Made by a program: the position numbers and the translations under genes. The notes under the pieces were generated by a model. It ran no database searches. It was not told the origin of the DNA and saw only the letters and a list, made by a program, of their open reading frames with translations. A stretch of DNA of 64,000 bases from Thelocarpon superellum (taxonomy: Eukaryota), in the NCBI GenBank assembly GCA_026025795.1, contig JAPEUG010000053.1:1-64000 (forward strand), written 5' to 3'. Below, one piece after another: positions 1 through 64,000 of the stretch; within the stretch, counting starts at the first letter, position 1; every line of letters begins with the position of its first letter.

Positions 1-93
1 CGGACATGGGCGGAGCGGGGCCGGAGCGTTTGGGGAGTGTGGCTGCGGGCTGCGATGGCGGGTGTGATTGGGCGTGGGCGTGGGCGTGGGCAG

Positions 94-127
<34 letters not shown>

Positions 128-2576
128 CTGCGCCTGCGCCTGAGCTTGTACCTGAGCCTGGGCATGTGCTTGAGCCTGAGCAGCCACGGTGGCCGCTTGC
201 GCGGCCGCTTGCTGCGCGGCTTGTTCGCCTTTCTTCGCCCGATCCTTGGCCTCCCGGTCGTGTCGCGCCTTGGCCGCCCGGTCCTTCCGCTCCCTCTCCT
301 CGCGCTCCTTCTTCTGCCGCGTCTCGCGCTCACGCGCTTCCCGCTCATCGCGTTCCTTCTTCCGCGCCTCCTCGCGCTTCTTCTTCCCCAACTCCTTCTG
401 CTCTCGCTGCTTGCGCTCTGCCTCGGCTTGCCGCTCCCGCTCTTCCTGGAGACGCTTGGTCCGCTCGGCCTCCTTTCGCGCCCGCTCGTCCTCCTGCGCC
501 TTTTTCTCGGCCTCGCGGCGCTTCCGCTGCTCCTCCTTCTTCGAGCGGATCTCCTCGGCCTTCTTCTCCTCGACGGCGCGGGCGGCAGCCTCCTCGGCCG
601 CCTTCTCGGCATCCTTGCGGGCCTTCTCCTCGTCCTTGGCCTGCTTCTGCAGACGCTTCTTGTCCTTCTTCTTCTGCGCCTCCTTGGCCTTCTTCTGTTC
701 TCGCTCCACGTCGAGGCGCGTCTCCTCTTCGAGCTCCTCGAGCAGCTTCCGTTGTCGCTCCTGCGCCACCTTTTCGCGGTAGGCGGTCAGGACGCGCTGC
801 TCGAACATGCGGGCGGCGAAGATCTGAAACATGCGGCGGCCCTCTTCCATGCGCTGCTCCTCGGTCATGTCCTGCCCAGGGTCAGCGGCGCGTGCGGCGG
901 AAGGCAGCGGGTCACGGACCATCTCCTCATCGTCGTAATCATCGTCCTCCTGGCTGTCGTACGCATCCTCTTCCTCTTCGTCGTACTCGTCCTCGTCGAG
1001 CTGCGGCGGGTGGTTGTGCCCGGCGTGACCGTGCATATTCAGCGAGGGATGGGCGAGGCCCGAAGCGACGTATTGGGCCTCCTCCTCGCGCTGCATGCGA
1101 CGCTCGGCCAGTTGCTCCATCATCTCGATGAACTTCTTGCCGTCATTCTTGAGCAGGTCGTCCGCGACGGTCAAGATGCCGCCTGTCCGGGCACGTTAGC
1201 ATGCATCCGAACGACGCGAGGGGGGACGCGAGGTGGGCGCACCTTGGACGGTGAGATTATTGCCAAAATTGAAGAAGTCGGCGGCGGGGCCTCGTGCCTC
1301 GTCGTCGGGATCATCGTCGCTATAGTCTTCCTCGTCATCCTCCTCGTCACTGTAGTCCTCTTCCTCGAGCTCATCGTCCTCGTCGGCGGCCGCCCCGTTG
1401 AGCCGCGCCTTGGACGCGACGCGCGGTGGCATGCCCGGATGGAGCCGGTACTGTCGTGGGGGTGGCACGGGCGTCATGCCGTCGTCGATGCGGGTTTGAC
1501 GCTGATTGGCATACTGCTCGAGCTCCTCGTAGTAGGCGTCGTAGAGCACCTCGAGCTCCTCCTCGATGGCCGTGCGTTTCCGGCCGCAGACAGTGCAGCT
1601 ACAGGAATGTTTCTGCTGCTCCTTCATCTTGCGCAGCACCGCCTCCTTCTCGACCTTGACGAGGGAGCGTCGGTCCTCTTCGCTCAAGGAGAGCCAGAAC
1701 TCCTTGATACGCTCGCGTTCTTCTTGGGTGGACGTGTTCCAGATACGGTCGCGGGAGATGGCGTGCGCGGGGCGGGCGGGGGCATTATTGAGCAGCGGTG
1801 GTGGCGGCGGAGGCGGTGGGCGCGTCTGTGCCGCCGTGGAAGCGATGGATGTGCCGTTCGAAACAGCGGCCGGGGCCGCAGCATTCTTGGCCTTCTTCTT
1901 CTTCTTGGATTTCTTGCCGGTGGTACCACCGGTAAGGAAGTTGGGCAGGGCGTGTCCATTTGCCGGGAGATTGCCGGGGTCGTAGGGGCCTTGATAGAGC
2001 TGACCGTCTTCGTCGCTGTAGTAGAGGTCGTCGCCGTCGACCCCGTCGTCATCATCAAAGTCTTGGTCGACGTAACTCAGGTGATTGTGGACTGCGGACG
2101 GGTTCGCGGACAGCCGGTAGGGGTCGAGCGAGGCATTGGCGTGTCCGTTCCGCAGGTAGGGGTCTACCGCGACGTGTTCGCCGTGCGCGGTGCCATGCCC
2201 TTCGGCCGCCTGTCTCGCGGCCTGCTTCTCCCGTCGCTTTTGTTTCTTACGATTGACGCCTCCGCTGCCGGTGGCATTGGCGGCGGCGGAGCTCGACGCT
2301 TTGGTAGCGGCAGCCATGTCAGCGAGGGCAGCGTGAGGATTTATCGCTCGGGTCGCCGCAGTCGCGTTGGCGGCGTCGGTCGATGATTTCTGGACCGTCA
2401 TGTACTTGGAACCATCCTCGTCGGTGTAGGTGGCGTTCGGTTTGGTCGGGGGCGCGGGGACGCGGGAAGTGGGCCGCGATGGGTTCGAGGGTATGCCGAT
2501 CCAGCCTGCGAAGGGTCAGTCAGTTCGTGGGGAGATGCGACTGACACGGCCGGCGCGTGCGTCACTCACCACGCAT
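1..2576 (-). CDS. NST1: Stress response protein Nst1 (3' end lies outside the window)
   Basis: Conserved Nst1 blocks [92 protein letters not shown] and [25 protein letters not shown]. Inferred GT-AG introns 2569-2506, 1242-1183 and 919-872. The start at 2576 is less certain than the gene identity. Confidence 0.92.
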
Positions 2577-3941
2577 CTAGGATGGGGATGATTCGACCCA
2601 GGTTCAGGGTCGGAGAGACTAGATTTCGTGCTGGGGAGAGCGAGGGGCGAGGGGCGGGGGCGGGGGCGAGGGACGAGGGGTGAGGGGTGAGGGCACCGGC
2701 CAGGACGGACGGCACCGACCAGCACGACGACGGCGCGCAATGGCGAGAGGGCACTGGGGATGGAGTGAACCTACGGAGCTGGGTAGAGCGAGGTCGAGGA
2801 TCATCCAGCAAGGACCAGTACCCCTCCCCAGGGCGGGACGGAGGCAGGAGGTGCGGCGCGGGACCGGGGCGGCGGTGGGACCAAGGGAGGGAGATCGTGT
2901 GGGCCGGGGAGATGGCGAGGCCGGTGCGACCGAGGAGTCCAATGCCTCGTCGTCACCCGGATGTGGTCGAAGGAGCGATGAAGTCGAATGTGGTCGTATG
3001 CAGTTGAGGCTCCGCTGCAGTGAAGGTGGAGGTTTGATATGCACGAGCGCTGCGTCGACGGGGTGAAACCGACTTAGCTCTTTCGGTCTTGGCCTCTTCA
3101 CGAAAACTAGCGGCGCTCGAGTGGTGAGTGGCGAGTGGAAAGTGGTGAGTGGTGGTGAGCGGCGAGGGTGAGCTGGGCTCGTGTGATTGGATGGCAGAGA
3201 AGCGCGCTTGCGAGGCGTCTGGCTGCCGGCTGATGAGCGAGGTGTATGGAGCGGCGCTGTCGGCAGTCGGTGGAGGCGTTGTCTAGATGAACAACACAAG
3301 ACCGATACTCGTCCAGAGATACTCTATGTCGCTTACCAGGTTACTCGTGCGAAGGACAAGTAGCAGCGTCAGTATTGGTACCGGTATGGGTAACGGTACG
3401 TAAAGGCACGCCCACGCTCAGGTCCTTGGTCAGTCTGCACGGCAACTACTTGTACGGCGATCTGCAAGGGTCGACGACGCGAAGCGAAGGGTCGAAGGAG
3501 TCACATCGACGCTCCTGTTCCAGCCTCTACACTGGTGTGTCTACCGACAATCGCTCTCACACTACGGAGTACTTGTAGCACGCTGTGTTACGGAGTAACT
3601 ACTACTCTACGGATTCTTAGACAGGACGAAAATTCCACAATTCTGTCCCTGTGGATTGGGAGTCACCTTGCTCGCTGACCTCTATCCAGCCATGGCTGCG
3701 CAGCGCCAAGACCCGGCTGACTAATGTCGCTTACTAACGTTACTGGAGCTCCCACGCCTACCACCCTCGCCTGCCTGGTTTATGCCCTAAGTCACCTATC
3801 AACCCATCGATCAATCAGTTGCACCTTCCTACTTCCCAACATCGCTACGCAACATTGATATGTCTACACAGCCCTGGTAAGTGAGAGGTCATTTCAAAAA
3901 CATCATCCTTTCTGTCTGTGCAGCTTCACTCGTTAGCCATC

Positions 3942-5027
3942 ATGGCCCGACTAATCTTTGACGTCTCGCCACCTAAGACCACCTCGGCGTGGAACCAAGC
4001 CCCTTCCGACTTCCTCTGCTCTACACCCGTCCACCAAGCGCTCATGTCTCAAGTAGACGTGCCTGTGACGACCGAGATGCTCCAATGTAGCCAGTTCATG
4101 AGCCCAGTCGAAACCGGCGACACCACCATGGCGATCTATTGCGAACGCGTGTATGGCGAGAAGCGGAGAAAGGTTGAGATCATTCAGCCTTCGCCAACGT
4201 TCCAGAAAGTGGTTCGCCATGCGCGAGAAGAGGCCACGAGGTCGGCCACGAGGTCGATGGAGCAACGATTCGCCGAGATGGAGGCGGATATGGCAATGAT
4301 GAAGGCAGAGCTGGCAACGATGCCGAGCATGAAGGCAGAGCTGGCAACGATGCCGAGCATGAAGGCAGAGCTGGCAACGATGCCGAGCATGAGGGCAGAG
4401 CTGGCAAAGATGCCGAGCATGAGGGCAGAGCTGGCAAAGATACCGAGCATGAAGGCAGAGCTGGCAAAGATACCGGGGATGGAGGCAGAGCTGGCAAAGA
4501 TACCGGGGATGGAGGCAGAGCTGTCAGGTCTCAAAGTGACCCAAGTCCGTCAGTTCAAGTTCTTCACGGACAACCTTGCCCTGGCTCTGGCCAGGATGCT
4601 TGACCGTCGCATGTCGAAAAAGGACAAGGACACCGCCACAGCCAAATACAACGCCAAGGGCAAGGGCAAGGATAAGGCCATGGACAAGGCCAAGATCAAG
4701 GCCAAGACGACGGATGACAACAACATCGAGCACGACAATGTCCGCCTGGTTCGGTTTGCGAGTACGCTCACAGCCAAAGACCTCGCGAAATACAACATCC
4801 CAGCCAAGTACCTAAAGTGCTTGAAGGGCTTGGACAACCATCGATCTGCAAGGAATGATGGTGGCCACGAGACACAAGAGCCTCTGGCAGCGCTACTTGT
4901 GTCGGACGCCTTCATCAACACTCCAGAATTCAACTTCTGGTCACCATTACTCGAGATTGTGCACGGCCAGACGACGGAAGAGCTTGCAGAGGAGTTTAAG
5001 AAGCATCACATCGACGAGTACTCCTAG
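3942..5027 (+). CDS. Orphan protein with 10-aa tandem repeats (coiled-coil-like) and a C-terminal RNxxxH motif
   Basis: Uninterrupted 361-codon ORF from ATG 3942. Repeat MKAELATMPS occurs about 7.5 times. RNDGGH is at 4851-4868. Confidence 0.75.
   Translation: MARLIFDVSPPKTTSAWNQAPSDFLCSTPVHQALMSQVDVPVTTEMLQCSQFMSPVETGDTTMAIYCERVYGEKRRKVEIIQPSPTFQKVVRHAREEATRSATRSMEQRFAEMEADMAMMKAELATMPSMKAELATMPSMKAELATMPSMRAELAKMPSMRAELAKIPSMKAELAKIPGMEAELAKIPGMEAELSGLKVTQVRQFKFFTDNLALALARMLDRRMSKKDKDTATAKYNAKGKGKDKAMDKAKIKAKTTDDNNIEHDNVRLVRFASTLTAKDLAKYNIPAKYLKCLKGLDNHRSARNDGGHETQEPLAALLVSDAFINTPEFNFWSPLLEIVHGQTTEELAEEFKKHHIDEYS
4299..4523 (+). repeat. 30-bp coding tandem repeat, 7 full units plus a partial unit
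   Basis: Unit ATGAAGGCAGAGCTGGCAACGATGCCGAGC, with gradual drift along the array. Confidence 0.95.
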
Positions 5028-5409
5028 AAAAATGAAGAGGAGTTTCAAGGTATGCTACAAGCCCGAGATCCTTCTTACGTCTTCCTTGCTCTCATTGCGT
5101 GACCAGCGAATCATGTCAAGGCTGACTGTCATTTGTTCCAGTTGTGCTAGCCTTCAACAAGGGGAGGTCTGCGATGTGGCCAAAGGACGCCTTTGCGAAA
5201 TGCTAGAAGACGACAAGGATTTCGGAGACAAGGCTGGATACCTTCGACAGACTCCAGATCTGCCAACGGCATCACGACAACAGATACGAACGACGGAGGC
5301 CAACGACGAGCGGCGACACGGACGACGGGAGAACAGTATTAAGGGCTGCGCCTTTTCTTTTGCTGTGGGCTGCTGTGTACCTATTAAATACGAGTATGAC
5401 TTGTCTATG

Positions 5410-6872
5410 AACTTTGCGCTGATCCTCGCGCATCTCGACCCAGACCGCCAACTCTATGTCAACCTGGATGTGTCGAAAGAGTTCGGCTTCGGCGCACACG
5501 TCTTCCACGCGGACGTGAGGACGGGCAACAGCGACACTGACGAAGTTGGCTGCAGTCAACGCCGCTGCGGCGAACACCGCTGGTACAACCACCAACGAAC
5601 GAGGCGACGTTGATCGCTGACAACATCGTTGCCGCACACCCGGCCGTACCGCTGGTGCGAATCGACGGCTATCGCCTGAGCTTGATTGACGTGAAAGACG
5701 CCGTCGCTTTTGCCGCGCTCGAGATGAGGCGATTGTACAGCGCCAACTGTCAGCTGCCATACATCTGGGTCGGAGATGCGGCTCTCGTTTGACTGCACTG
5801 TGGCTACTCGCTCCTCGGTGTGAACAACTGGAAGCTCGAGCAACAACTTGTCGGCCCACTCCACGTCGTGGAATGTGTAGGACACCTGGCGTATCGCCTG
5901 GACATTCTGTCCAACTGGAAGATCCACGACATGATCGCTGTGGCTCACCTTGAACTGGCTACGATGGTAGCCGACAACCTTTACCACCAGCCATGTCCAG
6001 GAACAGAACATCTGCGTATGGTCATGGTCAGCGGCGAACATGAGTAGGAGATCGAACAGATCCTCTACGAGCGAACACAACCACGAGGACATGGATCATT
6101 CACAGGATACCTTATACACTGGAAGGGCTACAGGCCAGAGCACGACACGTAGTACTTGTCGAGGGCCCTGGGAAATGCACACAACCTTGTCAACGATCTT
6201 GAGGCAACGAATGCGCCCACGCTGGACATACCAGCAACGACAGGATGTATGTCTGTCGTCACTATAGCTCTCCCATCGCTACACCATCGCCACAGCGATT
6301 GTTATGATGTGTTGCTGGCATTGCCATTGAGGCGATAGCCTTTTCAGAAGGGGGGGGGGTTGCTATACACATTTGTATGACATACAGTCGTCTCAAGATC
6401 ACAGGATGAAGTCCGGTGACCACGGTGCGACCGCATAGATGTTGCGCCGGCAGGATTCGGTGTGGATAATATCAAGGCTAACTATAAAGCCCTGCTTGGG
6501 TCTACCCATGGTAAATGGAGGGAGAGTATACAGACTGGTGTAGGAGCGCGCCCGTGATCTGGTCACGTGCCCACTCCTAGCACTATCCCGACTACGCGTA
6601 GATTAGCAATTCAGCTCTGATTCCTACACTGGCATGATTCCTATCACCGCAGGCTCTTTTTTGACACTCGACTTTTACTGGGGCTAGCACAGGGTACTAG
6701 CGAGTCGCTAGTAGCGACATAAGGCTCAACTAAAGCTCTAGGCACATGTGTAACTGGAGGTTCAACTCTAGCGACCCGTATTTCGTGCCGTGCGTAAGTG
6801 AAGCTCCGTCCCAAGACTGCTTGCCTATAAGCACTTGATGTAGTTGATTCTGTGCCTGGAGATCTAGCAACA
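5410..6872 (+). mobile_element. Internally deleted Ty3/Gypsy chromovirus remnant (RNase H fragment, integrase C-terminus, chromodomain, PPT, 3' LTR)
   Basis: LAHLDPDRQLYVNLDVSKEFGFGAHVFH is RNase H-like. KLEQQLVGPLHVVECVGHLAYRLD..WKIHDMIAVAHLE matches the integrase GPY/F region. *EIEQIL..YLIHWKGYRPEHDT* is chromodomain-like with stops. A purine tract at about 6346-6359 precedes the LTR. Confidence 0.85.
6358..6872 (+). repeat. Putative 3' LTR of the Gypsy remnant (about 515 bp)
   Basis: Follows the G-rich PPT. Its termini (G)GTTGCTA ... TAGCAACA are inverted repeats apart from the first base. There is no partner LTR in the window. Confidence 0.65.
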
Positions 6873-7930
6873 GCCTACAATTGCCTTCTCTCCATGCCTC
6901 TAGCCTCTTGTCCTATTGTCTAGATCATAACTATTTAGTGAACCAAGTGCCTAGGCTGTGGCTCTCATTAAGCATTCAGGTAAGGATACCTAGAGCTTTA
7001 GTTGAGCCTCAGGTCACAGCACCGCATAGTGCGTGCGTTATCATCGTAGTGCGTGTCTGTATACTCTCCCCACGAGTTCCAGTCATTCCACCGAGCGAAG
7101 CCGGAAGATATTTAGCGGCGGGCGGTACTTCGTACTAACGACGAGCATGGCTTACAGAGCACCACGTAGTGAAGTAATGAACGATGGCTACGTAGAGCTG
7201 GGCTCCATTACTGAAGCCCGGCAGGCGATGCAGCGAGGAGCATGCTGCTTCGGACCCCCTCTCCGTCGTCGCCCACAGCTTGTTCATAGCTCCACTTTTC
7301 CGCCACAGGTGACAAGGGAGTGCCCATCTGATCTTCCGCGCATGGTAGATACAACCTTGATTCGACATTCTCCTCACGCACCTGAATTCGCCTTGGGAAG
7401 ACCTTTCCGCAGCCAACGGGCCGTCCTTGTACTCGTCCTTCGCCCAGCGACCGTTCATCCTGCCGACACCGGTGAGGGAGCGTTTCGGCTTCGCCATCGT
7501 CAGACCCCATCCGCACGCTGCATCTTGGTCTGACACTGCACCTCTAACGCTCCGGTCGCTTGAATCGTTAACCTTCTACCCCTCCGTCCACGTTTTTGTC
7601 CTTTTCTCCCCACCGAATTCAACGGGCTTAGGTGCATCACCATCCTTTTGGGCGAGCAGCCAGGAAGCAGGCGCCGGCGATCCCCGCACTGCCGGATTGA
7701 CACCACGACCGCCCCCTGCTCCGTGCCCCACGCTCGACGCTTGCGAGCCGCGGGTCCTCGACTCGTCCCATCTTTTGGACGGCGGTCCGCAGACGGTCAC
7801 TGACTGTTCCATGACGGCATAAATCGCTGTCGTCGCGGCCACAGCATCCAGACCCCTGGACCCAGCGCCCTCCTTCTCCCCATCCACGACTCGGCCGAAG
7901 GCCATTGATCCAGCGCGATCGTCCGACACG

Positions 7931-8810
7931 ATGGCTCAGCAACAAGCGGCTCCGAACGTGATGCGACGGTGGGTCTCGACCTCTTTCCGTGCTCGTGTCC
8001 GCGCCAGCATGGCGTCTCCAGGCCATGAGCGAGGCGGTGCTGATTGCGACAGGAAATTGGTCATCATTGGCGATGGTGCATGTGGCAAAACCAGTCTTCT
8101 GAGTGTCTTTACGCTGGGTTACTTTCCCTCGGTAAGATGGAGAGTTGGGAGATGGATGCCGTGTGGGGAGAAAAGAGTGCTGATGACGTGACAGCACTAT
8201 GTCGGTCCACCCTCGTCGGCAATGGGGTGAAGGAGGCACTGACCGGGCCCATGGCCACGTAGGTACCGACCGTTTTTGAGAATTACGTGACGGACTGTCG
8301 GGTGGATGGGAAGTCGGTACAGCTGGCCTTGTGGGATACGGCGGGACAAGAAGATTACGAGCGACTACGGCCGCTGGCATACTCCAAGGCCCACGTCATC
8401 CTAATTGGCTTCTCCATCGACACGCCGGATTCGCTGGAAAACGTGAAGCAGAAGGTTAGAGGGCGAGGGCGAGGACGAGTGGCGGCACGTATGATCCTGA
8501 TGGGGCTAACGTTTCGCAGTGGGTGGAAGAAGCAAATGACCGGTGTCCAAATGTGCCCATCATCCTCGTGGGGCTCAAGAAGGACCTGCGCGGTGACCCG
8601 ATGGCGATCGAAGAGATGCGGAAGAAATCGTTACCCTTTGTCAGCTTCAAGGACGCCAACGACATGGCTCACCAGATCGGCGCCCGCCGCTACCTGGAAT
8701 GCTCGTCGTTGACAGGCGAGGGCGTCGACGACGTCTTTGAGGCAGCCACGCGTGCAGCATTGTTGACCTTTGAGAAGGACGAACGTGGGGGATGTTGCGT
8801 GATTTTATGA
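7931..8810 (+). CDS. RHO2: Rho-family GTPase Rho2
   Basis: [56 protein letters not shown] and C-terminal GGCCVIL CAAX. Exons 7931-7968, 8053-8131, 8195-8200, 8263-8454, 8520-8810. Confidence 0.95.
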
Positions 8811-9034
8811 GGCGGGGGATGGATGAAGAGGAGTGTCGCCTTCGCCTACGACTGCATCCGGCGGCGTTATCTGTGCTTGCTTCTTCCTCGAGAGGCGGAT
8901 GGGGTGAGACCCCAATCCCCCAGGCTCAGCTTCGCTTCTTTCTACTATACGACGATCCTTTTTACCTGCAAGCCCGCTCCCTAATTTCTCCACCTCGCTG
9001 TCTTCTCTCCATTGAATCCTATCTTCTCCGCGCG

Positions 9035-9038
<4 letters not shown>

Positions 9039-9095
<57 letters not shown>

Positions 9096-9104
9096 TCTCT
9101 CTCT
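9039..9104. repeat. (CT)n microsatellite in the RHO2 3' region
   Basis: Directly visible CT run with one CA interruption. Confidence 0.95.
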
Positions 9105-9476
9105 TTTGATCCTGCTACTCCTTCTCTTCCCTTTCTGGTGTCGGCGATTGGGTAGTGGTTTCTTTTACTCTGCTTCAGTTGGCCTCGTTCTTATCCTTGT
9201 TGATATCTTTGGAGAGGCTTTTCAAGTGCGAAACCAGCAAGCAAGCCAACGTGTGAAACAGGTTGACAGGCGGCTAGGTAGCTCGATAGGTGGGCACGCG
9301 GGGGTTACCAACGGTCGGCAAATAGGCTGGGAGGCAGGCTGGACGAAAGCAATTCATACGGGTATACAGACACCGTCGACCCCGTCGACCCCGTATACAA
9401 GTCTCCACAGTCCACTTTACACATCCCACACATCCCACACATCCCACACCGTCACAAGAGAAAGCACGCCGGTTTG

Positions 9477-10196
9477 TCAACGGCACCACTCCGCATTCCA
9501 CGGCCTAGAGGCAGGCCACTCGGTCTGAACTCTAGTCGCTTCCACCGGCCACCCCGCGGGCCCTGGGCCATAAACACCCCATTTCAGCATCGCCCTCCGA
9601 TACAACCATCCCGCATCGCCCTCGAGCGTGCGCAACGCCTCACACGCCTCGTACATACTCCCCTGCATCCGCTGCAGCTCCGTCTGCCGCGCGTGCCGCT
9701 CGCGTCGCCGCAGCACCTGCCACGCCCTATGGATCGTCCAATGGCGCAGTGATCGGAGTCGCGAGAGCCGCAGTGGGCGTGGCGTCAGGGGATGCGTGAG
9801 GTGGTACCGGATGAGTGCTGTATTGCGTCAGTATCACTAACAGTCTTCCGGTGAAGGAAGGGGGGGAGGAGAAGGGACAAGAGGACGTATCGTACTGATT
9901 CGCTTATCCGGTCTGATCCGCTTCGATTTCGACGACGCGAGCTGATGCCGTGTGCTACTTGAAAAGGACGCCGACGCCGTGGTAGGTGTGGGTGCGGACT
10001 TTGCTCTCGGCCGCGCGATGCTTCGTGTATGCCCGAGTCGAGCTAAGGCGGGCCTGGAAAGACAGAAAGCTCGTCGTGGTGCAACGCGGCCGATTGCATG
10101 ATGTGAAGCCGAAGGAAAGCCAAAGGAGAAGGGCGCCACCGATCTGACGGGGAGGGAAATGAGGGAGACAAGGGAGGAGGGTACTGGTCTCGTCAT
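9477..10196 (-). CDS. MRPL28: Mitochondrial large-subunit ribosomal protein mL40 (yeast MrpL28 family)
   Basis: After removing intron 9895-9818: LIRYHLTHPLTPRPLRLSRLRSLRHWTIHRAWQ...MYEACEAL. The Arg/Ser-rich N-terminus resembles a mitochondrial presequence. Confidence 0.8.
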
Positions 10197-10354
10197 GATG
10201 GGTTTTCTTTCTCCCGATGTCTAATTGGGAGCGATGGAGAAGGTGTACGGCAGCAGTTGTCTCGATCGTGCAAGAACCACGCTAGAGCTGGTCAAGGGTT
10301 GGAGTTATACGAGGAACTTCGCTGCACCGTGAAATTTAGGGAGCGCGCTCATAC

Positions 10355-10476
10355 CACGTGACGTTCGCTTGCAGAACAGCGCGACATACGTGTGGAGCGT
10401 GGACGAACTGACGGGACGGTGTGGTGACGATGACTGTTAGGAATAACATAGTAGCTGCGCGGCCCCAGCACGTGAC
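10355..10476. promoter_or_regulatory. Two CACGTGAC E-boxes (Cbf1/bHLH-type) upstream of the mL40 gene
   Basis: Exact motifs at 10355-10362 and 10469-10476. Function is inferred only. Confidence 0.35.
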
Positions 10477-10766
10477 TTAGCATCGCAGTGGAGCAGCGCT
10501 GGCCCCGGGGACTACAATCCTACAGTCAATCAATGGGCCTCTCGCTGCTGGTCTCCCCACCCGATCGCGCGAGCGCTGTAACAACGACGTACGAATACAC
10601 TGCTGCGGCGGACGGTGCCGCCGTGTGTGCATTTGGTCCTCATCTCTCCATATCGAGATGGGTCAAGTCGAGGTAACGAGATCCCACCAGAAGTCCTGAT
10701 ATCTGGATAGGTTCAAGATACTCATGAGTCATTATGAAAAGAGGTATAGTATGAGAGAGGCTTTAA

Positions 10767-12413
10767 TCAGTCAGGCTGTCGACCACTTGCCCTCGTCTTT
10801 CCAGTCCCCACCTTTCCCGGATAATCCAAGACTCGTCGATGTCGATGTCCTTGCGCTTGCTTCCATCGACAGTACAAGACCACGGCGTCCTTGAGCACGA
10901 CAAAGAGACATCCGCCCACCAGACTGCGTCCCCATCGTGCTTGTAAGAAGCCTGCCGGCCGGCTCTTGTCCCACGCTGCTGGCGCCGTCGTCCATGACGC
11001 CGGGAGAATCAGCTTGAGCAGCGCTCCCATCGTCGCCGAGATGGACGGGAAGAGAAGCGCGCCGAGAACGGTGTCGGCGAGATGGTTGGCGGAGAAGACG
11101 AGGTTGTTGGCGCGGGGCGCCGGTGGTGCGGCGGCCCCGGCTCCGGCCCCGCCGTCGTTCTGCTCGCCGTTCACCAGGGGCACCTGATCTGGCGCATGAC
11201 CCGCGTCGTCCGCGGCGGGAGGCTCGTCGTTGTCGAAGATTTCAATCTCCATGTTGACGTCGACGACGACGTCGCCCTCCTCGTCGCCGCCGACACCGCC
11301 CTGCCAGAGCGGGCCGGGTCCTTGCCCATCCGGCCCCTCAGCCTCGGCCGCCTCATTCCGCGGCTGCACTTCCTGGATCCACCGCCGCTCGCGTGCACCA
11401 AAGGCGCGCTCGTAGGCTTCATTGTACGCGCCGCGGACGTAGGGCAGCACGGACAAGGCTACGGCCGGACTCGGGGGCCAGCGGGTAACGTCCAGGCGAT
11501 CACGCTCACGCCCCGTCGTAGCAAAGAAGAGGATGGGCAGCGCGGGCAGCACGCTGTCGGCGAGCTTGGTGCGGGACAAGACCAGGACGGCGGGGATCAG
11601 CGGCAGGCCGAGGGGTAATCGCCAGCTCCAGCCCACGGCGGAGGTGATGACGGGATTCACAAACGTGGTGAAGTTCCAGAAATCATCCGCCGTGCCCCAG
11701 GGGTGCGCGGCCCGGCCCAGGATCAGGTCGGCGTGTTTGCGGCCAAAGATGATGTAGACCGTGTTGATGCCATACACCAAACACCCTGTCCACATGCAGC
11801 CGCCGAGCACGGTGAAGACGCCGGGGAGGACCAGCCGGCCGGCGGTGCGCTCCAGCGCGCGCATGGCTTCCACCACCCGACTCCGTGGTCGCGCCACCTG
11901 GATCTCGGACTTGCACTGGGGACAGAGGATCTTGGCCGTGCCGGCGCGGGTCTTGCGCGGGCCAGGCGACTCGAGGTCGGCGATCCAATCCAGCAGGCAG
12001 GATTCGTGCGCCGTCAGGGCGCAGGGACATGGCGACCGCCACTCCGACGACAACGGCGTGTCCTCAGTCTCGTCGGTGAAGCAGATCCAGCACTTCCGCA
12101 CGTCTTCCGTATCCTCCGACGCCTTCGCCCCAGCGTCAGATCTCGCCACCGGCCCCGTCACATGGCTCGCCGACGGTGCGGTGGCCGTGCGTGAGCTGCT
12201 CCGGGTCAGAAAGACGGAGGGAGGGTCAGACGACGCGGGCGGCGAGGCACTCTCTGAATATGCGGAGGTCGATCCATCAGGATCTGAAACCTCAGGTCCT
12301 GAGGTGTGTGAGGAAGGGGCGGAAGGGGCGGATTGTGCTTGTGAGGGTAAGGATGAGGATGAGGATGAGGATCGAGGCAAAGGCGGATGCGACTGCGGCG
12401 GGACGGAGGCCAT
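10767..12413 (-). CDS. RING-CH (RINGv) membrane E3 ubiquitin ligase, MARCH5/MITOL-like
   Basis: CWICF..WRSPCPCALTAHESCLLDWI..CPQCK followed by several hydrophobic segments. Single exon. Confidence 0.85.
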   Translation of the reverse strand: MASVPPQSHPPLPRSSSSSSSLPSQAQSAPSAPSSHTSGPEVSDPDGSTSAYSESASPPASSDPPSVFLTRSSSRTATAPSASHVTGPVARSDAGAKASEDTEDVRKCWICFTDETEDTPLSSEWRSPCPCALTAHESCLLDWIADLESPGPRKTRAGTAKILCPQCKSEIQVARPRSRVVEAMRALERTAGRLVLPGVFTVLGGCMWTGCLVYGINTVYIIFGRKHADLILGRAAHPWGTADDFWNFTTFVNPVITSAVGWSWRLPLGLPLIPAVLVLSRTKLADSVLPALPILFFATTGRERDRLDVTRWPPSPAVALSVLPYVRGAYNEAYERAFGARERRWIQEVQPRNEAAEAEGPDGQGPGPLWQGGVGGDEEGDVVVDVNMEIEIFDNDEPPAADDAGHAPDQVPLVNGEQNDGGAGAGAAAPPAPRANNLVFSANHLADTVLGALLFPSISATMGALLKLILPASWTTAPAAWDKSRPAGFLQARWGRSLVGGCLFVVLKDAVVLYCRWKQAQGHRHRRVLDYPGKVGTGKTRASGRQPD

Positions 12414-13031
12414 GGTCGGCGGCCGAAGGACAAGAGCTGAGGCGAGAGACCAGCCTGCCCTATCGGGCCGACATGGAAGAAGGACCTTACGACTCGAGCC
12501 ACGAATTCATGGTCATCGCTAGATCACGGCGTGACTTGGCGGTTGCATCTGCATTATCTTGCGCTTGCGACGGCGACGGCGACTGATCGTTATTGCCGCA
12601 GCCGGGGCGCCAACGTCAAAAGTAATGTTAGCGAGGCACGTGGCAGCCAAGGCCGGCGGCCGGGCTCGCCAGCACTTATGACCTGAGCCGGTACCCGGCC
12701 CAGCCAGCGGTGTAATCGCTGCGTCTTAATCATCCGACGATTAGACGACGGACGGGAGGACGAGTAGAGATATGGGGGACCTCCGCGCTCCTCCATTCAC
12801 AGAGGAAGGTGGAGCCCGGCGACAGTCTCCGTAGATTGAGTCGAGTTACACGATGTCTCACAGCTCTGTGTAATCTGCAATCTGCGGTTGTGATTACATG
12901 CATCAAGGTTGCTTTCTGTCTTTGTGAGGCCAATGTTGAATGCATTCCCCCTCCGAGCATGACCTCAGGGGCTCTCCCGAGCTCACGGCTCCTTTCCATG
13001 GCTGTGAGGTGAATGACATTCCTCTGCAGCC

Positions 13032-15283
13032 ATGGCTTCGACTACGCCCATCAGGAGGTCCAGTCGGAAGCGGCCACGCACCAGATATTCCCTCGATGCG
13101 TTTGAGGGGCTGGACATCCTGAGCGATGTCACGCCGACCGGCAGCGAGGGACAGGCGAGCGATGATGACACCAATCGCGCAGGCGACGACGACTTTGCCG
13201 CCGAGCTGTCTGACGACGAGCCCTCGTCGGAAGGCGAGCGGAGCAGCGGCGGCGGCGACGACTTCGAGCAATCCGACGAGGGCGGCCTGGCCGGGCCATC
13301 GCATGGTCCACGACGACGTGGAAGACACCGGCGAACGGATGCGGTCGCACGTGGCGATGGACTGACCCCGACACGCGAGCGGCCCGGCCGGCCCGCCGAA
13401 AGCTCTCGATCTTACTCCAAGCAGGATCGATACGTGCACCTCTTTGGTCCACGCTCGGAAGATCTCATCAACTTCGTGCGGAGTCGTGACAAGTGGAGTC
13501 AGAATGCCACCATGCCCGCTCGGGAGCCCAATGGCAACGGTCACGGCGGATTGGCACCCACTTTCTTTCAGTCATCGGAACTCAGGCTGCAAGAGGCCGT
13601 GCAAGATTGGCGATGGTATCAGGACGACGGGGGCCGGGAGACTTTTGCACACCAGCAGACAATACGACGCCTCGCTGAGGATGAACAGACTCGATATACC
13701 GTCGATGTCGACCGGGGTGCTCGAAGCTTCCTGGTGGGACCCGCCGACCAACAGACCCGATGGACTTTACCGGCGCGCGAATCGTACGCGCTGGCAGACC
13801 TATGGAAGGAGAAGGAGGTGCCATCCTCCGGATCGAGAGGCCCACTCGACAGCGCGGAATCGGAAAGCGGACAAAGAGATGGGTTCATGCTGAATGTCGG
13901 TGCCCAGGTGGATGGCATGGGATGGGCGCCCAATCACAACAGCGAGAGACAGTATCTTGCCGTGATTGTTAGTCCATCCCCCTCTAAGCCGGACCCTCCA
14001 GAGACACCTCAGCCAATACCCGAGGGGGACGCGGCGAGACCGGCCAAAGCGCCCGCATACGCGCCGTCCGACCCAACACCCGCCTGCCTACAGATCTGGA
14101 CCTTTTGCGCCGCCGGAGGGGCGGAGGATGGGCTTTCGATCAAGAGCAGCGCTGGCCTGAGATTATCCGCCGTGTTCTGCACCGACTGGGGCGACGGGAA
14201 GCAGCTGCGATGGTGTCCCGCTCCGCGTCACCAGCCGGAGACGAGTCCTGGCGAGGCCGTCAGGGTCGGTCTCCTCGCGGGAATCTGGACAGACGGAAAG
14301 GTGCGAGTGCTGGATGTGCACGTTCCGAAGAAGCCTGAACATCCCGTGGAATATGGTGGGTGCGTCTCCACGGAAGGGATGGCCAGTCGCTGACCGCCAC
14401 AGCCAAGATTGACGCCGTCGCATTCGAGGCCATCCCGCCAGGCACCTTGTGCACGTGTGTGGACTGGTTATCGAGCAGCCATGTGGCGGTGGGGTGCGCG
14501 AACGGCTTCGTGGCCATCTGGGATCTGGCACGGCACCTCGCGGGGACGGGGCGACCGCGACCGACGCCAGCGTCGAGCCCACGGCCGTTCTTCTACCAAC
14601 TACTCCACCAAGCGTACCTCCTTTCCATCACCGCGTGCTACCCCTCGCATCCCACACTCATCGCGACGACGTCCATGGACGGATACGTGCGTCTCACCTC
14701 CATCCACGATCCCTCGGCCGACTACGTATCCGCGCAGCGCTCACGAGTGGCGCCCAACGCGCTCGTATGGAGCGACGCCATTCAAAGCATGTTGGGGGCG
14801 GAGGAGAACAACATGATCCGCACGTTCGCGATGCGTCGCTTCTTCAGCACCCTGACCGTCGCTCGTCCCACGTCCGTCATCACCAGCCTCGCGGTGGGGA
14901 GCACACACACGTCGCTTCTGGCGGGGTGCGCCAACGGCACGGTGGTGGCCGTCAATCCCATGCGACGCGTGGTCAAGGACCGGGGCTCCATGCCCAGCTA
15001 CCAGCAGATCTGGTTCCAGCACGAGTGGAGGCCCGAGGACCGGGCGGATGCCCCCCACCGTGGGCTCAGCCGCATCAGCGAGGGGTTCAAGGTGGAGCGG
15101 CCGAATCTCTTCCGGGGATTGGGCGAGGACAAAGTACAGGGCGGCATCCTGATGGCGACCATCTTCGAGCAGAAGACGGCCATCACGCACGTCGAGTGGA
15201 ATCCCAACGTCGTGTGTGGTGGATGGGCGGCCGCGGCCATGGGCGATGGGTTGATTCGCATTGAGGACCTGGCGTTGTCGTGA
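13032..15283 (+). CDS. TFIIIC WD40 subunit (Tfc6/Sfc6-like)
   Basis: Acidic N-terminus, then WD-like blades (LNVGAQVDGMGWAPN, WGDGKQLRWCP, VAVGCANGFVAIWD, EWNPN..GWAAAAMGDGLIRIEDL). Intron 14356-14402 joins two ORF-track entries. Confidence 0.8.
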
Positions 15284-15603
15284 TCTACCCTGCGAGATTG
15301 GCGTAGACCATCGTTTGGCCTCCAACTTCAACCTTCGGCGACGGGGACCGATCGTTGGGGCTCGAGCCGGAGGCTAGGAGTCCGGGCAAACGATGAAACC
15401 GACAGGACGCCTTGCTCTATGATGTGTCGTCCACTGAGCTCGCTGTCCTCCGTGTAAAGAGAAGTGGTATATTGATCCTGATCCTTGAAATCACCTGGAT
15501 CGCTGTTGTCAGGGTTGCTTGAGTTACAGGTCACGTGGATCCCCACGTGACCCTGCCAAACCTACAAGTAGCGGGAGAATCATAACTTGGCTAAGGAGTA
15601 AAT

Positions 15604-15663
15604 ATGTAGATGAATCGTGCTGCTTTCAGAGAGATGTAGATGAATCATGCTGCTTTCAGAGAG
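15604..15663. repeat. 30-bp tandem duplication
   Basis: ATGTAGATGAATC(G/A)TGCTGCTTTCAGAGAG twice, with one CG/CA difference. Confidence 0.9.
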
Positions 15664-16101
15664 AATAGGGCTAAGAGCTCGACAGATGTGCCACGGTCGA
15701 AGGTCGAGCCCACGTGCGCCGAGCCTCCGGGGGAGCAATGGATGCCAAATCCTACCTAGGATCTGGTGTAGAGCATGAGCTGTACCAACTTAATGACCTC
15801 CAGGCACCGCGAACCCGCGGACCCGTGGACCCGTTCCGGGATTCCATTCCAGGGTCCCCGCATGCACAAGCCCCACTATACCCCACCATCCATCACCCTC
15901 CCGCACTTCACCGCCGCCCCACCATTGACCGAACAGCGTCGCTATTCTCCAGAACCAATCGACTGACCTTAATTGGTCCGCATTGATTCGCCCAGTGTCC
16001 GACCAATCCCTGTCGATCCCTCTCACGTCGACCCAAGGCGCCTGATAGATCCCACATCCCTTCGTCCCGGCCCTCAGTGGGCCGCCCTTCAGTCCCTGAC
16101 C

Positions 16102-17103
16102 ATGGCATTCCAAGCGACATCCCACCCGGGATTGATGCACCACTACGTACCACACCCCACCACCTCTACTCCCTCCATTCCCTCCGTCTAACGAAGATGG
16201 CAGGCCAAAAAGCTAGTCGCATTCGAGCACCTGCCCTCATCCAGCACCACCCCACCGGCAAACACCATCATCTTCACGGGTGGGCTGTCGGACGGACTCT
16301 TCACCCTCCCGTACACGCGCCTGATCGCCGCGGCGCTACCCTCCACCTGGTCCTACACCGAGACACTCATCACCTCTTCCTACACCGGATGGGGCACGGG
16401 CTCGCTCGGGCGCGACGCCGACGAGATCGCGCAGCTGGTGACGTACGTCCGCGCGCAGCGCCCGGGGGGCAAGATCGTCCTGATGGGCCACTCGACCGGG
16501 TGCCAGGACACGGTCCGCTACATCTCTGGCCCGATCGTCGCCGGCCCGCGCCCAGCCGTCGACGGCGTCATCTTGCAGGCCGGGGCGTCGGATCGCGAGG
16601 CCCTCCTGCACGTCTTCCCCGCCGAGAGGGTGGCGCACAGCGTGACCGTGGCCGAGGAGATGATCGCCCAGGGCAAGGGCGAGGAGATTCTGCCGAGCGA
16701 CGTCACGGGCAACTTCTTCGACACGCCGTGTTGCGCGCGTCGCTGGCTGAGTCTCGCCTCGCCGCGGCACGACGGCGAAGACGACTATTTCTCCAGCGAC
16801 CTCACCGACGCACAGCTCCAGCAGACCTTTGGCAGGTTCCCGCCCGGCTCGCCCCTGTGTTTACTCTACAGCGGCGCCGACCAGTACGTGCCGTCCTTCG
16901 TGGATAAGGAGCTGCTGCTCAAGCGGTGGAAGGACACGGTGACGAAGAACGGCGGCGTCGTGGACGAGCAGAGCAGCGTCGTCGTCAAGGGCGCCAGCCA
17001 CAATCTGAACGGCGACGACGACGCCGTCGTCAATAGCCTGGTAGAGCGCGTGGTCGGGTTCGTGAAGCGCGTTGAGAGCGGGGAGCTGGTCAAGAGTGCA
17101 TAG
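16102..17103 (+). CDS. DUF1749 (UPF0613) alpha/beta-hydrolase
   Basis: LVAFEH, IIFTGGLSDGL, SSYTGWGTGSLGRDADEI and the GHSTGCQD nucleophile elbow. Intron 16147-16203. Confidence 0.88.
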
Positions 17104-17351
17104 TGAATAGTGCACAGTGCACAGTGCACAGTGCACAGCGCAGAGAGAGAGGGCCAACGTGGCAGAGGAAGAAGAAGAAGAAGAAGAAGAAGAAGAAGGA
17201 AAAGGGGAAGAAAAGAGTAGAATAGTCAAAGAGTCAGAGCGTCGCTGCTAGGCTCGAGAATATACACATTTCTCCTCCGCCCCCTCCCCCCGGCCCCGCC
17301 ACAGCCCACAGCCACAGCCACAGGCACGCAGAGACACATGACGTGCGACAT

Positions 17352-20300
17352 CTACTTGGCAGCGGTGACGACGCCCTCATACTCCCGAGAATTGATGTAA
17401 TCCAGCGTGCGCTGGAAATGCCGCTTGGGGTTCTCCAGCGCCGAGGCCGACTGGTCCGAGTTGGAGGCCAGGTTCGAGTGGATCAGCTCGATCAGTCCGT
17501 TGAGGTATTTCGTCGTGACCTGCCGTGTTGCACGTCCCTGCGTTAGCTTCGTCTCCCTTCGGCGACGAAATGGGCGCATCTCACCGCTTCGTTCTGCTGG
17601 TCAAAGTAATACACGTATCGGTTGAGAATCTCCACGAACAGTTCCACCGACACGGCCGCGTCCATGCATGCATCTGCCACTCGAAGGGCGCGTTGGAGGC
17701 ATTCGAGGACTCGCTTGCCGTCGCGGTAGAGCTACGCCATGCATCGTCAGTGATTGTCCGCCTCTCGTGAGCGCCGGCTCGGACCGACCGTCTTGCTGTC
17801 CTCGTCGCCTCGGCCAGGAATCTCCACCGCCCACCATAGATGACTGGCGAGGTAGACGGCACGGCATTGGTCGGGCTTCTTGAGTAACTTGCTCCCGTGA
17901 AGCGCACACTTGGTGATCAACGTGTCGTAGTTCTCCTTGCCAAATGCCCTCGTGCTGTGCAACGCGCCGGCGATGACACACACCGCCTGGAACTGGGCCC
18001 GCGAGTCGCTGATGGCTTCCTCGTAGATGGTAAAGGCCTGGGCGAAGAACTCGTAGCTGACTTCCTCGAAGCCCGTCTGATCCGCCACTTGACCGCACTC
18101 GATGAACAGCCGCAGACTCAGATCCGCGGCGCCGTTGACCCGCGTGTACAGGGCCGACAGCGAATTGTGCATGAATTTGTACAGCGCCGAGGATTGCGAC
18201 GACCAGTTGTCGTCGTAATGTTCCCGGGTCTTGTATCGACGTGCCAGCTTCAGCGCCGCCGTGATCAGCGCCGGCGTCGTGAATCGAATCCGTTCATTGC
18301 CCTCGCCATACGCTTTCCGCGTCGTTTGGAGCAGCTACCCTCGTCAGCGGTCCGGCCGTACCACCCCGGACGAGCATCTACCTTGAACTGGGTGTCGTTG
18401 TCGGCACTCTTCATCAGATGGACCATCCGCGCCAGCCACCCTTGCTCCTCAATCGTCTCGTCCGTCTCCACGCCCCGCCGTTGCGTCGGCATCCCGGGGT
18501 AGCCTGTGGCTTGCTGCATGCCTTCTTTGATGAGCACGCGGAGGATTTCCAAGATCCCTTCCAGGTTCTCGGGCGTCGAGATGGCGATGTGGTCCTTGAG
18601 GATGCTCCGTGCAATCTCCCGCGCCACCGCCCGTCGCGTCGGGTACGTCTGGGCACTCAGGAGCGGGAGGAAGCTGGGAAGGGACAGCGCGGTGAAGAGG
18701 GAGAAGTAGGATTTGACGGGAGCGAGCAGGAGGTTGAGAAGGTTCGTTTGGGCTGCGGCGGCGTGGAGGTCGGGGCTATTGGCATGCTGGCCCACCTTTT
18801 CCGTGGCGTACGACAAGACCTGATCGACATATTCTAATCGATCCGGGTAGATTTTGCTGGACACGTCAGCGAGGAACCCCGGACCAGCCCCGAACCGCCC
18901 GAATCAGCACTTACAGGGCAAGATTGGCGAGCGAGACGAGCAGCGCCGTGGTGTCCTGGATGGCTAGTCGTTGCGCATTGACGAGGTTGACCACCTGATC
19001 GTAGAAGATCTCGTACAGCTTCACGTCACCCGTGACGCTCGTCTTTGTCGTCGCATGCTCTTCCTCGCCATTCGCGCTTTCTTTCGGCCCGTCTTTGGCG
19101 TCGCCATTGACCTCGCTCGCGTGTGCCTCGTCAGCGGACGAGCCGTTCGTGTGCGGCGTGGCAGACGAGGGCTCGGCGCTTGACCCCGGTCGAGCTTCGT
19201 GCTTGTCGTTGGAGAGTTTTAATCGCTCCAACAGCTTGGCTGTCGCCTCTTCCTCCTTCTTCCTCCGGTCGTCCAGGGGCTCCGACTCGGCGTCGCGGGC
19301 GGCATACGCCGACAGCTTGTCCATCAAGCCAATCACAATCGCCTTCACATTGACATGTGGATTGAGTCGCGCCGTCGCCGAGAGGAATTTGTCGAGCGTG
19401 TGGAGGTGAAAGTCGTCCGGGAAGACCTGGGTGATGACTGGGAGAGGGTCAGCAGGGAGAGGGTCGGCGGTGGGGTCAAGGCCCACGTACCTTCGAGCAG
19501 ATATTCTTGGGCCAGGACATCGCGACATTGCACGACCTGGTCCAACAAGGGTTGCAGGATGACCGTCTTGTACGTGGTGAGATCGACGAGCTGACTCAGG
19601 CGCACCAGGTTGCTGCCGACTAGGAGTTGAAGCTCCTGCCGCTCCTTGGTCCGTTGGTCGCGTTCACGCGAGTGGCCTTGATGCTGCAGGCGCACCCACA
19701 GCTTGTTCATCTCCACGAAATTGGTCATGATGAAGCTGATGGAGTCCTGCAGGTTCCCCTCCGGCCCGTCACCGCTCCCTTCCGGCAGATGGTCGCGTGC
19801 TTGGCCAGACAGGTAGTATCGCAGGAAGAGGCCGCGCACGGGATGCTGCACGCCCCGGCTCATCTCCATCATGTCCTTCATGATCTCTTTGACCGGCGCG
19901 TCCTCGATGGCCATGTAGACGGTGCCGACGGTGATCATCAGGTACAAGCGCGGGACGATGTTGCCGGCGTACTGCACCAGCTCGTACAGGTCGGCCAGGT
20001 GGTTGACCGGATGACTTTCGCGGAGATGGTCGGACAAGTGGCGGAGCGCATCGAACACGGCCATGTAGAGCTCGTAGTACTTCTTGGGGCCTAGGCTGCT
20101 CGTCCGCAGCTGCGAGACCAGGGTCGAGCTGCGTGGGCGAGGTCTGCGGTCAGTTCCCTGCAAGCCCTCGATTCAAGCACGCAGTCTTCCCCCATGGAAG
20201 CCGTACCTGCATTTCAACGCGTCCATCAGCTTGCCCGGAGTCTCGAGGCATTTGCGCATCTGGTGCGTCTGATGGCGGACGATGGCCAGGGCCTCATCGA

Positions 20301-20355
20301 TCAGCCGAGCTTGGTCTTCGATGGAGGGCGGCGACGACGCCATTGGGTCGGCCAT
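17352..20355 (-). CDS. VPS35: Retromer subunit Vps35
   Basis: [52 protein letters not shown] and [20 protein letters not shown]. Multiple GT-AG introns. Confidence 0.97.
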
Positions 20356-20998
20356 GGTCGAAGCACGGCCCGAGAAGATCCACCCGGTACCAGTTGAGGG
20401 CCTAGGTCAAGCGCGAGCGGCTGACGGCGGCGCTGGCCCACAAGGAAGAGAAACAGCTGAGAGAGTGGGGGATCGTCATGAGCATCCGATGTTTGCTCCC
20501 TCGACCGAACGGGCCGGGATGATGCGTGAGGGCCGGCGGTGATGGTCTCTAAAGTCCACCGTAATGAATCACGTTGCAGGCACAGGCCCTCCCCTTGATA
20601 ACCGGTTACCAGGGGCCCCCCCCCCTCCCCCCCCCTCCACCCACAGCACCTGGAGGCACATCGGTTCTACATGGCTTATCGGATCCCGGGGCTATGAGAC
20701 ATACTGAGACACTCCGAGCCATTTCTCGTGCACAGGATTTTGAGGCGAATTGTTTGGACTAGGATGATAAAGTCGATGGAGCTGATCTCGAGCATCTATC
20801 TAATCTCAATACAGGCCGATCTCCATCTGATTAAACGCCGAGGGTAGGATTCCATATGTGGCCCAACCAGCCGACCCTTGCCTGCTGTCATAACACCATT
20901 TCATCATCAACATGCCGTCAATTTGTCTCCAAGCTGCGCCAGGCTCCAGGAGACCCAAATCGCTAAAACTCAAGAAAGGTAAAGGCAGTCTCCTTCTT

Positions 20999-22474
20999 CT
21001 ACCATGACGACGCCGGCGGAATGTTCTCCGTCTCATCATGTGGAAGGCTGATCGGGGGGACCTCCGTCGAGTTGACCGCCTCACCTGTCACCGCCGGTAA
21101 CTTGGGAAGCGGCGACGACATCGCCTCGGGATGCGTGCTTGGAGTCGCGGTGATGGTCGCCCCAACACTGCCGTCCGGCTGCGGCGATCGGGCCTGCACT
21201 TTCGCCGCGTCCGCCTTCGCCTCTGCCTGGACCCGCTTGGCCAGCATGGCTCGGCGTCGGTACCCAACGCTCCCTTGCGACCACTCCACCGGGGACGGAA
21301 TAGGCGTGATCGACGTGTAGCTGACGCTGGTTGAGGACGTGAGGCATGACGTAGTCACCGTCGTGAAGGTCGTCGAGCTGGTCGAGGTGGGCAGATTCGA
21401 TGAACAGGAGGTCGTGGTGGTGGTAGTGTACGTCGTGGACGTCGAGGTGGAATACGTGGTTGTGGAGTTCGTCGGACATGGCGTCGTCGTGGGCGTCGTG
21501 TAGGTGGTGGTGTTCGTTGGACATGGCGTCGTCGTGGGCGTCGTGTAAGTTGTATAAGTCGGAGAAGGCGTGTAGGTCGGCGTGTAGCTGGTCGAGTATG
21601 TGGGGTAATAGGTCGTCGATGAGCTGGGACACGGCGTCGACATGCTCGCAGATGACCATGTGGGCGACGATGCCGGCGGGGTGTAAGGTGACTGCCAGCT
21701 CGCCCAAGGCGTGTACGAGGTGGAGGACCACGTCTCGGACCAGGTAGGAGTGGTCGTCCATGACATGGACTCAGAGCAGGAGGTCGAGGTCGGGTACCAC
21801 GTCGTCGTGCTCGAAGTAGTGCACGGCGTCGAGGTCGACTCCCACGTTGTCGGGCTCGCGGGCGGGTACCAGGTCGTCGTTGGCGTCTCCCACGACGATT
21901 GAGACCAAGGAGCGGTCCAATTCGTCGTCGTGCACGGGGTCGTCATGGGCGGGTAGGCGCTAGGGGTGTAGGTCGTCGTCCACGAAGGGTACGATGGCTC
22001 CCATGACGGGCTCTCCGGCGCCCAGGTCGGCGTCGTCGACGCGGACCACGGCTCCACCCATGATGCGCTGGACGACCAGGACTCATAGGAGGTAGTCAAG
22101 GTTGGGCAGGGAGTCGACGAGGAGTATGTGGTGGAGGTCGTACACGGGGTCGACGTGGAGTATGTGGTTGAGGTGGTCGTCGGGCATGGAGTCGACGACG
22201 AGTAGGTGGTGGAGGTCGTGCACGGGGTCGACGTAGAGTACGTCGTGGATGACGAGCACGTCGTTGTCGTCGTCGTTGTCGTCGTTTCCGATGTGTAGGT
22301 CGACGGCTCCGCCCACCCGCTGGACTCAGCCGAGCCGCCGTCCACAGGCACGACGGAGTACCAGGCTTGTCTGCGCTCCACCGGCACTTCTACCGATTCC
22401 GGCGAAGAGAGCGGGAGCGAGGCGGCAACCTCGGCCATGGCAAAGAGCCCAAGGACGCTGGGGACGAGATGCAT
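20999..22474 (-). CDS. Secreted Ser/Thr/Pro-rich (mucin-like) protein with TPC repeats
   Basis: Signal-peptide-like MHLVPSVLGLFAMAEVAAS from ATG 22474, dibasic VERR site and repeated (S/T)TPC motifs. The ORF-track start at 22645 is probably too far upstream. Confidence 0.8.
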   Translation of the reverse strand: MHLVPSVLGLFAMAEVAASLPLSSPESVEVPVERRQAWYSVVPVDGGSAESSGWAEPSTYTSETTTTTTTTTCSSSTTYSTSTPCTTSTTYSSSTPCPTTTSTTYSTSTPCTTSTTYSSSTPCPTLTTSYESWSSSASWVEPWSASTTPTWAPESPSWEPSYPSWTTTYTPSAYPPMTTPCTTTNWTAPWSQSSWETPTTTWYPPASPTTWESTSTPCTTSSTTTWYPTSTSCSESMSWTTTPTWSETWSSTSYTPWASWQSPYTPPASSPTWSSASMSTPCPSSSTTYYPTYSTSYTPTYTPSPTYTTYTTPTTTPCPTNTTTYTTPTTTPCPTNSTTTYSTSTSTTYTTTTTTSCSSNLPTSTSSTTFTTVTTSCLTSSTSVSYTSITPIPSPVEWSQGSVGYRRRAMLAKRVQAEAKADAAKVQARSPQPDGSVGATITATPSTHPEAMSSPLPKLPAVTGEAVNSTEVPPISLPHDETENIPPASSW

Positions 22475-24009
22475 GATGGCGGTGATGGAATCTCTGATGA
22501 ATTGGATGGAATGGAATCTCTCAGGGTTGCCGGCGGTGGAGAGAATGCAATGGAGAATGGGCGGGACATGGTCGATCGGCGACCGGCAGGGGGAATATAT
22601 GCAGGAGTCGCATGCAGCGACGGGATAGCGCATGGCTGGAAGCACGCTAGAAAAGCCATGGTGCTGGTAAAATTGGACATTGCGTGAGCGGGAGGTTGGA
22701 CGTGATGGTGGTGATGATGGTGATGGCTGGCTCGGCCGAGCAAGTGTTTCGAGAACGGCCGTTGAAGGTCAAACGCGCTTGTCTGACAGGTGGCGGCGCC
22801 CGTAGCGAGCGCCACGGGTGGCTGGCAAATAAGCTGGTGGTTGGCGGATCATCGCTTGGCGTGGTCCAATTAGCGCCAGAAACGCCACGCCCGACCTCGA
22901 TTGCCACCACAATGGCCTCCGCCACGGCTATAATAGGGTTCTAATCCCTGGCTCAGATCACATCATGTCCCATGCACTTGAGCTTAAGTTGAGGCGGTTG
23001 GCCTGTCATTATTCAGAGCCTGGCAAGCGTGAATCTGCAGCCACCGGGGTTTACGGGTGAGGCGTGACCCTGCCGCGCTCGCGTGCGCCAATAAGCGAGC
23101 CTCAGCCAGTCCTTGCATCCTCCCCAGTGGCCGCACTTCTTGACTGTAGAGCTCGTTGCCGCCAGACACCATTTCACCTTTTCCGCCCATTGGATATTGG
23201 TGTGCCACTATCGGCTGCATGTAGGTGCGGGCCGCATGTTGCACATGCAGCTATTCGTGGTCAAAGTCAAACTTGGACCAGCGTGCGCGGCAGAGGGACA
23301 GCCGCAGGCTGCGATCCAGGCCAGATCAAACGCCGTGTGGGGCTTCAAACATGGTATAATGCGTCTGGTACCCCGCAAGTGGCAGATTATGTTGGCATGT
23401 TCTACCTCCTGATCTCACCAGGGGCTCACTATTAGCACCTCTTCGAGCGCGAGCGTGACCTCTCTTACTGTCCACGATTCATCGTCGCATCTTGCACAAA
23501 GCATCACGGACACATCTACGAGGACGGTGTCGAGTCAGAAGGGCTCCCACAGCTTCTCTTCCCCAGCTTATTCTCTACTGCTGGTGCTAGTGGCCGTGGC
23601 ACAGTATTGCGTCTCACGTGTTCTCGTCTCCGCCCCAAAAATGGAGGCCCTTTCTCCCCGGGAGTCCTCCCATCTGGCCTCTCGCCTTCCGCCTTCGTTC
23701 CAAACCAACAGTGAGAATGCATATGCTACAGCGTACATGCGTGACGACAATCTCGTGTTCGTCAGGCCGTTCAAGCCACTACCTGCAATAAACATCATCC
23801 AACCAATTCGACGTCACTTGACCTTCCCGTTCCGTCGGCCTTTCCCCCGCTCCAGCAGCCTTCACACCCAGCGTGACACCTGATCGATCGACCGTAAGCA
23901 CACCACGACGATTCATCCATTCCATGCCAAAGGTTTATTGTGACTCGTCTAGAATCGAGGTTCCGCGCGGGGTGAGAGCACCTCTGACTACGAGGGCGCG
24001 ACCAAGAGG

Positions 24010-25272
24010 ATGATGTCTAGATGCCACAACGACGAAGTCGCAGCATACATCGACCAAGATGCACTCCAAGAAGATCTTGGCAGCCCATTCAACTCTCTCG
24101 ACTCTGAAACCGTGGAAATTGAGCCTGTCAACGAGATCGCCGTGGAGGCGACCCCCAGCGAGCTTGATCCCGGCAAGGGCCCCGATGGAGGCGAACCCCA
24201 CGACGGCGAGCCCCTCAACGACGCGCCTGACGAAGACGGGCCAGATGACGAACATTCCAATGACAGCCAACTCGACGGTCCTACATCTAGCGTAGACGGG
24301 CTCGACGCGGAAGATAGCGTGAGCCGTGGTGGAGAAGATGACGACTCAGGCTCGTCGTCTGAGGAATGGCCTAGCGAACACCTTGTCTCGCAGGAGATGA
24401 TGGAGGCAGGGAACCTGAAGCACGCTCTGTGCCCGAAGTGCTCGCCAAGTCGGCCTCGGTCCCAGAAGGAGGCCATCTTCCCAGAGGAGCGACATGTTTC
24501 GGTCGTGGAATATCGGGCTCCGTTTCTCTTCCTGAGACTCCCCGGAGAGATACGGAATCGGATTTACACCTTCCTGCTATATTGCCAGCGTTTCACCATC
24601 GTCAACCACGGCAACATGCTGCTGGGATGGCACATGCGCAAACGAGTAGCCAGTCGGCCACATCGCACGAGGTTCCACACGGCACGAGAGCTCGATGAAA
24701 CATATGTGCTCGGCCAGGCTCGCGCGGACACGCAGCTCCAGAAGGCCCAAGTCAAGGTGCTCCGAGTCAACAAGCAGGTGTACGATGAGGCGCTGTACAT
24801 CTTCTACTCCATCAACCAATTCGACTTTTACGACATCGAAACGCTTGTGCCCTTCTGCTGCGATATCTCGAGCAAAGCGCGAAAGTGTCTGCGCAGCGTG
24901 ATGCTCTGCTACCAGAACCCGCTCTCGTGGGCTCATGTTGAGTACCACGACGAGTGGGACAAGACGGACCTGGACGAGTTTCACCTCGGCGCGTGGTGGG
25001 ACGCATGCTGCTATCTCTCCGAGGAGACGAAGATCACGGATCTCGTCGTGCAGCTGCTCTATATTCGGACGGATTACGACTCAATGCGCGAAGCGGACTG
25101 GGAGGAAGAATTGATCAGCGGCGACGGGCCCTACCGGACCTGGATGAGCGGTCTGGCCAACATCAAGACCGTGAAGCGCTTCGCGCTGACCGACTTCCTT
25201 AAAGACGAGCATCTGGACATTATGATCGGCCGTCACCTGAAGAAGCAGATGGAGTCCCCCGAAGCCACGTGA
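24010..25272 (+). CDS. Hypothetical protein with acidic N-terminus and F-box-like motif
   Basis: FLRLPGEIRNRIYTFLL and LRVNKQVYDEALYIFYSINQFDF are typical of fungal F-box-like proteins. 420-aa single ORF. Confidence 0.78.
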   Translation: MMSRCHNDEVAAYIDQDALQEDLGSPFNSLDSETVEIEPVNEIAVEATPSELDPGKGPDGGEPHDGEPLNDAPDEDGPDDEHSNDSQLDGPTSSVDGLDAEDSVSRGGEDDDSGSSSEEWPSEHLVSQEMMEAGNLKHALCPKCSPSRPRSQKEAIFPEERHVSVVEYRAPFLFLRLPGEIRNRIYTFLLYCQRFTIVNHGNMLLGWHMRKRVASRPHRTRFHTARELDETYVLGQARADTQLQKAQVKVLRVNKQVYDEALYIFYSINQFDFYDIETLVPFCCDISSKARKCLRSVMLCYQNPLSWAHVEYHDEWDKTDLDEFHLGAWWDACCYLSEETKITDLVVQLLYIRTDYDSMREADWEEELISGDGPYRTWMSGLANIKTVKRFALTDFLKDEHLDIMIGRHLKKQMESPEAT

Positions 25273-25857
25273 CGACCCTGAATCATCCGTCGGAATAGTC
25301 TCGACTAGGTAGGTTGCGGTCGGCCGTTTGACCGACGTGCACTCACCCCAGCTGACGCAGCAGTGTAGGCTCTCCTTTCCGGCACAACTCGAACTAAGTC
25401 GGCCCCGCCACCGCAACCCCGATCCTCCGAGCCATGCGAGGATCCCAGTCCGATCCGTTTGATCTCTGTACCAGACATGTATTTCCATCTGCGCTCTCGA
25501 TACCATGTCCTCACATTTATTGCAACCGATAGCTTTTCAGCATGTCAGCCCGCGACCCGCCCGTCGTCTTCTCATCCCCGCTTACTCTCCTTCTTTCCTG
25601 CTTTTTCGCGAGCATTGCCCGGCCGAGCTTGGCGTTTCACGAGCTTGACACTCAACACCATCTATGGTAGGGCCAGGGTCAGGGAAATGTAGCTTAGATA
25701 GCTTTGAATTATTTCGAATAGCTCTGAATGATGAAGAAGGTCCAAGAAGTGGTGCTACAGTAATACCGACATTGAAAGTCTCCGAGATCGGAAAAGGCAG
25801 CCATGCTGTCCGTTTTCCTCGTGTCCTTGCCGTCCGTCCTCCACCCCGTGCTCTATA

Positions 25858-26901
<1,044 letters not shown>

Positions 26902-28074
26902 CTAGCACGACGAAACGTTCATTAATTTCGTTAGCGTGATAGCAACATCTCGTGGAGTTCTTTTGCTATGCGCGCTGTGTTTCCTTATGCATCACTTATG
27001 CAAGCCAGGCGGCCAAGGGTCGAAACGCTCGGCGGTCGCTCGAGCTAGCCTGTTCGCGGTCACATGTCGAGCACCGCAATCTGACGGCGAAAACACACAT
27101 CAAGCCTCGACGACCGCAGCGGAGGACTCCAATTCCTCCAAAGGATGCCACTTCTTGTCTCCGTCCCCATAAATACCGGCCCCATTATGATAATTTTGGT
27201 AGGTGCAAGTGCTGGAAGCAATGTTATAGTGACTGCGCATGGTGGCTTGGACAGGATGCCCCGTCAGCTTCAGCAATGCGCGCTTCAACATTATGCGGAT
27301 GATACGAAACAAAATCAAGCTTCTATGGGTACACGAGTAATAGAATCAGCTATCTAATCTGCACCTATCTCCGGTGAGGCCGTCCATACCGCAGCAGGAT
27401 GGATGTTGCACGATCATGCGGTTATGGTCGGACGAACGACCGAAACTTGGTGCTAATGCCAACGCCAACGCCTCGTCATCTATCCACATTCCGTTTCGAG
27501 GACCGGACCCACTTGTCTTTGGCGTTGCATTATTGATCCTGCCGGCGATGCTTGTCCGCATTACTCCAACCAGGCGTAAGGCAGCCCAGTACCTGGGGCT
27601 AGGGATGTCAAGCCACTCACAGGCCACGCACAAGCCACGCAAAAGCCATGGCACCCGTCAAACTGAGCATTGAAGTCACTTCGCTTCCTCTGCTATAGCC
27701 AGAAGATGAGGATGCCGAGGAGCATAGCCCTGCCATGGGGGTCGTTCTGATCGTGCACGCTCTCGAGACCGCTGCTTGACGTCCACGATGCTATTCCCTC
27801 GAAGGTGCTCATGAGCGGTGGGATCTACTCAGCCTCGACTGCGTCTCCTTGGTCAAAGCTTTAGTATCTCACCTTCTTTACTCGACCGACCCACTGTTCG
27901 AACATAAAAGGAGGGCTGGGGGTCGCCACAGATCCCGATTGTTCCTCACCCTCAGATCATCGTCCCTCCTGAATCGCTCACGACAGCCCAACCCTTCCAA
28001 ACACTCGAAACGCCTTCACAGTCCTTTTCAATTCCTCCGCTCAACGCCACCAGTCACTCAACAGCACCATCACC

Positions 28075-28755
28075 ATGAAGTCTGCCATTGCCGTCTCGGT
28101 CCTCGCGGCCCTCGCCACCTCTGTCCTGGCCGACGACCAGCCCTTCACCATGGCCGTTGCAAACTCCAGCAACCCCAGCCTGGTCGGGAAAAGCATCGAG
28201 GCAAGCGGCGGGCATCTTGTTCTCGGAGGCGCTCCAAGCGTGGGATGCTACTCCGACGACAGAGCCGACGCCTGTGCTAAGGAGAACCGCACGGTCTTCG
28301 ACTTTGACACCTCCTCGGGTGTCATTGTTCTGGTAATCCTCCATACCTCCCCATGAACCCCCCATCCACGACGTCAGAGGGAGCATGCTGGCTAACCAGG
28401 GGTCCCTCTTCTTCGCACGCTCTAGGATCACTATGGCACAAGCGTCCAATATGTGCAGATCTTGTCGGATGCCACTCTCATCTACAGCCCAGCCCATACG
28501 AACACCTACGAGGGCAGCATCACGTCGTTTGAGTATACGCCGGCCTCCTCCGCCAGCTCGACGGGCACGCTGGGCCTCAAGGACGACAAAGTGCAGAACA
28601 CCATGAGTAACGGCTTCGATGCCTGCCAGGTCAACGACATCTTCATCCTCGTGGCAAACAATCCGACCAACAAGTTGGCCACCAGCGGCCCATGCTTTCA
28701 TGTCGCTATCTCTACAAGCGACAGCTCCCCTTCCAACGCTTTCCAATACAACTGA
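28075..28755 (+). CDS. Small secreted cell-wall protein (PhiA/IgE-binding-protein-like)
   Basis: Signal peptide, IEASGGHLVLGG..C..C..NRTVF and LIYSPAHT. Intron 28333-28425. The family assignment is by resemblance only. Confidence 0.7.
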
Positions 28756-28886
28756 GTGACAAGTTGTGTGGTATTTGGGAGAACGGTGACGGGTTGGGGG
28801 CCCAGTTGGACTCGCTAGACAGGCAATAAGTTAGACAGCGCTGGCTTTTCCAATTCATTCCATCCACGCGCCATCCCAATCAGACC

Positions 28887-30116
28887 TCAGATATTCCGCC
28901 CACCCGTGACGCTGATAGTCTCCCCGTTGACGTAGCTGAACAAGGGGCTCGCAACGGCAAGGATCGCGCTAGCGGCTTCCATAGCCGTACCCGCCCGTCG
29001 CAGTGGGATGTCATCGAATGCTCCACTGCCCGCCTTGGCGTTGGCCTCCCTTTGCGCCCGCGGCACGCCAAGCACGATCTTCTCCCCATCGGGGCCCACC
29101 GCGAAGGCTCCCTCTTCCTTGGCGGCCGTCAATCGGGTCATAATGTGGCCAAAGGCGATGCTAGGCGCAGATCTCATCAGCGCCGGGTAATCCTCAGCAC
29201 ATTGTTGATCCGAGAACTTACGTGTTTGATCGCACTCCGAACTGCGGCCCCCATTCCTGCTTAGGCATGTCAGTGGACGCTCCTTGGTCTCCTATCGCTC
29301 GCAAATAGGTATCCCTGACCTTGGCAATTGTCTTTGTGAGCCCTACCACTCCTGCCTTGGCCAGGGCGTAGTTGGCCTGACCGCTGTAGCTCGTCAGAAA
29401 GACTTTCTTGCAGCATCAAGGAGGAAGAGGTACGCATTTCCGTGCAGGCCCGAGGTGCTGCTGATGTTGATGATGCTCCTGGGCTCGTCGTCCTTGACGC
29501 GGAAGTACGGCGCCGCGGCTCGAACCAGCTTAAACGGCGCCGTACTATGAAGCGCGAGGAGTGTATCCCATTGTTTGTCCGTGATCTGTGACCAGCGCCA
29601 CAAATCAGTCTACGAGTGTACAATTGCAGTACCATCGGATGGAAATTCCCGAACGGCAGACGCACCTTATGTATGACGCCGTCCCAGGTATAGCCGGCAT
29701 TATTGACTATGATATGGATCTTGCCGTCGCCAAACTCCGCGCTCTTCTTCACCAACTCGTCAAGGTAGGCCGCATTCAGCATATCGCCGGGCACTGCAAT
29801 CGCGCTTCCACCTGCATCTTGTATATCCTGGGCCACGTGGCGTGCCTTGTCTTCCATCACGCCAGGAACGAGTCAGCCTTTGCGTCTTTCCTCACAGTGC
29901 AAAAGAGAGTCTGCTGGAGATGCAGCATTGCCGTGCCGCACACCTACCGCCATCGATATCCGACACGACGACCTTCGCGCCCTCCTTTGCAAACAGCCGG
30001 GCCGTCTCAGCGCCAATGCCCTGTCCGCTACCCGTGACGATGGCAACTTGCCCCGCCAACAGCCCTCGTGGATAGTTGAGGTGCCCCGCGATCTGGGCCA
30101 CTCTCTTGCTGGCTAT
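28887..30116 (-). CDS. Short-chain dehydrogenase/reductase (3-oxoacyl-reductase-like) with N-terminal PTS2; start codon unresolved
   Basis: [24 protein letters not shown] and NYALAKAG (YxxxK). Five introns. RVAQIAGHL fits the PTS2 consensus. Confidence 0.88.
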
Positions 30117-30500
30117 GGATGACGATGGTCGTGGCCACGGGCCTTGGGTTGTCGATGTGCCGCCCAAGGCAGTCGTCTATTGGTAGGATACCCCACGGCT
30201 GCGGGTATACGACATGTAGCATTCGTGCGCGGGGGCCATCCGTGTATAAATGGAGGGGTTTAGGTAGCTGGCGCTCTCCCCGGATCTCAAAAGAAACCGG
30301 AAATTGCCGAGGTCCTTCATCGTAGTTTCTCCCCTCCCCGCAACTGATATCATCTTCCGTTGGGGCCGACTTTACGTGACGTATCATAGTCGCGGATAGA
30401 CATTCAGTCAGTGATACGTGCGATGATAGTGTGATATTCGTACATGAACCAGCTCGAGATGAAACGTTCCACGAATGCGCTGCCGGTCGACTCCCCCATG

Positions 30501-31549
30501 CTAACATTTAGGCGCGGCCGGGCTATGATTATAATCAAAGGCTCGGAGCAAGCCGACAAGCTGGGATCCGGCGGCGAATACGACCAGGAAATGAAAGATC
30601 TGATGTGATGCGCCCCAGTAGTCAAATTTCCCGGGATAAAGTCGTTCGGGCACCCGCGCCTTTAAGGCGCCGTCTCAGCATCAGCGCCAGCCTCATTTAT
30701 GGTGGCTCCTAACTCGTCGTTGCGACTCACCGCATATATCCCAGCGCCCAGGATGTATAGGAAACCCTGGAGTGCGAGCCAGTAGAGCCCAATTTGTTGC
30801 TTCATGCGCTCCACGCCATAGAGGAAAACGCCATGGATGATGGGTAAGACGGCGGAAAGCCCCATAGCCACGAACATGCCGGCGCGGTATGGTCGCCACT
30901 CCGGCGTCCGAAATCGAGGAATGATGGAAATGCCAGCACATCCCAAACCGATGGTCGATATCTGAAATAGACGTGAGCCGTCGTTTCTGGCTCGGGGCGA
31001 TACAACACGCACCATGGTCCAATAAAGCGTTTGTAACTGGGGCTCACAATAAAACCCATAAAAGATGCTCCCAATGAAGCTCCCCACCGTGAGGAAGACG
31101 ATGCCAACATAGTCGAGCTTGTTTCCTAGGCTCGAGACGTCGGGGGAGTGGTTGGAGATGGTGTGGTACGTCGCCGACATGCCCAGACAAATGGCCGCGC
31201 CGAGGAAGAAACATCCGAAGGCCAACACATCGGCCTTGGATGCCGTGGGATAGCGAGAACCCAGGGTATCAAAGAGCACGACGCTGGTGATGGAGAAGAG
31301 AATGGCCCCGATGAGATGCGAGTAGATGTTGACCGTCTCGTTGTGCGTGTATCCCAGACTGGTAAAGGAGCCCCAGTATGAGCCGGACGCCGGGCGATAT
31401 CCTGATCGTATGTAGCGGTTATCCTGCTGCCAGCTGGGGAGATCATCCCACATCACGAGGAGGGCCTTTTCGATCGTGTGCTCGACCTCTCGGGCAGCAT
31501 CGGCGATGGACTCGGCCGCCGAACGCGGCTTTCGCTGACGTGCTGACAT
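30501..31549 (-). CDS. PAQR / HlyIII family membrane receptor (Izh-like)
   Basis: HNETVNIYSH, SATYHTISNHS, LDYVGI and RVPER..PGKFDYWGASHQIFH. Introns 31012-30962 and 30730-30660. Confidence 0.92.
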
Positions 31550-31915
31550 GGCTAATGGATCTGCACCAACGCGGACCTATCATAGGATGAAAAGCAGAGA
31601 AAAGCCGCGGGCCATCCCGTGAAATGGATTATGGCAGCGACCATGTCGCTGCACCAGACGGAAGAAAGGAACAAAGGTCGATGGGAGACGCGTGAGATCG
31701 TGGTGGACATGGCAAATCACCCTCGGCCTGTCGTTTCGCTAAGAAAGCCACCCGATCGATAACGCAGCGATGTTGGAGTAAACACCAAAGCCGACCAGCG
31801 GCCTGGCCAGTTGCCTGACCACGACCAAGCACCGCGGAACATATGACCCATGATCAGAAAGATACGGATGGAGTCCGCTTCCAGCGCGTGCCCATAGGTC
31901 CAACCCCACCGGGTC

Positions 31916-32876
31916 ATGTCGGGCACCGCGCGTGCCCCGTCTGGACCTTGGGGCCGACTGAAGTCCGTCCCGCTCGACCCGTTAGAAAGCATCGGGTTAC
32001 TCTCCAAGGGCGACAAGAGGCATGCTCCTCAGGCGCCGAGCTGATGCGCCAGAACTGACGCGCAGAAGCAGACTACTGGAGTGCAAGTTCCAAGAGCATT
32101 ACTACAACACCATCGTCGCACGATACTTGAGATTCTGTGCCTCGTCGGGCGGCGGGGACCATCTTGAGCAACAGTTCGCCTCCTTGTCCCTGGTCCAAGA
32201 GCATCAGAGCGCGCACAATCCATCGCGACCCTCAGACACCGTCGACGTGGGCGTGGGCGTGGGAGTGAGCGCGGCCGATGGCAAAGAGAGGGAGCTGGGC
32301 GTCATCATGGCGGCCATGAGGAAGCTCCGGGAAGGCATCGTCGCGTCAAAACGCGTCGACGAGTTCGCCGTGCAGGTCTACTTCTTCTGCATCCGCGCCG
32401 CCATTCTGGTCAAGCACGTTGAATCCTATCATCCGGCCCTCCTCTATCTACTACGGACCATTCATCTCCACCGGGCGCTCTCGCCCTCGGAGCTGCAGGA
32501 GTTCGGAGCCTACCTGGTCCTGGATTTGGCCTGTCGCCAGCGGGACTATGCTCAGGCGTACGAGGTCCGGCATGCCCATCGCATCCACGAGCGGAGGACT
32601 GATGCCATCGTGCGCGCCATGGTGCATGATGACTACCAGCTGTTCTGGCACATCAAGGGAAACGTGGACGGCTATCGAGCCAAGATCATGGAACAGGCTG
32701 AACGTGGTATGAGAATAGTTGCACTCAAGTGTTTGGGCCGCACCTATTTCACCGTCGACCAGGCCTTCCTGACACGCGTCACCGCGACAGAGTGGAAACA
32801 GCTGAAGACCGACTACGGGGTGGGCTGGGAGCTGGATGGTGAGAAGGTCATCATCAGAAAGCCCAAGGCACATTGA
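31916..32876 (+). CDS. PCI / SAC3-GANP-like (CSN8/PSMD8/eIF3K-type) domain protein
   Basis: MRKLREGIVASKRVDEFAVQVY..SYHPALLYLL..LKCLGRTYF. The upstream exon MSG..WGRLKSVPLDPLESIGLLSKGDKR is joined through an inferred GC-AG intron, 32020-32071. Confidence 0.75.
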
Positions 32877-35800
32877 GACAGATGCGTTGCACGCATAGCG
32901 AGTCGCCCCCGACCGGCAGGTGACAAGGGAGTGCGGTCACTTCACGGGACGGATGAAACGCTGGATGACGCTGCTTCCAAGGGTAGACGTAAGGTGGTGC
33001 GTCATCCGAGACGAGAAACGGCCTCGATGTTTCACCTGTCGCTCGCTGACGTCGTTGGCATCGCCCGGAGATCCCGTGTGCCGCCTTATCATGCGACGCC
33101 GAGCATTTGATTTGAGTAAGGCGTCTGGCCACGGTCTCTCGAGGACCGCATAAAAATGTCAAGTCTTACCGCAGAAGACCCCATAAAGATGCTCGAAGAT
33201 TTGCATGATATGCGGACCGTAGAATGGAGTTGGCGCCGCGGCACCTGTGACGATGATGGTCATGCATTGAGCCCAGTGGGGGCCAGCATAGCCCTCCCGC
33301 GACACCCTCTCCACCCACGCACGGCAACAGATCGTCCGAAACGGCAGGCGGTCCAGGTCTGAGGTCACTTTGTCGTCACTCGCCCTTATCCTGCTACCTA
33401 TCATCGTCGGCGCGCGTCAATCATTGCTCGTCGTGGCTGTCGAGCATGCCCGAGCGATGTGGGGCATAACGGTGTTGGAATGCGCCATGGGACCACGCTC
33501 AACATGCACAAGGTCGACGATACTGCCTACCTCCGCCTCATCCGGTCGCACCCCCGCCCGCTACTCCGTCAACGCATCCGCAGTCGTCATTGGAATCTCT
33601 CGGACGACCACGTGAGACTGCTGCCATCACATGTCGTGTCAGAAACGCTGAGCTCTCCACTGCCAAGCATTGTCTGCCTGGTCGGTCGATGATGCACAGA
33701 CACAGGGGCGAGTTCTCAACTCAGCCAGGGCGGATCCGTGCCATCGCCACGGACCACCCATATTGTCATGCATCGCCCTACTAGGCAACCACCAAGCCCT
33801 GCCGAGAAATGCCGTCTGGTGGAGGGAAGAAAAACCACGCAGAAACACGGCCAAACAGCATGGTGACGCGATGTGCGAGATCTGCTGGGGTACCACCCGT
33901 CGGGAGGCTGATGCGCGAAATCCGTGGGTCTTGCTCGCGTCGTCCAGGGAAAGCATCACGTAGCTTCCGATGCGCGTTCCGTCGCGCCAACCCACATGGG
34001 GCGGGACTAGACGGCGGGAGGATTCAAGGGCAAGTCACTCGGACCCCTCCATTCCCCACTGTCCTGTGAAGGATTCCTCAACAAAGGCCACCGCGCGTTT
34101 CGCTTACGAGAAAGGCAATGATGGCACTGCGGGACCTGATCGTCCCCCGCTGATCGGTCGATCATGTATTATCGCTTGATCGCCGTGGGCCGTGCACGCC
34201 TTGCGACGCCCCCGTTTGGTAGGGGCCTGCGGAAGGATCGGTGACGGAATTGCCATCAGAGAAGGGAAGGTGTTTGGAATGCGTCATGGAACTGTCCAGC
34301 AGAAGATGGAGGGACGCGTCAGGCAGACAAAGGGCTTAGGGCTGAAGCTGAGACGCGCCCTAACTTCTGCGGACGGAACCGAACACGAGGCACCAGCACT
34401 TAGGTTAGGGCACTACTCCGGGCCTTGCCAAAAAAGGTGACGTCACGTGGGAATCATCTCCACGATCATCCAGAGAACATTGACTCCGAGCGCCTGAAGG
34501 TTCGAAGAAAATCCTGCGCGACGACCTCGCTCGATAGAGGCTAGGTGCGAGCCAGGGCAGAAGCTTCAAGATGGCCAAATATTTTTGGGCATCTGGATCT
34601 CGGATCGGGAGCGTTGCCAGCTCGACGCAAAGGCAAGTTGCATTTCGGCAGTTGGAAAAGCTAGACGAGAAAATGCTTTTCTTGTCCAGACACCTTCTCA
34701 AAGAGCCTTCGTCTCCCGAAAATGAACCCTCAAACTCCCGGCCAGTATTTCGATGCGCAAGAATTCCATCGGAACAGACTTTCTGCACAAGATCCTGGGT
34801 CAGCCTTCCAACCGGGCGGCAGGCTGCCAACACTTTAGGGCTTGTTCGTACGCCTCCCTCGACAAAGGCGGTGTGATCCACAACTGATGCTCGCATTTGG
34901 ATAGGCAACACGCAGGCGTTCTCATCGCTCCTGACGCTCCGTGATGCCGACCGACCCCGACCGGATCGACGCTTCTGCGGCCGTGCATGGAGCCACTGGA
35001 TCTGGCCGACCGATGAGACCACGATCACAAGCCGGCGGTTCGAGCCGGTCGACGCCGGCGACGGATGAACGGACCAGGTGGCTGACCGTCGACGGCTGAG
35101 CTTCGCATCGCCATCCTGGCCCGGACCCGCTTTCCAAAGTGGCTGCAGTCGTCACCGTGACCCTGGTCGTCGCGGATTGGCGGTGGGGTCCGTGGTCGGC
35201 GGCGAGTGGCGAGTGACCTTGCTGACGCTAAGATGCGGGGCAGGGCTGAGTGGTCCAGAAGGTCCTGGTCGACTTCGCGACGTCCACCTCACCATGCGCT
35301 TGCAGCGAGCTTGCAATGAGGGGTCGGCAGTTGTGGAGGCGGCAGGAAAAGCCTCTTCGGCTGGGGCCAATCAGCCGATGCGGATTAGACGACGCACGGA
35401 GACAAAGACTTGGAATTTGGCGCGGTCGTACAACGCCAGGGTGGAGGCCAGCACAGCTGGGCAGTTAGATCCAGACGCCAACCTAAACACCACCACGCAC
35501 CAGAACGCTCCGGCCGAGCCCCTACCGCCGTCGTGCCTTCTCCGCGTAGTAATTGGATGGCATCAAATTTGATCGTGCTACCAAGTCATGGAGTTTCCCT
35601 CCATTTGGTGACATGTTACGCCAACGGACACCTCGTCCGACCAGCGCTGCCTAAGGTGCTACGCTAAGCTGTGATTGCGCTTCAATCTGTCCCGGGGAGG
35701 AGGGAAGATGAACTCTGAAAGGAAAGGACACTTAAGATCCGAGAGATTCAGGATAGGATTGACTGAATGAGGAAGGGAGAAGGGAGAAAGGACTTGGCGA

Positions 35801-38800
35801 AGGCATTAATGTTCATAACAGTCAAGAGATGGGATCCGGTCAGCGTTGCGTCGTACGCCGTCCGCCATCGTCGTGGTCTGTGGGGCATGATGGCAAGCAC
35901 ATCGCCGATCCTCCAGGTGGGGTGATACGCGAGGAGAAAGGCTCTTTGCCTGACGCTCGATGAGACAGGATCATGCTTGCCGCCTGCGTCTCCGAATATG
36001 GAGCATATCGACCGTGCATCAAGATATGGATCCTGTTGAAGCCGATAACAGAAGTGATGCAACCCATCCAGACCGGCCTCTCCTAGCCAGTACCACGTCG
36101 CCGGCCGCACAGGCCCGAGTCGTCGTGGAGGCGGTGGCCTGGCCACCAGCCCAAGAGAGGAGGTGGTGGCAGGGGAGGCGTGACGAGTCTACCATAGCCG
36201 CAGGGCGTTCTCGCCAGGAGCCTGGCGTCCGCTAGTCCTCTTCAGGCCAACGCCTCAACCCGCGGAGTCAGCAGCATCGACGCCCCGTTCGCATCGCCAC
36301 GACAATCTCTGTGGTGTCACAAGCGCGACGGCGTCCATCCATCACGATGTCTTGGTCCATCCAAATTTTCATGGTGGCAACGCAAGCGTCACAGATGACG
36401 ACTGCAGTCGCGGTCGATCACGAGCCACGCCCCAACGGCAGGATCGAGATCGGCGGACGCCGACGGGGGGTCGGAGCGTTCTTTCCTCCTTCCGCGCATA
36501 TACCGGGGATGTCGCAGGGAGTTTCAAAACATGCGCTGAATAAGGAGAAGGGGCCGCGCGCTGGACAATGCGAGCCCGCACACACGCAAGTCGTCGTAAC
36601 ACGACACCCGATGACCGGGGCCTGGTGGGGCCAAGCGGGCAAGGGTAGGGTCGTATCGAAAGACCAGCACTTTGACGGCCGTCGGGACGAAAGCGGCCGT
36701 CGCGCGGTCTGCTGCCAGCCGAGATGGGCAGCTGGTCCCGACTCGTGACGACTTGACGTTTCGGCGTGTGTGTCGCAATCAGCCGCTGGGGATACTTTGT
36801 ACGCCGTAGCCATCCTCGTAAGCACCTGCCACCCTTCACTTCTGGTTCGCTCCGGTCGCAGTACCACCCCTATGCTGTAGTGCTTGGCCGCCGACGGTCC
36901 GACCATCCAAGGTAGCACCTCGACACCCTGAGACGAAGCAAGGCGAGGGGGCGCGGTAGGTGTGGCCGGCAAGGACACGGAAGTGAAGGGGCTGCTGTCG
37001 GGACGATGGTGACCAGTCATGGCTGCTTCCGTCTCCGCCTTGCCGACCTTTTGTTCCGTTTCCTGCGCGGTCACCCGTGCAAGCGTCTGAATCATCGCCC
37101 GCCTCTTTGTGGAACCAATCACCACCCGGGGCCGTGGTGCAGCGTGGTGCGTTGCGGCGACCGTGTCTACCTGCGCCAATTTCCGGTATGATAGCGGTAT
37201 CATACGAGCTCGGGCTGGTCCCATCGGCAGATCGTGCGGGACCATCCCAGCATCCGCTAGGAGGATAATGCTGGTATTATCCAGGATGACACGGTGCTGG
37301 ATGAATAATGCCATGATGAAACTCAGAGTCCCTTTCCCTGCCATTGCCCGCGGCTTCCCACCCACCCACTCACCCATCGATCGACAAAACAACTTCCGGC
37401 CGACGCGGCGACTGGTCCTGGCCGCAGCGCCCAAAGTCACCCCCCACATAATTCCCCGACACCTACTCGTAAATGACCTATGATACGCGGCAGGACGGGA
37501 GATATGACGGAGAGTCCACGCGGCCTGGAATGTACGAGAGCGCCGGAAACGGGCGCGCAGCAGTCTCGGTCGGGCGGATCACTGATGGGATGATGGACGT
37601 TGCCTAGTTTGTCCGACGTCATCTGGGCCCGGGTGAGGCTGCGCCTGGCATTTTTGGAACAGGCCGCGAATGCGCCGATCGATGGGAGCGACGGACATGA
37701 TTCAGCGGCATCAGCGCGCCAGGCTGGTCGAGCCGAGGATGCCACCTCCCTATCGCACGACGAGTCCAACAAAGCGTAGCCCTTACCGTTTTTTAGGGTC
37801 CAGGTTGACATGGACCAGGACGAACTACCCTACATGGTACGAGCGTCAGCGGGAGGATGATGATGTGGAGAGGCCAAGGCCTCAATCGGGTGTTGGTTCG
37901 CGCCCGGAGAGTCCATCGCGCCGAGCCAAATCGGGCACCACGCACGGTTGAGGCACTTTCCCATTAGTCGCCGGTCAGCACTCCGGCGCGGACACGGACC
38001 AAGTCCCATTGGTGGGAAGCATGAATCATCTCTGACTGTCTTGTGATTTTGACGCCCGAATCTTCCGCGCCGATCCTATTTTTTTCGCAAGGCTAAAGAC
38101 GGTAGGCCGTTAGGCTGGCTCGGACCAGTCAGAGGCCGCGATGGATGGGGGCCAAGGGCCAAGGCGTGGACGAGATAGGGCGACCAAGCAGACGACGTGT
38201 AGGCCGTCATCGTGGCTCCCATGGCTGGAATCGTGGGCCACGCTACGTCGGGCACGCTAGCCAGTACGGCGCGGCGTGCGAGTACGAGGAGAACGGAGCG
38301 AGTTGTGCACACTCCTACCCGGAGATGGGTGTGATTAGTGCGTGGTCTGCTTGCGTGTGGGTGCGTGTGCTGTCGTGGCTGGAGTGGGCTTGGCCGACCC
38401 TGGCTTCTGTTTGGTCGACTGTCGGCCGTGTTGCCCGCCTGTTGCCGCTTGCGTCCAGCGAACGCTGAGGGGTCTTGCCGCGCAACTGCAGCTCGCCAGC
38501 CGGCGACCGCCCAGCTAGGGCCAGCCGTCCAACCAGTCCGCCTGCGGTCGGCGGGCGGTGGTCGGCGGTCGGCGGTCTGCAGTCAGCGACCCCATCACGA
38601 AACCATGAACCCGCCAGCAACACCCAGCAAGCCCTCCCTTCCAGCAGCCTGGAGATTATCACCGATGCACCTACCACACCCACACTCTGCGCGCCTCCAA
38701 CCGTTCACGCACTAGACGGGGATGCGGCCGTGAGCCAGTGCACTCACAACTGTGCACGCCGTACCAGGTCGTCGGAGAGAGCTTTCATTCATCGTAACCC

Positions 38801-40019
38801 TGGCCCCACCGCCACTCGCCGCGCGCCGCCCTCTCCCTGTGATCATCCCCGAGCGCCGTGGCCCCGGTAGGCATAAGTCACTCACGACAACTTGCCTCCC
38901 CACCCACACCCCTTCGCCCCCCTTCCCTTTGCCCCCCCTGTCGCGACGGCCGTAGCGGCGGCGCTAGTGAGCCCTGCCTGGCAGCAGCAGCAGCAGCGTT
39001 GTCAGGAATGACGGTGTCAATGGAACGACACAGCCATTCCAGATCCTGCGCTTGCCTTTCCCTGGTGCCCACCCTCCCACACCCACTACTCCGCCAGCAG
39101 AATAGTGTCGGATCCGGCGCGCTCTGACAAGCCCAGCTGGGCCCTTGCCCGTCACAGATTGCCGGCTATCCTCATCCCTGTCGCTATGCAAGCCTTGTCG
39201 CGCGGTCGCCGTCACGCCCCGACCGTCGTTCCGCCGTCGGCACTATTGAGTTGCGCCCGTTATTTCGAGGATGATGCACTATTGCTTTGTCGTGTTTGGA
39301 ACCGGGGGGCGAGTCGCAGTCGCAATACCAGCAGCTCCACGGCTACGGGTTCGCCGCCAAGGAAGCCGCAAGCATCCACCCACCCACGCGCTATCCTCCT
39401 CTCCACACCGTGACCACCTACCTCGCACTGCACTGCACTCGACCAAATCGGCGCCAAGCCCGACCGGGGGGGCGCTCGACAGGGGTGGCGTTGCCGGTGC
39501 GCTGCTCCACCCAGGGATTCCCGTCGTCGTCATACGCCCGCTGGACTCCGCTCCACAGCCTTCTCTCGCGTACAGTATTAGTACAAGTCAGCCTGCATCC
39601 TCTTGCCTTGCCCACCTCGCCCTACCTCCACACCACCTCCCCCGCCCTCGTCAATCGCTCGGTCGTGACCGACCACCGCGGCCACTTATCATTACCTCCT
39701 CCTCTCCCCCTCCCCTCGGTCTCTTCACGTCACCTGCGCCTCGCGTGGCAGCCTCGTTTGGTCCAACTCTCCTTGCCACCTGCGCCCGACACCGCCTCTC
39801 CTGCTCTCCTGACGCCCGTCTTCGGATCAAGGTCACCGCCTCACCTTCGGACCTCATCGTGCTTAAAGGGATCCGTCTACCCGTTCCGGACCCCTTTCTG
39901 GCCGTATCAGGATCTGTGCCCAGCTCCGTGAACCCCTTTTGTTTCTTGGAGTGGTGTCCCCTTGGCCTGGAGGTCCGCCGTGTCTGGATCGCGCCCCTGA
40001 GGAAGCCGCCGATTCCATA

Positions 40020-41388
40020 ATGTTACCAACACCTCCACCATCGCCACTGCTGGGATTGTGCAAGCCGGAAGATCGACTAGGGCAGGTCCTCGCCGGTCGG
40101 CTCAAGCTTACTGGCATCCTGGGCGTGGGTGCCTATGGCGTGGTCTACACGGCCATTGACCTCCATACCTCCATTCCCTACGCCGTCAAAGCCCTCAACA
40201 AGATTGGCCTGGACCCCCGGCAGCGGAAGTTCCAGCAGCGGGAGATCCAACTCCACCATCACGCCAGCCACCATCCCAACGTCGTTTCCTTGGTGAAGAT
40301 CCTTGATGACGTGGATTGTACTTTCGTTATCCTTGAGTTCTGTCCCGAGGGTGACCTGTTCTCGAACATCACGGAGCGTGGCCACTACGTCGGGGATGAC
40401 TACCTGGCCAAGCGGATCTTCCTGCAAATCCTGGATGCCGTGGACTTCTGTCACTCCATCGACGTCTACCACCGGGACCTGAAGCCGGAGAACATCCTGG
40501 TGACCGACGGCGGTTGGACCGTGAAGCTTGCCGACTTTGGCTTGGCCACGACGGACCGCATCACCACGGACTTTGGCTGTGGATCGACCTTCTACATGTC
40601 GCCAGGTACTTACCCCAACCTCGCCTGCGATTTCGGAGGCTCCTCACTAACGGGTCGTAGAATGCCAACAAAGCGCCCCCAAGGGCTACTCGGGCTACCT
40701 CTCTGCCCCCAACGACGTCTGGTCCTTGGGCGTTATTCTGGTCAACTTGACATGCGGTCGCAACCCTTGGAAGCGAGCCTCAGCCGAGGACGCAACCTTC
40801 CGGGCCTATCTCAAGGACTCCAATTTCCTGCGGACCATCCTGCCTCTGTCCCCGGAGTTGGATTCCATCTTGCGGCGCATCTTTGAGTGCGATCCGTTGA
40901 AGCGAATCACCATTGCGGAACTCCGGGAACGCATCATCCATTGCCCGCGGTTCACCAGCCAGCGGACGGCGTTGCCATCGCCCCCGATCAGTGAGCCCAG
41001 CGTCTCGTGCCGCGTGGAGCCCTTTGCCGACATCGTGTCGGTTCCTGGCCCTCTCCCGACTTTCCAGCAATTACCACCCTCGCCTCCTCCCGAACAAGCC
41101 AGTGAAGCGGCCTTTGCCCCCGCAGGATTTGTCGGGTGTACTCCACAATACTCTCAACTTACCGCGGGATCTGGATCTTGCAGTTCGGACGTGGGTTCGG
41201 TCTTCTCCGTCGTGTCCGGGTCGTCGTCGTGTTCTGCACTCTCGACGACGTCCAGCGCGACACCAGCCCAGGTCCGATACGTGGCTCCCCAACCGACCCT
41301 CTGTGGCAACCTCTTGATCCCCGCCCTGGACTTGGTTGGCAAACACATCGTCCCATCCCACTGTGGCTTTGGCGTCCGGGTCCACTGA
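40020..41388 (+). CDS. Ran1/Pat1-like (Sks1/Vhs1 family) Ser/Thr protein kinase
   Basis: LGVGAYGVVY, YAVKAL, YHRDLKPENIL, LADFGLAT, GCGSTFYMSPEC and LVNLTCGRNPWK. Intron 40606-40660. Confidence 0.92.
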
Positions 41389-44300
41389 GGTTCTTCCCGG
41401 TCCGCGAATTATGAGGAGGACGCTAGTCTGCGTTCCGCTCTCCTGGATGGACCTAGGACGGCGTTTGAGCGATTTGCAACGACCATGTCGATACCATCAC
41501 CCGAATGCCGGTTTCATCTTGGAGGGACGAAGTGCTCTTCTTTCGGGTCAACTCTTTGATAGAACCCCGCTACCTTCTATAGAAGTTTGGAGGTGTCCGA
41601 CAATCTGCGCTGTTTTCTTTTCTGTGATATTTCTATTACACCTTTGGGAAGGATTTGGTGAAGGCCTGTGAGCATCTACACACGGAGCCAAAATCGGCAA
41701 GCGTTGGCAGGTATGGGTGGGAGGGATTTCGGACGGGGGCTTTGGCGTCCACACGCAGCATTATTAGGGATGGTATGCATCGAGACGGCGTTCGTGACTC
41801 TTATCTTGTTTTAATTGGTACGTCGGGATTTTGGATGGTCCCAGATCTACCACCACTCCTGAGTCCAGGGGCAATCTTTCATTGTATACAGGCAGACGAG
41901 GATGACGTGATTGAGAGAAGATATATCGACCGTATCAGATGACATCCAGCGCGTATGCGAGATGGTCATGATACAGTTGGTGTACCAAGCAGTATTCCTG
42001 GCCGGGTACGGACGGGCAAGGCGCTGACGACGACTCCCGGTTTCAATGGGACTGGTAGGCGCGGCTTAGGCCATGCCCAACATCAGGCACATCGACCAAT
42101 GCTCGAGAGGAGACAGGCCCCAGCCGAGCCGTCAGTGCAGTGCAATTTGCCGTGGCGCGGGGCCAGCGGCCAAGGCGGCGGGATGATCAGAATCCCCAAC
42201 TAATGCCGACAATTTCGCCCGGTGTGTCTGTGGCGTTGCCGCCCGCCTCACTTTTCTCCATTTCGCCTCGCCTCGTCTCGCCTCGCCTCGTCTCGCTAGG
42301 CCTCGGCTCGCTTCGCTTCGCTTCGCGTCGTCTCCGGGTGACGGCGGGCGTTGGCTGTGGGCGTCGCCGCGGGCTTGGGCGTGGGCGTGGGTGCGGGCGC
42401 GGGCGCGGTCGTGGCTGCCTCGGGTCGACTTCCCTGCCACCGGCGGCCCTCCTGTCCCTGCTCCCCCTGCCTCCCTCGGGCGTAATCTGGGAACGACGCC
42501 CGGACCCATGTGACCGTCTGGCGCAAGCCACCGTCCACCACGACCCGGCGCGGCCGATCGACCGACTAGGCGCCATGGTCGAGCTGGCGAGGCCTGCATG
42601 CTGCTCGACGGTGCGTCTGTTAGGCCCGCCCTCGTGAGGGAGCCGCGGGCACGACTGGAGCAGTTGAGGCAGGTGGGTTGCGTTGTTGGTGCATCGAGCG
42701 TGCAGCGTGCACCGCATCTGCATGCACGCCGATTGCTTTGATTGCGCTGCGGGACGCTCATTCGCCATCATCCTCCTTGCACCTCCCGAACCCGCAGGAC
42801 GCAAGGCCAGGCAAAAAAGCGGGGGGCCATGCGCTGGGTCAGCGCTGGATCCTGTGGATCCCGACCCGACCAGCGACGATAATCCTCCGACCCTCCGAAC
42901 CCTGTGCTCGCGCGGCCCTGCCCTTCACGCTTCCATCGGTGCCCGTGCGTTTCACGGTCGCGATTGTGGCCGCGCCCGTGGCCGCGTTCGATGACGGTGA
43001 CCAGCCGCGTTAGTATCGATGATCCGGTCCGCTTAGCCCCGCTCCGTATTCCCCATGCGCTCCATCGCCGCATTCATCCTCCGGGCGGAAATTGCCCATC
43101 CCTGACGGCCGGTGGGTCGACCCTCCCATCGCGGCACATCAGTTGCGAAGCATGGCCTTTGTTGGTATGGTTCTGTTGCCCCGCTACGAGACCATGTACT
43201 GCGTGATGCAAGTCTTGGCGTGCGCGTCCGGCATGCACATATATCATCGTCGACGATATCTCTGGCGAATAGCCTGTCATCTAGGAAGGTGCGTACAGTA
43301 GTCGATCACTACTGTATGTACGTGCATGCAGCTCGCTCGATATGATTGTGTCATCGGCACCACCCACAGGCTCGTCTCGCGCCTCCTGTCGCTTCGTTTC
43401 GCATTGCTCTTTCCCATGTCTCGGAGCTTCGGACCATACGCATCGAGCCTGTGACGCGGGTGTACGTCAGGGTGGGCTGTGGAGATCTGAGGAGGGTGGT
43501 TGAATTTGGTCAGGCTGATTCGTCCACCACACGCCTCCGATGAAGTGTCTAAATCGAGCGTGAGGTTGATCACGTCTCACGTCACGATATGTCTTTTTTA
43601 CATGCGCACTGACATGCGCACCTACATGCACTGGCTCTCCTACATACAGGTCTCGTTCAAAAGAAAGGTCCAGATGCCTACTGGGGTCTATGGAGAGGGG
43701 AGACTCGCCAAATTATTTGCCATACAAGTAATAGAGTGTTTTCGCAGTAGAGTTTGATGCTGAATTTGATGCTGGGTGAATTCTGTTGTTGCTTGTAACA
43801 AGAAAATTACTCGGCCTATTAGCACCAAGCTATGATCAATTAGGAGATCATGTGATATCGAAAGCTGCGATGGTCTTGCCACAACCCCCCCCCACCTGAT
43901 TCTGTAGGGATCCTGCTAACAACACCACAACCACAAGGATGAGCGACATCCTTGAAGCTTCAGAAGCTGCAGCAATCAGGATACTGGTGATCACTGTGGC
44001 TGTGTCCAGGAACAAGGACCAGTGCAACAAGGAAGCACTAACAATTCCCCATCAACTGTCAACCCACCACTTCTCCTTCAACTTCAACCTGGATCTATGG
44101 AGTGAGGAACAGTTGTATTAATATACACAGTAGGTCCTCTCACTATCCAAGAGCAGATTGCTAACTTCAAGTCACTTGTTCTAGGTTCTAGAAGGACAAG
44201 ATACAACAACTGTGCTCCCTCTTGGACCTGGACAACATCAACTTCTAGAATCAATATACAGCCAGCTCTGAGCTGGCCCTTTGCCTTGTCATAATGCACC

Positions 44301-44766
44301 TGGCCTTGCTAGAGTGCTATTGTTAGGCCACATCCCTGTTTGGACAGTTGTCAGCCTACCTATTGACAGTCTTCAACAACATTGTTCAGCATCTGGATAC
44401 TTGGTTCAGCCACCTCCTCATGTGGCACCCCTGCCTCAATTCCTACACCAACCTACACCAATTCAGTACCACTGTCACTTATTGCACAGGCCTTCCTAGC
44501 ACCCTGATATGGGGCCTTATCAATGGAATGTTTCAACTGTTCTGTCAACCTACAACAAACCAATGGCTATCATATTCCAGGTATAAGAAGGCCTATGGAT
44601 TGAAGTTCCAGGGAATTGTGACACTAGATAGCCTGCTATTGTCCTTGGTGGGACCATACCTTGGTCTAGAGAACAATTGGATACAGCTTGTTCATTCCAG
44701 TGTCCAGGATTGTATTGTGGTAGTGAGTTTCCTAATCATCTTCTGTTCAACTACTACTACTACTGC

Positions 44767-45023
44767 TGTGATGACAAAGGCCTACAGCTAGGCAGAAACA
44801 GTAGACATAGTCAATGGAGTTGACTCTGTGGCTTCTAGGGCTCATAGACCTATAGCTAGCCTCCTTGTGTTACTCAAGTTGAATACTGAGGCTCTGCTAG
44901 CTTGTAGCAGGACTTGGTTTATATACAGTGTGCCAGGTCATGTGCTGTATCATGTGACTATCATGTGGCCATCACATGATCACTCCTATCCTTGTGGCAA
45001 GGTGTGGAGCTCCCAGCCTCACA
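44767..45023 (-). repeat. 3' LTR
   Basis: Aligns without gaps to 51527-51783 (20 substitutions by manual count). Adjacent to the PPT AAGGAAGGGGGTAAT on the minus strand. Confidence 0.96.
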
Positions 45024-45361
45024 ATTACCCCCTTCCTTAGTGCTCTGTTCCAGGAGTGCACACAGCTATTCACCTACTGCTATTGAACTGGTTGGCTCTG
45101 TGGGGTGGTTGTCAATAGTGCTGTAGGGCTAGGGCAATGTGTTGTTGTTGTGTTGTGGTGAATTGCTGCTAATTTGCATGTTGTTGATATTTGTTGTAGG
45201 TCTGTTAACACTCTGCTTCTTCTACAGCTTCTTTGTCAACCAGGATCTTGATCTGCAATTGTTGTAGCTTCTTTGTTCAAGGATATCCTGTGTTTGTTCT
45301 GCTCCTGTTCTGCTTCCATCAATCCACTTCTGCCTCTGTTCTGCTTTTGCCAAACCTCACA

Positions 45362-46046
45362 ATGTCTGCTGTGTTCCCTGAGCAGGTAGCTGCACCTAGC
45401 CCACCTCCTGTGTTGGATCAGAGCACCTGTTAACACTGCATCAAGTGGATTAGCCACAACCACAGCCATAGGTGCCATAAGCCTAATCTGTATGGGAAGT
45501 GTGATAGGTGCCAAACTGCTGGGCACCCCTGTCTCTTAGTACATTGATTGCTCTGCTACATAGCTGTACTGATTTGTTGACCAGATCCTGATGAAGTTTG
45601 TGGGATAGGTGAACACCATCTTCTAGCTGCAAGAGCAGTACATGAACTTGCTCCTTCATCCTCCTACTAACACCATTGTAGTGGAATCACAGCTAGAGAC
45701 CTATAGGTCTAGCCTGCTGCTCCACATCTCAAAGTTCTGTTCTACTGTCAAATTCAATGAGTGTGGATAGTGTGACAGCAGCACTCTTCTTGCTGCAACT
45801 GAGCATTTGAACTTCCTCCTGATGGAGATCCTGAACCAGCTGTGCTACTTGGTAGGTGTCTGTGTTGTCTCTGCTGCTTGCTGGGTGTTGCTCACATTGT
45901 GGCAGAATCGATTCTCTACAGTCTGCCTGTTTGGTCCTGATGAGGACCCTGACCTTCTAGACAAACCACTTGAGGGTGAGGCTGCTCCTCAAGTGTGTGG
46001 TTTCACAATTGGCAGAGTCAACCCTAGCACAAACCCCAGTTCCTGA
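45362..46046 (+). pseudogene. Antisense accessory gene inside the chromovirus, with a Cys6 motif and two putative introns
   Basis: ATG 45362, then C*HC-x11-C-x7-CDRC-x6-C. Introns 45539-45584 and 45852-45905. Stops are TAA/TAG, as expected from transitions. Confidence 0.6.
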
Positions 46047-46519
46047 TCTGCTAGGTGTTGTGGATGTGGGCGTAGATTGACCCAAGATGCTCCATTGTCT
46101 CTATTGTCTATTGCCTCAACCCCAAGCCAAGGTCCTTCAGGGGGGACAATGACCTTAGAACCATCCCCAAGTGCTAGCTGCTAGGCCTTGCAGTCTGCAA
46201 CTCCTCACACCCCACATGGCTGAACAGTATCCAGCACTTCCCACATAGCTCTTGACAGAGCTGAGGCCTCCTGTTGTCCTCTAGCTGACAACTAGCTGCT
46301 TGTTGGTCACACCTTGTAGGTCCTTTCCTGTTGAGGTGATCTTTGTATCTCCTACTATGTGGTTAGGCCCTAGGCCCCCAGCTACTAGAAGCTAAGCCCA
46401 CATGCCACTAGCTTTCTAGGTTGCTGTGGCTTCCCTACAGAGGGACTGAATCCATTCTTAATCAACTGCCTAGTGTTGTGCCTGTGATTGTCTTGTAGGA
46501 GCTGTAGGATGCTTGTGTT

Positions 46520-49500
46520 GATGTTGTTTGAACTTGTTGAGTAGGTCTTGTGAGTGTAGCAGGTCTTCCTCAGGCACCTAGGAGTTGTGAGCCTCTGAGT
46601 ATCCTTTCTATTGTATAAGGTAGAGCTGCTTCCTATACTGCTTGTGTTCTACTAGTATAGACTCTATTTCCTATTTGTCTTTGCTGTTGATCTGGATAGG
46701 GCCTGGTTGCTCCTCATTGCTGTTGTCTCTCTGCCTGTGGGGTTCCAACAGGGAGATGTGGAACACAGGGTGTATCTTGCCCAGCTTGCTCCCTAGGTCC
46801 AATTAGTAGGCCTGCCTGCCTACTGCTTCCAATATGTGGAATGGGCTATAGTATTTTGTGTCAAGCTTCTTGCTTGGTCTTGTAGAGCAGATGTTGTGTG
46901 CTGATAGCCACACCTGCTGTCCAACTGCATATGTCATTTGCTTTGTCTTGCAATTGTAGTATCTGGCCTGTGTTTTTTGGGCTTTCTAGAGCTGCTGCAC
47001 AAGTTCCCCTTGTAGCTCCTGTAGGTGGCTAACCCTCTATGTGATATCTGGGACCTTGCAAGGGGGTGGATCCCTAGTCAGGTTGAGCACAGGGTTGTAG
47101 CTGTACATTGCATAGAACAGTGATACTCCCAACAAGGTGTGGCGACTGTTGTTGTAGGAGAATTTGGCTAGGGGTAGCTATTAGACCCAATTGTCTTGAT
47201 GCTAGTTGACATAGCTGCAAAGGTATTGCTTAAGTGTCTAGTTCTGTTGTTCTGTCTGTCTGTCTGTTTGCAGATAGAATGCAGAGCTCAAGCAGTGCTT
47301 GATCCTTGTGTGGTAGCACAGTGTAGACTAGAAGCTTGCTGTGAACACTGTGCCTCTGTCAGAGACTATAGAGCTTAGTAGCCTATATCTGCTAACAACC
47401 TGCTCAATGAAGACATCTGCTAGCTCAGGTGTGTCAATTGTCTTGCAAACTGCAATGTAGCACACCATTTTGGTGAAGTGGTCTATGACAACTAAGATGG
47501 AGTTGTAGGCCTTCCTGCTGCTACCACTTGGGGGTAGGTTGGTGACAAAATCCATGGTTAGGTCTTTCCATAGTTCCAATAGTGGAGGAAGCAATTGTAG
47601 CTCTCCATACTACTTGTGCCTTGCTAGCTTCATTTGTCTACACATAGCACAGGTAAGGATGTACTCCTCAATGTCCTAGGCCATAGTAGGCTAGCTGTAC
47701 TTTTGCTGGACCAGCTCTATAGTCCTGTGTACACCAAAGTGCCCTGCTAAAGGGTTGTCATAGTGGGTTTGCATAACCTCTGAGTGTCCTGCTCCCTAAG
47801 CAGGAACATACAGGTGCCCCTTGTGGAGCACAAGGCTGTCTGTGTCCTTGCTCCATACCCCTGCAGGGTTGTTGTGTTCTTGTGTCAATGTATTAGTGTT
47901 GTCTTGCAGGAAGCCCTTCTGTGTCATATGTACAATGTTAGGGTCTGCTTGCTACAGTTCTGCAAGGACCTTGCAGAAATCGCTTGTAGCTTTGCTGTAG
48001 GCTGTCTTGGTGTGTGATGCTGCAATCACTGTTTGTCACAGTGTAATGCACACATGGCTGCCACTGCTAACAATCAGGGCAAGTGCTGCTGCTCCTCCTG
48101 GTTCACCTGTCACATGGGGTTGGTTGTGGCCAGCCATGGTATTGACAAACCATGTGGGAGTTCCCTGCTTGGGGGCAGTGGCTTGCTTGTAGTCTGGATG
48201 TCTTAATAGAGCATCAGCTGGGTTTAATCTCCCTGGCTGATGTATGATTTAGAAGTTATATTTGGATAGGTTGCTATACTACCTCTTGTGGTGTCCACTC
48301 AGTGTCTTAGCTGAGGTGAATGTGTGGAGATTGTTGTGATCTGTCACCACCTTGATCTAGTGTGCTGTACCCTGGAGGTAGTGTCTCCACTGTGCAAATG
48401 CTGTGACAATTGCTAGCATCTCTAGGTTGCCTGTATTGTAGTTGTACTTAGTGTCTCTGAGCTTGCACAAGTAGAACACAATGGGTTGCTATTGGTGGTG
48501 TAGCTTCTCATCTTCCTAGTGCTGCTAGCACAGGATTCCTGAGATGCCTATCTGTGAGGCATCTGTCTTGACCTGTAGGGGGAGGCAGGGATCAAAGTGG
48601 CCTAAGACTAGTGCCTTGGTGAAGGTGTTGTGTAGTTGTTTGAAGGATTGGTGAGCTTCCTGTGTCAACACCACAGGTGTGTTTGACTTCTTGCTTGGTG
48701 TCTTCACCAGTGCATTGAGTAGCTGCACAAGCTCTGCAAAGCCCTTGATGAAGCGCCTGTAGAAGTTCACAAATCCAATGAATGATTGGATATCCCTTGT
48801 AGTCTTGGGAGCTAGCCATTCTACAACAGCTTCCACCTTGCTAGGGTCTATATAGACCCCCTGAGGTGTGATGACATACCCTACAAAGGGGACTCTGTTG
48901 ACATTGAACTGGCACTTTTCTAGCTTGAGAAATAGGCTGAGGTGTAGGAGGTGTTTAAGCACCTTGTGCATGTGCTGTGTGTGCTCAGCCTTGACTTCAC
49001 TGTATATGACAATGTCATCCAAGTATACTACACAGAAGTTGTCTAGGTATTCTGCTAGTCCTCTATTGATATAGCTCTAGAATGTAGCAGGGGTGTTGAC
49101 AAGCCCAAATGGCATCACCTGGTATTTGAAGTGTCTATATCTTGTTTGGAAGGCTGTCTTCCACTTATCCCTGTCCTTGATGCAGATCAGGTTGTACACA
49201 GTGTGTACATCAAGCTTGGTGAACACCTTGCCCTGTGAGAGTCAATCTAGCAACTTGCTGATTAATGGTAGTGGGTGCTGGTTCTTCTTAGTGATCTTAT
49301 TAAGACCCCTGTAGTCCATGCAGAGTTGCAGTCCCCCACCTAGCTTAGGTGTGAAGAGGACTAGAGCTCCTGCTAGTGACTTGGAATACTGGATGAACCC
49401 CTTTTCTAGGTTGGTTTCCATGTAGTCCTTGAGGACACTCAGCTCTGTAGCTGATAGGTTGTAGAGGGGCCCCTATAGTGGCTCTCCCTCTATGAGGTCA

Positions 49501-50150
49501 ATGGCCATGTCATGTGGCCTGTGTTGTGGTAGCTGGTTTGCTAGCTCCTCAGAGAAGACCTGCTCAAGGTTGGAGTATTCAGGTAGTATAGATTGACTAG
49601 TAGACACAGCTACCATGATGTAGTGCTCTTGTTGGCTGTTGTCCTTGTAGGACATGTGGATTGTGAGGACACTGATGTGCTCCTACTCTACTACAGCAGC
49701 CAGCTCTCAGGCCTTCACAATTGTGATGTTGTTGCACTACTGCAGGACCTCGCCCCTGTGAGTCTATGTCTTTGTTGTCTAGCAGATGTCTGGGTTGTGC
49801 TTGTTAAGCTACAGGTAACCTAGAACCATCTTGTACTAGTTGAACAGTGTAGCCACAAAGGAGTCCTTTGAGCCTAGGACCTGCCCTTTGCTGTCTCTAG
49901 CACAGCTGGTCAATTGCTTGACCCTATATGTAGAGATGCGATGTCCTCTGAATGCTATTACCTGTGGGGTAGGCTTGTCACAGTCACATAGCTGCAGCTC
50001 CTTAGCTAGCAGATGTGACACAAAGTTTTGTTCTACTCTAGAATTGATTAGCACTATGGCTGCAACTGTCCTGTTATCTTGCAGGATCTTAATCAGGACA
50101 ACTAATTGTCTTGTGTTGGTCTCAGAATGGCAACTCAGTAGCACTGACAC
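46520..50150 (-). pseudogene. Gypsy pol pseudogene (protease, RT, RNase H, integrase, chromodomain)
   Basis: VLINSRVEQNF (decayed DSGA), FCVVYLDDI, KTDASQ, HHCC integrase zinc finger, MDFVT, VSDRG, IHPVFHISLLEP and chromodomain EIESIL..YLIQ*KGY..NS*VPEEDL. Boundaries are approximate. Confidence 0.92.
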
Positions 50151-50159
50151 AATGTCTAC

Positions 50160-51451
50160 TAAGCTCCTGCTTTTGGGTTGTGTGCTAGCTTCCCTTGCTT
50201 CTTGCCACAGCAGTCTTTCTCCTTATAGCCCTTGTAGCCACACTAGTTGCATTCACCACTAAACCTCTTTGACATTGTATGGGTTGAACTGCTGCTATGG
50301 TCCTGGGGCCTAGTTGACATAGATGAGGTGTTTGATGTTGACAGGGTGGACATGCAGTTCCACATACAGCTCCCTCCTGTCAACCAGTTTAGTAGGGATC
50401 AGCCTGACCATGACATCAATTGACTGCTTCCACACAGCTGTGGCACTGATCCACAGCCCTGTTCAGGCCCCAAGCCTAGCCCTAGGGCCCTGCTTGCAGC
50501 CTGAGGGTTCAGGAGTTGCTGAACCTTGGACACCTCTGCTATTAGGCTCTCTTGATCAGTAGGGTGTTTGTCCTTAGCATCAAGTTCTTGTTGTATCTCT
50601 GGTAACAAGCCAGCCTGTAGCACTCCAACACAGGCTGTGTTGTCAATAGGGTCCATGAGGTCCTCTAGTAATTCCAGGTAGGATACAAAGCGAAATAGGT
50701 CCTGTCCTAGCTTCTGCTTTGCTCTATAGTATGACTGTGCTGCACTGTCAGCTCAGGTGTTGCTAGGGTTGATCAAAAGTTGGAAGAAGTCTTTGACTTC
50801 CTTCTAGGTTGTCAGTGGTGTGGCCCCTGCTTGCTTGTGTACAAACTGGTTGACTATGCTAGGTCCTAGCCAGTTGCTCATGAGGGTAAGCTAGTCCTCA
50901 TCTGTCTTATAGGTGTACAGCTTGGTTTGTAGAAGGTGTTTGACATAGTAGACCTAGTATTGCCACTTGTTGTAGGTGTGACTGTTGTAGTAGGGCAGAT
51001 TACCCACATCCCTGTCCTTCTCCTCTCTGTGTCACTTCTGTGTGGTGCCTGAGGATGCAGACAAGTCAGGTGAATGGGGTTGTTGTTGAGGAGCGTTCCT
51101 AGCTGTCTGCTTGGGTGTGGTGTCAAGCTGTGTTTCTCTAGAGGTCTTATTGGTGGTTTCTCTAGGTGTGGTGTCTGTTGTGTGGCTCTGCCACCTAGCA
51201 ATCTCTTGCTCTAGTTTTCGAATATCAGCTTCCTCCTTGAGGACATACAGCTGTTCTTCAAGGGTCTGCTTGTGTTGTAGGTAGGATATTGTGGCTGTAG
51301 GTGGTGTAGGGGCTTCTGTGCTTGTTGAGGCCTACTGGGTCTTATAGTCTTGTTGGCTGTCTGCTAAGATCTTGGTGTTGGTGTTGATGTTGTCAATCCT
51401 GGTCTTAGTGTCAGGTCTGCTTAACCCCTGCATGGCTCCTAGGTAGGACAT
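50160..51451 (-). pseudogene. Gypsy gag pseudogene
   Basis: ATG 51451 just inside the 5' LTR. Decayed CCHC knuckle CN*CGYKGYKEKDC near 50205-50255. Confidence 0.75.
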
Positions 51452-51526
51452 TGCTCAAGTCTCCACTATGGTGCCTGTCTGACTAGTTCCAGCTAGCACC
51501 CTGCTAGGTATCTGAGTGTTCAAAAC

Positions 51527-51783
51527 TGTGACAACAAAGGCCTACAGCTAGGCAGAAACAGTAGACATAGTCAATAGAGTTGACTCTATAGCTCCTAGGG
51601 CTTATAGACCTATAGCTAGCCTCCTTGTGTTACTTGAGTTGAACACTGGGGCTCTGCTAGCTTACAGCAGGACTTGGTTTATATACAGTGTGCTAGGTCA
51701 TGTGCTGTATCATGTGACCATCACATGGCCATCACATGATCACTCCTATCCTTGTAGCAAGGCGTGGAGCTCCTAGCCTCACA
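51527..51783 (-). repeat. 5' LTR
   Basis: Partner of 44767-45023. Minus-strand TATATAAA at 51685-51678. Confidence 0.96.
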
Positions 51784-52180
51784 ACTGCTAACTGATCTAC
51801 AGGTCTGTTGGAATCACCACCTCTACTATGTCTACAGAGATCTAGCATACTCAAACTCCTTTGCCACCCTATCCCTGTGGTCTCACCTCCCTCCTAGCAC
51901 ACCTGCTAACAACCCACAGCAGGTGTTCAACACTAGGATGAGTTACACCTAGATCACTATCAAGCACTTGTTTGGAAAGACCACCAATCTGTAGTGTTAC
52001 AACCAATTCAACATGTAGCTGTAGCTAGGCAACTAGCCCATTGGTTTGTATTATTAGACATCTGTTCTACTAACAAATATATACACATGTATAAAGCAGA
52101 GGCCAACCCTGTTCAACCTCCTCCCTCCATCACTAGAGGAATATCTCTTTCTAGGTGAGTCCCTCCTGTCTACCACATGG

Positions 52181-53236
52181 CTACTGATTCTGCAGCTGAC
52201 TGATGTAGGCAAGAAGCAGATTGATCTTTAAGTTAACCACCCTGACCTGGTCCCTTAACACCTCCACATTGTCACACAGATTGTCTTGTGAGTTGCCTGA
52301 TCCCTGCACATTCCATCTCTCAATTGTACTAACTAACTAGTTAAAGGAATCCACTATTGAGGTCAATGTGTCACTATCCCTCTTCCACTTCTAGCCACCT
52401 GCCAACAATGCTAGGGATGTCAACACTGTGGAGTTGTTAGAGGATTGTTGCAGCTGCCTAGGACACAGCTGCGCTAGGTGCCTAGGATGTCAATTGACAT
52501 GGACACTAACCAAAGGTAAGTTGTCCACTTCCATATCACTTTGTTCAATATCAACATCATTGTCAACAACCTCATCATCATCAGAGTCTTCTGCTAACAG
52601 TGAAACAGGGCCTCTTTCAGAACAAAGCTGCATCAGCAACTGATGTACATTGTCAGCCTCTCCCTGTCTCACAATTCTCTCCTCTTCAGTAATTTGTTTC
52701 ACTTCTTTCTCTGTGTTGATATAGTCAATGTGCTCAAGCCATTGGTCAATGGATTGAGTCTTCTCTGTCACAGTGTGTTTGGTCCCTGTTGTTTCTCTTT
52801 CCTTCTCTTGTCATCGCTTTCTCTCTATATTTGCTATCTTGAGCCTTGTGTTTGAGAACCTCTTTCCTGTCTGCTGTTCAAGCTGGTTGCTAACCAGCTT
52901 CTAGAACACTTGCTTCTTCCTATACTGATGTACTGACTTGTGGCATATACAGATCTGAATGAGTTCAATCTCCTTGTCTTCTGTCAGCATTGACTGTGGA
53001 TTGGAGAATGGAGGAGGACAACTAGAGGTGACAGGGGTGGAGGTTAGCCATTCCAAGGCTGTGGCTCCACTGCCTGAGCTATTGGCAGAGGGAGCAGGTG
53101 TGGCTGTGGCCTGACTACTGTGTCTTGTCAATTGAGGAGATGGACTAGGGGACCAGGTGGCAGGGGATGACAGAAGTGGCAGGTCTGGCAGGGAGTTCTT
53201 GGAGTGGGTCACACAGAACAGAGGAAGCTGAGCCAT
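52181..53236 (-). pseudogene. Second ORF of the Harbinger-type element (putative Myb/SANT-like DNA-binding protein with acidic and coiled-coil tail)
   Basis: Lies inside the TIRs, convergent with the transposase. LTEDKEIELIQIC..VF*KLVSNQL resembles a SANT-like helix pair. It ends in heptad-like DNVEVLRDQVRVVNLKINLLL. Confidence 0.65.
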
Positions 53237-54649
53237 CACACACAGTATATGATTACTATATAGATCCAATTGTATTCTGTTCCTACATACAATCTCACAA
53301 TGTGGTTGAACTGACATCTAGGATAGTAGTATAGCTAACTATAATAGGAAATCGATCATGAGCTCAGGAGGTGTGCAGGCCTGCTCACATGCTAAGCAGT
53401 GTAGGGGTTATTCTGAGCAGCTAGTCTACTCTGGGCTGACCCCTCAGTAGAGACTATACCTAATTAGGAACTAGCAACAGAATCTACCCAACCCAAACCT
53501 TCCTGCGAAAACACTCTAATCAGAATAAAAAATTGAGTTAGGCAAATATAAAAATGGGTGAGATACTTTTGGGCGGAAACGGATTCAACCCAATACCAGA
53601 ATGAATCCACGACCCAATCGACGAGGGGTCCCCAAAATCCAATGACATATACTTCGCCAACGCCACGGTGAAACTTGCAACTACAGCTAAGACGTCTAGA
53701 GAGATGCCCATGGAAGAGCGACGCTCTGATGTGATCACTCGTTGATGGCTAGGCCACCCAATGCTACAAACGTGCGTATTCATCTGCTTCATCGCGCTTC
53801 ATCGCGCGGCCAAGGCATCGGAAGAGGTCTTCATGACCGCACGCGGATACTAGCGACCGTGGAAGATACGTTTCGCCCATCACGACCAAAGCCACAAAAG
53901 GACGACATGGCCCAATCTCATCAACCGGCAGATGGGACAGACCGGCCTGGCTGGTCTTACTGGATCCAAGCAGTGATCGTCGAGGGTAAACAATTCGTGA
54001 ACCGCTTTTCCTTTTTACTTCCGTCGACCCTAGTAATGTGAGTAGAGGGTGTTTCAAACTCAGATCGGCCAGGCCTGAGAAGCGCCGTGTCTTGAGTGAC
54101 GGGGAGGGTGGTGGGACATGTGCTGCTGGTCGCGTCATTCATTCATTCGTCTCGCCGTCGCCGTTTTTGATGTTCTGCTTACGTCGCTTGGCTGATCGTT
54201 CGATCGAACTGGGGAAGAGGTTGGCATGTGCTTCCTGCTGCTACTCTTGCTCCTGCTCCTGCGCCTGCTGTGGCATTGTCTTGGCTATAACTATCGATCA
54301 TGCACCAGCGAAGAGGAGCGAAGAGAAGAGAAGACGAGAGGAGATGCGGAGCGGGGGCAACAGCAGCAGGAGAAGAAAAAGAGAGAAAACGAACCGACTC
54401 ATTACCGGCACATTGTACGTGGTCAAGTCATCCATGAAGGGATATATGCACATGCGAAGATATCTCTGTCTACATCATTCGTACGAGTGCTTACGACATT
54501 TGCCTGTCTGTCTGTTCCTGATGGTGACGCTCTCGTAGCTCATCCATGTCCTGTCTCCTGCGTCTTGCGTCCTGACCTCTTTCATATGCCTGTGTGTCGT
54601 GATGATCATGATCCATGAGGTTGAGTGAGATGGATTGACACGAGACTAA

Positions 54650-55571
54650 TCACACATGCTCGCGGAAGAACTCCAAGACCGTCTTGTAGCCGCGCGTAAA
54701 CTCCTCCACGTTTCGCTCATCGGAGAGGTCGCTCCTAGAATCGGTCGCGAGTGGTTAGACAACTGGATCCAATCATCAGTACGAGTATGTCAGAAGAACT
54801 TACCGCGCGCCCATCCAGCCATGGATCTGATCAGAATAAGTCTCGACGTGCTTCGGAGTCTTCAAGGCCTTTTCAAACTCCGCTACGGCCTCCGCAGACT
54901 CGTCCTTACTAGCCAGGACGGCAAAGGGAATCGTAATCTTCGCGGCATCCGCGGCGTTCACAAAGGCCGGATGAGCCATAGCCGCCGCGTCGAAGGGCGT
55001 ATCTGGTCCGCTGCTGAGCGCAATCACCTTTCCTCCCCAGCAGAGTCCCAGGGCGCCCCACGCAGTCGGGCTGTCTTTCTCCTGCACCGCCTTGACTACC
55101 CCAGGGACACGCTCCACCGTCTGGGTCGGCGGGCCGATCCTCGACCAGAACGCAGCCGACTTGGCCTTATCCTCGTCCGTCTTGGGCGGGTGCCAGGCGC
55201 GCTGGGCTGGTTGGCCTTCAAACCAATCGGGAACGTAGACGCGGTACGGGCTCTCGGTGTTGGAATAGGCCAGGATGTCGGCCCCCTGGAGTGTCTGGTC
55301 GCAGTAGCCGAAGATATCGTAAACGAAGAGGATGGCTTTTTTGGCCTCCGCAGGGCCCGTCACATCTGTTTGGATCCAGAGGAGGAAAATGTCAATGATT
55401 GCCAGTCACATAGTCCTTCGTGGGAGGGGGAGTGGGTGGGAGCGGAAGTGGTGAACATGCACCCGTACATGTCTTCAGGCCCGCGTACTCCGTGTATGTG
55501 CCTTTGGTCTCATAGCCCGACGCCTTGACCGCGGGAATGGTCAGGCATGCGGCGCAGGGTTTCGACGCCAT
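54650..55571 (-). CDS. Dienelactone hydrolase family protein
   Basis: YDIFG, GLCWGG nucleophile motif and HGWMGAR. Two introns. Confidence 0.92.
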
Positions 55572-56310
55572 GATGGATGACGACGTGGATGATGCGACGC
55601 TGGTATGCAGGAACACGCGAAGGGACGACGGCGGCGTTATGGAAATGGTGGTTTGATGCTCTTGTAATTGGTGGAATGATAACACCAGGAATTGGTACCG
55701 TGATGAATCGACAAATTGACGAAGAAGGAGGGAGATGGAATAGTGACGCTCAACGACCGGCAATGCGGGGTGGTGGCGTCTTTCGAGCTCGCTCTATCTG
55801 CATGACGCGCGGTGGAGTCGAATGGCGTAAGAGGCGCAAGTCGAATGACGGACTCGCCCTCTCCGACCAGAGAGGGTGGATGAGGGCGATGCACTCTACC
55901 ATAGGGTGTTGTGATGCCGTTCTTTCCGCGTTGCCGCTGCCCACGCACGATTGGCTTTCTCTCGCGGGGATATCGCAGGCCCGGTCGACCTTGGGCCTCC
56001 GACCTTGGGCCTCCGACCTCGGACCTCGGGCCTGCTCCACCTTCACCTTCGCATCGAAAGCGCCAATGAGTTGAGCGGATCACGTCATCAGCGTCGACGT
56101 CTATGGGCAAAGGTTGCATCGGACCATGTCTATTGTCAGTGTGCAGCACAGCTACGTCATACATTGGTGTGTACATGGCCATTGTGAGAATGCCATTCTA
56201 AGCAGGCGCCACCGGCGAGCCGCCGCAACGGAAGCCACAGGTATCCCTGATGTGCACCGAACGTCCAGCACCCAACAAGCTCATGCTCAGGCGCGAGCGT
56301 GCCTCACACA

Positions 56311-56430
56311 CATCCTCATCCTCATCCTCATCCTCATCCTCATCCTCATCCTCATCCTCATCCTCATCCTCATCCTCATCCTCATCCTCATCCTCATCCT
56401 CATCCTCATCCTCATCCTCATCCACATCCA
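56311..56430. repeat. (CATCCT)18 hexanucleotide microsatellite with a degenerate tail
   Basis: Directly visible, immediately downstream of the PRP4 stop codon. Confidence 0.95.
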
Positions 56431-56440
56431 CGTCGACGTC

Positions 56441-59086
<2,646 letters not shown>

Positions 59087-59766
59087 CGTGCGTCTGCAGA
59101 CGACGGGTGGGGATGGTGGACGCTGCGCAGCGCCTGGACGAGCCGTGATCGAGTTAGCTTGAGTATCAAGGACACGACGAGACGTTGGTGAGAAGGCCAA
59201 CCAGCTACGCGTTCGGGCTCGGTGTGGTAGATCGGTGGATATCGAGATGGAGCAGGCGCCGCGCGGATGGTCGGAGATCCCGGCACGACCAGATGCGGTC
59301 CATAGGCTCCGTGCGAGATGCAAGAGTACGTGGCTGGTGAAGCCTCACGATGCGTCCCTCGCGCTACGCGATGCTTGTCGGCAGCGAGCACAGTCCAGGT
59401 AGATGCGCAAGAATGATGGAAAGAGGGGAGCACGCCAGCAGGCTTGAATTCGACAACGCCTGGTGGTTGCCACGACCGGACTAGGAGATGCAGGCAACTG
59501 ATTATTCAGACAGGCCCCCCAAGCGCCGACCCGTGGCGCTAGGGAGGGCCCCAGCAAATCACACCATGGTCGGTCATCCGATCCAAGCCATTTTGTTGCC
59601 CCACATCATCCTGACCTGAACCTGTCCAACTCTTCGTCACCCTGTACATCAAAGGATGCATTAGGGCTCTGGAGCCTCTCGGCCATTTCCTACACATCGA
59701 ACGCGGAGATACTCGATCGCCGTCGCGGAGCCACGTTCCCAGCACCAGGGCGAGACTCCCCTCATC

Positions 59767-60105
59767 ATGGCCGGAGGCAATCGAGAAGGTGCGCCTGGAG
59801 GATGGCTCCCCCTGGAGGATGGCTCCCCCTTCCACCACCAAGACTGACCTCGGCGTGGCGAGCAGGTGGCAAGGCAAAGCCCCTGAAGCAGCCCAAGAAG
59901 GAGAAGAAGGAGATGGACGAGGAGGAGGTGGCTTTTAAGGAGAAGCAAAAGGCCGGTACGTTGGCCGTGTCGCACTTCCCCGCGCCTTCGCGTGCTGACG
60001 ACGTACTTTGCGGCAGACGCCAAGGCACAAAAGGAGATGGCGGAGAAGGCGAAAGGGAAGGGTCCGCTGGCCACGGGCGGCATCAAGAAGTCGGGCAAGA
60101 AGTGA
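59767..60105 (+). CDS. TMA7: Translation machinery-associated protein 7
   Basis: Spliced product [66 protein letters not shown]. Introns 59789-59865 and 59956-60016. Confidence 0.95.
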
Positions 60106-60451
60106 GGTTGGCGGCATGTTATCACGCTGGTTCAGCCATCTCGAGAAGAGAGGATTATGATTCGATTCACGCTCGAGAAGTGACGCTCGCAACGGCTACC
60201 AAAAATCTGCTCCTCTCGGCCGACAGGCAAAGCCGTGGCCCCGCCCCTCTCCCAGCATCAACGTCGACGCCTCTAGTGTACACAAGCAAATCGCTCCGTG
60301 ATTGCGCCTCCGCAAACATAAGTCGTATCCGTCGTATCCGCCCTGAAATCCATCCATCTAAGGGTATCAAGGCTGGAAGAAGCCGGACCTTCGAGGAGTC
60401 ACAATGTATGAACACGAATCCGCCCTCCGCCGGCGATGTCCTGGCGAGTGA

Positions 60452-62230
60452 CTACCCAGCCACACGTCGCACCCACAGCCCCGTTGGTTCGCCCGAATTC
60501 TCTTCTGCGTCCCTGCGACGCCACGCGCGGTGTAACTTGATGCCCAAGTCGTGCTCCTGCACCGCGACCTCGGCCAGCTCGGAGCGACAGGTGTCGGCCC
60601 GGCGATCCAACTCCCACGCCGACGGGGTGCCCGCGGTGTTGGGTAGCAGGTTGGTCAGCTCCTTGATGATGCGCTCCAGATTCCGGCGCCGATTGTGGAG
60701 GCTGTCAAGCTGAGCTTGCAGGCTGGTGATGAGATCGACTGATTCGGCTTCGGGCGGGGACTGCGGGAGTGACTTATTGGGGCTCGCAGGCGTGACCTTG
60801 CGTGGCGTCGCCTTGCTGGTCGTGGGGGTACGCGCTGGCACGGCCTTGCGCGCAAGACTCTTTCGCTCTGGGCTGTTGGGTCCAGGCACGGGTCGCGGCC
60901 TGTCGAGCACGCCGTAGGGAGGCGTGCGAGTGCCGCTGTTGACCGTGGCATTCGTGCCCATCGGCGTGCTGGAAAGCGGCGTCCGAGGCGCCGTCGCCGA
61001 GGCCGAGTCCCTGTTGCGGACGCCGGTGTTCTTACTCCCGTCCGCGACTGGGGTGTTGCTGACACCCGCGATGCTGTTGATCGTGGACAAGCCGAGGTCG
61101 TTGGACGGCGCTTTCTGATGGGTCCCTTGAGCAGGGCTCTTCGCCCGCGGCGGCGGGGAGATGCGTTGTGGTGGCGTATGCCGCCCCAGTTTGAGGGGCG
61201 GCGTCGGCCGGATGCCGTCCTCACCACGGGCCATCTTGACCGCGCCCGCGTGTGAAGCCGATCCAGGAGAGTACACGGCGCTGGCGGGGCTGGGGTCCCC
61301 GAACGGGCCCAACATGCTCTCTGTGCGGGGAGGACGGGCAGGCGGGGTCCGGTATGCGAGGGCGTCGACCGTATTTTGCAACACGGCCACGCCCCGCTTG
61401 ACATCGTGCACTTTCGCACCCTCGGGCCGGAGCCCTGTCTGGCGCGCCTTCAACACCCGCTCGGCGAAGCTAGCATTGCCAGGCCGCGCTTGACGCTCGG
61501 TCGCAAAGTCGCCCCAGCTCGTCATGACGGAGCCGCGCTCGGTGGTAACGTGGGCGGCATCGTGCGCCTGTGCGACGGCTACGGGCAAGCGAGATGGCTC
61601 TCTGGCCGTGTACGATGGCCCCGTCAGGGGGGGCCCCCACTGGAACGCACCGGCCTCGGATTGCGTGACCCGATCTTCGACGGGCGAGACCCGGGATGCC
61701 CCTCTGCCGCCGTCGGATGTGCCCGGTGAACTTGGCGGGGAGATCTCGCTGGGGGCGGGCGGGAAGGTCGACGTGGTGGCGGTGTGAGGATGGTGACCCT
61801 GACGAGACGGTGGGGGTGAGTGCGTGAGCGATGATGGCGCCGTCGTCGGCGGTGACGGCTGTTCCGGGTGACTGGCCAAGGGTGAGTGCTGTTGATGGGT
61901 CGGCGCGGTCGCGATGTTTTCCCAGTCCGATGGTCCCTCGAGCCGATATGACATGGGCGGAGACTCACTGCCAATCGAATCATGGTACGTTAGCTGGACA
62001 TCTTCATAGCTGTCGTGCCCGAGGCCGTTGGGAGAGACATACAACGGCATCGGCGGGAGGGCTCGCTCGTCATGTTCCGGCTTGGCCAAAATCTCACGGT
62101 GGTCATATGGTCCCTCGACGCCGGGAGGGGAGCTACCGTGTAAAGCGTTCTCGTCCAGCGTGGTCTCGATGAGCACGGGATGGCCGATGACGGGCCGGTG
62201 ATGGCCCTGCAGGCGCTTCCACATCATCAT
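60452..62230 (-). CDS. Fungal hypothetical protein, Pro/Ser-rich with a C-terminal coiled coil
   Basis: 592-aa ORF ending LQAQLDSLHNRRRNL..EHDLGIKLHRAWRRRD..PTGLWVRRVAG, a tail that resembles a conserved Pezizomycotina family. Confidence 0.78.
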   Translation of the reverse strand: MMMWKRLQGHHRPVIGHPVLIETTLDENALHGSSPPGVEGPYDHREILAKPEHDERALPPMPLYVSPNGLGHDSYEDVQLTYHDSIGSESPPMSYRLEGPSDWENIATAPTHQQHSPLASHPEQPSPPTTAPSSLTHSPPPSRQGHHPHTATTSTFPPAPSEISPPSSPGTSDGGRGASRVSPVEDRVTQSEAGAFQWGPPLTGPSYTAREPSRLPVAVAQAHDAAHVTTERGSVMTSWGDFATERQARPGNASFAERVLKARQTGLRPEGAKVHDVKRGVAVLQNTVDALAYRTPPARPPRTESMLGPFGDPSPASAVYSPGSASHAGAVKMARGEDGIRPTPPLKLGRHTPPQRISPPPRAKSPAQGTHQKAPSNDLGLSTINSIAGVSNTPVADGSKNTGVRNRDSASATAPRTPLSSTPMGTNATVNSGTRTPPYGVLDRPRPVPGPNSPERKSLARKAVPARTPTTSKATPRKVTPASPNKSLPQSPPEAESVDLITSLQAQLDSLHNRRRNLERIIKELTNLLPNTAGTPSAWELDRRADTCRSELAEVAVQEHDLGIKLHRAWRRRDAEENSGEPTGLWVRRVAG

Positions 62231-64000
62231 CGTGACCTGCCACCGCGGCCCCCGGCTGCGGTTCCGTGGATGTCGCGGATGATGTCGGCGGGGGATGTGT
62301 GCCGGCCGCGAGGTGGTGATGAAGGTGAGGAAGCGGGGCCGTCCGCGAACCTTGGCTCAAGATGATCCACGATGACGGCGAGAGTCCGGTGAAGGAAGGT
62401 GAAATGGGCAGCCGAAGAGAACGGAGAGGAAGGGGGGCTTAGGGATGGAGGCTGCTGGCTTTAGGCTTGAGGCTTGCGCGGCTGGGTTTAGCGGGCCGAT
62501 GATCCTACAGCTGTTGCTCGACAACGTGCGATGACAAAGGCCCGAGGTTTGGCGTAGTATTTGTTGTGGCGGCCACGCATGAGGGATATGTCCCATGTGA
62601 AGGTTCGCTTGCTGAGGCGTCAGCTGGAAGGGTAAACGTCCGTGCTAGGGCGCCGTGCTGTGCGCCCTCCTCTAAGCATTGACGACCGCGAAGCGACGAC
62701 CCAACCAGCACGATAGATCCTTCGGAAGACGTTTAAAATAGATCAAAGGAGCAGCGCCGTCATCCACGCCTGACACCACCAGTATGTACGCACCTGCACG
62801 ACAGAAACAAGCAGATTCGAGGGGCTCCAGCGGCGATGTAACGAGGGTGAGTGAAATCAATATCACGTCCGGACACAAAGTACTTGTACGGTGCCCGTCG
62901 GTCGTGCGGCGCGGTAGATCATCGTTCTCTGTGGTGGGGCGACACGAACTAACGGACGCGGAGCGTTTCGCATCGTCCCCCTGGTCTCGGTGGTGGGGGG
63001 AGAAAACAGAACCTGCCGGTCTGACGGCAACTCCAGTACTAGGCAATCCTACCCCGGTCCAATCCCACCGATCGGCGGAGGACCGTGATCACGTCCATGG
63101 TTATGGCATGAGCTTCAACAGTAACTCGGTCCTGGTCGCCATGCCGATGCAGCTGTTGCCACAACAGGAGGTAACAAAGGAGGGAAGACCTCGATGACTC
63201 GATGAAGGAGATGTGGACATGCTGGGGGATGAACCATGGGGCGCTGCTCGATTCTCCATCTTGTCGTAGCCGGAAGTGGAGTCTGAGCCGGAGCCCGAGC
63301 CGGAGCCGGATCCACGCGCACGCGTCCTCTTGATCAGACGAGTTTGCACCAGTCCCTCGTCGCCATTAAGTGGACTGACCTCCCCAACGGTCACGTGTGG
63401 TTACGATAGCGTTGGCCGCGGGCCTTATTTCATACCAAGGAAAATATTAAGGGGCTGGCATCGGCACGGATCCTTTACCAACAACGCCCTCGGGAGTCCC
63501 GAGAGTGTGTGATCGCTTTTATTGCAGTGCCTGCACAGACCTAGGCGAGTATGCTAGGGCATGCAGCCCCAGAGGGAGCCTGAGGGCGCTCGCTTGCCCG
63601 GCCGCTCGTGCAGCGACACAGCCACTCGGCCGCAGGACTCGAAAAGGCCACGATTGCGCCGCCTGGTCCGTGCGGCCGGCACGATTTTCGGGCGAGCAAC
63701 CTTGAGACTCGTAAGGCCTGTCCTCTGCAGGCCGCACGTCGGCGTCGGTACGCATAAGCATAGAACAGAATACTTTTCTGCCACCGCGGTGCATGTGGAG
63801 CATGATCTGCGGCAAGTCGGCACGAACAGACTACGATAATGCCCTGTGATTCCTTGCCGAGTCCATCACGGCGATATCGTTCAGGACTCCGGCTTACGGC
63901 TACGGGGCATGTCTGCTCCCGACACGGACGATCAACGTGAAAGCCCGCGTCCTATTACGCTCCTGCAGGGGTCGATCCCAGCCCGCTCTAGCATGAGTCC

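Follow-up and report, generated by a model that had tools for sequence, protein, structure and literature searches.

A plausible antisense, intron-bearing ORF in a dead chromovirus of Thelocarpon superellum, with a six-cysteine motif that most likely arose through CpG decay

What occupies the 1.5 kb that separate the end of pol from the 3' end of a chromovirus in Thelocarpon superellum? The question arises in the window, by which we mean the whole stretch of 64,000 nucleotides analysed here. A first-pass annotation had read this segment as a spliced accessory gene on the strand opposite gag-pol, with six cysteines arranged like a zinc cluster. From sequence comparisons, we find an antisense, intron-bearing ORF plausible and the apparent zinc cluster most likely to be a product of CpG decay; the original observation is confirmed in part.

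The insertion and its copies

The window holds a complete, dead Ty3/gypsy chromovirus insertion on the minus strand at 44767-51783 (Table 1). A direct repeat of 284 nt (44766-45049 and 51526-51809, 89% identity) marks its two ends, the LTR termini read TGTGAGG...CACA in minus-strand sense (45023 to 44767 and 51783 to 51527), and a target-site duplication of 5 bp, GCAGT, is identical at both ends of the element. Loose ends of contigs from the sequencing runs, at 45023 and 44766, match the borders of the 3' LTR. The features expected of a chromovirus are found together, i.e., LTRs with a target-site duplication, a polypurine tract, the order reverse transcriptase-RNase H-integrase and a C-terminal chromodomain. 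The reverse transcriptase region matches Pfam RVT_1 (E 2.2e-27) and RT_RNaseH_2, and the integrase is represented solely by an ORF translation and a weak SH3_Tf2-1 match. The extra sequence of about 1.5 kb that was said to lie between the chromodomain and the polypurine tract is indeed there. We measure about 1.48 kb from the Chromo match (46670-46521) to the tract (45038-45028), and about 1.43 kb from the first stop of the pol frame past the chromodomain, near 46470. There is no second copy of this spacer elsewhere in the 64-kb window, and neither tandem repeats of note nor Rfam families were found.

Table 1. Positions of the element's features and of the candidate plus-strand exons and introns in the window
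Feature	Position	Strand	Remarks
Target-site duplication, 3' side	44766-44762		GCAGT, directly past the 3' LTR
3' LTR	44767-45023	-	257 nt, TG...CA
Polypurine tract	45028-45038	-	AAGGAAGGGGG, 4 nt upstream of the 3' LTR
Candidate exon 1	45362-45538	+	ATG, 59 codons, TAA at 45431-45433, six TGY Cys codons
Cys codons of exon 1	45428, 45437, 45473, 45500, 45509, 45530	+	TGY
Candidate intron 1	45539-45584	+	46 nt, GTACAT...CTGAT...CAG; acceptor is the exon junction of P0004
Candidate exon 2	45585-45851	+	89 codons; TAG at 45606, 45624, 45768; matches P0004 residues 128-216
Cys codons of exons 2-3	45738, 45762, 45771, 45843, 45924	+	All Arg in P0004, TGY from CGY
Candidate intron 2	45852-45905	+	54 nt, GTAGGT...CTCAC...CAG; 18-residue gap against P0004
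Candidate exon 3, matched part	45906-45992	+	P0004 residues 217-245
Third intron-like stretch	45993-46054	+	GTGTGT...CTGAT...TAG; starts exactly where the P0004 match ends
Chromodomain, end of pol	46521-46670	-	Pfam Chromo, E 1.6e-06
Reverse transcriptase and start of RNase H	48525-49682	-	3 internal stops
5' LTR	51527-51783	-	Repeat pair
Target-site duplication, 5' side	51788-51784		GCAGT, directly ahead of the 5' LTR

The ratio of observed to expected CpG drops from about 1.0 in the flanks to 0.03 within the element, where both TpG (1.51) and CpA (1.39) are in excess. Nearly all of its CpGs have been converted to TpG or CpA. Changes of the TGG>TAG type have also occurred, since the conserved tryptophans of the chromodomain now appear as TAG. 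Pol is interrupted by many stops, and the window copy is a pseudogene whatever the status of the ORF discussed below.

The CpG-free domain is larger than the element. It extends from about 43,750 to about 53,450 with sharp borders (0-2 CG per 400 nt, GC about 0.43-0.52), and overshoots the LTRs by about 1 kb and about 1.7 kb. These overshoots have no detectable similarity to the element, and could be an older repeat that hosts the insertion or the result of a spread of CpG-targeted mutation or methylation. The GC-rich flanks carry a (CCTCAT)n-type array at 56290-56451, a 30-nt tandem array at 4223-4552 (8 offset 120-nt matches) and a 36-42-nt tandem array at 22065-22285. All three probably belong to host genes with repetitive coding sequence.

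For comparison with other copies, contigs of four sequencing runs (X1-X4) were mapped to the window. X1 covers the stretch best, with 1,715 contig pieces on 44700-46800 and transitions at 275 of the 284 differing places. The chromovirus family is high-copy, and each copy seen in the four runs is decayed as well. The spacer itself is multi-copy. Pieces from all four runs span it, and its word depth in X1 (1,660-9,960 over 45055-46545) is similar to that of the chromodomain bins, which indicates that the spacer is present in all or most copies. At least nine indels distinguish the copies, and of the nine listed one falls within the 531 nt of candidate exons; it is a 1-nt deletion seen in one low-depth contig per run in two runs, and none of those listed lies in exons 2-3. 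Candidate intron 1 has two 6-nt insertions in some copies.

Two further observations concern the LTRs. One contig per run in two moss-metagenome runs (X2 and X4) connects the LTR edge at 45023 to the chromodomain at 46699, skipping 1,675 nt (45024-46698) with 2 other letters between; this weak joint (side 27, minimum likeness 80) may represent a relative without the spacer. In addition, word depth in X1 is about 15,000-46,000 in the LTR bins (44771-45054) against about 1,700-10,000 in the internal ones (45055-46800), and loose ends are numerous at either LTR border, a pattern that points to an X1 genome with many solo LTRs or with other elements sharing the LTR.

The plus-strand frame and its annotated match

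Read on the plus strand from 45362, the window gives the very translation on which the gene had been proposed, with its one TAA and six cysteines. The first letter of this TAA, at 45431, is C (giving CAA) in 13 X1 contigs (depth 3549/4084) and in 20 of 20 covering contigs of the three other runs. The splicing proposal also stands as sequence. Excision of the 46 nt between the GT at 45539-45540 and the AG at 45583-45584 links the exon 1 frame to the frame from 45585, and the second proposed intron is a 54-nt GTAGGT...CAG stretch that equals the only gap in the protein alignment described below. From 45585, the frame has three TAG stops ahead of its terminal TGA at 46044-46046. It had been pointed out that all stops are one transition away from a sense codon. 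This is literally true, but it carries no information, since the genetic code makes it true of any stop codon.

When the translation of 45585-46292 (P0002, with X at stops) was searched among 5.8 billion proteins, a single match was returned, with an E-value of 1.4e-36. This is KAI9835367.1 ('MAG: hypothetical protein M1838_005320, partial [Thelocarpon superellum]'), a protein of 246 residues that we call P0004. It is the lone member of its protein cluster and is encoded on a contig of 6,905 nt. In the alignment, residues 128-245, which fall in the C-terminal 119 residues of P0004, pair with 45585-45851 and 45906-45992, and the gene model omits exactly 45852-45905. The window frame of exon 3 runs on past this matched part. 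The match starts at 45585, and the model joins its upstream exon exactly at the 3' end of candidate intron 1. The first three codons read ILM in the window and IPT in P0004, a difference for which CCG>CTG and ACG>ATG suffice. Identical codons number 85 of the 119 compared; another 28 can be put down to decay (C>T or G>A) on the window side, and 6 show some other change. The P0004 frame is open over all 119 codons in this sister copy, but an open frame of that length is not rare in GC-rich DNA, which counts against the ORF. The comparison is silent on selection, because both sequences are near-identical members of one repeat family.

The N-terminal half of P0004 appears to have a different origin. 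Residues 11-75 correspond to the end of the Amidoligase_2 family in Pfam (E 1.3e-4), and the protein tracks six aligned amidoligase homologues to the motif 'ESEM', right at the junction, past which the homologues end or diverge and have no 119-residue tail. A search of 1.84 billion cluster representatives gave 218 matches, of which 150 are listed. The profile, of 263 positions, included the amidoligase columns of P0004, so that the listed matches are mostly amidoligases. For each of the 149 listed matches other than P0004, the best-matching stretch lies at profile positions up to 145, within the amidoligase part or close to the junction, and none of these 149, out of the 218, matches the transposon part as a whole. 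Region 125-246, searched among proteins of 135-431 residues, found P0004 itself only. Because the homologues have no tail and the listed profile matches are confined to the amidoligase part or the junction, P0004 is best read as a gene model that appears to splice the 3' end of a host amidoligase onto plus-strand exons of the transposon. Behind this model there could be an annotation error or a true exonisation of transposon sequence. It is an annotation that accepts these exons, the intron and the acceptor in an undecayed copy; it is a single partial model and not experimental evidence for a gene.

As a reading somewhat short of probable, we tentatively favor an antisense accessory ORF in the spacer that is specific to the family, now pseudogenised and of a kind already known, its coding capacity being predicted. 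The earlier claim of an antisense, intron-containing gene holds insofar as the segment is multi-copy and its plus strand is annotated as coding sequence in P0004, with the same intron and acceptor. It gains nothing from the openness of the window copy, and the zinc-cluster identity is unsupported.

It is also quite possible that the spacer codes for no protein and serves, for instance, as a long 3' untranslated or regulatory region of the element. The frame, the ATG and the GT-AG signals would then have arisen by chance, and the P0004 model would have overrun into transposon DNA. The longest plus-strand run without a stop in 45038-46470 is 91 codons, when dinucleotide shuffles have a mean of 94 and 977 of 2000 shuffles reach 91 codons. 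The openness of the window copy is thus not beyond chance, and runs permitting 1 or 3 stops are likewise unremarkable against shuffles on both strands. Pfam-A searches with hmmscan at E up to 10 found 0 families for the translations of exon 1 (P0001), of exon 2 onward (P0002) and of the minus frame (P0003), and a search for homologues of exon 1 among proteins of 32-104 residues found none. The transposon part of P0004 has no relative in the 150 listed matches from the 1.84 billion representatives or in two word-seeded searches, and the model has a chimeric look. An AF2 single-sequence model of P0004 places helices at 131-150, 161-191 and 196-217, a point in favor of the ORF, but its mean pLDDT is 41 and is low even over the genuine amidoligase part, which counts against the ORF. 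Structural look-alikes of residues 128-246 in the Atlas are generic helical bundles only (TM 0.45-0.59), and the Atlas feature search with the same residues gave no usable match.

Other evidence is harder to reconcile with a non-coding spacer. The stops of the window copy sit on hypermutable CGG arginine codons of a sister frame that is otherwise open. Two or three intron-like signals coincide exactly with the points where the P0004 model breaks, exons 2-3 have no frameshifting indel among those listed, and most copies retain the spacer. Strict intron-like patterns on the plus strand number 2 in the 1.45 kb of the spacer versus 0.2-0.4 per kb elsewhere, which favors the ORF; this contrast and the indel contrast involve small numbers, with P about 0.06-0.13 by a Poisson estimate. 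Exon 2 has a coding-like GC content at the three codon positions (0.44/0.28/0.65), also in favor of the ORF, although such values cannot tell the plus frame from its in-phase complement, since the pol control has GC1 equal to GC3.

We regard it as very improbable that the element captured (transduced) the segment from the 3' part of a host gene, with P0004 as the intact parent, i.e., an amidoligase with a helical C-terminal extension. P0004 does link the C-terminal region of Amidoligase_2 to the matching 119 residues. However, the six closest aligned homologues (6 of the 149 listed) are tail-less and end or diverge within about 15-90 residues of the conserved 'ESEL', and no listed amidoligase match spans the transposon part as a whole. 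The junction lies exactly at an AG acceptor of transposon sequence, the segment is high-copy, and the near-identity with decay discounted (113 of 119 codons) is as for two copies of one repeat family. Hardly credible, finally, is a true ORF on the minus (sense) strand, as an additional downstream ORF or a C-terminal extension of the pol frame (45956 down to 45483 and beyond) of which the plus frame would be the in-phase complement: this frame, the same as that of pol, spans both candidate introns unspliced and at 4 stops in 158 codons is about as open as the plus frame, which counts against the latter, but over the whole spacer the pol frame has about 22 stops per 500 codons versus 23 and 26 in the other minus frames, P0003 has no Pfam match, and the sole annotated model uses the plus strand.

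Cysteine codons and CpG decay

The favored reading, a decayed antisense accessory ORF, leaves the cysteines of exon 1 to be explained. These had been taken as the mark of a Zn2Cys6-like or other zinc-binding regulator. The Zn2Cys6 pattern is C-X2-C-X6-C-X5-12-C-X2-C-X6-8-C. Exon 1 has six cysteines within 35 residues, spaced C-X2-C-X11-C-X8-C-X2-C-X6-C. Thus, it resembles Zn_clus (PF00172, Gal4-type) in having six cysteines in a short N-terminal stretch and a second half of C-X2-C-X6-C, but its first half has X11 instead of X6, which puts the third cysteine 5 residues out of place, and neither Zn_clus nor any other Pfam family matches at E up to 10. In the Atlas feature search, the stop-free stretch of 35 residues scores 0.81, 0.77 and 0.77 for its first three matches. 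The third of these is the Zn(2)-C6 (Zn_clus) cluster, with 114 shared features and a score of 0.77 against a threshold of 0.9, on a scale where one third of shuffled proteins reach 0.8. In JGI metagenome contigs, a scan with a peptide pattern gave 596 pattern matches, none of them confirmed, and a transition-tolerant DNA pattern of 45428-45475 gave 0 matches.

The exons that can be checked against P0004 point to another origin of the cysteines. All five window cysteines of exons 2-3 align with arginine (CGY) in P0004, i.e., they are decayed arginine codons, which undermines the six cysteines as a metal motif. All three TAG stops of exon 2 align with arginine too, and CGG becomes TAG by transitions. 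The matching part of P0004 has 10 arginines, 0 cysteines and 0 tryptophans. Former CpGs account for 11 of the 23 checkable TG dinucleotides. Of the CA dinucleotides at codon positions 1-2, just 1 in 8 is a former CpG, so that the histidines are mostly genuine. Exon 1 itself has 6 cysteines, 6 histidines and 1 tryptophan in 59 codons, the look that would be expected of a decayed basic stretch rich in arginine, histidine and lysine. Since the cysteines and stops of the window copy are former arginine codons in the checkable exons, the six-cysteine motif of exon 1 is most likely a CpG-decay artefact of a putative basic N-terminus of this composition, and not a zinc cluster.

The decay also has a strand asymmetry. 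Among the CGN arginine codons of the checkable exons, five now read TGY and three TAG, but just one reads CAA. The plus strand is T-rich across the whole element (44766-51809, AT skew -0.14 to -0.21), and C>T therefore appears to be favored on this strand.

A real ORF with a genuine six-cysteine, Zn2Cys6-like DNA-binding N-terminus that regulates the element would account for the clustering of the cysteines, the second-half spacing and the third Atlas match. Moreover, T>C at the six cysteine codons is absent from the best-supported 40 of the 361 differences between copies, but the same is true of the five former arginine codons, so that this point is uninformative. At the rates seen in the checkable codons and TG dinucleotides, six independent ancestral TGY codons are estimated to be at most about 2% probable. 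Together with the X11 spacing, the Pfam result and the sub-threshold Atlas score, this makes such an N-terminus highly unlikely, and we consider the zinc-cluster reading unsupported and improbable.

This locus carries two cautions. CpG hypermutation in repeats converts CGY arginine codons to TGY cysteine codons, CAY histidine codons or stops, and decayed arginine-rich stretches can therefore mimic zinc-finger-like motifs of cysteine and histidine. In addition, host-gene and transposon sequence can be fused in a single public gene model.

The candidate product and known antisense genes

On the favored reading, the 1.4-kb spacer between pol and the polypurine tract would carry the remains of an accessory ORF antisense to gag-pol and split by short GT-AG introns. 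The checkable part of this ORF in the undecayed sister copy would encode an arginine-rich, cysteine-free polypeptide of about 90 residues, predicted to be helical, followed by a tail rich in proline, aspartate and glutamate; in the window copy, the CGN arginine codons of this ORF would have turned into cysteine codons and stops. We suggest that the ORF may be a real, expressed gene in intact copies, with exon 1 as a putative part of it. Transcription could start near the polypurine tract and 3' LTR, from an internal or 3'-LTR-proximal antisense promoter, and follow the plus strand into the element. The transcript would lose two or three short introns by splicing, and these would survive retrotransposition because they are antisense to the genomic RNA. 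The product may be a nuclear or nucleic-acid-binding regulator, in which the basic N-terminus could direct the protein to the nucleus or bind nucleic acids and the helical domain could serve protein contacts. Alternatively, the antisense RNA itself may feed a dsRNA-based control.

A bolder version goes further, and we hold it to be doubtful. Intact copies of a lichen- or moss-associated fungal chromovirus family would encode a spliced antisense protein with an Arg/His-rich basic N-terminus and a three-helix C-terminal domain. This protein would be a fungal counterpart to the antisense regulators of retroviruses, with no sequence relationship to brtn or the plant antisense ORFs, and its exons would have been spliced onto a T. 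superellum amidoligase.

Among retroviruses, HTLV-1 has a spliced antisense accessory gene, HBZ. The candidate resembles HBZ as an antisense gene at the 3' end, with introns that are compatible with replication through the sense-strand RNA and a possibly basic N-terminus. It differs in having no homology and no bZIP domain, and in coming from a fungal host, where it is known from sequence alone. An antisense promoter in the 3' LTR is described for HTLV (PMC7264820).

The fungal comparison, made by description only, is with another Ty3/gypsy element that has an additional antisense gene downstream of pol. Zhao et al. reportedly described this gene, brtn, in 2011 in Boty-like retrotransposons of Botrytis cinerea. 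Our protein searches with P0002 and P0004 returned no Botrytis protein, for the profile search among the matches listed. The accounts in PMC7264820 and PMC8365987 that concern brtn present it as an extra antisense gene of the Boty-like (BcGypsy1) elements, and the latter gives it as missing from the current B05.10 annotation.

In plants, the antisense ORFs between pol and the 3' LTR of LTR retrotransposons, termed aORF-3R, include those of maize Grande (gene23), rice RIRE2, Silene Retand and Phaseolus PvRetro13 (PMC7264820). Where these sources treat the plant antisense ORFs and brtn, the functions are given as unknown (PMC7264820, PMC8365987), and dsRNA-based control is discussed for the plant ones (PMC7264820). 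Our candidate has the location of an aORF-3R, lying between pol and the polypurine tract and 3' LTR on the strand opposite gag-pol. It shares with the plant ORFs this position and orientation, the presence in most copies of the family, the absence of similarity to known proteins and the proposal of a regulatory or nuclear role. No similarity to plant aORF-3R proteins appeared in the protein searches that were run, for the profile search among the matches listed. The plant ORFs belong to Ty3/gypsy elements of plant hosts, and some come with transcript or localisation data, whereas the candidate here is from a fungus, is split by short introns and is a prediction from DNA. If the ORF is real, it would be the second fungal example of the antisense accessory genes of LTR retrotransposons, this one intron-bearing, and would add to the antisense ORFs between pol and the 3' LTR one more member from a different fungal lineage.
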